Positions 1 to 64,000 of a stretch of 64,000 nt of DNA are shown piece after piece. Within the stretch, counting starts at the first letter, position 1, and each line of letters starts with the position of its first letter. Both the position numbers and the translations under genes were made by a program. The notes under the pieces are model-generated. The model had not been told where the DNA came from. It saw only the letters and a list, made by a program, of their open reading frames with translations, and made no database searches. Location of the stretch: positions 320,001 through 384,000 of the forward strand of contig CAWCFX010000001.1 in assembly GCA_963795085.1 (NCBI GenBank). Direction: 5' to 3'. This DNA is from an uncultured Gemmatimonadales bacterium. Its GTDB lineage: Bacteria > Gemmatimonadota > Gemmatimonadetes > Gemmatimonadales > GWC2-71-9.

Positions 1-411
1 GACCTCCACGCGCCGCCCCGGGCTCGCACCGGCCGGGCCGAGCGTCCCCGGCCGGGAGACCTGGGTCTTCTGCACCAGCTCGCCCGATCGCATGCGCGGC
101 TGAACCGCCAGCATTTCCAGGGAACGCTGGGCGAGGTTTCCTTTCGGCTCTCCGGACGGATGAAGACACGGCTTGGCGAATACGCCGTCAACGTCCGCAC
201 CGGGGAATCCGTCGCGATTACCATCAGCCGTTCCCATATCCGGAACGATGTCTGGGAAGAGGTGGAACACACGGTGCTCCATGAAATGGTGCACCAGTGG
301 CAGGTGGAGTCAGGCCACCCGCTCGATCACGGACCGGAATTCAGAAGAAAGGCCCTCGAGGTGGGAATCCAGCCCAGCGCCACCCGCCGCCTGAACCGCA
401 AAGCCTCCTGA
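1..411 (+). CDS. SprT-like zinc metalloprotease domain protein (5' truncated by window edge)
   Basis: Frame is open from base 1; LNRQHF...RMKTRLG...HTVLHEMVHQW...HGPEF matches SprT HExxH and HGxxF motifs. Confidence 0.8.
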   Translation, partial: DLHAPPRARTGRAERPRPGDLGLLHQLARSHARLNRQHFQGTLGEVSFRLSGRMKTRLGEYAVNVRTGESVAITISRSHIRNDVWEEVEHTVLHEMVHQWQVESGHPLDHGPEFRRKALEVGIQPSATRRLNRKAS

Positions 412-458
412 CCCACCGAACCAGCGACCCACTGACCCACTGACCCACTGACCCACTG
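411..458. repeat. 8-bp tandem repeat ACCCACTG (4 perfect, 2 degenerate copies)
   Basis: Perfect copies at 427-458; degenerate ACCCACCG and AACCAGCG at 411-426, directly after the stop codon. Confidence 0.9.
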
Positions 459-520
459 TATCCCTCCCGCCCGGCCGTCCGGCCGCCTATTTTGCGGCCT
501 GAATCTCGAAACGAGGCACT

Positions 521-1720
521 ATGGCAACCGCCGCGGCTACCGCCCGCTTCACCGGCGTGGACTTCTACGATTTGGATTCGCTCCTCTCCGAAGAGGAGCG
601 GGCTGTCCGCGACACGGTGCGAGCCTGGGTGGATGAGAACCTGATGCCGGTGATCGGCGAGGCGTATGTCGAAGGCAAGTTCCCGCTCCACCTGGTGCCG
701 GGCATGGCGGAGCTGGGCATGTTCGGCGCCAACCTCCCGGAAGCCTATGGCTGTGCCGGCCTCAACAACGTCGCCTACGGCCTCATCATGCAGGAACTGG
801 AGCGGGGCGACTCGGGGGTCCGGTCGTTTGCCTCAGTGCAGGGCGCCCTGGTGATGTATCCCATCTACGCCTTCGGCTCCGACGAGCAGAAGAAGCACTG
901 GCTCCCCCGGCTGGCCCGCGGCGAGGATATCGGCTGTTTCGGCCTGACCGAGCCTGACTACGGCTCCAACCCCTCCGGCATGATCACCACCGCGCGGGAG
1001 ACCTCCGATGGATGGGTGCTCAACGGCTCCAAGATGTGGATCACCAATGGCTCCCAGGCCAGCGTGGCCGTAGTGTGGGCCAAGACCGGCGATCTCGACG
1101 ACTCGAAGTCCATTCGCGGTTTCATCGTCCCCAAGGAACTCAAGGGATTCACGGCCCGCGACCAGAAGGGCAAGCTCTCACTCCGCGCCTCCGACACCAG
1201 CGAGCTGGTGTTCCAGGACGTGCAGCTTCCCAAGGACGCGATACTCCCCAGGTCCGGCGGTATCAAGAGCCCGCTGATGTGTCTGACCCAGGCCCGCTAC
1301 GGCATCTCCTGGGGTGCCATCGGCGCCGCCATGGCCTGCTACGACGAGGCGCTCCGGTACTCCCAGCACCGGGTCATGTTCGACCGGCCGATCGGGCAGA
1401 CCCAGATTCAGCAGGTGCGCCTTGCCGACATGCTGAGCGAGATTACCAAGGCACAATTGCTGACCCTCCAGCTGGGCCGCCTGAAGGATGCCGACCGGAT
1501 GAAGCCGGAACAGGTCTCCCTCGCCAAGCGCAACAACGTCAACATGGCCACCGAGTGTGCCCGGGAGGCTCGCCGCCTGCTCGGCGCCAACGGCATCCTG
1601 GCCGAGTACCACTCCATGCGCCACATGGCCAACCTCGAATCGGTCTATACCTACGAGGGCACCCACGACATGCATTCGCTGATCCTGGGCCAGGCGGTCA
1701 CCGGGCTGTCCGCGTTCTAG
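521..1720 (+). CDS. Acyl-CoA dehydrogenase, glutaryl-CoA dehydrogenase-like
   Basis: GCFGLTEPDYGS, LNGSKMWITNG, LGANGI, NLESVYTYEGT motifs; RBS GAGG upstream. Confidence 0.92.
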   Translation: MATAAATARFTGVDFYDLDSLLSEEERAVRDTVRAWVDENLMPVIGEAYVEGKFPLHLVPGMAELGMFGANLPEAYGCAGLNNVAYGLIMQELERGDSGVRSFASVQGALVMYPIYAFGSDEQKKHWLPRLARGEDIGCFGLTEPDYGSNPSGMITTARETSDGWVLNGSKMWITNGSQASVAVVWAKTGDLDDSKSIRGFIVPKELKGFTARDQKGKLSLRASDTSELVFQDVQLPKDAILPRSGGIKSPLMCLTQARYGISWGAIGAAMACYDEALRYSQHRVMFDRPIGQTQIQQVRLADMLSEITKAQLLTLQLGRLKDADRMKPEQVSLAKRNNVNMATECAREARRLLGANGILAEYHSMRHMANLESVYTYEGTHDMHSLILGQAVTGLSAF

Positions 1721-1856
1721 ACGCACGCCGGCTCGGCCTTCTCCCCCGGGTGCACCGCCCGGCCGCAGGCCTACCTATGCCCGCTCTCCACAACTAGTTT
1801 TGCTCCGAGCAGCCCTCTCCGGGCTATTTCGCCACGCTTGACACGAGGTAAGTCGT

Positions 1857-2607
1857 TTGAAAATAGCCGTTTGCCTCAAGCGGGTCCCCGATACCACCGC
1901 CAAGATCTCCATTGCCTCCGATGGGAAGTCCATTGACGAAGCGGGGATCAAGTTCGTCCCCAATCCCTATGATGAATTTGCGGTGGAGGAGGCGATCAAG
2001 CTCAAGGAAACCGCCGGGAGCGGGGAGACCACGGTGATCGGCCTGGGGAGCGAAGCCACCGCCGAAACCCTGCGGACCGCGCTCGCCATGGGGGTGGACA
2101 AGGCGGTGCTGCTGCAGTCGGCCGGCTCGGCCGACGGCTTTGAGGTCGCCCGGGCGCTGGCTGCGGAACTCCAGGCCGGTGGCTACGACCTGATATTCTT
2201 CGGCAAGATGGCGGTGGACGATTACAACCACCAGGTTGGGCCGATGGTGGCAGAGCTTCTCGAGCTCCCCTGCATCACGACGGTCGCGCACCTGCGGATC
2301 GAAGACGGAACGGTCCACGCCGAGCGCGAAATCGAAGGCGGCATGGAAGTCGTCAGTTGTTCATTGCCCGCCGTGCTGACCTGCGACAAGGGTCTGAACA
2401 ATCCCCGGCTGCCGTCGCTCAAGGGAATCATGGCCGCCAAGAAGAAACCGATGGAGACCAGGCCGGTCACCCTCGGCGCAGGCACGCTCGAAGTCGTCGG
2501 GCTGGCGCTGCCGCCGGAGCGCGCCGCAGGCAAGATCGTCGGCGAAGGGGTGGACGCGGTACGCCGCCCTGGTCAACCTGCTCCGCACCGAAGCGAAGGT
2601 GCTCTGA
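1857..2607 (+). CDS. etfB: Electron transfer flavoprotein beta subunit (apparent frameshift near 2562)
   Basis: KIAVCLKRVPDT, NPYDEFAVEEA, PRLPSLKGIMAAKKKP; the natural C-terminus ALVNLLRTEAKVL* lies in the +1 frame and ends at TGA 2605-2607. Confidence 0.88.
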
Positions 2608-3578
2608 TGGCCGCCATTCTCGCCGTCACCGAACAGCGTTCCGGAAGTCTTCGGAAAGCGTCGCAGGAAGTCGTCAGCGCGGCCCGGGCCATCGCCGACC
2701 AGATGGGCGCCAGCGTGGATGCCCTGGTGCTCTCGAACGGAAATGCTGCCGGCGCCGGGGAACTGGGCGGTGTCGGCGCGGACCGCGTCCTGACCGCCAG
2801 CCACGCCGACTTCACGCTCTACAACCCCGATGGCTACGCCGCTACGATCGCGTCCATCGCGGGGCAGTACCAGGCCATCGTGTTCACCGCCACCGCCACC
2901 GGGCGTGACCTGGCGCCCCGGGTCGCGGGCCGCCTGAAACAGGGCCTGGCGACCGATGTCACCGCGATCGCCGTCGAGGGCGGCAAACTGGTGGTGACCC
3001 GGCCGGTGTACGCCGGCAAGGCGCTGCAGAAGCTGCGGCTCAACGGCAGCCCGGCGATTCTCTCGATCCGCCCCAACACCTTTCCAGTGACGCCGAGCAC
3101 CAAGGCCGGGGCGGCCGAGTCGGTCGCGGTCCCGGCGTTCACCGCCCGGGTGATGGTCGAGGAGATCAAGGCGGCGGCGGCGGCGACCCTCGATGTCGCC
3201 GAGGCGGCGGTGGTCGTGTCAGGCGGGCGGGGGCTCAAGGAACCGGCCAACTTCAAGCTGCTGGAGGATCTCGCCGCGGCCTTCGGCAACGCGGCGGTCG
3301 GCGCCAGCCGGGCGGTGGTCGATGCCGGGTGGAGGGAGCACGGCGCCCAGGTGGGTCAGACCGGCAAGACGGTGAGCCCCGGGCTCTACATCGCCGTCGG
3401 CATCTCCGGAGCGATCCAGCACCTGGCGGGGATGCGCACTGCCAAGGTGATCGTCGCCATCAACAAGGACAAGGACGCGCCCATCTTCAAGGTGGCGGAT
3501 TACGGGCTGGTGGGCGACCTGTTCGAGATCGTGCCGAAATTGACCGAAGAGGTCAAGAAGCTCCGGGCCGAGCACTGA
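2607..3578 (+). CDS. etfA: Electron transfer flavoprotein alpha subunit
   Basis: [42 protein letters not shown] overlaps the etfB TGA (TGATG). Confidence 0.95.
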
Positions 3579-3589
3579 CCGTTCCCCCG

Positions 3590-4441
3590 ATGCTTCCGGG
3601 CCTGGTCGAGGACAGCCGCCGCCTCGCGGCGCTTACCCTGATGGAGGATGGGGGACGGGACCTGACGACCGACGTCACGGTCCCGTCGGCGTCTCCGGCC
3701 ACGGGCCGGCTCGAGTTCCGCTCTCCCGGCGTGCTGGCCGGCACCGTCTATGCTGATGCGGTGGCGACCGCCTGTAACTGCCGGATCGAGTGGAGCCAGC
3801 GCGAGGGAGACCGCCTTCGGGGGGGGGGAACCGTCGGGATGCTCTCCGGCGACCTGGCGCTTGTCCTTCGCGCCGAACGGCCCGTCCTGAACCTGCTCCA
3901 GCGTGCCAGCGGGATCGCGGCGCTGACCCGTCAGTTCGTGGACCTCATGGAGGGTACCCGCTGCCGGGTGCTGCATACCAGGAAGACCGCGCCGGGCCTC
4001 CGTACCTTCGACCTCAACGCCGTGCTGGCCGGCGGCGGGTCGCTGCATCGCACCGACCTGGCCGACGTGGTCATGGTCAAGGACAACCACTGGAAGGCCC
4101 TGGTCCGGCAGGGCCGTTCCCTGGCGGAGGCGGCGGAGGCGGCCCGGAGCCGGGGTGCCGCGCGGATCTATGTCGAGGTGGAGCTGGAACACCAGGTGAG
4201 GCTGGCGTGCGGTGCCGGTGCGGACCGGTTGCTGGTGGACAATCAAACGCCGGAAATGGTGCGGAACTGGGGCGACCTGGCCCGTTCCCTCCACCCCGGT
4301 ATCGAGATCGAAGCTACTGGCGGGATTTCCCTTGCCACTGCGCGATCCTACGCCGAGGCTGGGGCGGATTTTGTTTCAATCGGTGCGCTGACCCACAGTG
4401 TCGTTGCGGCCGACATCTCGCTCGAGATTGCGCCGGAGTAA
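3590..4441 (+). CDS. nadC: Nicotinate-nucleotide diphosphorylase (carboxylating)
   Basis: EDxGxDLTT, AERPVLNLLQRASGIA, TRKT, KDNH, EATGGI, SIGALTHS. Confidence 0.93.
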   Translation: MLPGLVEDSRRLAALTLMEDGGRDLTTDVTVPSASPATGRLEFRSPGVLAGTVYADAVATACNCRIEWSQREGDRLRGGGTVGMLSGDLALVLRAERPVLNLLQRASGIAALTRQFVDLMEGTRCRVLHTRKTAPGLRTFDLNAVLAGGGSLHRTDLADVVMVKDNHWKALVRQGRSLAEAAEAARSRGAARIYVEVELEHQVRLACGAGADRLLVDNQTPEMVRNWGDLARSLHPGIEIEATGGISLATARSYAEAGADFVSIGALTHSVVAADISLEIAPE

Positions 4442-4453
4442 CGGCACCACGAC

Positions 4454-5590
4454 TCATCTCGAGCATTTCGGGCTACCCTCCATCCACCCCGGTGGGGTGC
4501 TTTCCCCCACGGCCATGCCGCAGAGCATTGGTTGGGTCTGATGGACCAGGACGCCGACCCACCCTCGCTTATCTGCCGCCATCAGGTGGAGACTGGCTCC
4601 TTCCGCAGTTTCCCACGTCAGAACTGAGGCATTGCCCGCGTAGGACCCATTATCCCCATAGTACATCTCCTGGGCCATCACGAGGTTCCGGATTGCGGTC
4701 GCTAGGGTTTCTCTGACACTACCCTCTACCGCGGGCTCCGACCTCAATGGAGCCGTACGCTCACCTGCCGTCACCACCCGTTCGGTTTCTCTTTCCTCGA
4801 ACCGGTACAACTGAATATGCTCGACATCGTTCTCCCCCCAGTGTCGAAGCAGAATGAAATCACGGCCGACTTGATGAATCTCGGTGCCGTCCGGTATGAC
4901 GATGCGCCCCATGGGTACACCGCTGGACGAAAAGATCTCCCACGGCCGGGAATCACCTGGGGTGGAGGTGCGCTCCTGAGACCAGATCCTGCCGTCCGTT
5001 GCGATCTGCACGTACCGGTATGATCCGGCGGAAAGAGAGGGAAGTGCATCCAGCGCCGTGCCGACTCCAGCACGCAGCGATGTATCCACCGGTCCGGCCA
5101 CCCAGGCATTTCGATGCAGCCAGACCCAGAGCGGGAAATCACTGACCCCCTGGGAGGTGACTCGGGATTCGCCCACCGGCGAGCCAGAGGTGTCGAACAC
5201 CGAGAGTCGGAGATTCCCCTGATCGAACACCGCGAATGTGCCGTCAGCCATCCCCACCACCTGCATCGACCCGGCAAATTCTCCCGGCCCTTCGCCCCTC
5301 CTGCTGATGGTTCGGGTGAACTGCCCGATGCTGTCGAAGACCCGAAGTTCGTTCGTGGCCGAGTTGGCGATGACGATTCTTCCATCGGCGAGCCGGACCG
5401 AGCCGGAAGCACCAGCCAGCTCGTAGCCCTCGTCGCCCTCGGCAACACCAATATCCACAGCGGGGCGATCGCCTAGCCGCCAGTCAGGAACCTGGGGTAC
5501 CGCACTTCCTGGTTGAGGTACGTTCTCCCCGCATCCGAAGAGCAGGAGACTACCGGCCAAGACGGGAGCCCACCTGGTCGTCTGTCTCAT
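4454..5590 (-). CDS. Lipoprotein with beta-propeller-like repeats and C-terminal type IV pilin-like domain
   Basis: Lipobox LLFGC; NHL/6-bladed propeller-like segment DGRIVIAN...LRVFDSIGQF...RRGEGPGEF; C-terminal IRNLVMAQEMYY...C...C. Confidence 0.75.
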   Translation of the reverse strand: MRQTTRWAPVLAGSLLLFGCGENVPQPGSAVPQVPDWRLGDRPAVDIGVAEGDEGYELAGASGSVRLADGRIVIANSATNELRVFDSIGQFTRTISRRGEGPGEFAGSMQVVGMADGTFAVFDQGNLRLSVFDTSGSPVGESRVTSQGVSDFPLWVWLHRNAWVAGPVDTSLRAGVGTALDALPSLSAGSYRYVQIATDGRIWSQERTSTPGDSRPWEIFSSSGVPMGRIVIPDGTEIHQVGRDFILLRHWGENDVEHIQLYRFEERETERVVTAGERTAPLRSEPAVEGSVRETLATAIRNLVMAQEMYYGDNGSYAGNASVLTWETAEGASLHLMAADKRGWVGVLVHQTQPMLCGMAVGESTPPGWMEGSPKCSR

Positions 5591-5619
5591 GATCCTGACG
5601 CTTGCTTGAAGAGTAGTAT

Positions 5620-6729
5620 TCAACTAACCGTCCGGCGGGTGGAATAGACGACCGCGATACCCAGCAGCAGCACCGTAAGCCCCGCAATCCGAACAACCGA
5701 GCGCCGTTCAGGCAGCGGCCCCGGCCGCAGCGTGCCGCGACGCCCTACCGCCCACTGGTGGGTCCATTCTCCCAGCTCTTTCCCTGTGGCATCCTTGAAG
5801 GCCTGATCAAAGGGCAGTGTCGAGCGCCAGAACTTCCCGAACGCCGCCGGTCCCAGGGTCTCATGCAGGTCCGCGAGATAGGATCCGGAGAGGGCGCCAA
5901 ATGGTGCCCGCCATGGCAGTGATGGCGCGCGAAACCCCGGTCGCATCGGGCGAACGGCGCTATCAGCGGGATGCACCGCGGATGCACACTCTTCGACCCG
6001 GCCATTCACGCATTGCACCCCGAGGGGCATGGTCCCGTACACCGCCCATTCCATTTCGAAGAAAAGGGGATACTCGATTTCCACAGGACTGTCGATGGGG
6101 CGTGTCCGCGAAGCGGGGTTGAAGTAGGTCGCAAAGTCGATACCGCGCCCACCCAGCCATCGCTCGATGTCAGGCCCCGGCCTCCCGTACATTCCAAAGA
6201 AAAGACAGGGCCCCAACTCACGTGCGAATCGCCGTTGCTCCACCTGCTCGGGCCCATGGTGCAGACTCCGCCAGGAAAAGGTGGTAACCATGGTGAGGCA
6301 GCTGTGCCCGTCCGTGACCGCCGGCAGCAGGTACTGAGTCTGCCAGAGCATGTCTGCACTATCCCCTCCCAGCACGATGCCGATGGCCATCGAGTCGTGA
6401 GATTCCACCAGGGGCCACCAGCGCAGCAGGGCTTCGGAATATCGGGCTCGCTCAGCCGGGGTGGCCGCTCCGACCGCGATTACCCTGGGTCTTCCCGGCG
6501 GAAGGGGGTGCTGTCGGATCTCGGCAATCACCGCATCGTTCAGGTGAGCGCTTCTCAGGCTTGCCCGGGCCCGTTCCAGTTGGCTGGTGAGGCGCTCGAG
6601 CCTGGATGGCTCGCGGGGCACGAATCGCCGGCTCAAGGGATCCTGAGGGGGAGGCGGCAGGAGCGACACGGCCACGACTCCCGAGATCAGGGCCGTCGCG
6701 GCCAGCCAGCGGGAAAAGGTCAGCGCCAT
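5620..6729 (-). CDS. Membrane-anchored hypothetical protein (ABC module accessory)
   Basis: ATG 6729 with AGGAG RBS; N- and C-terminal hydrophobic helices, coiled coil, CxxGxxxxC motif; the real gene is the 3' part of track ORF 5620..7830. Confidence 0.75.
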   Translation of the reverse strand: MALTFSRWLAATALISGVVAVSLLPPPPQDPLSRRFVPREPSRLERLTSQLERARASLRSAHLNDAVIAEIRQHPLPPGRPRVIAVGAATPAERARYSEALLRWWPLVESHDSMAIGIVLGGDSADMLWQTQYLLPAVTDGHSCLTMVTTFSWRSLHHGPEQVEQRRFARELGPCLFFGMYGRPGPDIERWLGGRGIDFATYFNPASRTRPIDSPVEIEYPLFFEMEWAVYGTMPLGVQCVNGRVEECASAVHPADSAVRPMRPGFRAPSLPWRAPFGALSGSYLADLHETLGPAAFGKFWRSTLPFDQAFKDATGKELGEWTHQWAVGRRGTLRPGPLPERRSVVRIAGLTVLLLGIAVVYSTRRTVS

Positions 6730-7844
6730 CGTGAGCTCCTGAGGCCGAAAGACAGGAGGATCACCGACCATGCGACAGCAGCGAAGGCCTGCCCGCCGCG
6801 CATCGTGGTTGGCGGTGGCCGGGCCGCGATCACCCGCTGGTGCCAGTCGGCAAGCACCTGTTCCCTCGCCAGGCCGGATGACCGGCGGAAACGTGCCTCC
6901 ATGGGTTGACCGGCCGAACTCAGCAGAACGGGGTAGGACCCGGGTCCACCATGCTCCAGCACCACCCGGAGAAAGGTCGTGCGCGTAGGCGGGAGCAATG
7001 AGCTCGGAATAAGATCCGGAACACCCCGGAGCAGGGCGAGGCAATCCTGGTCCGAACCTTCCACACATCGGTCGTACGACTGGCGGGACTCTCCCGGCTG
7101 AAGAAAGGCACTGAGTTGAACCACCAGCTGTCTCCGGCCGGCCGGGCTGTACCATTCGGCCGCCGGATCGGCGGGTCGGGCGAGGGCCAGCGCTTCCCCG
7201 CAGGCCCGCGAGTCCGTCAGACACCGCTGCGCCACCGGCGCGGCCGAGGTAGCCAGGTCCAGGTAGGCGGCCGCAAAGGCGCCGCTCAGGTCGGTGGTGA
7301 TCGGGGGTGGTGACTTCATCCAGTCGCGAAGCGCCTGGTCCTGGTGGAGCCACAGGTCCTGGCTGACCTGGGCAAGCAGGCTGATGGCCAACCCGCGAAC
7401 CGGATCCTCCTCCGTCGCGAACACCAGCCTGGTGTGCGGAGGAAACCAGACGCGCCCCGGGGGAGAGTCCGTTGGTGGCTTCGGCAACACCGAGATCGGA
7501 TACTGGCGAAGAATGGCGGCAACGCTGTCCTGGTATGTCAACGACAGGACATCCCATGCCATCCGGCCCCCTTGCTCCACCGTTTCCCCGAGCTCGGCGA
7601 TCGTCAGTAACTCGAGCCCGCCTGAGCGGACCCGGATGAACCTCGCCATGGCTCGGTCCGCTTCGAGCGCGCGGAGCGAGTCCTCCTCCCGCCGCGCCTG
7701 TGCGACCTCGCCCTCCAGCCGCCGAACCCGCGCTTCCAATTCCCCGGCGGACTGGCCCTGAAGCGTAGCCGGGAGAATCACCAGTGCAGCCAGGAGCAAT
7801 ACCCTGCACCCTGCACGCTGCACGCTGCACCGTTTCTCAGACAT
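6720..7844 (-). CDS. Exported protein with C-terminal membrane anchor (ABC module accessory)
   Basis: Signal-peptide-like VLLLAALVILPATLQGQ, coiled coil, Cys pairs, C-terminal TM helix; overlaps both flanking genes. Confidence 0.75.
   Translation of the reverse strand: MSEKRCSVQRAGCRVLLLAALVILPATLQGQSAGELEARVRRLEGEVAQARREEDSLRALEADRAMARFIRVRSGGLELLTIAELGETVEQGGRMAWDVLSLTYQDSVAAILRQYPISVLPKPPTDSPPGRVWFPPHTRLVFATEEDPVRGLAISLLAQVSQDLWLHQDQALRDWMKSPPPITTDLSGAFAAAYLDLATSAAPVAQRCLTDSRACGEALALARPADPAAEWYSPAGRRQLVVQLSAFLQPGESRQSYDRCVEGSDQDCLALLRGVPDLIPSSLLPPTRTTFLRVVLEHGGPGSYPVLLSSAGQPMEARFRRSSGLAREQVLADWHQRVIAARPPPTTMRGGQAFAAVAWSVILLSFGLRSSRWR
7804..7831. repeat. 7-bp tandem repeat CTGCAC(C/G) x4 in the 5' end of the 6720..7844 gene
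   Basis: ctgcacc ctgcacg ctgcacg ctgcacc. Confidence 0.85.
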
Positions 7845-8520
7845 CGATCAGCATCCAGCGGCCGGTGAAGATCTCGAACGGACCCGGCCACACGAAGAGA
7901 CTGTTGGTGATGGGACTCAGGATGTCGATCTCAATTCCGGCCGCGCCGAGCAGCAGGTGGACCGCGACGATGGCGGCCCCGATGCCGAGCACGATTCCGG
8001 CTGTTTTTGGTGTTCCGGCGGAGATGGCGAACAAGGCGGTGTAGGAGAGAACCGCTGCCAGAGAGAAGCGGAGCGCCAGCGACCCGGCATATCCATTCAA
8101 CCCGACCGGGATTCCACTCGTGCCGGTGGCCAGCATTCCGCCTATCCAGAGCGCGATAATTGGGGGAGCGATCAGGAGCAGTCCAGCCAGGTAACGCAGC
8201 CAGACGTAGCGCCACCGCTCAATCGGCAGAGAGAGCGCGTACACATGCCTTCCCCGGTGATCGGAGCTCCAGGCCGTCAGGCTCAACAACACCCCGATCG
8301 TCGCGGCGAGAATAGGATACCCAATGCCGAACGCCTGGAGCCTGAACACCACCTCGTAGTTGCTGTGGGCCTGTCCGATGCTTTGCACGGAGAGCGCGGG
8401 AACCGCAAATGCCGCCGCGGTCAACAGCAGCAGGAACATCCGGGCCCACTTCCACTGGGTATAGAGGATCTGGGCAAACACCGTGGACTGCTTCCCTGGA
8501 ACCATCGGAATCGTGGTCAT
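7837..8520 (-). CDS. ABC transporter permease-like membrane protein
   Basis: About six hydrophobic segments; YALSLPIERW resembles the ABC-2 permease LSLPxxR motif; coupled to the ATPase gene. Confidence 0.75.
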   Translation of the reverse strand: MTTIPMVPGKQSTVFAQILYTQWKWARMFLLLLTAAAFAVPALSVQSIGQAHSNYEVVFRLQAFGIGYPILAATIGVLLSLTAWSSDHRGRHVYALSLPIERWRYVWLRYLAGLLLIAPPIIALWIGGMLATGTSGIPVGLNGYAGSLALRFSLAAVLSYTALFAISAGTPKTAGIVLGIGAAIVAVHLLLGAAGIEIDILSPITNSLFVWPGPFEIFTGRWMLIDV

Positions 8521-9455
8521 ACGCCCGCCCTGGCCCCAACCGGAGCCGGAGAACGGGGCAGGGTGGAGCTGGTCCGTGCCGTGCGCAGCAGTTCCACGAA
8601 GGCTTCCTCCAGGTCGAGATCAATGATTTCCCGCAACATCCCGCCCTGCCGGGCGAAGTAGGATCCCATGTCTGCCTCCCACCCCCGAACCGACCAGGTT
8701 TCCCCCCCTCCCTGGCGCGACTCGCGCCCGAGGACAGTGAACGGAGCATCCACATGACTCTCTGGTGGGTTGGTGACTACTACCCGCTTGATGCCGTTCT
8801 TGAACATCAGCATCGGCAATTCGGTAATCAGATGACCCCGGTCCAGCACCCCGACCCAGTCGCAGACCCGCTCCAGCTCGTGTACCAGGTGGCTGGAGAT
8901 GAAGACAGTCGCCCCCCGATCGGAGACGTAGTCGAGCAGGGCGCTGAGCAACTCCCGGCGTACCACCGGGTCGAGGCCATCGGTCGGCTCGTCGAGCACC
9001 AGGAGCTCCGGCTGCTGTGCCAGTGCCAAGGTGATCATCAGCTTTCCCATCTCGCCTTTGGAGAGACTGCGGATTCCCCGACTTCCCTCCAGTCCAAAAC
9101 GGTGCAGCAGGTCGCTGGCCCAGGTTCCATCCCAGGTGGGATAGAAAGCGGCGTGAAAGCGCACCGACTCATCCACCGTGAGACTGAAATGCAGGTGCGG
9201 GCGCTCCGGCACATATCCGATTCTGCCCAGCGCATAACGAACTCGGCGAGGGATGGCCTCACCGAGCACGGTCATGTTTCCACTGGCTGGACGGAGCAGC
9301 CCGAGGAGCAGGCGGATCGTCGTTGTCTTGCCGGAGCCATTGGGACCAAGGAAACCATAGACGGCACCGGACCTGACCTGGATGGTGAGGTTCTCCAGGG
9401 CAAAGGATTTTCCCGGCCGGTAGCTCAGGTCCTTCGTTTCGATGGCATTAGTCAT
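8517..9455 (-). CDS. ABC transporter ATP-binding protein (YtrB-like)
   Basis: Walker A GPNGSGKTT, signature LSKGE, Walker B LLVLDEP, SSH switch. Confidence 0.95.
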   Translation of the reverse strand: MTNAIETKDLSYRPGKSFALENLTIQVRSGAVYGFLGPNGSGKTTTIRLLLGLLRPASGNMTVLGEAIPRRVRYALGRIGYVPERPHLHFSLTVDESVRFHAAFYPTWDGTWASDLLHRFGLEGSRGIRSLSKGEMGKLMITLALAQQPELLVLDEPTDGLDPVVRRELLSALLDYVSDRGATVFISSHLVHELERVCDWVGVLDRGHLITELPMLMFKNGIKRVVVTNPPESHVDAPFTVLGRESRQGGGETWSVRGWEADMGSYFARQGGMLREIIDLDLEEAFVELLRTARTSSTLPRSPAPVGARAGV

Positions 9456-9831
9456 TGGACCGTCCTCCCAGTTCGTCGTCCAGCGCGACCTTCAGCTCCG
9501 CGAACGGAATCCCCAGTCGGCCGGCCTCGGCCAGCATGCCGCGAATCAGTTGTCGCGCCTGAATGCTGCGTTCCTCCGCTCGTTGCTCCGAAGGAATCGC
9601 CTTCACGAAGCTGCCGGCTCCCTGGCGCAATTCGACAAACCCGGCGCCTTCCAGATCGCGGTAGGCTTGGACCGCGGTGGCGGGGTTCACCCGGAGTCGG
9701 GCGGCCAGCTGCCGGACCGAGGGGAGGGGGTCACCCGGGGCAAGATCCCCCGCCGCGATGGCGACCCGGATGCGTTCAGCGATCTGGGCGTAGAGCGGGG
9801 TGGGGCTCCGGGGGTCGATGCGTTCGAACAA
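9448..9831 (-). CDS. GntR family transcriptional regulator, YtrA subfamily
   Basis: PLYAQI...GDPLPSVRQLA...VNPAT...AYRDLE...GAGSFV with a short C-terminal domain; TTG start after GGAG RBS. Confidence 0.92.
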   Translation of the reverse strand: MFERIDPRSPTPLYAQIAERIRVAIAAGDLAPGDPLPSVRQLAARLRVNPATAVQAYRDLEGAGFVELRQGAGSFVKAIPSEQRAEERSIQARQLIRGMLAEAGRLGIPFAELKVALDDELGGRSND

Positions 9832-9844
9832 TTCACTCCTAGTG

Positions 9845-9868
9845 TATCACTGTAGCAATACAGTGATA
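9845..9868. promoter_or_regulatory. Palindromic operator, probable YtrA/GntR autoregulatory site
   Basis: Perfect 10-bp inverted repeat TATCACTGTA-gcaa-TACAGTGATA just upstream of gntR; minus-strand TTGACA at 9888-9883. Confidence 0.75.
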
Positions 9869-10006
9869 TCTCAAGGCTGTTTTGTCAAGCGGCTGGGGCA
9901 CCCTGGCCGGACTCTCCGCTCACGCGACCCGAACTCCGGCTGTATATTCCGCCTCCGCCGGAGCGCTGCCTCCTTTCTCATCTTATTGAACATCAAGGGT
10001 TTGTCC

Positions 10007-11662
10007 GTGTCCAAGATTCTCCCGCTCCGTTACCAGCCAGGCCTCCCTCTCGATCGCCTGATTCTCCGGGAACCGCCCCACTCCGAGGCCATTGAAATGG
10101 ATGTGGTCTTCGTCGGGGCCGGGCCGGCCGGGCTGGCTGGCGCCATCGAACTGGCCCGGCTGGTCAAGCAGGACCAGGATGCGGGCGGCACCCTGGGCGA
10201 GGTCAGCATCGCGCTGCTCGAGAAGGCGGGCAGCCTGGGAGAACACAACCTCTCCGGCGCCGTGGTCAATCCCCGGGCGATGCGCAGTCTCTTCCCCGGC
10301 TTGTCGGACAGCGAGTTTCCCTTCCGGCAGCCGGTGACCGGCGAGTCGGTCCAGATGCTGACCGCCAGCCGGGCGCTGACAATCCCGGTGCCGCCGACGA
10401 TGAAAAACCACGGAAACCACATCGCCAGTATCTGCGAGATCGTCCGCTGGCTGGGTGAGAAGGCAGAGGGCCTCGGCGTCAATATCTTTCCGGGGTTTCC
10501 GGTGGACTCGCTCCTGGTCCAGGAGACCCGGGTCATCGGCGTCCGTACCACGCCGAGCGGTCTGGAGCGAGACGGATCCCGGGGCCCCAACTATGCCGAG
10601 CCCACCGACCTGACGGCGAAGGTCACGGTGCTGGCCGAAGGCACCCGGGGACCGCTGGGCCAGGCCTGGCGGCAGTGGCAGGATATCGGCTCGCCCAATC
10701 CCCAGATGTTCGCGCTCGGCGTCAAGGAGATATGGCAGGTCAAGGCGCCGGTGGACCGCATCATCCATACGCTCGGTTGGCCGCTGCCTCCCGACGCTTT
10801 CGGCGGTAGTTTCCTCTACCCGCTGTCTCCCGAACTCGTAGCCCTGGGGCTGGTCGTCGGCACCGATTATCGCGACGCCAACCTCGATGTTCACGTCCTC
10901 CTCCAGCAGATGAAGCTGCACCCGTTCTTCCGCCCGGTGCTGGAAGGCGGCGAAATGTTGGAGTGGGGCGCCAAGACCATTCCGGAAGGCGGCTACCACT
11001 CGCTCCCCGAGCGGTTAAGCGGGGATGGCCTCGTGATGATCGGCGATACGGTGGGATTCGTAGATGTCCCCTCGCTCAAGGGGATTCACTACGCGATGGA
11101 GTCGGGCATGCTGGCGGCACGGGCCATCTTTGCGGCGCTCAAGGCGGGCAGTGCGAGCGGGGCCTCCCTGGCCGCCTATGACCGGTCCATCCGCGAGAGT
11201 TACATCGTCCAGGACATGAAGAAGACCCGGAACATGCGGCTGGCGTTCAAGTCCGGCTTCGTCGCCGGGGGGGTCAAAGCCGGCCTGATGACGCTCACTG
11301 GAGGCCGGTTGCTGGGCGGCCGGATCACAGCCCCGGAGGATGCGGCAGAAGAGAAAGTGGTGACGCCCGCTCAGCCGTTCGTGCCGGACAACGTGCTGAC
11401 CTACAGCAAGGTGGACGCGGTGTTCAAGTCTGGCAACCAGACCCGCGATTCCATTCCGGCCCATCTGGTGGTGGGAAAGGACGTTGGCGGCGATGTCGCC
11501 GAGTTCTACAGCCACGTGTGTCCGGCCGGAGTGTACGAGCGGGTGGGAGACGAGTTGCGGGTCAACGCTCCCAACTGCGTGGACTGCAAGGCTACCGACG
11601 TCCTGGGCCCGCGCTGGACTCCCCGCGAAGGAGGCAGCGGCCCCAAGTACCGGACCATGTGA
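10007..11662 (+). CDS. Electron transfer flavoprotein-ubiquinone oxidoreductase (ETF-QO/FixC-like)
   Basis: DVVFVGAGPAG, HNLSGA, LGVKEIW, AKTIPEGG, KGIHYAM, CPAGVYE, EGGSGPKY; GTG start approximate. Confidence 0.92.
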   Translation: MSKILPLRYQPGLPLDRLILREPPHSEAIEMDVVFVGAGPAGLAGAIELARLVKQDQDAGGTLGEVSIALLEKAGSLGEHNLSGAVVNPRAMRSLFPGLSDSEFPFRQPVTGESVQMLTASRALTIPVPPTMKNHGNHIASICEIVRWLGEKAEGLGVNIFPGFPVDSLLVQETRVIGVRTTPSGLERDGSRGPNYAEPTDLTAKVTVLAEGTRGPLGQAWRQWQDIGSPNPQMFALGVKEIWQVKAPVDRIIHTLGWPLPPDAFGGSFLYPLSPELVALGLVVGTDYRDANLDVHVLLQQMKLHPFFRPVLEGGEMLEWGAKTIPEGGYHSLPERLSGDGLVMIGDTVGFVDVPSLKGIHYAMESGMLAARAIFAALKAGSASGASLAAYDRSIRESYIVQDMKKTRNMRLAFKSGFVAGGVKAGLMTLTGGRLLGGRITAPEDAAEEKVVTPAQPFVPDNVLTYSKVDAVFKSGNQTRDSIPAHLVVGKDVGGDVAEFYSHVCPAGVYERVGDELRVNAPNCVDCKATDVLGPRWTPREGGSGPKYRTM

Positions 11663-12837
11663 CGGTGCGGCGCCCGAGCGGGTCGTTTCACCTCCACCGG
11701 CTATGGCGGACCCCGGACCCCCTTCTGCTGGATGCCGGCGCCGAAGGGGAAGTGCTGGTGGCCCGGATCCGGCTGTTTATCTGTGCCACCCTGGTCCTTA
11801 TCCCGGTCTTCGGGCTCCGGGGTTCGACCAGCGACGAGACCATGGTCGGGGTCGGGGCCACGCTGGTGGCGCTCATCATCGCGATCGCGGTGTACTTGCT
11901 GGTCAAACAGGATTTCTACCGGCCCTGGCTCGGCATGCTCACCAGCCTGCTCGACGTGACGCTGGTGAGCGCGGCCCTCGCGATGTTTCTCCTTCTCGAG
12001 CAGCCCCACACGTCAGTCAACAGCCGGGTCATCTTCGAGGCCTATTTCCTTGCCATCGGCGCGACCAGCCTGCGCTATGATATCCGGATCTGCCTGGCGG
12101 CCGGGGCCCTGGGCATCGCCCAGTATTTCAGTATTGTCTGGTTCGCCTCGTCGTACTGGGACCTGAACAATCCCCTCTTCGCGCCCTTCCGCTACGGATT
12201 TTTCGACTGGGGGTCCCAACTCTCCCGGCTCATCCTGATGTTCATCGCCGCGGTGCTGAGCGCGGTCGTCGTGCTGCGGGCCCAGCGGCTGCGGCGGCTC
12301 TCGACCAGCGACCGGCTGACCGGGTTGATGAACCGGGGCTATTTCGACGAGCGGATGACGTCAGAGGTGAGCCGAGCCCGGCGCTACGGCCACCCGATGT
12401 CGGTGGCCATGATTGACGTGGACCACTTCAAGCGCTTCAACGACACCATGGGCCATGCCGCCGGGGACGCGGCCCTCCAGGTCCTCGCCGATACCATCAG
12501 GCACTCGCTCCGGCAGAGCGATATTGTGGCCCGCTACGGGGGCGAGGAGTTCGTGGTGATCATGCCGATGACTACCCTGGCCCAGGCGGCCGAGAAGCTG
12601 GACGCCATGCGCCTGGCGGTTGCCAATCTTGTCATCGACGTCCCCAAGCGGGGGGCGCAGGCCCAGCTCACGATCAGTGCCGGCGTGGCCTGTCTTCCCG
12701 AGGACGGCGTTCAGGATGACGACCTCCTGGACATTGCGGATCGCCGGCTCTTCCTGGCTAAACAGGGGGGGCGGAATAAAATCGGCCGGGCAGGGGGGCA
12801 GAACCAGATGCGGGATGGTAGGGCGACAAGGCCTTGA
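11659..12837 (+). CDS. Membrane-bound diguanylate cyclase
   Basis: About six TM segments, then DRLTGLMNR, DVDHFKRFND, RQSD I-site, GGEEF; GTG overlaps the ETF-QO stop. Confidence 0.92.
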   Translation: MTVRRPSGSFHLHRLWRTPDPLLLDAGAEGEVLVARIRLFICATLVLIPVFGLRGSTSDETMVGVGATLVALIIAIAVYLLVKQDFYRPWLGMLTSLLDVTLVSAALAMFLLLEQPHTSVNSRVIFEAYFLAIGATSLRYDIRICLAAGALGIAQYFSIVWFASSYWDLNNPLFAPFRYGFFDWGSQLSRLILMFIAAVLSAVVVLRAQRLRRLSTSDRLTGLMNRGYFDERMTSEVSRARRYGHPMSVAMIDVDHFKRFNDTMGHAAGDAALQVLADTIRHSLRQSDIVARYGGEEFVVIMPMTTLAQAAEKLDAMRLAVANLVIDVPKRGAQAQLTISAGVACLPEDGVQDDDLLDIADRRLFLAKQGGRNKIGRAGGQNQMRDGRATRP

Positions 12838-12961
12838 TTGTAACAGAATCGTAGTATTATTCACATCTTAGCAATGTTTTGCAGTTTGGCAACACCTGTC
12901 GGCATAATGTGTTATGCTGTTCAGTAAGGTTATCAAGATTATTGTGAATAGTTTGTTGATA

Positions 12962-12989
12962 TTGACCGCCCTCCCGATCATCCTATGTT
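12962..12989 (+). promoter_or_regulatory. Sigma70-like promoter
   Basis: TTGACC (12962-12967), 16-bp spacer, TATGTT (12984-12989), after an AT-rich upstream tract. Confidence 0.6.
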
Positions 12990-12995
12990 AGCCCC

Positions 12996-13244
12996 CTGCA
13001 TTCGTGTTGTTTGAGAAGGCCCCTTCGCCAGAGGGTCGTTGTGGTTCGATTCGACCGGTCCACCCCGGTATGGAAAGGGGTGGGCGCCGGTCGGAGCCTT
13101 GTCGGGTTTGGTGAGCAGGCGCACGGCGGAGGATTGGCGGCCCCCACAAATTGACCTTGCGGCACGGCGGTACGTCAGCAGAAGAAAGGCCTCAGCGCCT
13201 TTACCCCAACGGCCCTGCTGACGTACCCCGCGCTGCTTTTTTTA
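12996..13244 (+). ncRNA. Candidate structured small RNA of unknown family
   Basis: Promoter upstream; long hairpins at 13043-13098 and 13159-13236 with G-U pairs favouring the + strand; 3' T run; no convincing protein. Confidence 0.55.
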
Positions 13245-14081
13245 TTCCTGGAAGGTGTTACAACTTTCCGGCCTCCCCGATTCCAGCCCCCGCCGGAGCC
13301 ACTCCACCCGTTGTGAAGAACTTCCGTGGGTCCAGGTTTCGGGGCTGGCGGCGCCACCTCCCATGCGCTGCAGGCGGTCATCTCCAATGGCCGCTGCGGC
13401 ATTCAGACCTTCCTCAACGTCCCCCGGCTCGAGAGTGACCTGTCCCGCAGTCTGGTGGCCCCAGACCCCGGCATAGCAGTCCGCCTGCAGTTCCAGCCGC
13501 ACTGAAAGGTCATTCGCGGCATCGGGCCGCTGCTGTTGAGCGGATCGGACCTGGTCGCTGATCCCGGTCAGTTGCTGGACATGATGGCCGATCTCGTGCG
13601 CGACGACGTAGGCCTGAGCGAAGTCTCCCGGGGCGCCGAACCGTTCATGCAGTTCACCGAAGAAGCCAAGGTCGAGGTAGACCTGCTGGTCCGCGGGGCA
13701 GTAGAACGGCCCCGATGCCGACTGGCCCACCCCGCACGCCGTGGACGTGGCATCCCGGAAGATGACCAGCCGGGCATCCTGGTATCGCTGGCCCGCTGCC
13801 GAAAAGATGCGTGACCAGGTGGCCTGGGCATCGTCCAGCACGTCGGACATGAAGTCCATCTGCAACTCTTCTTCCGGCGTTCCCACATAGGGCGTACCGT
13901 CGGCGGCGGGAGCCACCCCCGGGTCGCCCCCGCCGCCCGCCATCGAGAGGAAATCCTTCCCGAAAACCAGGCTCAGGACCAGGAGGAGGACGGTGCCACC
14001 CACCCCCATCCCCACGCCGCCCATTCGCATGCCCCGGCGGTCTTCAATGTTCGCGCTCCGGCCACCCCGTGTCCATCGCAT
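13242..14081 (-). CDS. Neutral zinc metallopeptidase, YpfJ family
   Basis: MRW...SANIEDRR, GPFYCPAD, GDFAQAYVVAHEIGHHVQ, LELQADCYAG, IGDD, THGSS. Confidence 0.92.
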   Translation of the reverse strand: MRWTRGGRSANIEDRRGMRMGGVGMGVGGTVLLLVLSLVFGKDFLSMAGGGGDPGVAPAADGTPYVGTPEEELQMDFMSDVLDDAQATWSRIFSAAGQRYQDARLVIFRDATSTACGVGQSASGPFYCPADQQVYLDLGFFGELHERFGAPGDFAQAYVVAHEIGHHVQQLTGISDQVRSAQQQRPDAANDLSVRLELQADCYAGVWGHQTAGQVTLEPGDVEEGLNAAAAIGDDRLQRMGGGAASPETWTHGSSSQRVEWLRRGLESGRPESCNTFQE

Positions 14082-14228
14082 AACCACTCCCGGAAGGGTT
14101 TCCCCGAATAAACGCTGGCCGGCTGAACGCCGCTGTGGCAAATGACCCGGAAGCGAGATTCGGATAGCGGATTCCCAAGCGCGGCCTGCAGGTCAGCCAG
14201 AAATCGGGAACTTTCATCTGCAATCGCT

Positions 14229-14768
14229 TCACCGCAGTTTCGCCGCCCACTGTTTCCGCAGCTTGGCGACCTTGGGGGCCACCACCGCCCGGCAGTATCC
14301 CTGGTCCGGGTTCCGGGCGTAGTAGTCACGGTGGTACGCCTCGGCGGGATAAAACGCGATCAAGGGAGCCACCTCGGTGACGATCGGTGCGGGGAAGACC
14401 CGCTCCTCGTTCAGCAGCGTGATCATGGCCTCGGTTTCGATCCGCTGGCTGGCTGTCTCATAGAAAACGGCCGACCGGTACTGGGTGCCCGTGTCCGCAC
14501 CCTGGCGATTGAGAGTGGTCGGGTCATGGATAGTGAAAAAGATCTCAAGCAGCTCCCGAAAACGTATCTGGGCCGGGTCAAAGGTGAGCCGGACCGCTTC
14601 GGCGTGTCCGGTCTCTCCGCCGCATACCGCCTCGTAGGTCGGGTCGGCACCCTTGCCGCCGGTGTAACCGGATTCGACCTTCTCTACCCCGCGGACATTG
14701 AGAAAGACGGCCTCCAGGCACCAGAAACACCCGCCCGCCAGCGTCGTGACCTCTTGTGCTTCGCTCAT
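14229..14768 (-). CDS. msrA: Peptide-methionine (S)-S-oxide reductase
   Basis: GGCFWC, GHAE, HDPTTLNRQG, GTQYRS, FYPAEAYH, GYC; alternative ATG at 14774. Confidence 0.95.
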   Translation of the reverse strand: MSEAQEVTTLAGGCFWCLEAVFLNVRGVEKVESGYTGGKGADPTYEAVCGGETGHAEAVRLTFDPAQIRFRELLEIFFTIHDPTTLNRQGADTGTQYRSAVFYETASQRIETEAMITLLNEERVFPAPIVTEVAPLIAFYPAEAYHRDYYARNPDQGYCRAVVAPKVAKLRKQWAAKLR

Positions 14769-14770
14769 CT

Positions 14771-15193
14771 TCATCCTTCGCCGAAAATTTTGATGATTAC
14801 CCGCTTGCGGCGCTGACCGTCCCATTCCCCATAAAAGACCCGCTGCCAGGGTCCGAAATCGAGGCGGCCGGCGGTGATCGGGATGATCACCTCGTGGCCC
14901 ATCACGAGGCTCCGGAGGTGCGCTGCGGCGTTGTCCTCCCCCGTCTCATTGTGCTGGTACCGCCCGGGGTCCCAGGGGGCCACCGTATGCTCCAGCCAGT
15001 GAAGGATGTCTTTCCAGAGGCCCGATTCATGGTCGTTGACGAATACCGAAGCGCTGATGTGCATGGCCGAAACCAGCACGAATCCTTCCCGGATGCCGCT
15101 CGCGGTCACCTGCTCGGCCACCTGGTCGGTGATGTCGATGATCTCCTGACGCTTCCTGGTCTCGAACCAGAGGTAGTGGGTGTGGGTGGGCAT
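14771..15193 (-). CDS. YjbQ family (secondary thiamine-phosphate synthase) protein
   Basis: [34 protein letters not shown]. Confidence 0.88.
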
Positions 15194-15205
15194 GGATGAT
15201 AAAAA

Positions 15206-15331
15206 GGGGCCAGGGGGCAAGGGGGCAAGGGGGCAAGGCAGCCCGGAGCGCCGCGACCCACTGACCCACTGACCCACTGACCCACTAAACCCACTAAACC
15301 CACTAAACCCACTAACCCACTAACCCACTAA
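15206..15331. repeat. Compound short tandem repeat: GGGGGCAA x3, then ACCCACTG x3 and ACCCACTA(A) x6
   Basis: GGGGGCAA at 15213-15236; ACCCACT-core units at 15256-15331, the last containing the MFS gene stop codon. Confidence 0.9.
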
Positions 15332-16695
15332 ACCCCCGGAAGCACCTCCAGTGCCCGCTCCGCCTCCCTCGCTTCTCGCTGCCCGGCGTCCACATCAACC
15401 TTGAGAAGGAGCCAGGCTCCCAGGACAAAGAACCCGATGACTGAGAGGATCGACAGTCGAGTGGAGCCGGTGGCGGCGATGACCACCGCGATAATGGCTG
15501 GGCCGAAGACGCCGGCAAACTTCTCGAAGACCGCGAAGAATCCGAAGAACTCGCCCGACTGGTGCCTGGGGATCATGCTGGCGAAGAGCGACCGGCTGAT
15601 CGCCTGGGTGCCGCCCTGGACCATCCCGACCAGCACCGCCAGGATCAGAAAGTGGAGGGCCGTCGTCATGAAGTAGCCCAGGATGCTGATCCCGGCATAG
15701 ACCAGCAGGCCCAGGAAGATGGACTGCTTGGTGCCGATCCGATCGGCGAGCATCCCGTACAGGAAGGCAAAGGGGACCCCTACGAACTGGACCAGGAGGA
15801 TGGATGCGATCAGGGCGCCCCGCCCGATGCCCACCTCGGTGCCGTAAATGGTCGCCATTCGGATGATGGTGCCGATGCCGTCGTTATAGACCAGGAACGC
15901 CAGCAGCATCAGGAAGGCGTTCCGGTATCCGCGGAGTTGCCGGAAGGTTGCCGACAACTGGCGCAGGGCGGCCGAGAGCGGGGGACGCGGGGGACCTGGA
16001 GCGGCCCGCCGGGCCGGTTCGGCCACCCGCCGGAAAAGCGGAATGGAGAACAGCAGCCACCAGACCGCGACCGAGAGGAAGGCCAGCCGGGTGGGCAGGG
16101 TTGCCTGTTCCGGCGAGATGCCGGCGCCGTGCGGCAGGCCGAACCATTCCGGCTTCTGGATCCAGGCCAGGTTGAGGGCCAGCAGGAGTCCGGAGCCGAG
16201 GTAGCCCAGCGCATACCCGGCGGTAGAGACCCGGTTGATCTCTTCGGGCCGGGCCACGTGCGGCAGCAAGGCGTCATAGAACACGAAGCTGCCGTTGGCT
16301 CCGATGTTGGCGGCCACGAAGAGGCTGGCCGCGAGCAACCAGTCACCCCGCTGGATGAAGAACATCATGCCGACCGCGGCCACGCCCATCAGCATGAAGG
16401 CGGCCAGCAGCCGCTTCTTGGCGCCGGCATAGTCGGCGATCGTCCCCAGCAGGGGGGAAAGCGCCGCGATGAGGGCGAGGCCGATGGTCGTGGCGATGGT
16501 GAAGCGGAAGGTGGCGACCCGGGGCGGGAGATCGGCCGCCGCGACGGCCGAGAAGTAGATCGGGAAGATGGCGGTAATGATTACCACCATGAACGCCGAA
16601 TTGGCCCAGTCGTACATCGCCCAGGCCACCAGGGCCGGGCGATGGAGGCCGAGACGGGCGCGCCAGGTATGGTCGGGCAGGGTCGGGTTGGTCAC
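15328..16695 (-). CDS. MFS transporter, UMF1/ATG22-like
   Basis: AWAMYDWANSAF, FYDALLP, YALGYLG, YNDGI, GGTQAISRS, EFFGF; about 12 TM segments. Confidence 0.9.
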   Translation of the reverse strand: MTNPTLPDHTWRARLGLHRPALVAWAMYDWANSAFMVVIITAIFPIYFSAVAAADLPPRVATFRFTIATTIGLALIAALSPLLGTIADYAGAKKRLLAAFMLMGVAAVGMMFFIQRGDWLLAASLFVAANIGANGSFVFYDALLPHVARPEEINRVSTAGYALGYLGSGLLLALNLAWIQKPEWFGLPHGAGISPEQATLPTRLAFLSVAVWWLLFSIPLFRRVAEPARRAAPGPPRPPLSAALRQLSATFRQLRGYRNAFLMLLAFLVYNDGIGTIIRMATIYGTEVGIGRGALIASILLVQFVGVPFAFLYGMLADRIGTKQSIFLGLLVYAGISILGYFMTTALHFLILAVLVGMVQGGTQAISRSLFASMIPRHQSGEFFGFFAVFEKFAGVFGPAIIAVVIAATGSTRLSILSVIGFFVLGAWLLLKVDVDAGQREAREAERALEVLPGV

Positions 16696-16767
16696 CGGGA
16701 AGGGCGGGGAAGAGAAGGCTCAAAGGTACTGCGGGCGGACCGGCGCAACAACGCGCCGGGCCGCAGG

Positions 16768-17715
16768 TCATCCCTGCGAGGCCGGCCTCGCGATGGCGGC
16801 GGCCCGCCGGGTCTTCCGGATGGACAGCAGGACCGCGCCGGTCAAGGTCAGCAGGATGATGCCCAGCGATAGCGTGATCGGCAGGTGGACCCATTTGGCC
16901 AGCACCATCTTGATCCCCACGAAAATCAGAATGGCCGCCACGCCGGGTTTCAGGTACTCGAACTTGTCCAGCATTCCAGCCAGGATGAAGAACAGGGAGC
17001 GCAGGCCGAGGATGGCAAACACATTGGACGAATAGACAATAAAGGGATCCCGGGTGACCGCAAATATCGCCGGGATGCTGTCCACCGCGAACACCAGGTC
17101 GGTGGTCTCGATGATGATCAGCACCAGCAGGAGCGGCGTGGCGACCAGTTTGCCCCGGTGCCGGGTAAAGAAGCTCTGCCCGTGGTACGAGGTGGTAAAC
17201 GGCAGGATGCGCTGGGTCAGGCGGACCACCGGGTTCTTCTCCGGCTCGATCCGGGTCTCGCCGGCCTTGAGCATCTTGATGCCGGTGAAGATGACGATGG
17301 CCCCGAAGACATAGATGACCCACTCGAACTGTTCCAGCAGCAGAGCGCCCAGCAGGATCATGATGAATCGCATGACGATCGCGCCGATGATGCCCCACTT
17401 GAGCACCCGGGGCTGCAACTCGGCGGGCACGCTGAAATACTGGAACACCAGGATGAACACGAACAGGTTGTCCACGCTCAGCGACAGCTCGATGATATAG
17501 CCGGTGTAATACTCGAGCGCGTGCTGGGTGCCTTCCCGGTGAAGCAGGAACAGCCCGAAGAGGAGCGCCAGGCTGACCCACCCGGCACTCCAGCTGGCGG
17601 CCTCCTTGAAGCTGAGCACATGCGACTTGCGGTTGAACACGCCGAGGTCCAGCGCCATCAGGATGATGACGATGGCGCTGAACCCGATCCAGACGCTGAA
17701 CCCGTGATCGCCCAC
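16768..17715 (-). CDS. TerC/Alx family metal homeostasis membrane protein
   Basis: ELSLSVDNLFVF, ETTDLVFAVDSIPA, SNVFAILGLR; GTG abuts the htpX stop. Confidence 0.93.
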   Translation of the reverse strand: MGDHGFSVWIGFSAIVIILMALDLGVFNRKSHVLSFKEAASWSAGWVSLALLFGLFLLHREGTQHALEYYTGYIIELSLSVDNLFVFILVFQYFSVPAELQPRVLKWGIIGAIVMRFIMILLGALLLEQFEWVIYVFGAIVIFTGIKMLKAGETRIEPEKNPVVRLTQRILPFTTSYHGQSFFTRHRGKLVATPLLLVLIIIETTDLVFAVDSIPAIFAVTRDPFIVYSSNVFAILGLRSLFFILAGMLDKFEYLKPGVAAILIFVGIKMVLAKWVHLPITLSLGIILLTLTGAVLLSIRKTRRAAAIARPASQG

Positions 17716-18549
17716 TTAGCGGCCCGCCGCCATCGCCTCGAGCCGGGCTACTCGCTCCTCGGTGGGTGGATGGGTGCTGAAGAGCTTCATCACGCCGCCG
17801 CCATGGGCCGCGAGCGGGTTGACCTGGGCCAGCGCGGCCACCGCCGGCTGGACATGCATGGGAATCCGGTGGGCCATGGCGTCCAGCCGGCGAAGCGCGT
17901 TGGCGAGCGGCAGGGGCCGGCCCAGGATATCGGCGCCCACCCGGTCGGCTTCGAACTCGCGCTGCCGGCTGACCGCGAACTGGATGAGCATCGCCGCGAT
18001 AGGCGCGACGATGATCGCGGCGATCTGGAGCACCGGGTGGCCGCCCTCATCGTCCCTGCCGCCAAACATCAGCAGGTAGGGCAGGTAGCCGATGGCCCCG
18101 GCGATGCCGGCAGCGACGGTCGAGATCAGCATGTCCCGGTTCTTGATATGGGCCAGCTCGTGGGCGATCACGCCTTCGAGTTCTTCGGGCGGCATGTACT
18201 TCATGATACCGGTGGTGACCGCCACCACCGCCCGGCTCGGGCTCCGGCCGGTGGCAAACGCGTTGGGCTGCTCCTGCGCCGCGACCGCGACCACCGGCAT
18301 GGGAAGCCCGGCTCGCTGCCGCAGCCGGTCCACCATCGCGTACAACTCCGGCGCCTCCTTCTCCGTGACGACCTGGGCCCGGTACATCTTCAGCACCAGT
18401 TTGTCGGAAAAGAAGAACATGATAAAGTTGAAGAGGGATCCCAGTACCAGCGCCATGACGAGGCCGCTGCTGCCGCCGACCACCTGCCCCACCGCCATGA
18501 AGAGGGCGATCAGGCCCCCCATCAGCAGGAAGGTCTTCATGTTGTTCAT
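17716..18549 (-). CDS. htpX: Zinc metalloprotease HtpX
   Basis: PNAFATGR, ELEGVIAHELAHIKNRD, SRQREFEAD, LFSTHP; GGAGG RBS. Confidence 0.93.
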   Translation of the reverse strand: MNNMKTFLLMGGLIALFMAVGQVVGGSSGLVMALVLGSLFNFIMFFFSDKLVLKMYRAQVVTEKEAPELYAMVDRLRQRAGLPMPVVAVAAQEQPNAFATGRSPSRAVVAVTTGIMKYMPPEELEGVIAHELAHIKNRDMLISTVAAGIAGAIGYLPYLLMFGGRDDEGGHPVLQIAAIIVAPIAAMLIQFAVSRQREFEADRVGADILGRPLPLANALRRLDAMAHRIPMHVQPAVAALAQVNPLAAHGGGVMKLFSTHPPTEERVARLEAMAAGR

Positions 18550-18568
18550 GTGACGCCTCCACAGGGTT

Positions 18569-18620
18569 AAAACACAAAAGCGAGACCTCGCCGCGGCATG
18601 CGCCGGACGAAGGTCTCGCT
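18569..18620 (-). terminator. Riboswitch expression-platform intrinsic terminator
   Basis: Minus strand AGCGAGACCT...AGGTCTCGCT followed by TTTGTGTTTT; the 5' arm is shared with aptamer P1. Confidence 0.8.
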
Positions 18621-18734
18621 CTGACGACTCAGCGGATTGGTTCCGCTCGTCCCTGCTGGACCGTGCCCGGCGAGAAGCCGAACAGTCTTGACGATCCAGC
18701 CGTCCGCCCCAGGGCGGATAAGCTACTCCCCTTC
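18609..18734 (-). promoter_or_regulatory. yybP-ykoY manganese riboswitch aptamer
   Basis: Minus strand GAAGGGGAGUAGCU ... GAUCGUCAAGAC ... ACGGUCCAGC ... AGCGAGACCUUC four-way junction; upstream of a TerC gene. Confidence 0.9.
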
Positions 18735-18743
18735 AACGGCTGG

Positions 18744-18772
18744 AAAGTACCTGCGCCGAGCCGTTCCGTCAA
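18744..18772 (-). promoter_or_regulatory. Sigma70-like promoter for the riboswitch-htpX-terC transcript
   Basis: TTGACG-N17-TACTTT ending about 10 nt before the aptamer. Confidence 0.7.
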
Positions 18773-18829
18773 TCCGGCCACCGCCAGAACTCATTGCTCC
18801 CGGGCGACTTAAAGACGTACTTTGCGGGA

Positions 18830-19279
18830 ATGAGCGCTCCCCGAGCATTGACGACCCTGGAACGCGGCCAGTTGGCGTCCTTTGCCCGGGCCCTCGATCT
18901 GGACCGGGTCCTGATCTACGATCGCACCACCCGGGCCGCCCGCGCCATGACTTTCCTCACCCGCGCCGCTCCCATTGCCATCGGTTACCGCATCTTCACC
19001 CCGGGGCCCCTCCGCTTGCCGGTCCTGGCCCACGAGCTGGCCCACGTCGCCCAGTACCGCCGGTGGGGCTGGCTGCGCTATCTCGCCAGGGGCGCCTGGA
19101 ACCAGGTCGTTCTCCGGACCCTGATGCGGCGGGATGTATATCGGTGGGAGCCGGAGCCGGGAAGGGCGTTCGAGGAATACGGCATGGAGCAGCAGGGGCA
19201 GATCGTGCAGGAGAGTTTCGAGGCCGGCTCACCGCGTCAGGCCGCAGCCCTCCACCTGTCACCGTACCGGCCTCCTTGA
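18830..19279 (+). CDS. DUF4157 (eCIS core)-like HExxH domain protein
   Basis: RALTTLE...LDLDRVLI...IAIGYRIF...LAHELAHVAQY...EQQG. Confidence 0.75.
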   Translation: MSAPRALTTLERGQLASFARALDLDRVLIYDRTTRAARAMTFLTRAAPIAIGYRIFTPGPLRLPVLAHELAHVAQYRRWGWLRYLARGAWNQVVLRTLMRRDVYRWEPEPGRAFEEYGMEQQGQIVQESFEAGSPRQAAALHLSPYRPP

Positions 19280-19383
19280 CGGACGGTCCTTCTGCTTCGT
19301 CTCCGAGGGCCGAGGCGCACCAACGCCGAGGCCATCGAATCAAACTACTCGACATTCCAGGATCCGCTGCCTGTTCACCGGGG

Positions 19384-20634
19384 TTAGAACGGCGGGGTTC
19401 CCGCCGCCACCGGATCATCCCTCAGGATCGCTACCACCTCCGACCCCGCCGCCGTCTCGAATTGTCCTTCCGGAATCACCAGCAAGGCATTGGCCTTGAC
19501 CATGGAGGTCAGGATACCCGACCCCTGGGGGCCGGTGAGGGCAGCCTCCCGGCCATTTTCTGTCTCGGTGACTACGGCCCGGAGGAAATGCTGCAGCCTG
19601 GGCTTGAGCGAGACCGGGGCCGCCATGCGCACCGGCACTCCGCGCCGGAAGGGCAGGGCATGGCCCGCCATCGCCCGGATGGCGGGCCGGACGAATAGCT
19701 CAAAGGTGACCATGGTGCTGACCGGGTTGCCAGGAAGGCCGACCCAGGGAACCGGCCCCAGCAAGCCAAACCCAACCGGCGCTCCGGGCCGCATCCTCAG
19801 CTTCCAGAACTTGAGCTCGCCATCCATGTCCGCGATGACCTCGCGCAGGAAATCATGCTCCCCCACGCTGATCCCGGCGCTGGTCACCAGCAGGTCGCAT
19901 TCCCGCGCCGGTTCCAGGTGGGTCCGCAGGCTTTCCCGGCTGTCGGCTGCGATCCCGAGGTTTACCGGCTGGCCGCCCGCCAGGCGCACCAGCGCCATGA
20001 GGGTGTGGGTATTGGAACTGGCAATCTTTTCACCCGACAGGATCCGGTCGGCCTGGTCCACGTCCACGATTTCGTCTCCGCTGCCCAGGATAGCCACCCG
20101 GGGCTGCCGGTACACCAGGGGCTGGGCCACCGCCAGTGAGGCGAGCACGCCCAACTCAGCCGGTCCCAGAGCCATTCCCGCTTCCAGCGCGAGCCCGCCC
20201 CGGGCCAGGTCCTCTCCCGCCTTTCGCCAGTTGACGCCGACATCACGGTCGCGGGAGACCGACACGGTGTCGGCGCCGTAATCGGTGTCCTCCTGGCGGA
20301 TCACGCTGTCGGCCCCATCCGGAAGCCGGGCGCCGGTAAAGATGCGGGCCGCCTCGCCGGATACCACGGGATGCCGGGGTGCCTGGCCAGCCGCAATGTG
20401 CTGGGTGACCCGGAGCCGCACCGGCCTCTCCGCCGAGGCGCCGCGCACGTCTTCGCCCCGGACGGCGTAGCCGTCCATGGCCGAATTCGTATGGGGAGGG
20501 ATGTCCAGCGGGGCGATCACCGGCTCGGCGAGCACCGCGCCGAGCGCGTCATCGAGGGGTACCCGGAGGGCGGGCTGCCGCGCGACGTGCTGCAGGATCT
20601 CCAGCGCCGCCTCGCGGGCCGTCAGCCCGGTCAT
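19384..20634 (-). CDS. moeA: Molybdopterin molybdotransferase
   Basis: SAMDGYA, RIFTGA, SGDE, SAGISVGEHD, MRPG, LPGNPVS, QGSG. Confidence 0.95.
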   Translation of the reverse strand: MTGLTAREAALEILQHVARQPALRVPLDDALGAVLAEPVIAPLDIPPHTNSAMDGYAVRGEDVRGASAERPVRLRVTQHIAAGQAPRHPVVSGEAARIFTGARLPDGADSVIRQEDTDYGADTVSVSRDRDVGVNWRKAGEDLARGGLALEAGMALGPAELGVLASLAVAQPLVYRQPRVAILGSGDEIVDVDQADRILSGEKIASSNTHTLMALVRLAGGQPVNLGIAADSRESLRTHLEPARECDLLVTSAGISVGEHDFLREVIADMDGELKFWKLRMRPGAPVGFGLLGPVPWVGLPGNPVSTMVTFELFVRPAIRAMAGHALPFRRGVPVRMAAPVSLKPRLQHFLRAVVTETENGREAALTGPQGSGILTSMVKANALLVIPEGQFETAAGSEVVAILRDDPVAAGTPPF

Positions 20635-21155
20635 ACCGGAGCGGCCTTCTCCCAGGCGATGGCCGCAAGGAGCTGGAGCCAGATAGTATCCTTGAACCGG
20701 AGCACCGGGCACCCGGCGTCGAAATGCGCGTCATCGGTCACGACAGCAGCCCACTCCGCGGCGTTGGATGCGGCGGGGTCGTAGATCGGCGTTGTTGCGA
20801 CCGCCGAGCGGAACACTTCGATCTTGGGGAGTGGATGAGCCTTGAATCCCTCGACCAGGACAATATCCGCCTCGGCCAGGTACCGGCGGGCGAGCGTCAC
20901 CGGGTCGGTGTCATCTGGGCTGCGTTCGATCACCGCCCGCACCTCCGGCGAAGCAATCAGCACCCGCTCGGCTTTGCCTTCGTGAAAGTGGCGCCAGGTA
21001 TCGGTGCCGGGAGTATCGAGGGCCGCGGGGTGGGACGCGTGCTTGATGGTCATGATCCGGCGGCCGCGCCGGGCCAGCTCGCTCGCCAGGGCAACGACCA
21101 GGGTGGTCTTGCCCGCGTTCTTCCGGCCTATGATTGAAATGATCCTCGTTGCCAC
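20631..21155 (-). CDS. mobB: Molybdopterin-guanine dinucleotide biosynthesis protein B
   Basis: GRKNAGKTT, IKH, DTPGTDT, DIVLVEGFK; GTG start inferred. Confidence 0.9.
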   Translation of the reverse strand: MATRIISIIGRKNAGKTTLVVALASELARRGRRIMTIKHASHPAALDTPGTDTWRHFHEGKAERVLIASPEVRAVIERSPDDTDPVTLARRYLAEADIVLVEGFKAHPLPKIEVFRSAVATTPIYDPAASNAAEWAAVVTDDAHFDAGCPVLRFKDTIWLQLLAAIAWEKAAPV

Positions 21156-21745
21156 AGCGCGTTCGCCTCGGCGAGGTCGTCTGGAGTGTTGAGGTTGAAG
21201 AACAGGGAGGCCGGGTCGCCCAGCTCCCGGACCCGGGCGACAGGGAGGATACCCGTGTTGACTTCCTGATGGAAGGCGATTGCCCGGCGGTCGCCCCGGT
21301 CCAGCGCGGCCTCGATGGCGGCGCGGCAGGCGGGCCCGTAGGCGGCGCAGAGTGGCTCGACGCCGCGGCGCCCATCGCTTTCCGGAAGAAAGGCGTCGTG
21401 GTCGGCGAGGCCACGGGCAAGGGCACGGATGAGAGCCACGGTGACGAAGGGCATGTCCCAAGCGGCGACGACCACCGGCGCCGGGCCCTCCGCAACCGCG
21501 GTCAGGATGCCGCCCAGCGCGCCGAGTCCGGGACGGGTATCCGAGACCACCCGGAGGCCGGGCTTCCAGTCCGCGGCATCAGGAGCATTGGCGACCAGGA
21601 GGGGAAGATCGCCCAGCGCCTCGGTCAGGACATCGGCCAGTCGGTCGAGGATGCGCCGGCCTCCGACAATTTCCAGCCCCTTGGGCCGGCCGCCGTACCG
21701 GGTGGCGCCTCCGCCGGCGAGGATGGCTCCGCGGACTCGAGGCAC
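21128..21745 (-). CDS. mobA: Molybdenum cofactor guanylyltransferase
   Basis: ILAGG..TRYG..K, GALGGI, DMPF, EPLCAAY, FFNLNTPDD; GTG start inferred. Confidence 0.9.
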   Translation of the reverse strand: MPRVRGAILAGGGATRYGGRPKGLEIVGGRRILDRLADVLTEALGDLPLLVANAPDAADWKPGLRVVSDTRPGLGALGGILTAVAEGPAPVVVAAWDMPFVTVALIRALARGLADHDAFLPESDGRRGVEPLCAAYGPACRAAIEAALDRGDRRAIAFHQEVNTGILPVARVRELGDPASLFFNLNTPDDLAEANALWQRGSFQS

Positions 21746-21767
21746 GCCGTTGCAGCCGGCCGCGGCC

Positions 21768-22565
21768 CTAGTACCGTCGGCCTCGACGCCGCTCCAGGAC
21801 CACATCGAACCCGAAGGTCATGCTCCATACGTGCTGGTAGCTGAGCTTGTGCGGCGGTTCCAGGTTGGGAGTTCCGAAGGTGGGTCCGGTCACCTCGTCG
21901 ATACCCACGATGTTGTCGCGCACTTCCCAGCGCAGCTGGTACCCCCGTCCCAGCGCGGCCGTAAAGCCGGCGCCCAGGCCCACCACCGGGCTGACCTGCC
22001 GGCGGCTGGGATCGTCGTACACGGTGAACCGGGTGTCTTCCGAGCTCCCGTTGCTGAAAAACCCGTCGGTCTGGATCGGGCTGTGCTGGCTCACCACGAC
22101 CCCGACATGGAGCCGGGCGTAGGGCGAGATGACCCGCCGGCTCATGACCCGGTACATGGTGCCAACGCCCAGGCTCACTGCGCTGCCGGGGGAATCGCCG
22201 TTGATGCTGTTACAGATCTCCGCGGCGCGCCCGGAACCACTGGAGAAGGTGATCTCGCAGCCATCCTCGAAGCCCAGGCCCAGCAGCATCGCCTCGCCGG
22301 TGATCCCCCAGTGTTCGCTGGGGAAATAGGTGCCATGGAAGACAATCGCCAGCGATCCCCTGGTGCGGCGCGCCAGCGACAAGGTGTCCACCGTACTGGC
22401 CGCCGTGAAAATCGGCTGGTTGCCGATGGACCAGAGATTGGTGCCGGTGGTGGCGCCGGCCGAGAGCCCCAGGCTGAGGCGGGCCTGGTCGGCGGTACGC
22501 TGGGCAAAGAGCGGCGTCGGGGCTATCAGGACCAGGGAAGCGAGGGCTAGCCAGCGTATGCGCAT
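21768..22565 (-). CDS. Exported, probable outer-membrane beta-barrel protein
   Basis: Signal peptide MRIRWLALASLVLIAPTPLFAQ; amphipathic beta strands (ISPYARLHVG, YQLRWEVRD). Confidence 0.65.
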   Translation of the reverse strand: MRIRWLALASLVLIAPTPLFAQRTADQARLSLGLSAGATTGTNLWSIGNQPIFTAASTVDTLSLARRTRGSLAIVFHGTYFPSEHWGITGEAMLLGLGFEDGCEITFSSGSGRAAEICNSINGDSPGSAVSLGVGTMYRVMSRRVISPYARLHVGVVVSQHSPIQTDGFFSNGSSEDTRFTVYDDPSRRQVSPVVGLGAGFTAALGRGYQLRWEVRDNIVGIDEVTGPTFGTPNLEPPHKLSYQHVWSMTFGFDVVLERRRGRRY

Positions 22566-22984
22566 CACGGCCTCAGCAAGTTGTGGTGTTCTACCGCAAG
22601 ACAATAGTCCATGACCACCGGGATCCCTGCTGTCTCGACCTGGCGGGCGGCCTCGTCGTGAACGACGCCGAGTTGCAGCCACAGTAGCCGGGGCCGGACC
22701 GCGAGGATCTGGGGCACCAGCCCCGGCAGCGCGGCGGGCTGCCGGAAAACGTTGACGATATCGATGGGTCCGCCTGCCGCCGCCGAAGCCAGATCGGGGT
22801 GCACGGTCTCCCCCAGGATGGGTACCGAGGTTGCCGGCCGCACCGGGATGATCGTGTACCCGGCCTGCTGCAGATAGCGCGACACCGAGTGACTGGGGCG
22901 GGCCGGCCGGGGACTCAACCCGACCACCGCGATGCGCCGGGCCTCCCTCAGGATCCCCTCGGCCGCCGCAGGCAGAATCGGCAT
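22565..22984 (-). CDS. CoA-binding protein (YccU-like)
   Basis: IAVVGLS..PARPS..VSRYLQQAGY, IDIVNVFR, WLQLG, VVMDYC. Confidence 0.9.
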   Translation of the reverse strand: MPILPAAAEGILREARRIAVVGLSPRPARPSHSVSRYLQQAGYTIIPVRPATSVPILGETVHPDLASAAAGGPIDIVNVFRQPAALPGLVPQILAVRPRLLWLQLGVVHDEAARQVETAGIPVVMDYCLAVEHHNLLRP

Positions 22985-23703
22985 CAGCTGCAGGCCTCGG
23001 CGCCGTGCACCTGGGGCGCTCCGCTCACCGCCCGCCCGATCAGCCGCATGCCAGTGCGGCGGGCGATTTCTACCGCGAGGGTGGAAGGCACCGACGGGGT
23101 CGCGATATAGGCGATGCCGGCCCGGGCTCCCTTCCACGCCAGTTCGGCGGAGATCCGCCCCGTCACCAGGAGACCCAGGCCCGCGACCGTGTCCCGGGCC
23201 AGCAGCGCCGCCCCCACCACCTTGTCCACCGCGTTGTGCCGGCCGATATCCTCGGCGTGATACCGAAGCTGGCGCCCATCGGTCAGCGCGGCGGCATGGA
23301 TGCCGCCGGTGTCGCGGTAACGCTCGCCCCGGGCAAACAGCTCCTTGAACGCGGTCCGCAAGGCCCCGAGGTCGGGGAGCGGGGCCCGCGACGGCTGGGA
23401 CACCGCGGCGGCCGGGTCCGCCAGGAAAGTGGAGACGGCCCCGCACCCGGAGGCCAACACAGGCCGCCGGCCTTCGGCTTCCACCAGGGAAACCCGGTGG
23501 GCGGGAATGGTGACCCAGAAGCCGAGATCGGTGGCACAGGGCCGCAGCGTCAGCCCGTCGATGGTATCGACGTAGCCCTCACCGTGGAGCCACCCCACCG
23601 CGAGTTCCTCCAGCAGGTCGGGCGTGCACATCCAGGTGACCGCCGGGCGACCATTGACCTCCAGCCACACCGGGACCTCTTCCACCACCGCCTCGGCCGA
23701 CAT
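22984..23703 (-). CDS. fdhD: Formate dehydrogenase accessory sulfurtransferase
   Basis: MCTP..LEELAVGWL..EG, SGCG, TGGIHAAA, EDIGRHNAVDK, TGRISAE; alternative ATG at 23760. Confidence 0.92.
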   Translation of the reverse strand: MSAEAVVEEVPVWLEVNGRPAVTWMCTPDLLEELAVGWLHGEGYVDTIDGLTLRPCATDLGFWVTIPAHRVSLVEAEGRRPVLASGCGAVSTFLADPAAAVSQPSRAPLPDLGALRTAFKELFARGERYRDTGGIHAAALTDGRQLRYHAEDIGRHNAVDKVVGAALLARDTVAGLGLLVTGRISAELAWKGARAGIAYIATPSVPSTLAVEIARRTGMRLIGRAVSGAPQVHGAEACS

Positions 23704-23734
23704 CCGGCCCCCGCGTTTGGGCGCCGGCTGGATG

Positions 23735-24148
23735 TCAGGGCTTTCCGGTGCAGTCGGCATGCAGCGTGGGATCCTCCGCGACGCGAACCCTGAGGAGACG
23801 CAGACCGGCCGGAAGCCGGGCCGCGATGCGGGCATACAGAAGGGAAGCTAGCGCCTCGCAGGTCGGGAGGGGACGGCCGGACGAGAATTCGGGGAGATCG
23901 GTGTTGAGCCGGCGGCCGGAAAGGCGGTCGAGGACCTCCTCCTGGAGCACCCCGTCGAGCCAGGCGAGATCGACGATCATGCCGGTGGCCGGGTCCGGCG
24001 CCCCCGCCACGGTCACCGCGCAGGAGTACTGGTGTCCGTGGTAGTCGGCCACCGGCCCGAAGTGGCCCCGATTCTCCTGGTCGCTCCAGTCGGCGCGCCA
24101 CATCCGGTGGGTCGCGGGGAAGGAGAGAGAACGGGTGAGGGAGAGCAT
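23735..24148 (-). CDS. 6-pyruvoyl-tetrahydropterin synthase/QueD family T-fold protein (variant)
   Basis: FPATHR, HGHQY, GMIVDL, LN.D.PEF, PTCE, VRVAE; no Cys before HGH. Confidence 0.85.
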   Translation of the reverse strand: MLSLTRSLSFPATHRMWRADWSDQENRGHFGPVADYHGHQYSCAVTVAGAPDPATGMIVDLAWLDGVLQEEVLDRLSGRRLNTDLPEFSSGRPLPTCEALASLLYARIAARLPAGLRLLRVRVAEDPTLHADCTGKP

Positions 24149-24222
24149 GGCTGATCAGCGAGTGATCCTGGGGGATGGATCAAGGATGGCACGATCAAGG
24201 GCGAGGCGGTGATCGCGAACCA

Positions 24223-24945
24223 TCAGAATGCGAAGCCAATACCACCAATCACCCACCAGCCGCTGGTCCATTCGTTGTCCTTCCCATTGGTGATCACGGC
24301 GTTGGGATCTTCCTCGGTGCCCGGTTCGGCTTCCGGCTCGTCCAGGTAGGCGGCGGGGTACTTGAGCTTCCAGAAGTGGCGCCGGGCCTCCAGCCGGAGC
24401 TGGATCTTCTGTCCCAGGAAATAGCGTACCCCCGCGCCCGGGGAGATTGAAAAGCGTTTGCCGAAATCGAACCCGCTGGTGTCGGCCCCGGTGTTGCTGG
24501 CAATGGCGTATCCGAGGCCGCCGGTGATGAAGGGCTGCAGGTTATGCCAGGTCTTGCCGCCGGTCAGGTTGAACTGCAGCGCGGCCTCGATGAGGACGAC
24601 GCTCTGGTCCACCGGCCCGGTCACCCGGGAGGCCACGCTGTCGTCGGCGTCCACGATGAACCGCTCGAGATCCATGTAGGAGGCCGTCAGGCCCCCCTCG
24701 ATGAACCCGCTCATCCGGAATCCGAAGCGGAGGCCGTACGTGTTTCCATGGTGAGGGCCGATCCGGAGTTCGCCGCCCTCGCCGCCGAGGCGTCCAAAGA
24801 GCGGTGTCACCGAGGAGCCGAAGCGGACGTCGCGGTAGGGCGACCGGGACGGCGGGTGGCCCACCTGGCTCCAGGCCGCGGGCGCTGTCGCCAGCAGGAA
24901 CGCGGCCACCAGGAGGCCTCGCCGTCCAAACACACATGCCGCCAT
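24223..24945 (-). CDS. Outer-membrane beta-barrel protein
   Basis: Signal peptide, amphipathic strands (LQPFITGGLG, GAGVRYF, LRLEAR), C-terminal Phe (GIGFAF). Confidence 0.75.
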   Translation of the reverse strand: MAACVFGRRGLLVAAFLLATAPAAWSQVGHPPSRSPYRDVRFGSSVTPLFGRLGGEGGELRIGPHHGNTYGLRFGFRMSGFIEGGLTASYMDLERFIVDADDSVASRVTGPVDQSVVLIEAALQFNLTGGKTWHNLQPFITGGLGYAIASNTGADTSGFDFGKRFSISPGAGVRYFLGQKIQLRLEARRHFWKLKYPAAYLDEPEAEPGTEEDPNAVITNGKDNEWTSGWWVIGGIGFAF

Positions 24946-24947
24946 GA

Positions 24948-26507
24948 TCAGTCTCCCATCGCTCGAAGGTCCCGGCCCGTCATCTCCGGCGGCGGCTCCA
25001 GGCCCAACAGGTTAAGAACAGTCGGTCCCACATCGCAGAGGGCGCCCCCGGCCCGCAGTTCCGTGGCCCCGGCATTGACGGCGACGAACGGAACCGGGTT
25101 GGTGGTGTGCGCGGTATGGGGCCCGCCCGTTTCCGGATCGACCATCTGCTCGCAGTTGCCGTGGTCCGCCGTCACCAGCAGGGCTGCACCGGTGCGCTCC
25201 ACGGTAGCCAGCACCCGCCCCAGGCACTGGTCCACCGTCTCCACCGCCCTGATAATGGCCGGGATCACCCCGGTGTGGCCCACCATGTCCGCGTTGGCGT
25301 AGTTGCACAGGATGAAATCGTGCTGCCGGGCCTCGATCGCGCCGCAGAGCACATCGGTGATGCCGGCGGCGCTCATTTCCGGCGCCAGGTCGTAGGTCGC
25401 CACCTTCTGGGAGGCGACCAGCCGCCGCTCTTCGCCGGCGTAAGGCACTTCGTTGCCACCGTTGAAGAAATAGGTAACGTGGGGGTATTTCTCCGTTTCC
25501 GCCGTGCGCAGCTGCGTCCGTCCCCGGTCGGCCAGCACCTCGGCCACGATCCTGGCCATACTGAACGGTGGGAAGGCGGCCGGAATCGGATAGGTCTGGT
25601 CGTACTGGGTCATGGTGACCATGGACAGGCGCGGGCGGTTCGCCACCGGAAACCCGGCGAAGTCGCGGATCATCAGGGCGCTGACGATCTGCCGCATCCG
25701 GTCGCTTCGATAATTGAAGCAGAAAACGCCATCGCCGTCGCGGAGCGTGGCGACCGGCTGGCCGCCGTCCTCCAGCACAATGGGGCGGACGAACTCGTCG
25801 GTTTCTCCCCGGGCGTAGGCGGCCAGGACCGCGCCGGCCGGATCCTCCGCCCGAACCCCGGTGCCGTGGACCATGGCGTCGTACGCCAACCGGGTCCGGT
25901 CCCAGCGCTTGTCGCGGTCCATGGCGTAGTAGCGCCCGGTCAGGGTCGCGATGCGGGCCCGCCCGCCCGATATCCGCCGAAGATCCTCCTGCAGGGTCCG
26001 CACTACGTCGCCCGCCGAGGTGGGCAACGTGTCGCGCCCGTCGAGAAACCCGTGGATGGCGATGCGCCCAACGCCCTGCCGGACCCCGAACTCGACCGCC
26101 GCGAGGAGATGGTGGTCGATCGCGTGCACGCCGCCCGGCCCCAGCAGCCCCATGAGATGCAGGGTTCCCCCGGCCCCGGCGAGGGCGGTGCCCAGGTCCA
26201 CCAGCGAAGGAAGGGTGTAGAAATCTCCCGTCTCGATGCTCTGGGTGATCCGCACCAGGTCCTGGGGAACCACCCGGCCGGCGCCCAGGTTGAGATGGCC
26301 AACCTCGCTATTGCCCATCTGCCCGGGCGGAAGGCCGACCGCCAGCCCGCTGGCGTCGAGCAGGGTCCGGGGACCCCGTTCCCAGAGTCGGTGCCAGACC
26401 GGAGTCGCGGCGAGCTCGATGGCGTTGGCCTCGGACTCAGGGCGATATCCCCATCCGTCCAGGACCACCAGTACCACGGGCGCCCGCAGTCCTCCCAGGT
26501 TTGACAT
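24948..26507 (-). CDS. gpmI: 2,3-bisphosphoglycerate-independent phosphoglycerate mutase
   Basis: LDGWG, GQMGNSEVGH, GRYYAMDRD, AETEKYPHVT, NADMVGH, TADHGN, HTAHT. Confidence 0.97.
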   Translation of the reverse strand: MSNLGGLRAPVVLVVLDGWGYRPESEANAIELAATPVWHRLWERGPRTLLDASGLAVGLPPGQMGNSEVGHLNLGAGRVVPQDLVRITQSIETGDFYTLPSLVDLGTALAGAGGTLHLMGLLGPGGVHAIDHHLLAAVEFGVRQGVGRIAIHGFLDGRDTLPTSAGDVVRTLQEDLRRISGGRARIATLTGRYYAMDRDKRWDRTRLAYDAMVHGTGVRAEDPAGAVLAAYARGETDEFVRPIVLEDGGQPVATLRDGDGVFCFNYRSDRMRQIVSALMIRDFAGFPVANRPRLSMVTMTQYDQTYPIPAAFPPFSMARIVAEVLADRGRTQLRTAETEKYPHVTYFFNGGNEVPYAGEERRLVASQKVATYDLAPEMSAAGITDVLCGAIEARQHDFILCNYANADMVGHTGVIPAIIRAVETVDQCLGRVLATVERTGAALLVTADHGNCEQMVDPETGGPHTAHTTNPVPFVAVNAGATELRAGGALCDVGPTVLNLLGLEPPPEMTGRDLRAMGD

Positions 26508-26534
26508 GGCTCTCCGGAGTTTCTACAATGCGAT

Positions 26535-27605
26535 ATGCCGACTGACGCGCCGCAATCTAGCCCGGCCCTGAGCCGGCTACCAGCCTGTATCCTGGCTGTC
26601 CTGCTGCTCCTTTCCGCTCCTGTCGTTGCGCAGGAGCGGTTTCGTGTGACCAGTGACGTCTCCTTCCGGAAATCGGCCAATGGCGTGGTCCTCGGCACCC
26701 TGGCTCGCGGGACCGAACTCACGCTCCGGAAGACCGAGGGGAGCTGGGCCGAGTTCCGGCTGGAGGGCTGGATCTACAACCAGTCCATCAGTCCCGATTC
26801 GCGCGACGGCTTCGATGTCGTCACCCGGAGCCGCGAGAACATCCGGGCGGAGCCGAACGGCACCGTGGTCGCGCGGGCGTCGCTCGGCGCCCTGTTCCAC
26901 CGGGATGAGCAGCGCAACGGCTGGAGCCGGGTCCGCCGCGACGTATGGATTCCCCGTGCCGCGATCCAGTCGCTCAGCAATCCCCCCGCTACGGCCCAGC
27001 GGCCCCCGGCGCGCGATACGGCCCGGCGCGCTGCCCCGGCGGCTCGCGATACCGCGGCCGCGATCGGTGCCGGCCTCACCGGGGCGGCCCCTCCTGGCAG
27101 CCACGTGGAGCTCGCCGGCGCCACCCGGCTCCTGACCACTCCGGACGGCACCAGCCTGGGAACGCTCGAAAAAGGCGGCCGGGCTCGGGTGGTGAGCCGC
27201 TCCGGCGAGTGGGTGCGCGTCCAGGTGGAGGGCTGGGTGCGGGAAGGCGATACCCGCCCGGCCAGTGACAGCGGCACCCTCGCGGGGATCACCGCCGCCG
27301 AGGTGCGGGCCGCGCCGGCCCAGTTCGTCGGTAAAGTGGTCGACTGGCGGGTGCAGTTCCTCGCGGTTCAGAAAGCCGACGAGCTCCGCCCCGAGATTCC
27401 CTCCGGCCGGCACTATCTCCTGACCCGTGGCCCGCTCCCGGAATCCGGGTTCGTCTACGTGATCATCCCCGCCGACCAGGTCGAGCGATTCCGGAGCCTG
27501 ACTCCGCTGCAGGAGATCATGGTGCGGGGAACCATCAAGGCCGCCTCCACCCGCTACCTGCCTAACCCGGTGCTGGAGCTGGTGGCGCTGGTCAACACCC
27601 CGTGA
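26535..27605 (+). CDS. Exported protein with tandem SH3-like domains
   Basis: Signal peptide; three segments ending W..v...gW (WAEFRLEGWI, WSRVRRDVWI, WVRVQVEGWV); Pro/Ala linker. Confidence 0.7.
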   Translation: MPTDAPQSSPALSRLPACILAVLLLLSAPVVAQERFRVTSDVSFRKSANGVVLGTLARGTELTLRKTEGSWAEFRLEGWIYNQSISPDSRDGFDVVTRSRENIRAEPNGTVVARASLGALFHRDEQRNGWSRVRRDVWIPRAAIQSLSNPPATAQRPPARDTARRAAPAARDTAAAIGAGLTGAAPPGSHVELAGATRLLTTPDGTSLGTLEKGGRARVVSRSGEWVRVQVEGWVREGDTRPASDSGTLAGITAAEVRAAPAQFVGKVVDWRVQFLAVQKADELRPEIPSGRHYLLTRGPLPESGFVYVIIPADQVERFRSLTPLQEIMVRGTIKAASTRYLPNPVLELVALVNTP

Positions 27606-27639
27606 GCAATCCGCTCCCGCCACCTGTCAATAACTTCCG

Positions 27640-28026
27640 ATGAACGATCTGCTGAAACAGCGCATTCTCCGGCGGCTGGAGGCCCTGAGCGACGAGCGGG
27701 GGTTCCAGGTGATGGACTATATCGAGTTCCTCGAGAGCAAATATGCCGAGCGGCAGGCCCCCACCAACTTCTTCGCCAAGGTGGCGGACACGGTGGAGGA
27801 CACCATGCGGGCCGGTAAGATTCCCATCAAGGCGATCAGCGGGACCATGAACCTCATGGACAGCGCGGGCAAACTGATGAAAGGCCTCTCCGCGGCGGGC
27901 AAGGCGGTGATGGACGAGGCAGTGCGGGCCGCGGAGAGCGGCCGGCGCGAGCCCGAGTTCCCGGAAGTGCCGCGCCCGCCCGCGGCGCCCGCCCTCCCTC
28001 CGGACCGGGCCAAGCCGGCGGGATAA
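27640..28026 (+). CDS. Hypothetical protein
   Basis: Strong GC3 codon bias; N-terminal helical QVMDYIEFLESKY segment is DUF2281-like. Confidence 0.7.
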   Translation: MNDLLKQRILRRLEALSDERGFQVMDYIEFLESKYAERQAPTNFFAKVADTVEDTMRAGKIPIKAISGTMNLMDSAGKLMKGLSAAGKAVMDEAVRAAESGRREPEFPEVPRPPAAPALPPDRAKPAG

Positions 28027-28142
28027 ACGCTTGACCCGCCCGGTCCCAGCCGTCTATTCTTCGAGATGGAACCCTTTGTCACTTCAGGCCTGCCGGACTC
28101 GCCCCGATGCGAGCGGCGGGCCTTCGGCTATCGGGGCGGCCA

Positions 28143-29600
28143 GTGAGCGGCATTCGCTCCGGAGTCGCCCTGACGTTCGATGATGTCCTGCTCGCGCCCC
28201 GCTATTCATCCGTCCATCCGCGCAACGTTTCCGTCAGCAGCTACTTTACCCGCCAGATCCCCCTGAACATGCCGTTTGCCTCGGCCGCCATGGACACGGT
28301 CACCGAGGCCGAGATGGCCATGGCCATGGCCCGGGCCGGCGGCATCGGGGTCCTGCACAAGAACATGACCATCGAACGGCAGGCCGCCGAGGTGGACCGG
28401 GTCAAACGCAGCGAGAGCGGGATGATTCTCAATCCCATCACGCTGGGCCCGGAACGGCCGCTGCGGGAAGCGGTCGCGCTGATGGGCCGGTTCCGGATTT
28501 CGGGTGTACCTATCGTCGATGGCCAGGGCCGCCTGGTCGGGATCATTACCAACCGCGACCTCCAGTTCGAGCGCAACCTGGACCAGCCGATCCGGGTCGC
28601 CATGACCGCCGAGAACCTGATCACCGTCCCGGTGGGCACCAACCTGGACGAAGCGGAGCGGATCCTGGCCCGACACCGAATCGAGAAACTCCCCGTAGTG
28701 GACGACCAGGGCGTACTGCGGGGCCTGATCACGGTCAAGGATATTTTCAAGCGGCGGGAACATCCGGACGCCAACAAGGACCAGCACGGCCGGCTTCGGG
28801 TGGCGGCCGCGGTCGGGGCCACCCCGGACATTAACGGCCGGGCCAAGGCGCTGATCGATGCCGGGGTGGATGTGCTGGTGGTGGATTCCGCCCACGGCCA
28901 CAGCGAGGGGGTCCTGAAGGCCGTGGAATCGCTGCGGTGCGCCTTCCCCGATGTGCAGCTGGTGGCCGGCAACGTGGCGACCGAAGAAGGATCGCGGGAA
29001 CTGGTCCGCCGCGGCGTGGACGCGGTCAAGGTAGGCGTCGGGCCCGGTAGTATCTGCACCACCCGGGTCGTCACTGGGGTCGGCATGCCCCAGATCACCG
29101 CCATTATCGAAGCGGTGCGCGGCGCCGGCGAGGTGCCGGTCGTCGCCGACGGCGGCGTCAAGTACTCGGGCGATGCCGTGAAAGCGCTGGCGGCCGGGGC
29201 GTCCTCTGTCATGATGGGCGCGATGCTGGCCGGCACCGAGGAAAGTCCCGGCGAGTCCATCCTGGCGGAGGGCCGCCGGTTCAAGATGATCCGCGGCATG
29301 GGAAGCCTGTCGGCCATGCAGGACGGGTCGGCCGACCGGTACTTCCAACAGGGAGAGATGGGGCCGTCCAAGCTGGTACCGGAGGGCATCGAGGGCCGGG
29401 TGCCCTACAAGGGCCCGGTCGGCGATGTGCTCTTCCAGATGCTGGGCGGGCTGCGGAGCGGCATGGGGTACTGTGGAGTGGCGGACATCGCTTCGCTCCG
29501 GACCGAAGTGGAGCTGGTCCAGATCACCACGGCCGGCCTCCGCGAATCGCACCCGCACGACGTCACCATTACCCGGGAAGCTCCGAACTACAGCCGATAG
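28143..29600 (+). CDS. guaB: IMP dehydrogenase
   Basis: [19 protein letters not shown] pair, [32 protein letters not shown]; start could be ATG 28107. Confidence 0.97.
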
Positions 29601-29772
29601 GCCCAGGGAGCAGCACGCAGTGAGCGGGTGGTGGTCGCGGGCCCTCGTCGCGACCGTCCATAGCCCTGAACCATCCGCGATTCCAGTCCGGGTCGCGCGC
29701 CCTTCCGATGCAGCAGCCGGCACCTTTCGCCATCCGCATTACCGGTTTCCGGCAATTTCACGGGGTGATCGT

Positions 29773-31275
29773 ATGAGCTTGTGGGCCACCAAGTCCATCA
29801 CCGAGTTGCGCCGAGAGGCCGATGCCACATCGGAGCGGTCGCTCAAGCGCCACCTGGGGAAATGGGGGCTGACCGCGCTGGGCATCGGGGCCATCATCGG
29901 CGCGGGGATCTTCGTGCTGACCGGGCAGGCCGCGGCGCTTCATGCCGGGCCGGCGGTGCCGCTCGCGATGATCATCGTGGGCATCGCCTGTACCTTTGCC
30001 GGGCTCTGCTACGCCGAGATGGCCGCGGCCGTCCCCATCGCCGGGAGCGCGTACACCTACAGCTATGCGACCATGGGCGAGCTGGTGGCCTGGATCATCG
30101 GCTGGGACCTGGTCCTGGAGTACGCCGCAGGAGCCGCCACGGTCGGCGTCGGGTGGTCGGGGCACCTGGTCAGCCTGCTCAGCCAGCTGGGCATCACCCT
30201 CCCCGGCCACCTCACCAATGCGCCGACCCAATGGTGTACGGACGGGCAGGTGACGGCCGCCGCCGCCGGGTGCAGCCATGCCGGGCTCAATTTTACCGGG
30301 GCCTTCGTCAACCTTCCAGCGGTGTTCATCGTGGTCCTGATGTCCGCCGTGCTGGTGATCGGCATCAAGGAATCGGCGAGGGTGAACAACCTGATCGTGC
30401 TCCTCAAGGTCGCCATCATCCTGCTGATCGTGCTGGTGGGCGTTTCTCACGTCAATCCGGACAACTGGAAGCCCTTCGTTCCCCCCAATACGGGCGAGTG
30501 GGGCACCTACGGGTGGTCCGGCGTGCTCCGGGGTGCCGGGCTGGTCTTCTTCGCCTACATCGGGTTCGACGCGGTGTCCACCGCCGCCCAGGAAGCCAAG
30601 AATCCGCAAAAGGATCTGCCCTTCGGGATCCTGATGTCCCTCGCCATCTGTACCCTGCTCTACGTCGTCGTCTCGGCGGTGCTGACCGGCATGGTGCCTT
30701 ACCAGGAGTTGAACCTGCCCGCCCCCATGGCGTACGCCATGGAACGGGTGGCGGCGCCGGGCTGGGTCCGCCTGTTCGTGGATGTCGGGGCGGTGCTGGG
30801 TCTGGGATCGGTCATCCTGGTCATGCTGCTGGGGCAATCCCGGATATTCTATTCCATGTCGCGCGACGGCCTGCTGGGGAAATGGGCCGGGGTGGTGCAC
30901 CCCCGGTTCCGTACGCCCTATCTTTCCACCATCTTTACCGGCATCGCGGTCGGGCTGGCAACCGGGATCCTGCCGCTCCAGTTGCTGGGGCAACTGGTCA
31001 ACATCGGCACCCTCCTGGCCTTCGCCCTGGTCTGTGCCGGTGTTCTGGTGCTCCGGAAGAAACGGCCCGACCTCGAGCGCCCGTTCCGTACCCCCTGGGT
31101 TCCGTTCGTTCCGGTCATGGGTATTCTTTGTTGCGTTGGCCTGATGGCCACCCTGCCGGCCGACACCTGGATCCGGCTCATGGTATGGCTGGCCATCGGG
31201 TTCCTGATCTATTTCGGATACAGCCGGAGAAACAGCGTTCTGCAGCAGCAGATTCAGTCCGCCCGCAAGCGGTAG
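29773..31275 (+). CDS. Amino acid permease, APC/CAT-like
   Basis: GIGAIIGAGIFV, LCYAE, GSAYTY, FFAYIGFD, RIFYSMSRDGLL, RPFRTP. Confidence 0.93.
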   Translation: MSLWATKSITELRREADATSERSLKRHLGKWGLTALGIGAIIGAGIFVLTGQAAALHAGPAVPLAMIIVGIACTFAGLCYAEMAAAVPIAGSAYTYSYATMGELVAWIIGWDLVLEYAAGAATVGVGWSGHLVSLLSQLGITLPGHLTNAPTQWCTDGQVTAAAAGCSHAGLNFTGAFVNLPAVFIVVLMSAVLVIGIKESARVNNLIVLLKVAIILLIVLVGVSHVNPDNWKPFVPPNTGEWGTYGWSGVLRGAGLVFFAYIGFDAVSTAAQEAKNPQKDLPFGILMSLAICTLLYVVVSAVLTGMVPYQELNLPAPMAYAMERVAAPGWVRLFVDVGAVLGLGSVILVMLLGQSRIFYSMSRDGLLGKWAGVVHPRFRTPYLSTIFTGIAVGLATGILPLQLLGQLVNIGTLLAFALVCAGVLVLRKKRPDLERPFRTPWVPFVPVMGILCCVGLMATLPADTWIRLMVWLAIGFLIYFGYSRRNSVLQQQIQSARKR

Positions 31276-31297
31276 TTTTCCCTCAACCTGGGTCTCT

Positions 31298-32836
31298 ATG
31301 AACCTCCTTCGAACCAAATCGCTCGCCGACCTGATGCCGGAGGACGACGAGCATAGTCTGAAGCGGGCGCTGACCGCCACGAACCTGGTCCTCCTCGGCA
31401 TCGGGGCGATCATCGGCGCCGGCATCTTCGTGCTCACGGGGACGGCGGCGGCCCAGTTCGCGGGGCCGGCGATCGTGCTCTCCTTCGTGCTGGCGGGCGC
31501 CGGGTGTCTCTTCGCCGGGCTCTGCTACGCCGAGTTCGCCTCCATGATCCCGGTCGCGGGGAGCGCCTACACCTATGGGTATGCCACCATGGGCGAGTTC
31601 GTCGCCTGGATCATCGGGTGGGACCTGATCCTGGAGTACCTCTTCGCCGCCTCCACCGTGGCCGTGGGCTGGTCGGGGTACTTCACGGCATTCATGAGCG
31701 GGATCGGCCTGCACATCCCGGCGGCGCTAGCCGGCGCGCCGTTCGGCGTCGAGGGAACCCACACCCTGGTGCGGTCGCAGATCTGCATCGACCCGGCGAC
31801 CGGCGGTGTCGCGGTGGATGCGACGGCCCATGCCATCCCGGTGGCCGACTGCGTTGCCGGCGGATTCCAGCTGGCGCACGGGATTCTCAACGTCCCGGCC
31901 ATGCTCCTGGTGCTGGTGCTGACCGCCCTGCTGGTCTTCGGCATCAAGGAATCCGCCCGGTTCAACAACATCATCGTGTACGTCAAGGTGGCCATCGTGC
32001 TGCTGGTGATCGCCTTCGGGATCAAGTACGTCAACACCGCCAACTGGATGCCGTTCATTCCCGAGAATACCGGCGAGTTCGGCCGCTTCGGGTGGAGCGG
32101 GATTCTCCGCGGGGCCGGCGTGATCTTCTTTGCCTATATCGGATTCGACGCCGTCTCTACGGCCGCCCAGGAAGCCAAGAACCCGCAGCGCGACCTCCCC
32201 ATCGGGATCCTGGGATCGCTGGCCGTCTGCACCATCCTGTACATCGCGATGGCGCTGGTCATGACCGGCATCGCCCACTACACCGAGCTGAACGTTCCCC
32301 ACCCGGTGTACGTGGCCATCGAGCGGGCCGGGCCGGCCCTCCGGTGGCTGGGCTTCCTGGTCAACATCGGCGCCATCGCCGGCCTCGCCTCCGTGGTGCT
32401 GGTCATGCTCATGGGCCAGCCCCGGATATTCTATTCGATGGCGCGCGACGGCCTGCTTCCCCCGGTCTTCGGCAAGGTCCACCCGCGGTTCCGAACCCCG
32501 TGGATCGCGACCATCATTACCGGCGGTGTGGCGGCCCTGGTGGCGGGCCTGTTCCCCATCGGCCTCCTGGGTGAGTTGGTCTCGATTGGTACCCTGCTGG
32601 CCTTCGTCATCGTCTGCGGCGGGATCTGGGTGCTTCGAATCAAGCGCCCTGAACTGCCCCGTCCCTTCCGGACCCCGCTGGTGCCGCTGGTCCCCATCCT
32701 CGGCATTCTGATCTGCGGGTACATGATGTCTGGCCTCCCCAAGGACACCTGGCTCCGCCTGCTCATCTGGATGGCGCTGGGCATGATGATCTATTTCTTC
32801 TACGGCATCCGGAACTCCAAGCTGGCCAAGCCGTAA
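31298..32836 (+). CDS. Amino acid permease, APC/CAT-like (tandem paralogue)
   Basis: Same motif set as the upstream gene. Confidence 0.93.
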   Translation: MNLLRTKSLADLMPEDDEHSLKRALTATNLVLLGIGAIIGAGIFVLTGTAAAQFAGPAIVLSFVLAGAGCLFAGLCYAEFASMIPVAGSAYTYGYATMGEFVAWIIGWDLILEYLFAASTVAVGWSGYFTAFMSGIGLHIPAALAGAPFGVEGTHTLVRSQICIDPATGGVAVDATAHAIPVADCVAGGFQLAHGILNVPAMLLVLVLTALLVFGIKESARFNNIIVYVKVAIVLLVIAFGIKYVNTANWMPFIPENTGEFGRFGWSGILRGAGVIFFAYIGFDAVSTAAQEAKNPQRDLPIGILGSLAVCTILYIAMALVMTGIAHYTELNVPHPVYVAIERAGPALRWLGFLVNIGAIAGLASVVLVMLMGQPRIFYSMARDGLLPPVFGKVHPRFRTPWIATIITGGVAALVAGLFPIGLLGELVSIGTLLAFVIVCGGIWVLRIKRPELPRPFRTPLVPLVPILGILICGYMMSGLPKDTWLRLLIWMALGMMIYFFYGIRNSKLAKP

Positions 32837-32855
32837 CCGGCCGTGTCCGGGCAGG

Positions 32856-32882
32856 AAGGGGCGCCGAAAGGTGCCCCTTTTT
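32856..32882 (+). terminator. Intrinsic terminator
   Basis: AAGGGGCGCC-GAAA-GGTGCCCCTT followed by Ts. Confidence 0.8.
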
Positions 32883-32927
32883 GCTGCCCGCGCTGCCGCC
32901 CGCCCGGCGGACGATTACTTTTGGGCC

Positions 32928-33962
32928 ATGACGATGCACCTTTCCCCGGCCCGGCTGACGGCCGCGCGTTCCTTTGCCGCCGCCTTCAAGCCCGGGATGC
33001 GGGTCTGCCTCACCACTCACGTCAACCCCGACGGCGACGGACTCGGCAGCGAAGCCGGACTGACCCACCTGCTCCAGGCCCTCGGTGTCCACGTCAGCAT
33101 TGCCAATCCCACCCCGACGCCGCCCCGATACGGATTTCTTTTCCGCGCCCTCCCCGGGGTGGACCGGAGCGATGAAGCGGTCCGGGAAATCCGGCGGGCC
33201 GACTGCATCGTGGTGCTCGATATCGGTGATATCGGGCGGCTCGGCATGCTGGCCGGTGCCGTCACGGAACGGGGTGTCCCGGTGGCCTGTATCGACCATC
33301 ACGTGAGCGGGGGAACCTTGCCCGACGGTCCGCGTTACCTGGACGCTCACGCCGCGGCCACCGCTGCGCTGGTGTACGAGCTGGCCCTGGGCAACGAATG
33401 GGCGGTGACGATGGAAGCGGCCCGGAGCCTCTACGTAGGGATCCTCACCGATACCGGGGCCTTCCGATTCAGCAACACCGACGCCCGCACGCTGCGCACT
33501 GCCGCCGCGCTGCTGGAAACGGGAATCGACCCCGAGAGCGTCTACCTCGATGTCTACGCCAACGCCCCGGAAGGACGGGCCCGGCTTCTCGCCGAAGCGC
33601 TGCAGACCCTGGTGGTGGAGCCGGAAGACGGGCTGGCCTGGGTTACGGTGCCTCCCGGCGCGCTGGCCCGCCACGGGGTAACGCCGGACGATCTGGACGG
33701 CGTGGTGGAGTATCCTCGCAGCATCGCGGGGATCCGGATGGCGCTGCTGTTCCGCGAGATCGCGAGCGGCCGGATCAAGGTCTCCCTGCGCTCCGTCGGC
33801 GACGTGGACGTCGCGGACTTTGCCCGGCCCTTCGGTGGGGGCGGACACCGGAAGGCCGCCGGTGTCTCGGTCGAGGGAACCATGGCCCAGGCCCAGGAGA
33901 CGATCCTCACCGCGGCGCGTAACTATCTGCGTAAATCCCGCGTTGATTTGCCCCGCGCATAG
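32928..33962 (+). CDS. DHH/DHHA1 phosphoesterase (NrnA-like)
   Basis: HVNPDGDGLGS, IDHH, GILTDTG.FRF, KVSLRS, GGGGHRKAAG. Confidence 0.9.
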   Translation: MTMHLSPARLTAARSFAAAFKPGMRVCLTTHVNPDGDGLGSEAGLTHLLQALGVHVSIANPTPTPPRYGFLFRALPGVDRSDEAVREIRRADCIVVLDIGDIGRLGMLAGAVTERGVPVACIDHHVSGGTLPDGPRYLDAHAAATAALVYELALGNEWAVTMEAARSLYVGILTDTGAFRFSNTDARTLRTAAALLETGIDPESVYLDVYANAPEGRARLLAEALQTLVVEPEDGLAWVTVPPGALARHGVTPDDLDGVVEYPRSIAGIRMALLFREIASGRIKVSLRSVGDVDVADFARPFGGGGHRKAAGVSVEGTMAQAQETILTAARNYLRKSRVDLPRA

Positions 33963-33977
33963 GTTACTTTGCCCCCC

Positions 33978-34208
33978 ATGGACATCCTGCAGCGCATCGA
34001 GGAGACGCTCGACACCCTGAGGCCCTATATCGCCTCCCACCGGGGCAACGTGGAAATCGTCGACTTCGATGAAGGCGATGGCACCCTCCTGCTCCGCATG
34101 GGCGGCACCTGCCATGGGTGTTCCGCCTCCACGGTGACCCTGCGGCAGGGTATCGAGACGCGCCTGCGGCAGATGGTCCCGGAAGTAAAACAGGTCCAGG
34201 CGGTCTGA
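33978..34208 (+). CDS. NifU/Nfu C-terminal domain Fe-S carrier
   Basis: LRPYI..HRGNVE, GTCHGC, TLRQGIE. Confidence 0.9.
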   Translation: MDILQRIEETLDTLRPYIASHRGNVEIVDFDEGDGTLLLRMGGTCHGCSASTVTLRQGIETRLRQMVPEVKQVQAV

Positions 34209-35332
34209 TGTCGCTCTCCGCCCGTGTCACCGCCGCTCTTTCCCGCATCACCAATCCCCGGCTGGAGAACGACCTGCTCTCCGCTGGCATGGTCCGCGAC
34301 CTGACCGCCGACGAGGCCACCGGCCAGGTGGCGTTCGTCTTCCTGCTGGGCCGGGACGACCCCGCGACCCTGGTCCGCGAGGCCCGGGCCGCGGTGCGGG
34401 CGGTGGAAGGCGTGACCGAGGTCAAGATCGCGGTCACCGATCCCGCGGGGACGCAGGGCGCCACGCACGGCCCCCCGGCGCAGCCCGCACCGGGCCAGAC
34501 CCACGGGGCCGCTGGCGCGGTGCCACCACCGCCCGTGCCGATCGAGCTTCCCGAGCTGGGCCACATCCTGGCCATTTCATCGGGCAAAGGCGGCGTGGGC
34601 AAATCAACCGTGGCGGTCAATCTCGCGGTGGCGCTGGCCCGGGCCGGCCACCGGGTCGGCGTGATGGACGCGGACGTGTACGGGCCCAACGTGCCCCGAA
34701 TGTTCGGCGTCTTCGACAAGCCGCCGGTATTGCAGGGCAAGATCCAGCCGCTGACCGCTCATGGCGTGAAGCTCATGTCGCTCGGGTTTCTGGTGGAACG
34801 GGACGCGCCGGCCATCTGGCGGGGCCCGATCATCATGAAAATCGTCCACCAGTTCCTCAAGGACGTCGAGTGGGGGCAGCTGGATTACTTCATCGTGGAC
34901 CTGCCCCCCGGCACCGGGGATGCCCAGTTGTCGCTGGTCCAGGCCTGCCACGTGGCCGGCGCTATCATCGTGACGACGCCACAGGAGGTGGCGATCGGCG
35001 ATGCGCTTCGCGGCGCCAAGATGTTCGAACGGGTCAACGTACCCGTGATCGGCATCGTGGAGAACATGAGCGGGTTCGTATGCCCCGACTGCGGGTCTCG
35101 CCACGAACTGTTCAGTACCGGCGGCGGTGAGCGGCTGTCCGACGAGATCCACGCGCCGCTGCTGGGCAAGATTCCGCTGCAGGCCCGGCTGGCGGACCAG
35201 GCCGATGCCGGCCAGCCGGTGGTGGTCGCGCAGCCGGAGTCGCCGGCCGCGCAGGCCCTCGCCGCCATCGCGGAGGGCCTCCCGGCCCGGTTGGGCGGCC
35301 GCCGGGTGTCCTTGCCCATCCTCCGCGGCTAG
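34208..35332 (+). CDS. mrp: Mrp/NBP35 (ApbC) Fe-S cluster carrier ATPase
   Basis: N-terminal DUF59-like domain, SGKGGVGKST, DADVYGP, WRGP, DLPPGTGD, ENMS..CPDC. Confidence 0.93.
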   Translation: MSLSARVTAALSRITNPRLENDLLSAGMVRDLTADEATGQVAFVFLLGRDDPATLVREARAAVRAVEGVTEVKIAVTDPAGTQGATHGPPAQPAPGQTHGAAGAVPPPPVPIELPELGHILAISSGKGGVGKSTVAVNLAVALARAGHRVGVMDADVYGPNVPRMFGVFDKPPVLQGKIQPLTAHGVKLMSLGFLVERDAPAIWRGPIIMKIVHQFLKDVEWGQLDYFIVDLPPGTGDAQLSLVQACHVAGAIIVTTPQEVAIGDALRGAKMFERVNVPVIGIVENMSGFVCPDCGSRHELFSTGGGERLSDEIHAPLLGKIPLQARLADQADAGQPVVVAQPESPAAQALAAIAEGLPARLGGRRVSLPILRG

Positions 35333-35368
35333 CCTCTCGCGACCGCCGGGACACCGGCCATTCCTTTC

Positions 35369-36127
35369 ATGCGGCTCATCACCTTTCTCTCCGATTTCGG
35401 GACATCCGATTCGTACGTCGGGGAGGTCAAGGGCGTACTGGCCAGCCTGGCGCCGGGCGCGGCGGTTACCGATATCACCCACGACATCAGTCCGGGAAAC
35501 ATCCGCGCCGCCGCCCACATCCTGGCCCGCACCTGGCACCGTTTCCCGGGCGGAACGGTGCACCTGGTGGTCGTCGACCCCGGAGTAGGCGGAGACCGGG
35601 CGCCGCTGGCGGTGGAAAGCGGCGGACACTTCTTTGTCGGTCCCGACAACGGGGTGCTGACCGCCGTCTTCATCAACGCCGCGCCCCGGGTGACCCGGAT
35701 CCCGGTTCCCGACGGGGCCGCCGCGACCTTCCATGGCCGCGACCTCTTTGCGCCCGCCGCCGCTCGGCTCGCCCTGGGACATCGCCTCGACCAGGTCGGG
35801 GAACCCGCGGAGCAGCCGCCGGTGCAGCTGGTACACCCGGTGCCCTGGTACCAGGGCAAGTCGGTCATCGGCGAGGTGCTGTACGTGGACCGGTTCGGGA
35901 ACCTGGTGACCAACCTGACCGAGGACCTCGTCCCGGCGTACGCGATCCTGGAAGTGGAGGACTTCGAGATCGGCCCGGTCCGCCGCACCTTCGGCGATGT
36001 CCCCACCGGTGAGTTGCTGGCGTATATCGGATCCGGAAACACCGTGGAAATCGCGGTGCGCGACGGGTCCGCCACCCGCCGCCTGGGCATCGGTGTCGGC
36101 GGCCGCATCCGGGTCCGCCTGGGCTGA
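35369..36127 (+). CDS. SAM hydroxide adenosyltransferase (DUF62 family)
   Basis: SDFG, VVDPGVG, GPDNG, TFHGRD, VDRFGN. Confidence 0.9.
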   Translation: MRLITFLSDFGTSDSYVGEVKGVLASLAPGAAVTDITHDISPGNIRAAAHILARTWHRFPGGTVHLVVVDPGVGGDRAPLAVESGGHFFVGPDNGVLTAVFINAAPRVTRIPVPDGAAATFHGRDLFAPAAARLALGHRLDQVGEPAEQPPVQLVHPVPWYQGKSVIGEVLYVDRFGNLVTNLTEDLVPAYAILEVEDFEIGPVRRTFGDVPTGELLAYIGSGNTVEIAVRDGSATRRLGIGVGGRIRVRLG

Positions 36128-36213
36128 GGGTCCCCCTGGCCTTTCGGCTCTTGACGAATCCGGTCCCGGGTGTAGAACTAAGCCCGCCCCCCATTCCCTG
36201 ACCGGAGCTGCCC

Positions 36214-36768
36214 ATGGTCCCGCTGCTCGATCTCTGGATACCGGTGCTGGTCTCCGGCCTGGTCGTCTTTTTCGCCAGTTCGGTGATTCACATGGCCCTC
36301 AAATACCATAAGAGCGACCTGGCCGGGGTGCCCCAGGAGGAGGCGGTCCGGGCCGCGCTCAAGGGAACGGCCCGGGGCCAGTATATGGTGCCCTATTGCT
36401 CGGACATGAAGGACATGCGCTCCGAGGCCATGCAGCGGAAGATGTCCGAGGGACCGGTGGCCCTCATCACCATCCTGCCCACTGGGCAGATCAACATGGG
36501 CCCGCTGCTGACCCGGTGGATGGTCTATTGCCTCGTCATTTCACTGTTCGCCGGATACATCGCATCCGCGAGCCAGCCGGCCGGCGCGGAGTACCTGAAG
36601 ATCTTCCAGGTGGTGGGCACCACGGCCTGGATGGGGTATGCGGGCGCGGCCATCTCCCAGGGCATCTGGCAGAGCCGGCCCTGGTCCACGGTCTTCAAGG
36701 ATGTCTTTGACGGGTTGGTCTATGGCCTGTTGACGGCGGGCGTCTTCGGCTGGCTCTGGCCCCGGTAG
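36214..36768 (+). CDS. Hypothetical membrane protein
   Basis: Four hydrophobic segments, GGAG RBS, strong codon bias. Confidence 0.75.
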   Translation: MVPLLDLWIPVLVSGLVVFFASSVIHMALKYHKSDLAGVPQEEAVRAALKGTARGQYMVPYCSDMKDMRSEAMQRKMSEGPVALITILPTGQINMGPLLTRWMVYCLVISLFAGYIASASQPAGAEYLKIFQVVGTTAWMGYAGAAISQGIWQSRPWSTVFKDVFDGLVYGLLTAGVFGWLWPR

Positions 36769-36778
36769 GTCCCGCCTT

Positions 36779-37558
36779 TCAGTGGTCTACCCGCTCGTAT
36801 CCCTCGGGCACCGCGAAGAGCCGGGGGTCGAGCGGGCGGGGGCTGAGCGCGATGATCTCCTGGACCTGGTAGTCGTCGAGCCTGGTTCCGTCCATGTCCA
36901 CCAACTGGACCAGGATGGGCACCCCCAGTTGCACCAGGCCCAGCAGGCGGTCTTCCGCCGTGGCGGTCGGCATGGGGATGGACCGGGCCAGATCCTCCAG
37001 CACCCGGGTCAGGGCGGGGTAGTCGTGGGTCAGCCAGGCCCGCACGACATTGTCTCCAGCCACTGCTTCATAGGCGGTGGCCTCGATGCCATTGATCTTC
37101 CGGCTCAGGTTGAGGGGCCGCACCATGTATCCTCCCACCTGCAGCATCGGGAAGAGGGGGCGGGTCAATTCGGGGATCGAGATCTCGCGGTAGGTCTCCT
37201 GTTCCGGGTTGACCATCCGGATGGTGCCGTCGTCGAGATTGATCAGTGTGTAGTTCGATTCGTCGCCCTCGTCCGCTTCCAGCCGCATCAGGCGTCCCTT
37301 GATCAGGTAGGTCCGGAGCGAACTCGCCGCGGCGGGTGAGCCGTCCTTCGCCTTGAGCTGGATCAACCGGTCGCTGGGGAGGTCCAGCAGGGCGGGTATC
37401 TGAATGGTGCGGATGGCCTCGGCCCGGTCGACGTCCACGTCAATCAGGCGGATGCGGACGATGCCCTCGAACTCCTGGGCACGGACGCCGGCTGGCGACC
37501 ATGCCGCCAGACCGAGGGCGAGGCCCAGAATCCGAATTCCTGCCGTTAGGTGTGTCAC
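36779..37558 (-). CDS. Exported DUF4412-like protein
   Basis: Signal peptide ending VRAQ, FEG, RKINGIEATAY..W, LFAVPEGY. Confidence 0.7.
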   Translation of the reverse strand: MTHLTAGIRILGLALGLAAWSPAGVRAQEFEGIVRIRLIDVDVDRAEAIRTIQIPALLDLPSDRLIQLKAKDGSPAAASSLRTYLIKGRLMRLEADEGDESNYTLINLDDGTIRMVNPEQETYREISIPELTRPLFPMLQVGGYMVRPLNLSRKINGIEATAYEAVAGDNVVRAWLTHDYPALTRVLEDLARSIPMPTATAEDRLLGLVQLGVPILVQLVDMDGTRLDDYQVQEIIALSPRPLDPRLFAVPEGYERVDH

Positions 37559-37597
37559 CCGGGAAACTTCTGGCCGTGGCCGCGGCGGGTCAACCCT

Positions 37598-38443
37598 TCA
37601 GTTGACCCACTCCACGCTGATATTGCCGACGGTGGTCTTGAGGTCGATGCGGATGGTGCGGGCGCCCGCCGCGGCGGGGGCCGAGATCCAGCTATCACCG
37701 CGCCGGGTAAACCCCGCCGGGTTGAAGCTCGCCAGGAAGCGGTCCACCCGAAGTTCGACCCCCAGCCCGCGAGGGACCCGGAGGGTCAGCCCTCCGACGG
37801 CCACTTCGGCCACCAGCCTCGCATCGGCCGGCCAATCGCCGGTCAGGTCCACCATGACCTCGCCGACCCCGCCTGCCACCCGGACCTCGCGGCACCCGCT
37901 GTTTCCCAGGCCGATGATCTCCACTGCGGCGGCCCCCGCGTCCACCTCCAGGCTGCTGCAGACGGCCAGGTTGGGCCGGGAGAATCGGAGGCTGGTTCGG
38001 CTGGCCGTGGTGCGGATGCGGGCATCGGTCAGGCGCAGGCCGCCCAGGTCCAGGCCGGCTTCTACCGCGCCGAAGGTGGCGTCGAGCGATAGGCTGACGT
38101 CCGGGGACAATTCGATCGTGGCGCTCTGCTGGAGATGCCGTTTTGAACTGACCCGGAGCCCTCCGTTGCCCACGTTGCGCACGCCCAGCAGCAGCCCCTT
38201 CCCGGCGGCATCGTACTGGCTGAGGGGTGCGAACCGGTCGGCATCGTACTGCAGTTCCATGCGATAGAGCTGGGACCCGTGGGCTGGCCGCAGGGTGACG
38301 GACCCGGCGGCAAACTCCACCCGGGCGGCCAGCTCGGTCGCCGCGTGCCGCTGCCGGGTGACCGTCGTGCTGCGCATGGTCTGGGCGGCCAGCGGCGTGC
38401 TGATCAGCAGGAGGCCCAGCGCGACAGGCCCGATGGAGGACAC
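37598..38443 (-). CDS. Exported LiaF/DUF2154-like beta-repeat protein
   Basis: Signal peptide; repeated x-G-x-G beta turns (DLGGLRL, AGGVGEV, VAVGGLTLRVP). Confidence 0.7.
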   Translation of the reverse strand: MSSIGPVALGLLLISTPLAAQTMRSTTVTRQRHAATELAARVEFAAGSVTLRPAHGSQLYRMELQYDADRFAPLSQYDAAGKGLLLGVRNVGNGGLRVSSKRHLQQSATIELSPDVSLSLDATFGAVEAGLDLGGLRLTDARIRTTASRTSLRFSRPNLAVCSSLEVDAGAAAVEIIGLGNSGCREVRVAGGVGEVMVDLTGDWPADARLVAEVAVGGLTLRVPRGLGVELRVDRFLASFNPAGFTRRGDSWISAPAAAGARTIRIDLKTTVGNISVEWVN

Positions 38444-38447
38444 CGGG

Positions 38448-40025
38448 TCAGAGGTCCCGGTTGAGGCTGCGGGGCCGCTTGGCGGCCGGTACGCCGAACT
38501 GCGGCGTCGCCCAGAGGTATTCGTCGGTGAGCGCTTCGGGCGGGAGGATCCGGCCGGTAAACGCCTCCCGCACTCCCGCGCGGCTCAGCAGGGTGGCGCC
38601 GAGTCCCACCGTGACCAGCAGCCAGGTGACGAGAATGGCGGCAAGCTTGATGATCATCCCGGCCACGGGCACCCACCCGAAGACCACCCAGCCTCCCCAG
38701 AATCCCATCATCAACGCCAGTCCGACCATGATGTACCGGTAACTGTTGGGAGAGGCGGCCGACATGCCGAGAGCCAGCCGCCGCCGGGTGTAGCTCTCGC
38801 CGATCGCGTGGGCGGCCGCGAGGTAGCCGCCGACCACCCCCAGCAGCAGGAGCAGGCCATAGGCGAGGACGGCGAAGGGAATGAGGAGCACGCCGACCAC
38901 GCTCAGCAGAAGGCCCACTACCAGCATCCCGAAGGTGGGGAGCAAGAGCATCTGGGCCAGCAGCCCGACCACGAAGGACCGGCCGAAGGTGTGGCCGACC
39001 GTGTCGGCGACCACCTCGAGATTGTTGCGGCCGAAGAGGACGAGTCCAAAGCCCAGCGCCAGCAGCGTGAAGAAGACCCCCATCACGCCGGCGGCGTTTC
39101 TCAGGACCAGTTGGACCCCTCCCAGGGGCGGTGGCAGCGGAATGGTATTGGCGGCCGGGGCTGGCGCCAGAGTACGGATCTCGCCGCGGATATCGCCCCC
39201 GGCGTCCTGGACTTCGCCGCCCAGGGCCAGCACGTCTCCGGTGACCACCGCGCCGGGGTGGACCACGATGTCGCCATCTACGGTGGCGAGGTTTCCGTTA
39301 AAGATTCCGTAAATGTTGGCGTTCCCGCGAAGCAGCAGGAGGTGGCCGTTCCGGGTCTCGCCCGAGCCGATCGTGAAGTCGCCAAACCGTGCCATACCGC
39401 CGGGAACCGTCAGCCGGAGTACGGCCGGGTCGGTCCCGGCGAACCGCCGCAGCGGGGGTTCCAGGGCAGCCGGGTTGGACAGATCATCGAGCGAAACGGA
39501 GTTGCCGCCGGAGGGGGACTGCTGCACGGCCTGGGACCTGGCGGCCGGGGCCGATGCTACCCGCAGGGTATGCAGCCGGCTCTGGACCCGGCTGGCCGCC
39601 GGGTTCTCCTCGGGCGCCAGGTCACGGGGTTCCCAGTCATGCGCCAGCTCGATCACGTCGGCGGTCGGCCGCCGGCCGGCCTCGAGCACCAGATCACGGA
39701 AGGAATGGTGAAGCCGGCCGCCCGGCCGGTAATGCCCGACCGGGCGATCGTTGATGAGCACGTCTCCCTCCGCCATTGCGATCTCCAGCGTCCGCTCGCC
39801 GGTAAGCCGGAAACTGAGGCCCATCCGCTCGGCGGCGACGCTGGTGAGGTGATGAGTCACCGCCAGCGGACGGTTCCCCGGCTTCAGCAGGCCGCGAAGG
39901 TACTCCAGGGATACGTCAATGGGACTGCCGGGGTCCTCGCAGGCGGGGGAAGGGACCGGGGCGAGGAACAGCAGTCCGAGGGTCAACCCAACCGGAGCTT
40001 GTAGGTGTCGAAGGAGATCAGGCAT
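38448..40025 (-). CDS. Membrane protein with bactofilin/polymer-forming-like beta-helix segment
   Basis: GNANIYG...GNLATVDGDI...GAVVTGDVLALGGEV followed by several TM helices. Confidence 0.75.
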   Translation of the reverse strand: MPDLLRHLQAPVGLTLGLLFLAPVPSPACEDPGSPIDVSLEYLRGLLKPGNRPLAVTHHLTSVAAERMGLSFRLTGERTLEIAMAEGDVLINDRPVGHYRPGGRLHHSFRDLVLEAGRRPTADVIELAHDWEPRDLAPEENPAASRVQSRLHTLRVASAPAARSQAVQQSPSGGNSVSLDDLSNPAALEPPLRRFAGTDPAVLRLTVPGGMARFGDFTIGSGETRNGHLLLLRGNANIYGIFNGNLATVDGDIVVHPGAVVTGDVLALGGEVQDAGGDIRGEIRTLAPAPAANTIPLPPPLGGVQLVLRNAAGVMGVFFTLLALGFGLVLFGRNNLEVVADTVGHTFGRSFVVGLLAQMLLLPTFGMLVVGLLLSVVGVLLIPFAVLAYGLLLLLGVVGGYLAAAHAIGESYTRRRLALGMSAASPNSYRYIMVGLALMMGFWGGWVVFGWVPVAGMIIKLAAILVTWLLVTVGLGATLLSRAGVREAFTGRILPPEALTDEYLWATPQFGVPAAKRPRSLNRDL

Positions 40026-40620
40026 TGGCGCGTACCAGACCAGACGTGGGAGCCATGAGCAGCCGCCGCAGGGTCAGCACGCCGGTAAGATACGCGAGGG
40101 TGAGTGACCCGGATACCACGGCCAGCCGTTCCGGAGAGCCCACCAGGGATTTAAGAGAGTCGTACCAGGGTTGCTCCAGCAGGTTGGCCGCGAGGCCGCG
40201 CACCCCGACCCAGAGGGCCTGGCCCCCCTGGCTTGTCAGCCATTGTCCCGCTGCGGTCATGGTGTCCTGGTTGGACAGGCTCCAGGCGATACTGGCGCCC
40301 ATGGAACCCAGCACCGCCACCGCCACGCTCGCCGCCAGTGCCAGGGAGCGACGGGAGGCAAAGACGCGGCGCCGGGTGCGGGTCCACAGGGGAACCGGGG
40401 CTGCGGCCGGCTTGAGCGCCACCATGACCCGCTCGGCAAACCCGGAGGCCGGGGCAAAGAGCGGCAAGGCGGCAAGCCGGGCGGCCAGCTGTTGTTCGGC
40501 CCGGGCGAAGTCGCGGCACTCATCACACATCTCGATGTGCCGGAGCTTGATGACATCGAGGTGCCCATCGAGGAGCGCGTCGAGGTCGTTTACGGTGAGA
40601 TGCAGCGAGTCACGAGTCAT
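40018..40620 (-). CDS. Zinc-finger anti-sigma factor-like membrane protein
   Basis: HIEMCDEC (HxxxCxxC), FAERVM, two TM segments; follows the ECF sigma gene. Confidence 0.82.
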   Translation of the reverse strand: MTRDSLHLTVNDLDALLDGHLDVIKLRHIEMCDECRDFARAEQQLAARLAALPLFAPASGFAERVMVALKPAAAPVPLWTRTRRRVFASRRSLALAASVAVAVLGSMGASIAWSLSNQDTMTAAGQWLTSQGGQALWVGVRGLAANLLEQPWYDSLKSLVGSPERLAVVSGSLTLAYLTGVLTLRRLLMAPTSGLVRANA

Positions 40621-40632
40621 AACGGTTCCTCT

Positions 40633-40659
40633 TACGACGGGGGCAGAGGGGAGGTTTCA
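40633..40659 (-). promoter_or_regulatory. ECF-type promoter between sigma and anti-sigma genes
   Basis: TGAAAC-N17-CGTA on the minus strand; the TGA is the sigma stop codon. Confidence 0.6.
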
Positions 40660-41262
40660 TTCGCGAAGGTCCGAGAGCGCCTGGCGTAACTCGTTGCGGG
40701 CGCGGTGGATATACGTCTTGACCGTACCCAGGGGAAGTTCCAGCATTTCGGCGATTTCTTCATACGGACGGCCCTCGACATGACGGAGCAGGATGCAGGA
40801 CCGGTATTCGGGCCGGAGCTGCCCGATCGCCACCTCGATGGCGCCCCCCAGTTCCCGCGCCTCCAGTTCCTCCAGCGGGGTCTCCGCCCGGTCGCCGATC
40901 TGCAGCGCCGTGGCTTCGACCGCGTCCGCGGTCTCGGCGTTCGGGGATCCGTCGAGAGACAGGGTGTTGAGTTCGCGCCGCCGGAGCTGATCGATGGAGG
41001 CGTTGTTGGCGATCTTGAAGATCCAGGAGGAGAACTTGAACTCGGGGCGGTAGGACTCGATGGCGTTGAGCGCCTTGACGAAGGTTTCCTGGGCGAGATC
41101 CTCGGCCAGCTCGCGGTCGCGGACCATGCGGTAGATAAGACTGAACACGGGGCGCTCGTACCGCCGGACCAGCTCGCGGTACGCCGCCTCCCGTCCTTCC
41201 CGCGCCAGCAGCACGACTTCCTGGTCCGTGGCGGAGGCCAGGTCGGTCCGCTGATCAGCCAC
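40657..41262 (-). CDS. ECF RNA polymerase sigma factor (SigW/RpoE-like)
   Basis: AEDLAQETF, KFSSWIFKIANN, YEEIAEML.LPLGTVKTYIHRAR. Confidence 0.95.
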   Translation of the reverse strand: MADQRTDLASATDQEVVLLAREGREAAYRELVRRYERPVFSLIYRMVRDRELAEDLAQETFVKALNAIESYRPEFKFSSWIFKIANNASIDQLRRRELNTLSLDGSPNAETADAVEATALQIGDRAETPLEELEARELGGAIEVAIGQLRPEYRSCILLRHVEGRPYEEIAEMLELPLGTVKTYIHRARNELRQALSDLRE

Positions 41263-41315
41263 GCGGCGGATTCCAGCTTGCGGAGGGGGTCAACTCCCGG
41301 CTACATTCGCCGCCG

Positions 41316-42047
41316 ATGTCGGCCTCGGATGACACAGTCGCAAGTACCGCTGGCGCCGCGAAGCGTGCGTACGTCCGGGGCATGTTCACGGCAATCGCCC
41401 CCCGATACGATCTTCTCAATCATCTCCTGAGCCTCAATGTGGACCGTCTGTGGCGTCGCCAGGCGGTGAAGCTGCTCAACTGGGAGCGGAGGCCCGCCGG
41501 CCGGTATCTTGACCTCTGCGCGGGGACCCTGGACCTCGCGGCCGCGCTGGCGCGGTCGCGCGGGTTTTCCGGCCAGGTCATCGGTGCCGACTTCGTCCTC
41601 GCGATGCTCCAGCGGGGGAGGGACAAGGCCGCCGCAGTCCTGCCGCTTACGGCGGACGCCCTGGACCTGCCGTTCGCCGATGCCTCGTTCGACGGGGCAA
41701 CCGTCGGGTTCGGCGTGCGCAACCTGGCCGACCTGGACCAGGGCCTCCGGGAGGCCGCCCGCGTCCTCCGCCCCGGGGCTCGGCTGGTGGTGCTCGAATT
41801 CACCACGCCATCGCGCCAGCCGCTCAAAGGGATCTATCTGGGGTATTTCAGGCACCTGCTGCCGACGATTGGTCGCCTGGTGTCCAAACATACGACGGCC
41901 TATACCTACTTGCCAGAGTCGGTGCTCAATTTTCCTTCGCCGGCGGCCCTGGCGGAGCGGATGAGCGCCGCCGGTTTCACCGCGGTGCAGTACAAGACGC
42001 TCTTCGGGGGTATCTGCGCACTCCATGTCGGGGTCGTCCCCGGATAA
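41316..42047 (+). CDS. ubiE: Ubiquinone/menaquinone biosynthesis methyltransferase (UbiE/MenG)
   Basis: IAPRYDLLNHLLS, LDLCAGT, DALDLPF, GFGVRN, YTYLPES. Confidence 0.92.
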   Translation: MSASDDTVASTAGAAKRAYVRGMFTAIAPRYDLLNHLLSLNVDRLWRRQAVKLLNWERRPAGRYLDLCAGTLDLAAALARSRGFSGQVIGADFVLAMLQRGRDKAAAVLPLTADALDLPFADASFDGATVGFGVRNLADLDQGLREAARVLRPGARLVVLEFTTPSRQPLKGIYLGYFRHLLPTIGRLVSKHTTAYTYLPESVLNFPSPAALAERMSAAGFTAVQYKTLFGGICALHVGVVPG

Positions 42048-42102
42048 ACTGGAGGGCAGGCCGTGCTCCCAGCCTCGTTCCCCGTCATCACAAGGTTGCC
42101 TC

Positions 42103-43590
42103 ATGGCGCTAGACACCACCCGGGAATTCATCGAGGCGATCGAAAAAGCCGGCGAACTGGTGCGCGTCGGCCATCCAGTTCGCGCCCGCCTGGAGATCGC
42201 CGAGATCGCCGACCGCTGCATGAAGAGTCCTGGTGGCGGGCCCGCGCTCCTGTTCGAACACGTCCTGCTGGACGACGGCAGCCGCAGCGCCTGGCCGGTG
42301 GCGATCAACCTGTATGGCTCCATGCGGCGCATGCAGCTGGCTCTCGGCGTGGAGGACCTGAACGAGATCGGCGGCCGCATCAGCGAGTTGCTGAACCTCA
42401 AGGTGCCGGAGGGGTTGTTCGGCAAACTGGCGATGCTGCCGCGGCTGGCCGAGGTCGCCAAGTTTCCGCCCCGGGTGAAGGGCGGCCGCCCGGCCTGCCA
42501 GGACCGGGTGCTGCAGGGCAGCGAGATTGACCTGACCCGGCTTCCCTTCCTCACCACCTGGCCCCAGGACGGCGGCCCCTACATCACGCTGCCGATGGTC
42601 ATCACCACCGATCCCGTCCGGGGCATTCGCAACGTCGGGATGTATCGCATCCAGGTCCTGGGCCGGGATACCCTGGCCATGCACTGGCAGCGCCACAAGG
42701 TGGGAGCGGCCCATTGGAGGGAAATGGCCGCCCGGGGCGAGCGGATGCCGGTGGCGATCGCCATCGGCGGTGATCCCGCCAGCGTGTACTCGGGATCGGC
42801 CCCGCTCCCGCCGACCATTGACGAGTTCATCTTCGCCGGGTTTCTCCGGAAGTCGCCGGTCGAACTGGCCCGGGCGGTTACCGGCGACCTGGAGGTGCCG
42901 GGCGAGGCCGACTTCGTCATCGAAGGCTTTATCGATCCGGCCGAGGACCTGGTCCTGGAAGGGCCGTTCGGAGACCATACCGGGTTCTATTCCCTGGCCG
43001 ACTACTACCCGATGGTGCATGTCACGGCGGTGACCATGCGACGCGACCCGGTGTACATCGCCACCCTGGTGGGACGGCCGCCCATGGAGGATTTTTACCT
43101 CGGTCATGCCACCGAACGGATCTTCCTCCCGCTGCTCAAGCTCACCGTCCCCGAGATCGTGGACTACCACATGCCGGCGCCGGGCATCTTTCACAACCTG
43201 GTGTTCGTGTCGATCGACAAGCAGTATCCCGGCCAGGCCTACAAGGTGATGAACGCGCTGTGGGGCCAGGGCCTGATGTCGCTGGCCAAGGTGCTGGTCG
43301 TCGTGGACAAGGACGTGAATGTGCAGGACCCGGATGAGGCCTGGTGGATCGCGCTCAACAACATCGATCCCGAGCGCGACGTACGGTTCACCATGGGCCC
43401 GGCGGACGTGCTGGACCATGCCAGCCGGGCCTTCACCTACGGCAGCAAGATGGGGATTGACGGCACCCGGAAGTGGAAGGAAGAGGGCTTCGACCGGGAA
43501 TGGCCGGAACGGATCACCATGGATGAGGAAACCAAGGTGCGGGTGGACGAGATGTGGCCGAGGCTGGGCATCTCCCTCGGCGGCAGGTAG
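42103..43590 (+). CDS. ubiD: UbiD-family menaquinone biosynthesis decarboxylase (MqnL-like)
   Basis: RNVGMYR, MHWQ.HK, EGPFGDHTGFY, GRPPMED, LDHA, KMGIDGT. Confidence 0.92.
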   Translation: MALDTTREFIEAIEKAGELVRVGHPVRARLEIAEIADRCMKSPGGGPALLFEHVLLDDGSRSAWPVAINLYGSMRRMQLALGVEDLNEIGGRISELLNLKVPEGLFGKLAMLPRLAEVAKFPPRVKGGRPACQDRVLQGSEIDLTRLPFLTTWPQDGGPYITLPMVITTDPVRGIRNVGMYRIQVLGRDTLAMHWQRHKVGAAHWREMAARGERMPVAIAIGGDPASVYSGSAPLPPTIDEFIFAGFLRKSPVELARAVTGDLEVPGEADFVIEGFIDPAEDLVLEGPFGDHTGFYSLADYYPMVHVTAVTMRRDPVYIATLVGRPPMEDFYLGHATERIFLPLLKLTVPEIVDYHMPAPGIFHNLVFVSIDKQYPGQAYKVMNALWGQGLMSLAKVLVVVDKDVNVQDPDEAWWIALNNIDPERDVRFTMGPADVLDHASRAFTYGSKMGIDGTRKWKEEGFDREWPERITMDEETKVRVDEMWPRLGISLGGR

Positions 43591-43592
43591 CC

Positions 43593-44489
43593 ATGGGCGA
43601 GGTGCGGGAAGGCCAGACCTTCGCGGGGCGGTCGCTGTTTTCCCGCTATCTCAGTTTCGTCAAGCTGCCCCACACGATCTTCGCCCTGCCGTTCGCCCTG
43701 CTCGGCGTCCTGGCCGCCTCTTTCATCGCCCCGGTGACGCTCCGGGCTGTGGCCCTGGTCGTGCTCGCCTTCTCGGCCGCCCGCTGGGCCGCGATGGGCT
43801 TCAACCGGATCGCCGACCGCCGGTACGATGCCCGGAACCCCCGTACCGCCAACCGGGAGCTGCCCCGGGGCGCCCTTTCCCTGGCGCAGGCGTGGCTCTC
43901 GGTCATCGTCGCTATCATCCTGTTTCTTGTGGCCTGCTGGCTGCTGAACCCCCTCTGCCTGGCCCTGAGCCCGCTGGCGCTGTGCTGGATCCTCGTCTAC
44001 AGCCTGGCCAAACGGTTCACCTGGTGGCCCCATCTGTGGCTGGGGCTGAGCCTGGCGATCGCCCCGGTGGGCGGCTACCTCGCCATTACCGGGCGCTGGA
44101 GCGAGCCCTGGTGGCTTCTCCTCGTCATCACGGTGGCCGTGGCCACCTGGGTCGGGGGCTTTGACATTTTCTACGCCCTCCCCGATGAAGACTTCGACCG
44201 GGACCAGCGCCTCAAGAGCGCCGTGGTCCGCCTGGGGCAGCGGAACAGCATCCTGCTGGCCAAGTCACTCCACGGGATCACCCTTCCGGCACTGGCCCTG
44301 TTTGGCTATGTCGCGGGGTTCGGGGTATGGTACTTTGCAGGCGTCGCCGCGGCGGCGCTCATCCTGGCCTGGGAACACCACCTCGTCCGGCCGGGAGACC
44401 TGAGCCGGCTCGACGCGGCATTTTTTACCATGAACGGGGTCATGAGCGTAACGGTCTTCGGGTTTGCCCTGCTGGACCGGCTACTTTGA
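43593..44489 (+). CDS. ubiA: UbiA-like polyprenyltransferase (MqnP-like)
   Basis: HTIFALPF, AMGFNRIADR.YD..NPRT..RELP, FDIFYAL.DEDFD, AFFTMNG. Confidence 0.9.
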   Translation: MGEVREGQTFAGRSLFSRYLSFVKLPHTIFALPFALLGVLAASFIAPVTLRAVALVVLAFSAARWAAMGFNRIADRRYDARNPRTANRELPRGALSLAQAWLSVIVAIILFLVACWLLNPLCLALSPLALCWILVYSLAKRFTWWPHLWLGLSLAIAPVGGYLAITGRWSEPWWLLLVITVAVATWVGGFDIFYALPDEDFDRDQRLKSAVVRLGQRNSILLAKSLHGITLPALALFGYVAGFGVWYFAGVAAAALILAWEHHLVRPGDLSRLDAAFFTMNGVMSVTVFGFALLDRLL

Positions 44490-44502
44490 AAGCGAGGAAG
44501 GT

Positions 44503-44652
44503 ATGAGCAAGAAGAAAAAACACCGGCCGGATTTCCTTCCGACCCCCAAGCCCGCGCAGCAGCCGGGCGTCTCCCGCGTCAAGCAACCGCCGCCACCGCG
44601 GCCCCCGGCCCATCCGGTGCGGACGCCCACCGGCAGCCGGAGAGGCGGGTGA
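44503..44652 (+). CDS. 49-aa basic, proline-rich small protein
   Basis: GAGGAAGG RBS before ATG; stop overlaps the ubiX GTG (GTGA); fills the gap between operon genes. Confidence 0.6.
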   Translation: MSKKKKHRPDFLPTPKPAQQPGVSRVKQPPPPRPPAHPVRTPTGSRRGG

Positions 44653-45242
44653 CCCAAACCCAGCTGCCCGTGGTCCTCGCCATCACGGGGGCCTCCGGCG
44701 CGCCATACGCGGTGCGCCTGCTCGAGGTTCTGGCGGGCAACCGGGTGCCCACCTGGCTGATCGTGTCCGGGCACGGGTGGCGGCTGCTGAATGAGGAGTG
44801 CGGCATTGAAGACCAGGACGCGCTGCAGGGAAAAACCGGGGGCGACTGGAATTCGGTAACCAGTTTTCCGGATGGCGACCGGGGCGCCCTGCCGGCCAGC
44901 GGATCCCGGAAAACGGCGGGCATGGTGATCTGCCCCTGCTCGATGGGCACCGTATCGGCCATCGCCCAGGGTTCCAGCCGGTCCCTGGTGGAACGGGCGG
45001 CGGATGTCACCCTGAAGGAGCGGCGCAGACTCGTCCTCGTCCCTCGCGAAACCCCCCTTTCGCTGGTCCACCTCCGTAACCTCACCCAGGTCACCGAGGC
45101 CGGGGCCGTCGTCGTTCCGGCGGCCCCCGGCTTTTATCACCGGCCGACCCAGATATCGGAACTGGTGGATTTCCTGGTGCAGCGGGTGCTGGATCAGCTG
45201 GACCTCCCGATCGAGATCGCCAAGCGCTGGGGTCAGGCGTGA
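44649..45242 (+). CDS. ubiX: Flavin prenyltransferase
   Basis: ITGASG, ASGS, PCSMGT, RAADVTLKERR, RETP, PGFYH. Confidence 0.95.
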   Translation: MTQTQLPVVLAITGASGAPYAVRLLEVLAGNRVPTWLIVSGHGWRLLNEECGIEDQDALQGKTGGDWNSVTSFPDGDRGALPASGSRKTAGMVICPCSMGTVSAIAQGSSRSLVERAADVTLKERRRLVLVPRETPLSLVHLRNLTQVTEAGAVVVPAAPGFYHRPTQISELVDFLVQRVLDQLDLPIEIAKRWGQA

Positions 45243-45284
45243 CGGCCGTGCCCGGCGGACACCAGTTATCAAGGCCATCGATTC

Positions 45285-45764
45285 ATGCGGCTGGGAATCA
45301 TTTCCGACACGCACGGCCTGCTCCGGCCCGAGGTGTTCGAAGTCTTCAGCGAGGTGGACCATATTATCCACGCGGGGGACGTCGGGCCCGCCGGCCTGCT
45401 GGCCGAACTCGAGGCGATCGCGCCGGTGACCGCGGTGTGGGGCAACACCGACGGGTGGGACATCCGGAACAGGCTACCCGAGGTGGTGGAACGGCGCATC
45501 GAGGGCTTCGACTTCGTGATTCTCCACGGCCACCAGTTCGGGTCGCCCACTCCGGAACTGATCAATCAAACCTATCCCGCGGCCGAGGTCATCGTGTTCG
45601 GCCACACCCACCGGCCGCTGCTCACCACCCTCGACCTGGTCGTCACGGCGGTAAATCCCGGCGGCGCCGGCCACCGCCGGTTCGACCTCCTGCCCTCAGT
45701 CGCCATCATGGAGCTGGAACCCGGCATACCGCCCCGGGCGAGACTGGTGCCGCTTGGGAATTGA
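45285..45764 (+). CDS. Metallophosphoesterase, YfcE/MJ0936 family
   Basis: SDTHG, HAGD, GNTD, HGH, GHTH, NPG. Confidence 0.9.
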   Translation: MRLGIISDTHGLLRPEVFEVFSEVDHIIHAGDVGPAGLLAELEAIAPVTAVWGNTDGWDIRNRLPEVVERRIEGFDFVILHGHQFGSPTPELINQTYPAAEVIVFGHTHRPLLTTLDLVVTAVNPGGAGHRRFDLLPSVAIMELEPGIPPRARLVPLGN

Positions 45765-45901
45765 GGGAAGGGGGGATGTTGGAATTGAGGGAATTGAGGG
45801 AATTGAGGGAATGTTGGAATTGAGGGAATTGAGGGAATGGGAATTGAGGGAATGTTGGAATAGAAATCCAATTCCCTCAATTCCAACATTCCCTCAATTC
45901 C
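45756..45901. repeat. GGAATTGAG/GGAATGTT tandem array with a terminal inverted copy
   Basis: Mixed 9- and 8-bp units at 45756-45861; 45871-45901 is the exact reverse complement of 45799-45829; lies between convergent genes. Confidence 0.92.
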
Positions 45902-45902
45902 G

Positions 45903-46316
45903 TCAATCTATTGGTGGCGCCTGGCTCGCCGGCCCCATGCCGATCCCCGCGATTTTCCCCTGGTGGGTGATGACCCAGCGCAGCAGAAACGGTTCGGGCA
46001 TCACATCCATCGTCGCGCTTCTCCAGTATTGCCGCTGGCCATTCCTGGTGATGAACTTCTCCTCGAGGATCGCCACCTCGTTGCCCGCCCGGGTGGCGAC
46101 CATCAGCATCCGCTGCTGAAGATCCGCAACCGTCATGCTGGCCTGACCGGCGCTATCCATCGCCGCCAGCAGGCTGTCGGCCATGCCGGTGTAGAACCAG
46201 CGGGTAAACTTCCGGCCCAGTTCCATGGAGTCGGCGGGCAATTGCTGCTGGGCCTGGGCGGCGCCCGATGTCACGAGCAGTGCGCCGATCAACCAGGCGG
46301 TTCGCAAACGTCGCAT
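45903..46316 (-). CDS. Small exported hypothetical protein
   Basis: AAGGA RBS; signal peptide ending AQAQ; GKIAGI C-terminal strand is DUF3887-like. Confidence 0.7.
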   Translation of the reverse strand: MRRLRTAWLIGALLVTSGAAQAQQQLPADSMELGRKFTRWFYTGMADSLLAAMDSAGQASMTVADLQQRMLMVATRAGNEVAILEEKFITRNGQRQYWRSATMDVMPEPFLLRWVITHQGKIAGIGMGPASQAPPID

Positions 46317-46372
46317 ACATATCCTTGAGTTGGGGGGACACTCAGGCTGACGAACCTACACACCGTTCAGTT

Positions 46373-48520
46373 TCAAGGTGCAACGGGCAAAACCATAAAC
46401 GCCCTCTCTGCAATGGATTCAGGTCCTCCACTACCCCGAATCGTAAGCGACAGCAGGTACAGGCCCGGCCCGAGCCCGGCCAGTTGAATCGTCCGGCGAA
46501 TCCGGGTCACCTCTCCTCTCCCTTCTTCCTGCACCGTCAGCCCGAGCCGGTTGCGGCCTCGACGCCCGCGGTTCTCATCAAACACGGCGACGGTCGCTTC
46601 GAACGACTCGCCTTCCGCCAGCCCGTACACTTCCGCGTACAATTGGAGTGACTCACCCACCCGGTAGGCCGCGGCCGGATGCAGCAGGGCCGTGTCGGCC
46701 GGTCCCACGATCCAGGAAAGATTCCCCTGGCTTCGCCCCAGGGCGATCGAACTCACCGCGAGTGGCGTGGCGATGAGATCGGGAACGACGACCGAATCGA
46801 GGGTGGTCACCATGCCGGCCGCCCCCTGCTCCAGCGAAAGGCGATACCGCCACCGGCCCGGGGGAGCGGGCGCCGCCACCCGCGCGCCCATCGCCTCGCC
46901 GGCCCGCACGGGTGCTATCGTCGTGTCCATCCAGTGAACCGCGGTGCCCGACGCATCGAAGAAAGCGAGACGCAGTCGAACCGGGTTTCCATCCCCGGCC
47001 CCGCCCGGCAGGGTGAAGAGCACTTGCAACTGGGGCGATCCATTGGACCGGCCGATCGTGAGCAGGTCGAAGTCGGCCCCCAGCGAATCGGTAAAGCGAA
47101 GCTGGTAGGACTCGCTCCCCGTGCCGACCCGGGCGCTCCAGGTGCCCCATTCCCGTTCCTCCCGCCCGATCCGGGCGGACCCGTGAGGACCCCAGCTCAT
47201 CATCTTCAGGTAGAGGTCGCTCACCCGGGAGAGCTCGAGCAGCAGGAGGTCCCTGGGAATGCCGCTGCCCCGGAGATCCTCCGCACTGCCCACCAGCCGG
47301 TAATCCGTAAGGGCCCCGCCTTCGGGGCCCGCGCCGCCGCCGCTAAAGTGCAGAAGCAGGTCGCCATCAGCCCGGCGGTAGAGCCAGGTCTCGGCGGGCA
47401 TGAGCCCGAACAGGAGGGGAGTGACCCGACGAGCCGGCGCGCCATGGCGGAGGTACACCACTCCCCGGTCGTCAAGGCCGGCCGATTCACCGGCGCGGAA
47501 CACGTCCCGCAGGCTGTAGAATCGCCGGTTATTCATCAACCCATAATGCCACCCGGCGTATTGCAGCCGCCGGAAATGCTCGGTCAGCCTTTCGGGGACA
47601 GAGCGGAGATCCTGGCGGGCGCGTGTTTCCCAGAATGTCCGGAGCGCCGCCGCCCGCTCGGGTCCCCGGGCAGCGTCGAGACGCTCCAGCTCTGACGGCC
47701 TGGCCAGCAGGAGCAGATCGGCCCGCAGACTGGCAAGAGTGGCCGGATCGTCGGACCCGGCGAGGTCGAAGTAGGCGCGACTGGCATCCTCCCCGGCCGT
47801 GAACCGGGCCCGCACCAGTTCATACCCGAGGAGAGCGTCCTCCCTCGAGCTTTGCCGGGCCGATTCCAGCGTCGCGATGGAGGCGTAATGGTGACCGGCG
47901 GCCCATTCACTCCTCGCCAGCAGGCGGAGCACACCCCGGTCCTGGTTCCCCCGGGCGATGGCGCGGCTGAGAATGGCCCGGGTTTCGAGGGCGGTGAGTG
48001 TGTCCCGGAGCAGGGCGGAGACAGCGGCGAGTTCGAGGATGGCCGGCGTGAAGCCGGGATCGTCAGCCACGACGCTGGCCAGGGCCCGGAAGGCGGCCCG
48101 GTAGGCACCGTGGCCCACGTAGGAGCCAAGACTGAGGGGTTCGGCCGCAAGCCAGTCGCCTTTCGCCCTTTCGGCGAGGCCGATTCCGTAGCGTGGATAG
48201 GGCCACCGCGGTTTCAGCCGGTCGGCCTCCTGGAATGCGTTCCTGGCACGGTCGTAGCGGCGGCCGCTCTGGTCCAGCGCCGCAAGTCGGAGGAGGGCGA
48301 ACCCCCGGCGCAGCCGTTCAACGGGGTCGCTGGCGCCGGCTCCCTGGTCGGGTCGCTCGACAATCGCCTGGACCTCGGCGCTGCGGGCCAGGCGGCCGAG
48401 GGAGTCAGTGAAGGCGGCCAGGCGGTCGCGCTCCGCCGACGACTGCGCCAGCGCCGGCGCAGCGATGAAGAGGAGGGATGCCACGAAGGCCGGAAGGATC
48501 GGAGAGTGGATCACATCCAA
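46373..48520 (-). CDS. GWxTD domain-containing exported protein (degenerate motif)
   Basis: Signal peptide, TPR-like helices, FW...ERLTEHFRRLQYA...DDRGVVYLRHGAP...ETWLY, C-terminal Ig-like domains. Confidence 0.78.
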   Translation of the reverse strand: MDVIHSPILPAFVASLLFIAAPALAQSSAERDRLAAFTDSLGRLARSAEVQAIVERPDQGAGASDPVERLRRGFALLRLAALDQSGRRYDRARNAFQEADRLKPRWPYPRYGIGLAERAKGDWLAAEPLSLGSYVGHGAYRAAFRALASVVADDPGFTPAILELAAVSALLRDTLTALETRAILSRAIARGNQDRGVLRLLARSEWAAGHHYASIATLESARQSSREDALLGYELVRARFTAGEDASRAYFDLAGSDDPATLASLRADLLLLARPSELERLDAARGPERAAALRTFWETRARQDLRSVPERLTEHFRRLQYAGWHYGLMNNRRFYSLRDVFRAGESAGLDDRGVVYLRHGAPARRVTPLLFGLMPAETWLYRRADGDLLLHFSGGGAGPEGGALTDYRLVGSAEDLRGSGIPRDLLLLELSRVSDLYLKMMSWGPHGSARIGREEREWGTWSARVGTGSESYQLRFTDSLGADFDLLTIGRSNGSPQLQVLFTLPGGAGDGNPVRLRLAFFDASGTAVHWMDTTIAPVRAGEAMGARVAAPAPPGRWRYRLSLEQGAAGMVTTLDSVVVPDLIATPLAVSSIALGRSQGNLSWIVGPADTALLHPAAAYRVGESLQLYAEVYGLAEGESFEATVAVFDENRGRRGRNRLGLTVQEEGRGEVTRIRRTIQLAGLGPGLYLLSLTIRGSGGPESIAERAFMVLPVAP

Positions 48521-48563
48521 TAGGACGAGCCAGTAATCGCCGAATGGACCAACCGAAGCGGGA

Positions 48564-49664
48564 CTAGTGGACCCACGCCTCCAGCTTGGTGGTCCGCCGG
48601 AACGAATCGGGGTGGCGGCGGAACCAGGACATGACCAGCAGCACCTCGTCCATGCCTTCCCGGGCCAGGGCTTCGAGGTCCGGGTCCGGCCGGCTGAGTT
48701 CTTCCGACACCACCGCGTTGAACGCGTCGAGCTCGATCGGCGTGGTGGGATAGGGGTACACGGCGCGAACCAGTCCGCGGCGGATGAGATACGCCCGGTC
48801 GTCGCCCAGGGATCCGGGGTCGCGATAGACGAAGGTGAGGAGATCCAGCGCCGCCCGGGCCCGGGTCACGGCGGCCAGCAGCCACTCCAGTGCTTCGAAC
48901 TTCTGCCGCCAGCGGGTAGCCTGCTCGTATTCCGAAGCCGCCGAGGCGGCCTCCATCGCGTCAATGACGCGGTCAATTGGCTGAATGGCCCTGGCGTCGA
49001 GAAAGGCGACGGCAGTCTCCACCCGCCGGTGATACTCGAGTTCTGTCACCAGCGCCGCGCAGGGGCCGCTGCAGGACCCCAGTTCATGGCGAATGCACGC
49101 GGCGGTCAGGGGGGCCTGGAACAGGTCCATCTGCCCGGCATAGACGATCGGCATGCTGGGCGCGCAGTCGCGGAGACCCATCAGGTCGTTGAGGGTTCGA
49201 ACCGCTTCCTGGATGCGGGCCGTGGCGTTGAAGGGGCCAAAGCAGCGCAGCTCACCCGCGCCAACCGCGGTCCCCGCGCTGATCTTCGGGGCCGCCCCGC
49301 CGGAAACCCGGATAAAGGCGGCCCGCCGGGTCCGGTTGAGGCTGTAGTTAAGGGGAGGCCGGAATTTCCGGATCTGCCGCAACTCGGCCAGGTAGGCCGC
49401 GAACTCGCTGGGGACGTAGTCCCACTCGATGGTTCGCGCCGCGTGGAGGATCCGCGCGGCCTTGTCCCCGGGATAGCTGGCCCGAAAATAAGAGAGCACC
49501 CGGCTGCGCAGTTGCTTGGCCTTGCCCACGTAGAGCACCCGCCCGGTGGGATCGATCATCCGGTACACCCCGGGCCGGTTTTCGGCCAGCCGGCTTACCC
49601 GGTGGCGCAGGGTATCCAGGTCGGTCGCCGGCAGCGGCAGCAGGGACCGAAAGTGTTTTTTCAC
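48564..49664 (-). CDS. UvrC-like (Cho-type) GIY-YIG nuclease with UVR domain
   Basis: PGVYRM...LYVGKAKQLRSRVLSYF, FGPF, Cys cluster, MEAAS...YEQA; lacks the UvrC C-terminal half. Confidence 0.85.
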   Translation of the reverse strand: MKKHFRSLLPLPATDLDTLRHRVSRLAENRPGVYRMIDPTGRVLYVGKAKQLRSRVLSYFRASYPGDKAARILHAARTIEWDYVPSEFAAYLAELRQIRKFRPPLNYSLNRTRRAAFIRVSGGAAPKISAGTAVGAGELRCFGPFNATARIQEAVRTLNDLMGLRDCAPSMPIVYAGQMDLFQAPLTAACIRHELGSCSGPCAALVTELEYHRRVETAVAFLDARAIQPIDRVIDAMEAASAASEYEQATRWRQKFEALEWLLAAVTRARAALDLLTFVYRDPGSLGDDRAYLIRRGLVRAVYPYPTTPIELDAFNAVVSEELSRPDPDLEALAREGMDEVLLVMSWFRRHPDSFRRTTKLEAWVH

Positions 49665-49678
49665 GAATTCATGCGGGC

Positions 49679-50503
49679 TCAGGTCTGGCAGCGATAGCAG
49701 AACACCGTGATCCGGGCATCAATGTCATGGGTCCCTACGAGGCGGGTGCCGCAGCGGCGGCAGGGCTGGTGCTCCCGGCCGTACACCAGCAGCTCAAGTT
49801 GGAAGTTACCCGACTGCCCGGTCCCGGTGACGTAGTCGCGGATGGTCGTCCCCTGGGAAGCAATGGCAACCTCGAGAATACGCTGGAGTTCGGTGAACAG
49901 CGCGGCGTAGCGTGCCGAGGAAATCTTGACGGCCGGCTTGGACGGGTCAATCCCCGCGGCAAACAGCGCCTCGTTGGCGTAGATGTTCCCGACGCCAGCG
50001 ATGTATTTCTGGTCCATCAGGATCTTCTTGATGGCGGCCCGGCTCCGGCTCAGCCCGCGGGCGAAGGCCTCCGCCGTATATGCCGGGTCGAGCGGCTCCG
50101 GGCCCATGCCCTGGTCATAGCGCTGCCACTGCCGGGGGTTGAGCAGGAGAATGGTCCCCAGCCGGCGTACATCCCGGTAGACGAGATATGCGCCATCATC
50201 CATCCGCACCGTCAGCACGTTGTAGCGGGCGACCTCGCCGGAAGGCCTCCGCGGATGAATGAGCATCGCGCCGGTCATGCCGGGCTGGATGACGAGGCGA
50301 TGGTCGCCGAGGTCTATGACGGCGTGCTTGGCCCGGCGAAACATCGCCTCCACCCGGCGGCCCGGCAGGTCCCGGATCAGGCGTTGGCGGGAAACCCCGC
50401 GGAGCACATCGTCATGGGAGAGCGTGGCGGCGGTGAACCTCCGCCCCACCAGGTGGGGGCGCAGGTCGCGCACGATGGTCTCAACCTCCGGGAGTTCCGG
50501 CAC
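49679..50503 (-). CDS. mutM: Formamidopyrimidine-DNA glycosylase
   Basis: PELPEVET, RRAK, GMTG, GVGNIYANE, C-terminal CRRC...CYRCQ zinc finger. Confidence 0.95.
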   Translation of the reverse strand: MPELPEVETIVRDLRPHLVGRRFTAATLSHDDVLRGVSRQRLIRDLPGRRVEAMFRRAKHAVIDLGDHRLVIQPGMTGAMLIHPRRPSGEVARYNVLTVRMDDGAYLVYRDVRRLGTILLLNPRQWQRYDQGMGPEPLDPAYTAEAFARGLSRSRAAIKKILMDQKYIAGVGNIYANEALFAAGIDPSKPAVKISSARYAALFTELQRILEVAIASQGTTIRDYVTGTGQSGNFQLELLVYGREHQPCRRCGTRLVGTHDIDARITVFCYRCQT

Positions 50504-51767
50504 GCTCCGCCTCCCGCCAGCCGATGTCTCCCCGGAACACCTTCCCATCGAAGCGCACGGCCAGGGCACCCTGCCGGCTGCGCGCCTGTGCCTCGGCAAA
50601 GGTGGTCCCGGTGCCGGTCACCCCAAACACCCGGCCGCCGGCCACCACCAGGTTGCCCTCCTGGTTTCTCGCCGTGCCGGCATGGAAGAGATGAATGTCC
50701 GGATCGCCATGGGGGGGCAGCTGGATCAGGGCGCCCTTTTCGGGCTGGTCCGGATATCCCCGCGCGGCCAGCACCGTGGTGACCGCACAGCGGCCGCTGG
50801 TCTCCACCGGCGAAGGCGCCTGGTTGTTCGCAACCTGGCGAAGCGCCTCCAGCAGTCCCGGCTCCAGGAGGGGGAGGATGGCCTGCGTCTCCGGGTCTCC
50901 AAAACGGCAATTGAACTCCACCACCCGGGGCCGTCCGTCGCGGTCGATCATGAGCCCGGCATAGAGGAGGCCGTTGAACCGGGCGCCTTCCCGTTCCATC
51001 GCCTCCAGGGTGGGGGTGATGATCGTGGCGCCGACCGATCGCAGCAACTCCGGGGTCGCGAGAGAGACCGGGCTGTACGCGCCCATGCCGCCGGTATTCG
51101 GGCCCACATCTCTTTCGCCGAGCCGTTTGTGATCCTGGGCCGGTGGGAGCAGGAAGAAGTCCCGTCCATTGGTCAGGGCGAAGACCGAGAGTTCCTCGCC
51201 CTCCATGAACTCCTCGACCACCACCTCCGCGCCCGCCTCACCCAGCGAGCGGTCCGCCATCATGGTGCGAAGGGCCTGCCCCGCCTCATCGCGGGTAGAG
51301 CAGACGACGGCACCCTTGCCGGCGGCCAGCCCGGACGCCTTGACCACCAGCGGCTCCTCGTGCTGGCCGACATACGCGAGGGCGGCGTCGAGATCGGTAA
51401 AGGTCCTGCTGGCGGCGGTGGGCACGCCGGCTCGCTCCATGAGCCCCTTGGCAAACGACTTGGATGACTCGATGCGGGCGGCGGCGGCGCTGGGGCCGAA
51501 GACCGGGATTCCCCGCGCCCGCAGCCGGTCCGCCAGCCCCAGGGCGAGCGGGACTTCGGGTCCCACGATCACCAGGTGAATCCCGAGTTCCAGCGCCGCG
51601 ATTTCAATTCCCGCGATATCGTCCGCGGCGATCGGGAGCAGGGCGGCCACGCTGGCCATCCCCGGGTTACCGGGCGCGGCATAGAGCCGGACCCCGGGAT
51701 CGTCCCGGTGCACCGCCCAGGCGAGCGCGTGCTCCCGGCCCCCCGCGCCTACTAACAGAATGTTCAT
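50481..51767 (-). CDS. purD: Phosphoribosylamine-glycine ligase
   Basis: GAGGREHAL, GLAAGKG, QDHKR, GPNTGGMGAY, EFNCRFGDPETQ. Confidence 0.97.
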   Translation of the reverse strand: MNILLVGAGGREHALAWAVHRDDPGVRLYAAPGNPGMASVAALLPIAADDIAGIEIAALELGIHLVIVGPEVPLALGLADRLRARGIPVFGPSAAAARIESSKSFAKGLMERAGVPTAASRTFTDLDAALAYVGQHEEPLVVKASGLAAGKGAVVCSTRDEAGQALRTMMADRSLGEAGAEVVVEEFMEGEELSVFALTNGRDFFLLPPAQDHKRLGERDVGPNTGGMGAYSPVSLATPELLRSVGATIITPTLEAMEREGARFNGLLYAGLMIDRDGRPRVVEFNCRFGDPETQAILPLLEPGLLEALRQVANNQAPSPVETSGRCAVTTVLAARGYPDQPEKGALIQLPPHGDPDIHLFHAGTARNQEGNLVVAGGRVFGVTGTGTTFAEAQARSRQGALAVRFDGKVFRGDIGWREAERAGTPGG

Positions 51768-51897
51768 TCGGGCTGAATGCCTCCGCAGGCTGGCTGGTCC
51801 TCGTGTGAGAAGAAGAATAATCTCAAACGTCTCCCTGCCGCGCAGGCAGTTCCAGGCGGGTTTACTTTCGCGCAGGGCTCGCACCGAGGGACCGCTG

Positions 51898-52420
51898 ATG
51901 AGAATTTCCATCCCGACAGTCGCATACCTCTGGCTCGGTCTTGCCCCGGGCGCCCTGGCCGCCCAGGACCTCCGGGCGATCCCCGATAGCCCGGCGCAGG
52001 CCTACTATGACTGGTGGATCGGCCGCTGGCAGCAGGAAACCGAGGGCAGAATCGATTCAACCGGAAATCAGTTCCTGGTGACCCGGGCCCCCTCCGGCGC
52101 GATCGTTGAATACTGACTCGGCTCGTGGGGAACCGGCATTCCGGGCGACCGGCCTCCGGTCGTTCGACAAGGCGTGGAACCGGTGGATGTATGTCTGGAC
52201 CAGCAGTGAGGGGCATTTCCAGGTCTGGGAGGAGCGGCGGGTCGGCGAGCGGTGGTACATGTACCGGGAGTTTGACATCGCGGGCGACCGATACCTCTCC
52301 CGCCAGGCATGGCTCCCGGAGGGAGCCAATCGCCTCACGCGCATCAGCGAAAAGTCCTACGATGGCGGCGTCACCTGGCAGCCACGGTTCCGGGAGACCT
52401 ACGTGCGGGTCCCGGCTGAT
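51898..52420 (+). pseudogene. Frameshifted exported DUF1579-like protein (pseudogene or sequencing error)
   Basis: Signal peptide and YDWWIGRW end at TGA 52114-52116; the next frame continues with FD..WNRW.YVW...SEKSYDGGVTW...ETYVR; 3' end approximate. Confidence 0.65.
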
Positions 52421-52447
52421 GCCGGGCGGAACCGTGGGGCTTGCTTT

Positions 52448-53461
52448 CTACTTTTGCCGCCCTTTCCGGAAGGCCTCCCCCACCCGTCCGGCGGCATCCT
52501 TGGCCGCCTGGGCTACCTTGCCGGCGGTCTCCCGTGCTTCCCGCGCGTAATAGCTGCCGGCCTCCGCCATTTCTTCCCGGATGGGGCGCCCCTGGTCGGT
52601 GCCGCTCCGCCGGGGATACTCACCCCGCAGGATTCGGTCGTACTCCCCGCTGGTGACCCACTGCTGCAGCTCGGCGGCGCGCACCGTGTTCATCGGGTGG
52701 GTGAGGCCGAGCGTGTTGATGATCTTGTAGACCACCGCGAGCCCATCGTTCGCATCGCCGTACTCTCTGGCCTGCGCCATGAAAGCGTCCACGTTCATCT
52801 GGTCGGTAAAACCGATGTCCCGGCTGCCCCCGGCCGCCTTCATGTGCAGGCTCTGCGAGGCCATGAAGTCCTGCCCGCCCAGGAGGCCCGCCCGGTCCGA
52901 GGACAGCTCCGACTTCCGGGACCATTCCAGGAACGCCAGCTTGACGGGCAGGATCGCCAGCCCGGCCAGGAAGGGCAGGGCGCCGAGGCTGACCATGGCC
53001 AGGATCGCGGCGATAGTGCGGTAGAAGGCGTGGCCGCTTACCACGTGCCCCATCTCATGCGCGATCAGGGTGCGTACCTCGTCCTCGTTCAAAATTTCCA
53101 GCGCGCTCGAATTGAGCACGATGAACGGGTTATCGACGCCGTAGGCACCGGCGTTGAAGAACGGTGTCTGGGAGACGAACAACTCGGGGATCGTCGGCCA
53201 GTCGAAGGTGGTGCAGACCTCGACATGCAGGGCCCAGATGCGGGGGAACTGGTGGGGGCCAGCCTTCACCGCGTTGCCTTGGAAGAGCAGCCGGATGCCC
53301 CGCTCTCCGCCCAGTGCCGAAAGGATCTTGCGGACGACGTCCTCGAAGCCCGGCACACTGCGCAGGGCCTGCAGGGCAGCACGGTCGGCGGGGTGCTCCC
53401 ACGCCGAAGGTGCAATGTCGGGGAAGGCCCGCCGCGGGCGGGGGGCAAGCGAAGTGCTCAT
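52448..53461 (-). CDS. M48 family metallopeptidase
   Basis: WEHPADR, FNAGAYG, IAHEMGH, WSRKSELSSDRAG, THP. Confidence 0.9.
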   Translation of the reverse strand: MSTSLAPRPRRAFPDIAPSAWEHPADRAALQALRSVPGFEDVVRKILSALGGERGIRLLFQGNAVKAGPHQFPRIWALHVEVCTTFDWPTIPELFVSQTPFFNAGAYGVDNPFIVLNSSALEILNEDEVRTLIAHEMGHVVSGHAFYRTIAAILAMVSLGALPFLAGLAILPVKLAFLEWSRKSELSSDRAGLLGGQDFMASQSLHMKAAGGSRDIGFTDQMNVDAFMAQAREYGDANDGLAVVYKIINTLGLTHPMNTVRAAELQQWVTSGEYDRILRGEYPRRSGTDQGRPIREEMAEAGSYYAREARETAGKVAQAAKDAAGRVGEAFRKGRQK

Positions 53462-53527
53462 AGGTAACTCATCGAGAGAGGTCTCACCCGTACGCGGCCA
53501 TTGGCCGCGGGTTTCAGGTTGCTACAT

Positions 53528-54706
53528 TCAGGCTAGTCCAGCCCCCCTGAAGGCCTGATCCAGGTCGGCGATCAGGTCGGCGGCGTCCTCGATGCCGCAG
53601 CTCAGCCGGACCAGGCTGTCGGTCAGTCCCATCTTGCGCCGCAGTTCGGCCGGCACGGACGCATGGGTCATGGAGGCGGGGTGACCGATCAGGCTTTCGA
53701 CCCCTCCCAGGGATTCCGCGAGACGGAAGAGGTGGGTGCCCTCTACAACCCTTCGGGCCACGGCCGGGTCTCCCAGCTCGATGGAGATCATTCCGCCAAA
53801 GCCGCTCATCTGGCGGCTGGCCAGTTTGAACTGGGGATGATCGGGCAGGCCGGGGTAGTAGATCTTCCGCACGGCCGGCAGGTTGCCGAGCCACTCGGCG
53901 ATGCAGCGCCCGTTGGTGTCGTGCTGGCGCATCCGGAGCGCCAGCGTCTTGGTGCCCCGGAGGGCGAGCCAGCAGTCCATGGGGCCGGGTACCGCACCGG
54001 AGGCGTTCTGGAGGAAGCCGAGCCGCTCAGCCAGGTCTTCACGGCGCACGAGGACGATTCCGCCGACCATGTCACTATGGCCGTTGAGGTACTTGGTGGT
54101 GGAGTGCAGGACCACGTCGGCGCCCACTTCGAGCGGCCGCTGGAAGATGGGGGTGGCGAAGGTGTTATCCACGACGAGGAGCAGTCCGCGTGCCTGGCAG
54201 ATGTCGGCGAGGGCCTGGAGATCGTAGATCGCCATCATCGGGTTGGTCGGGGTCTCGCAGAAGACCATCCGGGTGGCCGGGGTGATGGCCGCGGCGACAT
54301 TGTCGGCGGACTGCATGTCCACGAAACTGAAGCGCATGCCCATCCGGGCATAGATCTGTTCCATCATGCGGTGGGTACCGCCGTACACGTTCTCGCCGCA
54401 GATGACGTGGTCGCCACTCCCCAGCAGCTTCAGGACGGCGTCAATGGAGGCAAGGCCGGAACTGAAGGCGAAGCCGAACTCTCCGGACTCGAGGTCGGCG
54501 ACATTTCGCTCCAGGGCCTCCCGGGTGGGGTTCTGGGTGCGGGCGTACTCGTAGCCCTTGTGGCGGCCCAGACCTTCCTGGACGTAGGTGGAGGTCTGAT
54601 ATATTGGGGTCATGACCGCCCCGGTGGTCGGGTCCGGGGTCTGGCCTGCGTGGACGGCGCGGGTGGCGAGGCGCCTGCCGGTCTGGTCGTTGGTGATCCG
54701 TGTCAC
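53528..54706 (-). CDS. metB: Cystathionine gamma-synthase/gamma-lyase
   Basis: PIYQTSTY, YAR..NPT, ETPTNP, VDNTF, HSTTKYLNGHSD, AESLGGVESL; start could be 54745. Confidence 0.88.
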   Translation of the reverse strand: MTRITNDQTGRRLATRAVHAGQTPDPTTGAVMTPIYQTSTYVQEGLGRHKGYEYARTQNPTREALERNVADLESGEFGFAFSSGLASIDAVLKLLGSGDHVICGENVYGGTHRMMEQIYARMGMRFSFVDMQSADNVAAAITPATRMVFCETPTNPMMAIYDLQALADICQARGLLLVVDNTFATPIFQRPLEVGADVVLHSTTKYLNGHSDMVGGIVLVRREDLAERLGFLQNASGAVPGPMDCWLALRGTKTLALRMRQHDTNGRCIAEWLGNLPAVRKIYYPGLPDHPQFKLASRQMSGFGGMISIELGDPAVARRVVEGTHLFRLAESLGGVESLIGHPASMTHASVPAELRRKMGLTDSLVRLSCGIEDAADLIADLDQAFRGAGLA

Positions 54707-54802
54707 AGTCGTCCCGGGATAGAGTTTGTGATATTTGGCCGCCACGAACTCTATTCCTGCTCACATTCTGCGGCAAGCTGGTAGCGCACGGCACTTCCGA
54801 AA

Positions 54803-55873
54803 GTGTTGGGAGGCCGGATCACGTTGTCCTGCAAGGGGGTTACGATTACGGAAACCGCACACTGCCTGGTGGTGGACGACGATGCCCAGATTCGGCGGGC
54901 GCTGTCGCGCGCCATTGAGAGCCAGGGCCTGGCCTGCGTGGAAGCGGGATCGGGCCTGGAGGGGCTCGATCTCCTGGCCCAACTCGGGTCGGTCCCCCTC
55001 GTCATTACCGACATTCACATGCCGGGGATGGACGGGCTGGAGTTCCTTCGCGAACTCCGGTCCCGGTACCCTGATACTGCGGTCATCATGCTGACGGCGG
55101 TCGCGGAAGTCCGCACCGCGGTCACCTGCCTCCAGATGGGGGCCATGGACTACATCGCCAAGCCGGTGGTAATCGATGAAGTCCGGGCCCGGGTGAGCCA
55201 GGCGCTGGAACGCCGCAACCTGATCCTGCAGAACCGGTTCTATCAGAAGCACCTGGAATCCCGGGTCAAACAGCAGGCCCAGAAGATCAAGGACATCTTC
55301 CTCCTGGGGGTGCAGTCGCTGGTCCACGCGCTGGAGGCAAAGGACCCTTACACGCGTGGCCACTCCAGGCGGGTGAGCAATTACGCGGTCAAGACGGCGG
55401 TCCGGCTGGGTTACACCGGCGACGCCCTCGAGGAAATCCGGCTGGGCGGGGAACTGCACGATATCGGCAAGATCGACACGCCCGAATCCATCCTGAACAA
55501 ACCGGGCCCGCTGGACCCCGAGGAGTTCGACCGGGTGGTCCGCCATACGGTGCTGGGCGAGCGGATCCTGGCACCTTTCGTCCAGGAATCGCCGGCGGTG
55601 CTCCGGGTGGTCCGGTCCCATCATGAACGGATGGACGGCGGAGGCTTTCCCGACGGACTGGTGGGCGAGGCCATCCCGATGGAGGCGCGGATCGTTGCGG
55701 TGGCCGATGCCTTCGATGCCATGACCACGCAGCGGGCCTACCGTCCGCCGCGGACGCCGCAGGCCGCGCTGGAAGAGTTGCTCCGGTGCGCCGGCTGCCA
55801 TTTTGATCCCGCCGTCGTTGAAGCGTTCTGCGCCGCCTACCCCGACCTGGCCGCCGCTCCGGTGGACGCCTGA
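54803..55873 (+). CDS. Response regulator with HD-GYP phosphodiesterase domain
   Basis: REC domain (VVDDD, TDIHMPGMDG, KP), GHSRRV, LHDIGKI, HHERMDGGGFP, VADAFDAMT; start uncertain. Confidence 0.9.
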   Translation: MLGGRITLSCKGVTITETAHCLVVDDDAQIRRALSRAIESQGLACVEAGSGLEGLDLLAQLGSVPLVITDIHMPGMDGLEFLRELRSRYPDTAVIMLTAVAEVRTAVTCLQMGAMDYIAKPVVIDEVRARVSQALERRNLILQNRFYQKHLESRVKQQAQKIKDIFLLGVQSLVHALEAKDPYTRGHSRRVSNYAVKTAVRLGYTGDALEEIRLGGELHDIGKIDTPESILNKPGPLDPEEFDRVVRHTVLGERILAPFVQESPAVLRVVRSHHERMDGGGFPDGLVGEAIPMEARIVAVADAFDAMTTQRAYRPPRTPQAALEELLRCAGCHFDPAVVEAFCAAYPDLAAAPVDA

Positions 55874-55933
55874 ACCAACCTACTCCCCGCGCCGTGGTCC
55901 CGCCGCCATTGGGACGGGACTATCTTGCCCGGC

Positions 55934-57304
55934 ATGTCTGACACCCTGATGATCAGCGTTTCCGGGATGCGCGGCATCGTCGGAAAGGATCTCACTCCCG
56001 AGCTGGTCGCGCGGCACGCGGCGGCGCTGGGCGCTTGGGCCCGGGGCCGGGGCCAGCCCCGGGTGGTCATCGGGCGGGATGCCCGGACCAGCGGGCCCAT
56101 GTTCGCGCGGGCGGCGACCGCCGGCTTCATGTCGGTCGGCTGCGAGGTCGTGGATGTGGGCATGGTGCCGACGCCGACGGTCCAGCTGGCCGTTGAATAC
56201 CACCACGCAGGCGCCGGCCTGATCCTGACCGCCAGCCATAATCCGATCGAATGGAACGCGCTCAAGCTGATCGGCCCCGACGGCATCTTCCTCGATGGCG
56301 AAGCCGGTGCGGCGGTGCGGGCCCTGGCCGACCGGGGGCCGGAACGCGTGGACTGGAGCGGCATCGGGGCGGTGCGCGAAGACCGGGATGCCATTGCGCG
56401 ACACCTCCAGTTGGTGGTGGACCTTCCGCTCATTGACCTCCCAGCCATCCGCAAACGCCGGTTTCACGTGGCGCTGGATTGTGTGCGGGGGGCCGGCGGT
56501 ACCACCATGCCCGACCTATTGGACCGGCTGGGTTGCCAGGTCAGCGCCATAAACCTGGAGACCGATGGCCGGTTCCCCCGGCCGCCCGAGCCGCTGCCGG
56601 AGAACCTCGCCGACCTTTCCGCGCTGGTCCGCGCCACCGGCGCCGACATCGGCTTTGCCGTGGATCCGGACGTGGACCGGCTGGCCGTGGTGGACGAGAC
56701 CGGCCATCCGGTCGGTGAGGACTACACCCTGGCCTTCGCCGTTCGCGCCGTATTGGGGGGACAGGTGGGGAATGGACGCCACGACATGCCGGCCGTCGTG
56801 GCGAACCTGTCCACCAGCCTGGTCGTCGAGAATGCGGCGACCGAATTGGGCGCCCGGTTCCATCGGGCCCCCGTCGGAGAGGCCAACGTGGCCCGCACCA
56901 TCCAGGAAACGGCGGCCCTGATCGGGGGGGAAGGGAATGGCGGGGTGATTCTTCCTTCCCTGCACATTGGTCGGGATGCCCCCGTGGGGGTGGCGTTAAT
57001 ATTGCATCTGCTGGCGCGGACGGAACGCACTGTCTCGGAGATCGTCGCGCTGGCTCCCAGGTATACGATCGTGAAGGGTAAGGGGCCACGAGGCAAGGAC
57101 TTAAAGCCTGTGTACCGGGCATTACGCGAGCGATTCCCGGAGGCCAGCGCCGATGACCGAGACGGGCTTCGGCTGGCCTGGCCAGACCGGTGGGTGCACC
57201 TCCGGCCCTCCGGCACCGAACCGATCATCCGGTTCATCGCCGAGGCTCCGACCAGGGACGATGCCGACCGGCTCATTGAGGTCTGCCAGCAACTCTTAGC
57301 CTAG
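55934..57304 (+). CDS. glmM: Phosphoglucosamine mutase / phosphohexomutase
   Basis: TASHNP, DPDVDR, GEGNGG, RPSGTEP; immediately upstream of glmS. Confidence 0.85.
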   Translation: MSDTLMISVSGMRGIVGKDLTPELVARHAAALGAWARGRGQPRVVIGRDARTSGPMFARAATAGFMSVGCEVVDVGMVPTPTVQLAVEYHHAGAGLILTASHNPIEWNALKLIGPDGIFLDGEAGAAVRALADRGPERVDWSGIGAVREDRDAIARHLQLVVDLPLIDLPAIRKRRFHVALDCVRGAGGTTMPDLLDRLGCQVSAINLETDGRFPRPPEPLPENLADLSALVRATGADIGFAVDPDVDRLAVVDETGHPVGEDYTLAFAVRAVLGGQVGNGRHDMPAVVANLSTSLVVENAATELGARFHRAPVGEANVARTIQETAALIGGEGNGGVILPSLHIGRDAPVGVALILHLLARTERTVSEIVALAPRYTIVKGKGPRGKDLKPVYRALRERFPEASADDRDGLRLAWPDRWVHLRPSGTEPIIRFIAEAPTRDDADRLIEVCQQLLA

Positions 57305-57315
57305 GAACGCCTTCG

Positions 57316-59139
57316 ATGTGTGGGATTGTCGGATACGTGGGACCCCGCCAGGCTGCCAGTCTGCTGATTGACGGTCTCCGCCGGATGGAATATCGCGGTT
57401 ACGATTCCGCGGGACTCGCCGTGGTCAACGGCGGTCTCACGATCGTCAAGGCGGCGGGCAAGCTCTCGATGCTGGAACAGCAGCTGGACGGGCAGAGCCC
57501 GGAAGGCACGCTCGGCATCGGCCATACCCGATGGGCCACCCACGGCGCGCCCAATACCATCAACGCGCACCCCCATACCGACCAGTCCGGCAAGATCGCC
57601 ATCATTCACAACGGCATCATCGAAAACTCCCGGGCGATCCGCACCGCGCTGGAGCAGCGGGGCCACGGTTTCACTTCCCAGACCGACACCGAGGTGCTGG
57701 CGCACCTGATCGGCGAGCTCTACAACGGCAGCCTGGAAGAGGCGGTTGCCGCCGCGCTCCGCGAAGTGGACGGGGCCTACGGCATCGCGGTGATCAGTTC
57801 CGACGAACCGGACGTCATCGTCGCGGCCCGGAATGGTTCGCCGCTCCTGGTCGGGGTCGGCGAGGACGAGTATTTCGTGGCCTCCGACGCTTCAGCGGTT
57901 CTCGAGCACACCCGGTCGGTGGTCTACCTGGACGACGGTGAAATGGTGGTGCTCACCCGGGACGGCTACCACGTGCGGGATCTGGAGGCCACCCGGATAG
58001 AGAAGCCGATCAACCAGATCGAGTGGGACCTGGCCACCATCGAGCGGGGCGGCTACCCCCACTTCATGTTGAAGGAGATCTGCGAGCAGGCCGAGAGCGT
58101 GGAGAACACCCTGCGTGGGCATCTCCTGGAAGATGAAGGCACCGCCCGGGTGAGCGGCCTCAATCTCTCCGACGACGACATCAAGAACATCGACCGGATC
58201 ATCATCACTGCCTGCGGCACCTCCTGGCATTCCGGCCTGATCGGCGAATATATGATGGAGGAACTGGCGCGCATCCCGGTGGAAGTGGAATACGCGTCCG
58301 AGTTCCGCTACCGGAACCCGGTGGTGGACGACCGCACCCTGGTGATCGGCATTTCCCAGTCGGGCGAGACCGCCGACACCCTGGCCGCGATCCGCGAAGC
58401 CAAGCGCCGGGGCGCCCGGACCATCGGGGTGGTCAACGTGGTGGGCTCGACCATCGCCCGCGAAGTGGACGGCGGCATCTACCTGCATGCCGGCCCCGAA
58501 GTCGGTGTCGCCAGCACCAAGGCCTTCACCAGCCAGGTGGCGGCGCTGGCCCTGATCACGCTTCGGTTCGCCCGGCTGCGGCACCTGAGCATTCTCCAGG
58601 GCCGGCAGTTCATCGAAAGCCTGAAGGCGCTTCCCGGTCTCATCAAGGAAACGCTGGAACGCAGCTCCGAAGTCGAGGCGCTCGCCAAGAAGTACTGGAA
58701 GGCCAACAACGTGCTGTACCTGGGCCGGGGGGTGAACTTCCCGGTGGCCCTCGAAGGGGCGCTCAAGCTCAAGGAAATCTCGTATATCCACGCCGAGGGA
58801 TACCCGGCGGCCGAAATGAAGCACGGGCCGATCGCGCTGATTGACGAGAACATGCCGGTCGTGTTCATCGCGCCCAAGGACGCGGTGCACAGCAAGATCG
58901 TGTCGAACGTGGAAGAGGTCAGAGCGCGGGGCGGGCAGGTGATCGCGCTGGTCAACGACGGGGACGGGGAGATCGGCAGGCTGGCGGAGGATACCTTCAC
59001 GCTGCCGGTGACCACGGACCTGCTGACGCCGATCCTCACCAGTATCCCGCTGCAGCTGTTTTCCTACTACGTCGCGGTGCTCCGGGGTTGCAACGTGGAC
59101 CAGCCTCGTAACCTGGCCAAGTCGGTCACCGTCGAGTAA
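57316..59139 (+). CDS. glmS: Glutamine-fructose-6-phosphate transaminase
   Basis: MCGIVG, GHTRWATHG, SQSGETADT, EGALKLKE, PRNLAKSVTVE. Confidence 0.98.
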   Translation: MCGIVGYVGPRQAASLLIDGLRRMEYRGYDSAGLAVVNGGLTIVKAAGKLSMLEQQLDGQSPEGTLGIGHTRWATHGAPNTINAHPHTDQSGKIAIIHNGIIENSRAIRTALEQRGHGFTSQTDTEVLAHLIGELYNGSLEEAVAAALREVDGAYGIAVISSDEPDVIVAARNGSPLLVGVGEDEYFVASDASAVLEHTRSVVYLDDGEMVVLTRDGYHVRDLEATRIEKPINQIEWDLATIERGGYPHFMLKEICEQAESVENTLRGHLLEDEGTARVSGLNLSDDDIKNIDRIIITACGTSWHSGLIGEYMMEELARIPVEVEYASEFRYRNPVVDDRTLVIGISQSGETADTLAAIREAKRRGARTIGVVNVVGSTIAREVDGGIYLHAGPEVGVASTKAFTSQVAALALITLRFARLRHLSILQGRQFIESLKALPGLIKETLERSSEVEALAKKYWKANNVLYLGRGVNFPVALEGALKLKEISYIHAEGYPAAEMKHGPIALIDENMPVVFIAPKDAVHSKIVSNVEEVRARGGQVIALVNDGDGEIGRLAEDTFTLPVTTDLLTPILTSIPLQLFSYYVAVLRGCNVDQPRNLAKSVTVE

Positions 59140-59156
59140 CCCTCGTCCCGGAAACC

Positions 59157-59190
59157 AACGCCCCCGGCCCGCCCGGGGGCGTTTATTTTT
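59157..59190 (+). terminator. Intrinsic terminator
   Basis: AACGCCCCCGG-loop-CCGGGGGCGTT then TATTTTT. Confidence 0.85.
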
Positions 59191-59200
59191 GCCGCCCCGG

Positions 59201-60229
59201 CTAGAACCCGGCTTTGCTCCAGAGCGCGGGATAGCCGGCGTCGAGCAGGGCCCCGATCGAAAGAAGGGAGATCTCGGTGTCGTTGTTTCCCAGCCCCGAC
59301 ATCACATCGGCAAAGGCGAGCGGCCCCCAGTGCGACCCTCCGTCCAGCGCCACCTGATTTAACTCTACCCCGCCCAACCGCCGCATCGCTTCGATCGCCA
59401 TGGCTCCGGTATAGAGATTCCTGTGGAAATCATACCAGGGAGGCTGCTCTCCCTGGACCACTCCCACGAGGCCGAGGACATGCCCCATTTCGTGCAGGGC
59501 CAGGTAGGAGAGCCGCAAGCCGGGAATGCTGTCTACGGGCTTGGCGCGGTTGAGAGAAATCATGCCGAGTACCGTGGTTGGACGGGGCAGGGGACGTTGC
59601 AGGCAGGGGCCGCCGGTGGCTTCGACGTAGGTCCCGGGTGGGTACAGGCTCGACTGGCCCACGTAGATCACCACGCCCCGCTCCTCTCCAGACAGGGGCG
59701 GGGAAGGCGGCTCGCCGGGCGGGGTAGGGCAGTCCCCGCCCGGAGTGTCCAGCACCTGGGGTGCCAGCTCGCCGGCCATGACCGACTGCCAGCGCTCTGC
59801 GGCGATACCCAGCACCACCCGCCAGAGTATCGGCACGTCGGGAGCAAAGATCAGCCGGATCCGGAAGGCGCCGGTGGGCTCGCTCACTTCGACCAGCACG
59901 CTGTCGGCCGGGGTGCCGGCGCCAGTGTCGGCTATGATCCAGGTTTGCCCCGCAGACAGGGTCCGGACGATGCCACCCCTGCTGACGGTCGCGACCCCCG
60001 CTACCGAACTCCGCAGGCGATAGGCGCCATCGGCGATACCCAGCGGTCGTCCCCCGGTATCCACCGCGCTGACCATCAGCTGAAATGAATCCCGGGTCAG
60101 CAGCTTGACCGGAAAGTCGGGAAGGATGTCGAGCGATGCAATAGCCGGAACGTGGGGCTCGATCGGGCCCCGGCCGGCCTCGGCACAACCGAGCAGCAAC
60201 ATACAGCAGATTATCGTGGAGGTTCGCAC
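59201..60229 (-). CDS. Lipoprotein with Ig-like domain and leishmanolysin-like (M8) zinc protease domain
   Basis: Lipobox LLLGC; SS..GVATVS..G.V Ig-like segment; GGPC, HEMGHVLG, GSHW, DVMS. Confidence 0.75.
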   Translation of the reverse strand: MRTSTIICCMLLLGCAEAGRGPIEPHVPAIASLDILPDFPVKLLTRDSFQLMVSAVDTGGRPLGIADGAYRLRSSVAGVATVSRGGIVRTLSAGQTWIIADTGAGTPADSVLVEVSEPTGAFRIRLIFAPDVPILWRVVLGIAAERWQSVMAGELAPQVLDTPGGDCPTPPGEPPSPPLSGEERGVVIYVGQSSLYPPGTYVEATGGPCLQRPLPRPTTVLGMISLNRAKPVDSIPGLRLSYLALHEMGHVLGLVGVVQGEQPPWYDFHRNLYTGAMAIEAMRRLGGVELNQVALDGGSHWGPLAFADVMSGLGNNDTEISLLSIGALLDAGYPALWSKAGF

Positions 60230-60308
60230 GGTCAGCGCCCGATATGGGGGATGCCTTGATGGACGCGGAGCCTCTGTCCGGCTGCACACCCTGGCCGGGA
60301 AAAGGGTT

Positions 60309-61211
60309 CTATCCGGCCGCCGGAACGTCCGAGCCTTCGACCCGACCCGCCTGCCAGGCGGAGCCAATCTCACGGGAGACAACCCGCCATGCATCCGGCC
60401 CGGCGGCCACCAGCAACCGGCGCAGCGGTTCGTCCATCGGCTCTCGGCTCAGCCGGAACGTGGAATGGTGCACCGGCATGACGAACCGGGCGCCCATCTG
60501 CCGGCCCATGCGCCATGCTTCCTCGGGGTTGGCATGGTTGGCAATCCACGGGTCATAGGCGCCGATGGGGAGGATCGCCAGGTCCAGCCCTGCCGCGGCA
60601 TAGGACTGGAACCGGTCGGTGTAGGCGGTGTCTCCGGCGTAGAGCACCCGGTGTCCCGCCTTTTCGAGCAGGAAACCGCCGTACCCGCGCTCCCGGTCTC
60701 GCAAGGTCCGGGCGCCCCAGTGGCGCGCCGGGGTGCCCTCAATCACCAGCCCGTCGTGGGACAGCCGGTCTCCCCACTCCAGCTCGTCCACCTGGTCGAA
60801 GCGCCGAAGCAGGTCGCCCACCCGGCGGTGGGTGATGACCCGGGTATGCCGGGGAATCCGGGCCAGGGTCAACAGGTCCAGGTGATCCATGTGAGCATGC
60901 GACACCAGTACCATGTCGAGGGGGGGCAGTTCTCGCACCCGGAGGGCTGGCCGGGTCAGCCGACGCGGCCCTACGGTGATTCCTCCCACCGAGACCCCGA
61001 TGCGGTCGGCCAGCGCCGGGTCGGTCACCAGCCAGGTGCCGAAGAAGTTCATGAGCACCGTCGCGTGCCCCAGCCAGGCTGCGGTCAGCCGGTCGTCCGG
61101 CCAGCCCGTGGGGTCGGGGCGATGAACCGGCATATCCAGCGTCCCCGGGAGGCGGCGTTCCTCCAGCAGGTGGCGGACGTAGCGCCGGGCGAATCCGAAA
61201 TATGACATCAT
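60309..61211 (-). CDS. MBL-fold metallo-hydrolase (NAPE-PLD/RomA-like)
   Basis: WLGHAT, TDP, SHAHMDHLD, PARHW, YAGDT, LPIGAY, PVH. Confidence 0.9.
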   Translation of the reverse strand: MMSYFGFARRYVRHLLEERRLPGTLDMPVHRPDPTGWPDDRLTAAWLGHATVLMNFFGTWLVTDPALADRIGVSVGGITVGPRRLTRPALRVRELPPLDMVLVSHAHMDHLDLLTLARIPRHTRVITHRRVGDLLRRFDQVDELEWGDRLSHDGLVIEGTPARHWGARTLRDRERGYGGFLLEKAGHRVLYAGDTAYTDRFQSYAAAGLDLAILPIGAYDPWIANHANPEEAWRMGRQMGARFVMPVHHSTFRLSREPMDEPLRRLLVAAGPDAWRVVSREIGSAWQAGRVEGSDVPAAG

Positions 61212-61441
61212 CTCCGGGAAAGTAGCGGGTAACGGGGGCACGGCGCCTGCGGGTCCGGATGGGGGGTGTTCCCAGGAGCCCGGTGGCGGGTGACCCGGAT
61301 TCGGGTGACTCCCACGGGAGCGCCGGCATTGAGCTTGACTGTCCCCTTCTCGACCGCTTCCCACCTGGCGAGTCACTAAGTTCGCATTCGCGTCCCCCTG
61401 CTTCCCGGCTAGATTGTGCTACCCTCTTGCCGGGAGCACCA

Positions 61442-61885
61442 GTGCGGGTCCTGCTGCAGCGCGTATCGGAAGCTTCGGTCTCCGTCGACGGCAGGATTGC
61501 CGGCTCCATTGGCCGCGGGTACTGCCTGCTCGTCGGTTTTACTCACGGGGATTCAGCCGCGCAGGTTGACTGGATGGCCGAGAAGGTGACCGGACTCCGC
61601 CTCTTCCAGGACCCCGACGGGAAAATGAACCTGGGCCTTGCCGATGTCGGCGGGGCCCTGCTCGTGGTTTCCCAGTTTACCCTCTATGGCGACGCGACCC
61701 GGGGCCGCCGCCCATCCTTCACCGGGGCCGCGCGCCCCGATGTTGCGATTCCATTGTATGACCGGTTTCTCGGCGCCCTTCGCAGTTACGGCTTCACCGT
61801 GGCCACCGGCCAGTTCGGCGCAATGATGGACGTGAAGATTCACAACGACGGCCCGGTCACCCTGATGCTCGAGCGCGAGGGATGA
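61442..61885 (+). CDS. dtd: D-aminoacyl-tRNA deacylase
   Basis: LQRVSEASV, LRLF.D..GKMN, VSQFTL, RRPSF, FGAMM, NDGPVT. Confidence 0.96.
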   Translation: MRVLLQRVSEASVSVDGRIAGSIGRGYCLLVGFTHGDSAAQVDWMAEKVTGLRLFQDPDGKMNLGLADVGGALLVVSQFTLYGDATRGRRPSFTGAARPDVAIPLYDRFLGALRSYGFTVATGQFGAMMDVKIHNDGPVTLMLEREG

Positions 61886-62475
61886 GCGAACTGCTGGTCC
61901 TGGCTTCCACGTCACCCCGGCGGCGCCAGCTGCTCGAGATGCTGGGCATCGACCTGCGGGTCACCCCATCCAACGTCCCCGAGCGGCGGGAGCCGGGCGA
62001 AGCCCCGGCGGATTATTCCGTGCGGCTGGCGCGGGCCAAGGCCGGCGGCGTACCGGGCGACCTGGTGCTGGGAGCCGATACGATCGTGGTGCTGGGAGAT
62101 GACGTGCTGGAAAAGCCGGCTGATGAGGCCGATGCCCTGCGGATTCTGCGCCGGCTGCAGGGCCGCACCCACCAGGTGGTGACCTCGGTCGCGCTTCGGG
62201 CCGGCGCCACGACCGCGGTCGCGACCGACGTGACCAGCGTGACCTTCCGGCCGGCCGGCGACGAGATCCTGCTCCGCTACATCGCCACCGGCGAACCGAT
62301 GGACAAGGCCGGGGCGTATGGCATCCAGGGCTTCGGGGCCCCGCTCATTGAACGGGTGGAGGGAGACTTCTTCGGCGTGATGGGCCTGCCGATCCGGCTG
62401 GTGCTGGATCTGCTTCGGGACGCCGGATATACGTACACATTTACCGCCGGCCTGGCGCGTTCCCCGGGGGGCTGA
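61882..62475 (+). CDS. maf: Maf family nucleoside triphosphate pyrophosphatase
   Basis: LASTSPRR, GADT, KP, DKAGAYGIQ, VMGLP. Confidence 0.93.
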   Translation: MSELLVLASTSPRRRQLLEMLGIDLRVTPSNVPERREPGEAPADYSVRLARAKAGGVPGDLVLGADTIVVLGDDVLEKPADEADALRILRRLQGRTHQVVTSVALRAGATTAVATDVTSVTFRPAGDEILLRYIATGEPMDKAGAYGIQGFGAPLIERVEGDFFGVMGLPIRLVLDLLRDAGYTYTFTAGLARSPGG

Positions 62476-62481
62476 AGCCGG

Positions 62482-63408
62482 CTACAATCCGCGCTGGGGG
62501 ACGGACAGACTGGCCTGGATGATCTCCCACCGGTTCTCCACCAGCCGGTAGACGAACAGCGCCCGGATCGGGGCGATGGCGCTTTCCGGTCCCGCGAAGA
62601 TGGGAACGTGCAGGTTGCTGGCCACCCAGCCGATGGTACCCCTTGAACTGAGTCCCCCCCGAAGGCCGTCGCCCGGCTCGGTGGCATTGCCGGGCGGTCC
62701 CAGCCACTGGGCCAGTTCCGCGGCCGCGGCCCGGCCACCCACGACCCCCCCGGGCGAGGCCACCACGGCCCCCGGCGCGAACGTGGCCGTCCGGATGTCG
62801 CGGATGTCGCCGCGGAACTGGCGGGCAATTTCGCCCGCGGCCGGCGGCACGTCGCCGCCCAGCCTGGCCGCTCCCGGAATCCTGCGGCTCAGCAGGGCCA
62901 GGAACAGCGAATCGTAGGCGATGGGCCGGGAATACTGGACCGCGACCGCCCGCCAATCGGCGGAGTCCCGGGCCAGCAGATAGGCCGCACGGAGGTGAAC
63001 CGGGTAGGTCTTTCCCTGGTAGGTGACGGCGTAATCCAGCCCGTACGTGGCCCCCGCCGTCCGTCCATCGGCCTGGACCCAGACACGGCCGGAGTCGGGC
63101 TTGATGGCCACCCGCAGGTCGCCCCCGGCCGGCGCGAAGTCCCGCTGCATCTTCGCGAGGACGGAATCCCGGTGCAGGACCACCGCCATGTCCGCCGCCG
63201 TAAACACGACGTCTTCGGCAAGGACACGAGCCCACGAGGCCAGGTGGCCCTGCTCGAAGGCGGCAAAGTGGGCCCGCATGGTACTGTCCACCTGGGACCG
63301 GATCGCGGCGGTATCCGCGGCCGCGGCGGTCGTCCGCGCGGAAGCGCCACAGGCCGCGGCGGCGCCGGCGACCAGGGCCGTGAAGACTGCGGTGCGGGCC
63401 GCCCTCAT
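62482..63408 (-). CDS. Lipoprotein with NTF2/SnoaL-like domain(s)
   Basis: Lipobox AAAC; LAEDVVF...WRAVAVQYS and a second unit ending WEIIQASLS. Confidence 0.7.
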   Translation of the reverse strand: MRAARTAVFTALVAGAAAACGASARTTAAAADTAAIRSQVDSTMRAHFAAFEQGHLASWARVLAEDVVFTAADMAVVLHRDSVLAKMQRDFAPAGGDLRVAIKPDSGRVWVQADGRTAGATYGLDYAVTYQGKTYPVHLRAAYLLARDSADWRAVAVQYSRPIAYDSLFLALLSRRIPGAARLGGDVPPAAGEIARQFRGDIRDIRTATFAPGAVVASPGGVVGGRAAAAELAQWLGPPGNATEPGDGLRGGLSSRGTIGWVASNLHVPIFAGPESAIAPIRALFVYRLVENRWEIIQASLSVPQRGL

Positions 63409-63531
63409 GGGTGCATTGACTCCGGTGATCAGGTATGGGGGAAAGACCACCAAGATAACACCCGTCCCAACAGTCCCGGATCGGCGGGCGTAACTGGGAC
63501 GACACAAACACGTCCCTTACCGGAGTGAGTC

Positions 63532-63900
63532 ATGAAGATTCGTACACTAGTTGCCCCGCTGCTGCTGGCAATGCTGGTTGTTCCCGCCGTACCCGCGGTG
63601 GCTCAAGGCCCGGAAGGCGCCGGCCCGGATCGCCGGGCCGAGATGCTGTTCAAGGGCATCACGCTGACCGAGGGCCAGCAGGCCAGGATTGATTCATTAC
63701 AGGCCCGCCACCGCGCCCAGGCGGGGCCGATGGAGCGCGGATCCATGCCCGAGGAAGGAGCCCGGGCCGCCCGGCGGGAACAGATGCGGAAACATTACGC
63801 CGAGATCCGCGCCTTGTTGACCTCCGAGCAGCAGCCCCTGTTTGACCGGAACGTCGAGGCGATGATGGCCGCCCGTCCCCGGCGGCCCCCGTCGCAGTAA
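63532..63900 (+). CDS. Spy/CpxP-like periplasmic protein
   Basis: Signal peptide; two LTxxQ motifs (LTEGQQ, LTSEQQ); GGAG RBS. Confidence 0.78.
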   Translation: MKIRTLVAPLLLAMLVVPAVPAVAQGPEGAGPDRRAEMLFKGITLTEGQQARIDSLQARHRAQAGPMERGSMPEEGARAARREQMRKHYAEIRALLTSEQQPLFDRNVEAMMAARPRRPPSQ

Positions 63901-63903
63901 CCG

Positions 63904-64000
63904 CTAACCCACCGGCCACCGGGCGAGCATCTGCTGTAACTCGTCCCGGTGGTGGGTCTCGTCCATGATGATATCATCGAACTGGATGGCCAGCCCGAAC
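63904..64000 (-). CDS. C-terminus of a ferritin-like domain protein (partial, window edge)
   Basis: Minus strand reads FGLAIQFDDIIMDETHHRDELQQMLARWPVG*, with a DExxH final-helix motif. Confidence 0.6.
   Translation of the reverse strand, partial: FGLAIQFDDIIMDETHHRDELQQMLARWPVG

Follow-up and report, generated by a model that had tools for sequence, protein, structure and literature searches.

A probable new small RNA locus with a conserved 3' hairpin in one genus of Gemmatimonadales

The described systems closest to the locus reported here are stand-alone base-pairing small RNAs (sRNAs), sRNAs derived from the 3' untranslated regions (UTRs) of mRNAs, and plain intrinsic (Rho-independent) terminators. 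Base-pairing sRNAs usually work with the help of Hfq, ProQ or CsrA, and 3' UTR-derived sRNAs such as CpxQ, SroC, DapZ and MicL are known from enterobacteria. Gemmatimonadota is a common soil phylum; a full-text literature search whose hits were judged by title or abstract turned up no described sRNA for it, and we know of no cultured host of the genus considered here. In this study, we analysed a 64,000-nt stretch of the genome of an uncultured Gemmatimonadales bacterium (hereafter the window), in which an earlier sequence-only reading had picked out a candidate structured RNA. Every element that this reading named is present at the coordinates given below, and the locus is real as described; we conclude that it is probably a new small RNA. 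With stand-alone base-pairing sRNAs it shares what looks like a sigma-70-type promoter of its own, an intrinsic terminator, a predicted length of ~250 nt, an intergenic position, the lack of a conserved open reading frame (ORF) and a short conserved unpaired strand set within a conserved structure.

Structure and conservation of the locus

The candidate RNA lies in an intergenic gap of 404 nt, flanked on one side by a GGDEF-domain gene (11518-12837, + strand; PF00990, E 3e-47) and on the other by a putative zinc metallopeptidase gene that converges on it (Zn_peptidase; 13242-14141, - strand; PF04228, E 2.3e-101). Sequence and covariance-model searches found one full copy of the locus in its own genome. 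The predicted transcript is ~248 nt long (12996-13243, + strand), with a 5' end reckoned from the -10 element and a 3' end placed at a T run. The sequence-only reading had noted a convergent next gene and had argued that the element is not a riboswitch leader. The orientation of the peptidase gene upholds the first point, and the second stands as well, since the RNA ends at a terminator and has no downstream gene on the same strand. The same reading had seen no hallmark motifs of tRNA, SRP, tmRNA, RNase P or 6S RNA and had suggested a search of Rfam. Rfam 15, which includes tmRNA, SRP, RNase P, 6S and the c-di-GMP riboswitches, gave no match at the gathering score across the whole 64-kb window; at E <= 10, the interval 12700-13500 yielded just two chance matches (E 2.2 and 2.8), each to a eukaryotic lncRNA model that lacks structure, and ARAGORN found no tRNA or tmRNA in the 64-kb window.

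The most conserved part of the locus is a 3' hairpin, hairpin B, whose core occupies 13159-13236 on the + strand. An outer stem of 9-10 bp (GCGGCACGG/CCGCGCTGC, 13159-67/13228-36, with one A.C mismatch) is followed by a bulged C and a perfect 13-bp inner stem (GGTACGTCAGCAG/CTGCTGACGTACC, 13169-81/13215-27). The inner stem encloses an asymmetric internal loop that carries a sub-hairpin, AAAGGC/GCCTTT (13185-13202, + strand; paired 13185-90/13197-202), with a hypervariable top, and a 12-nt unpaired strand, ACCCCAACGGCC (13203-13214, + strand), which is a candidate recognition site or seed. Directly 3' of the stem lies a run of seven T residues (13237-13243, + strand). Thus, the stems, sub-hairpin, exposed C-rich strand and T run described by the sequence-only reading are all found at 13159-13243. 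Folded alone, hairpin B reaches -46.5 kcal/mol (z -7.15), a value attained by 0 of 200 shuffles, and its - strand also folds well (z -6.30). Together with the T run it forms an intrinsic terminator, with a GC-rich stem that passes directly into a U run on the transcribed strand. A simple terminator scan did not call it, because the loop rule of that scan admits only 3-8 nt.

We compared hairpin B among six related sequences, namely the window, L003, L004, L005, L006 and L021 (five genomes and one metagenome contig). A T run of 4-8 residues directly follows the hairpin in all six, and it adjoins the stem on the + strand only. In the window this run shares positions with the stop codon of the peptidase gene (13242-13244). 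The overlap of the two transcript ends is peculiar to the window, since 60-130 nt and a separate hairpin separate hairpin B from the peptidase gene in five of five relatives. Over 81-82 alignment columns, the window is 79-86% identical to its five relatives. The adjacent peptidase gene is saturated at four-fold degenerate sites, where the window and four relatives are 30-49% identical, and the peptidase proteins of the same pairs are 61-66% identical. Such identity beside saturated synonymous sites points to hairpin B as the selected part of the locus. Only 1 of the 12 positions of ACCCCAACGGCC varies (C to A in two of the six sequences), and the sub-hairpin shows compensatory changes along with indels of 1-2 nt.

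The pattern of substitution follows the predicted pairing. The six sequences together give 185 pair cells, of which 97.3% are paired, and double compensatory changes, one on each side, are seen at 5 of the 31 pairs. Neither the pairing nor the covariation score was reached by any of 500 shuffles, sliding the partners by 1-3 columns lowered the paired share to 33-49%, and the test was likewise positive with the first five sequences alone. These are six sequences that are all kin, so the covariation statistics overstate the case and are best taken as indicative rather than as proof. The strand can be read from the 21 G-U cells: pairing holds in 180 of 185 cells on the + strand and in 161 of 185 on the - strand, as the sequence-only reading had anticipated when it held that G-U pairs favour the + strand. 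The conservation and covariation that it had proposed looking for were both found for hairpin B. These data indicate, short of proof, that hairpin B is a + strand RNA element under purifying selection.

Parts of the region upstream of the transcript are also conserved. A predicted sigma-70-type promoter, TTGACC-N16-TATGTT, lies at 12962-12989 on the + strand (TTGACC, 12962-12967; TATGTT, 12984-12989), with the hexamers and spacer that the sequence-only reading had named, and has 9 of 12 consensus matches in a promoter scan. Shuffled sequence gives an expectation of 0.1 promoter-like sites in 12600-13500; the scan returned two, of which this is the + strand one. As read from the sequences, the TTG of the -35 element and A2 and T6 of the -10 element are kept in all six, with spacers of 16-17 nt. 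Upstream, an AT-rich region (12838-12961, + strand) has a GC content of 0.36-0.44 against 0.67 for the genome, and these values hold for the first 150 nt of the gap. The 3' part of this region is a genus-conserved block ...TGTGAATAGTTTGTTGATA (~12940-12961, + strand) that ends in TTGATATTG, abuts and overlaps the -35 element and is conserved in six of six sequences, with GATATTG invariant. We found no other copies of the promoter block in the genome. The AT-rich block could be a binding site for a regulator; a resemblance to a Fur box or a CRP-type site, which we take as a candidate only, was considered. A second promoter-like site, TTGCCA-N16-TAAGAT with a TG before the -10 (12865-12892, - strand), faces away from the sRNA and runs antisense into the end of the GGDEF gene.

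The 5' part of the predicted transcript evolves quite differently. It begins with a small hairpin, P1 (13018-13037, + strand), whose loop carries the motif CTTCGCCAGAG (YTTYGCCAGAG). This motif is conserved in the three genomes with a short form of the locus (the window, L003 and L006) on stems that differ, and the fold energy of P1 in the window is not significant (z -1.12). Hairpin A (13043-13098, + strand) follows and is the stack of three helices that the sequence-only reading had described: GGTTC/GAGCC (13043-47/13094-98), CGACCGG/CCGGTCG (13052-58/13087-93) and CCACCCC/GGGGTGG (13060-66/13077-83). Folded alone it reaches -34.9 kcal/mol (z -3.78), and 1 of 200 shuffles did as well. At the same position, a GC-rich hairpin of 11-12 bp, capped by a GGAA or GAAA loop but different in sequence, is present in L003 and L006, so hairpin A appears to be kept as a hairpin, not as a sequence, and only in the three short-form genomes, a comparison that rests on three sequences that are all kin. 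A variable linker (13099-13158, + strand), poorly alignable among these three, leads into hairpin B. The whole 251-nt stretch folds weakly better than shuffled sequence on the + strand (z -1.93; 6 of 200 shuffles) and scores better on the - strand (z -3.42; 0 of 200), and thus energy alone cannot give the strand. We suggest that P1, hairpin A and the linker would form an accessory domain; across the whole genus, only hairpin B and the promoter appear to be conserved.

Distribution and two forms of the locus

Hairpin B and its synteny are confined to one genus among the genomes searched. A BLAST search of 41 related genomes matched all four other members of the genus, in hairpin B only, at 82-90% identity. 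It also returned a 45-nt match in one other genus (L007), which is a plain terminator-like hairpin that we judged a chance match, and partial matches L002 and L008, which lie inside coding sequence and were judged likewise. An exact-pattern scan of species-representative genomes found four Gemmatimonadota/Gemmatimonadales MAG contigs; a fifth match, inside coding sequence of an unrelated MAG, was attributed to chance. The same kind of scan over metagenomes added one contig, L021. A covariance model of hairpin B run against 151 genomes of the family recovered the genus members and two further hairpins only (27.6-29.9 bits), which we rejected as heptamer-repeat hairpins with no internal loop. 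Of 81 genomes of the family, 30 contain the peptidase gene. We searched 27 of the 28 loci from other genera with filters off (L051 was left out) and found no counterpart of hairpin B behind the gene: the best match, at 26.5 bits, had the internal part deleted, and these loci have plain hairpins behind the peptidase gene. Neither a GGDEF gene nor a lipoprotein gene of the kind described below lies within the ~1.5-kb flank of any of the 28 loci.

The heptamer-repeat hairpins are an observation in their own right. Long palindromic hairpins built of tandem heptamer-like repeats occur in relatives of the window. The GTAACAA/GTGACAA type is found just 3' of hairpin B in L004 (~1390-1495, - strand) and at both ends of L021, and a GGCGGCA type occurs in two other genera (L017, 1501-1585; L018, 1490-1589). 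The CTTGTCA-type repeat has no match in the window. In these Gemmatimonadota, they may form a family of terminators made of repeat hairpins or may be small mobile elements.

Within the genus, the locus takes two forms. In the short form (the window, L003 and L006), 170-250 nt separate the promoter from hairpin B. In L004, L005 and L021, an ORF for a lipoprotein-like protein of 329-332 aa lies between the same promoter block and hairpin B (L004, 1587-2576; L005, 1592-2590; L021, 1676-2668; all on the - strand), and its stop codon falls 4-12 nt before the hairpin B stem. The ORF product has no Pfam match, and its Atlas matches, which we treat as a lead, are only to clusters named 'Lipoprotein' at 0.78-0.80. 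A paralogue of ~43% identity and 436 codons is found in the genome of the window (C1:583679-584830), and paralogues ~43% identical also occur elsewhere in the genomes of the relatives. The family has a conserved CSYGHEHGRDPHG stretch, which might be a metal-binding site. No trace of the ORF was detected in the short forms (best tblastn E 0.34). The 5' regions of the short and long forms show no significant likeness, with 75 to 493 of 500 shuffles scoring as high; MAFFT lines up a CCYC...GAGG-type hairpin 30-40 nt after the -10 in both forms, but in view of the shuffles we rejected homology of these regions.

The order in which the two forms arose was examined with a tree of the peptidase, a single gene, in which the genus members were set against ten outgroup rows from other genera. 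The window is sister to all other members of the genus (support 100/97), L003 pairs with L006 (94/88), and the three loci with the ORF make up a derived clade (100/99); monophyly of the genus has a support of only 85/72. Forcing the three short forms into one group, which was chosen after the tree had been seen, lowers the log-likelihood by 15 units (p-AU 0.032). On this rooting, with the window sister to the rest and the ORF loci derived, the tree suggests that the short non-coding form is ancestral and that the ORF replaced the 5' domain once. In that one derived lineage, the lipoprotein ORF would have taken the place of the 5' part, and the promoter and hairpin B would have become the promoter and 3' UTR of an mRNA. 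Such a replacement singles out the promoter and hairpin B as what selection maintains, irrespective of the sequence that separates them.

Expression, function and competing explanations

Public sequencing data provide a hint, albeit a weak one, that hairpin B is transcribed. A search of sequencing runs returned 15 runs, each with a small share (0.05) of the sampled words; 13 of them, from 11 studies, are recorded as RNA. In all four soil or rhizosphere RNA libraries examined, from four studies, assembled contigs cover hairpin B. They are 83-230 nt long with a depth of 2-5.5, span 13158/13159-13242/13244 and do not give strand, ends or level; these are low-depth assemblies, and DNA may be present in the libraries. 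All listed differences between the contigs and the window fall in 13186-13200, at the top of the sub-hairpin. Run X12 has two contigs that stop at 13243, and contigs of X1 and X4 extend beyond the T run into peptidase-like sequence. No contig covered the 5' domain (12996-13158) at 80% likeness, which is uninformative because that domain diverges fast.

How the RNA might act was considered from its sequence. The sequence-only reading had proposed a stand-alone regulatory RNA whose C-rich loop pairs with G-rich ribosome-binding sites. The structure on the + strand, the apparent promoter and terminator of its own and the absence of a leader arrangement are in keeping with the first half of this proposal, but the pairing model found no support. 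Of the exact complements of ACCCCAACGGCC in its own genome (11-13 nt), nine sites were inspected in a check that was crude, made with neither gene calls nor an energy model across genomes. None lies beside an evident gene start, and all nine fall in stretches with a long ORF that are apparently coding. Moreover, as read from the sequence, CCCC is not the complement of a GGAGG-type ribosome-binding site. Within the 5' domain of the window, a stretch at 13034-13044 is complementary to the 12-nt strand at 10 of 11 positions; we rejected it as an intramolecular partner: 33 of 200 shuffles do equally well, and the complement is absent in the relatives. Searches of its own genome, which is 93% complete, gave no match to Hfq (PF17209), ProQ (PF04352), CsrA (PF02599) or the RNase III domain family PF14622, which does not prove that any of them is absent. 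If the lack of the usual helpers is true of the group, RNA regulation there would rely on other helpers.

On balance, we lean towards reading 12962-13243 (+ strand) as an independent non-coding transcription unit, found in a single genus of soil Gemmatimonadota, whose working part is the 3' hairpin. The features of a stand-alone sRNA that can be seen are a promoter-like site in six of six sequences and a terminator, with ends that are predicted. A sigma-70-type promoter would drive a ~248-nt RNA that ends at the intrinsic terminator, and hairpin B would hold ACCCCAACGGCC open in its asymmetric internal loop beside the hypervariable sub-hairpin. This strand may then be the working site of the RNA, where it pairs with another RNA or a protein docks, and the long stem and U tail would give it a defined and stable 3' end. 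The main rival gives hairpin B a role in cis alone, at the 3' end. As a terminator of elaborate build, a stabiliser of the RNA or an insulator, it would keep transcription that arrives from the GGDEF side from running into the convergent peptidase gene, and the short RNA would be a by-product without a role. This we regard as rather unlikely, although several observations suit it: the T run follows hairpin B in all six sequences, the hairpin lies between convergent genes at all six loci, it is plainly the 3' end of an mRNA in three relatives, no other terminator-like hairpin is seen in the window between the GGDEF stop and hairpin B, and no trans target emerged from the nine complement sites inspected. 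However, a stem and a U run suffice for a terminator, which has no need of a near-invariant unpaired 12-nt strand amid saturated synonymous sites. The promoter upstream is conserved even in genomes that have no ORF for it to express, and in other genera the hairpins that follow this peptidase gene are plain ones (27 of 28 loci searched; best 26.5 bits).

It is improbable that the locus is instead a decayed gene, that is, the leftover promoter, 5' UTR and terminator of a lost lipoprotein ORF with no present function. An ORF of 329-332 aa does lie exactly between promoter and hairpin B in three relatives, and a CCYC...GAGG-type hairpin can be read from the alignment 30-40 nt after the -10 in both forms; yet the rooted tree would require two losses of the ORF that yielded the same 5' domain, no remnant of the ORF was detected by tblastn, the 5' regions of the two forms are not significantly alike, and a dead remnant would not hold 79-86% identity where four-fold sites have fallen to 30-49%. 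An ancestral non-coding form, if the tree is correct, likewise argues against decay. We give very little credence to an element that acts as DNA (a protein-binding inverted repeat, a recombination site or the end of a mobile element) or as an RNA of the - strand, located within the 3' UTR of the peptidase mRNA. The perfect 13-bp inverted repeat, the good folds of the - strand (z -6.30 for hairpin B and z -3.42 for the region) and the overlap of the T run with the peptidase stop codon would fit such an element, but 21 of 185 cells are G-U pairs that become A.C on the other strand and would be meaningless in duplex DNA, the hairpin is single-copy and syntenic rather than repeated, and the overlap is seen in the window only, a separate hairpin preceding the peptidase in five of five relatives. 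Finally, translation of the TTG-start 60-aa ORF (13039-13221), as a small-protein gene or as part of the dual-function RNA that the sequence-only reading had kept as an option, seems extremely unlikely. The ORF exists and has AGAGGG 4-9 nt upstream of its TTG, and the frame ending ...LPQRPC* is open in L003 too. The ORF runs into hairpin B, though, where relatives carry indels of 1-2 nt, within the conserved sub-hairpin, that shift the frame; the frame in which the conserved motifs (CTTCGCCAGAG and the hairpin B stem) are read changes from genome to genome, and L006 lacks a stop at the position where the ORF ends. At 67% GC, long open frames should arise by chance, and neither 60-aa ORF has a Pfam match. 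The ORF thus lacks in-frame conservation among the relatives and appears to carry no coding signal.

Comparison with known RNA systems

The preferred reading, an independent non-coding RNA that works through its 3' hairpin, makes the locus a compact and testable candidate, one whose promoter, terminator and structure are defined and which offers a putative recognition strand. Its reach is limited to one genus and to a candidate RNA that has no assigned function. The relatives amount to a natural experiment, in that the same 3' module joins either a non-coding 5' domain or an mRNA, and the two forms bear on the exchange of parts between sRNA genes and the 3' ends of mRNAs. A bolder version, which we offer tentatively and consider possible but doubtful, is that hairpin B serves as a portable RNA module for 3' ends and does the work of what would be the first family of riboregulators from Gemmatimonadota. 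In this version, an ancestral stand-alone sRNA would act via ACCCCAACGGCC, displayed within its own terminator stem, in a genome that gave no match to Hfq, ProQ or CsrA; in one lineage, a duplicated lipoprotein gene would later have replaced its 5' domain and captured the rest as promoter and 3' UTR. The apparent capture of the promoter and 3' end of an sRNA gene by a protein-coding gene would be unusual, as would a recognition strand placed inside a terminator stem, if that is the role of the strand.

Compared with plain intrinsic terminators, hairpin B has the GC-rich stem and the T run in common in all six sequences, but its stem is ~23 bp long, its interior is branched and spans ~33-35 nt, it contains a nearly invariant 12-nt strand, and its sequence is conserved far above the neutral level. 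Stand-alone base-pairing sRNAs differ from this locus in the placement of the conserved strand, which here lies in the internal loop of the terminator hairpin and not 5' of it; the locus also belongs to no Rfam family, is restricted to one genus and comes with no Hfq, ProQ, CsrA or target found. The likeness to 3' UTR-derived sRNAs is closest in L004, L005 and L021, where hairpin B forms the last 80-90 nt of an mRNA and provides the terminator common to both, and where, as in that class, it is far better conserved than a mere terminator would be. In contrast, the window has no parent ORF between promoter and hairpin B, and hairpin B is not the 3' end of an mRNA there. The peptidase tree further suggests that the direction of change was from sRNA to mRNA 3' end; if so, an mRNA acquired its promoter and 3' UTR from an sRNA gene, whereas the usual course is for sRNAs to arise from 3' UTRs.
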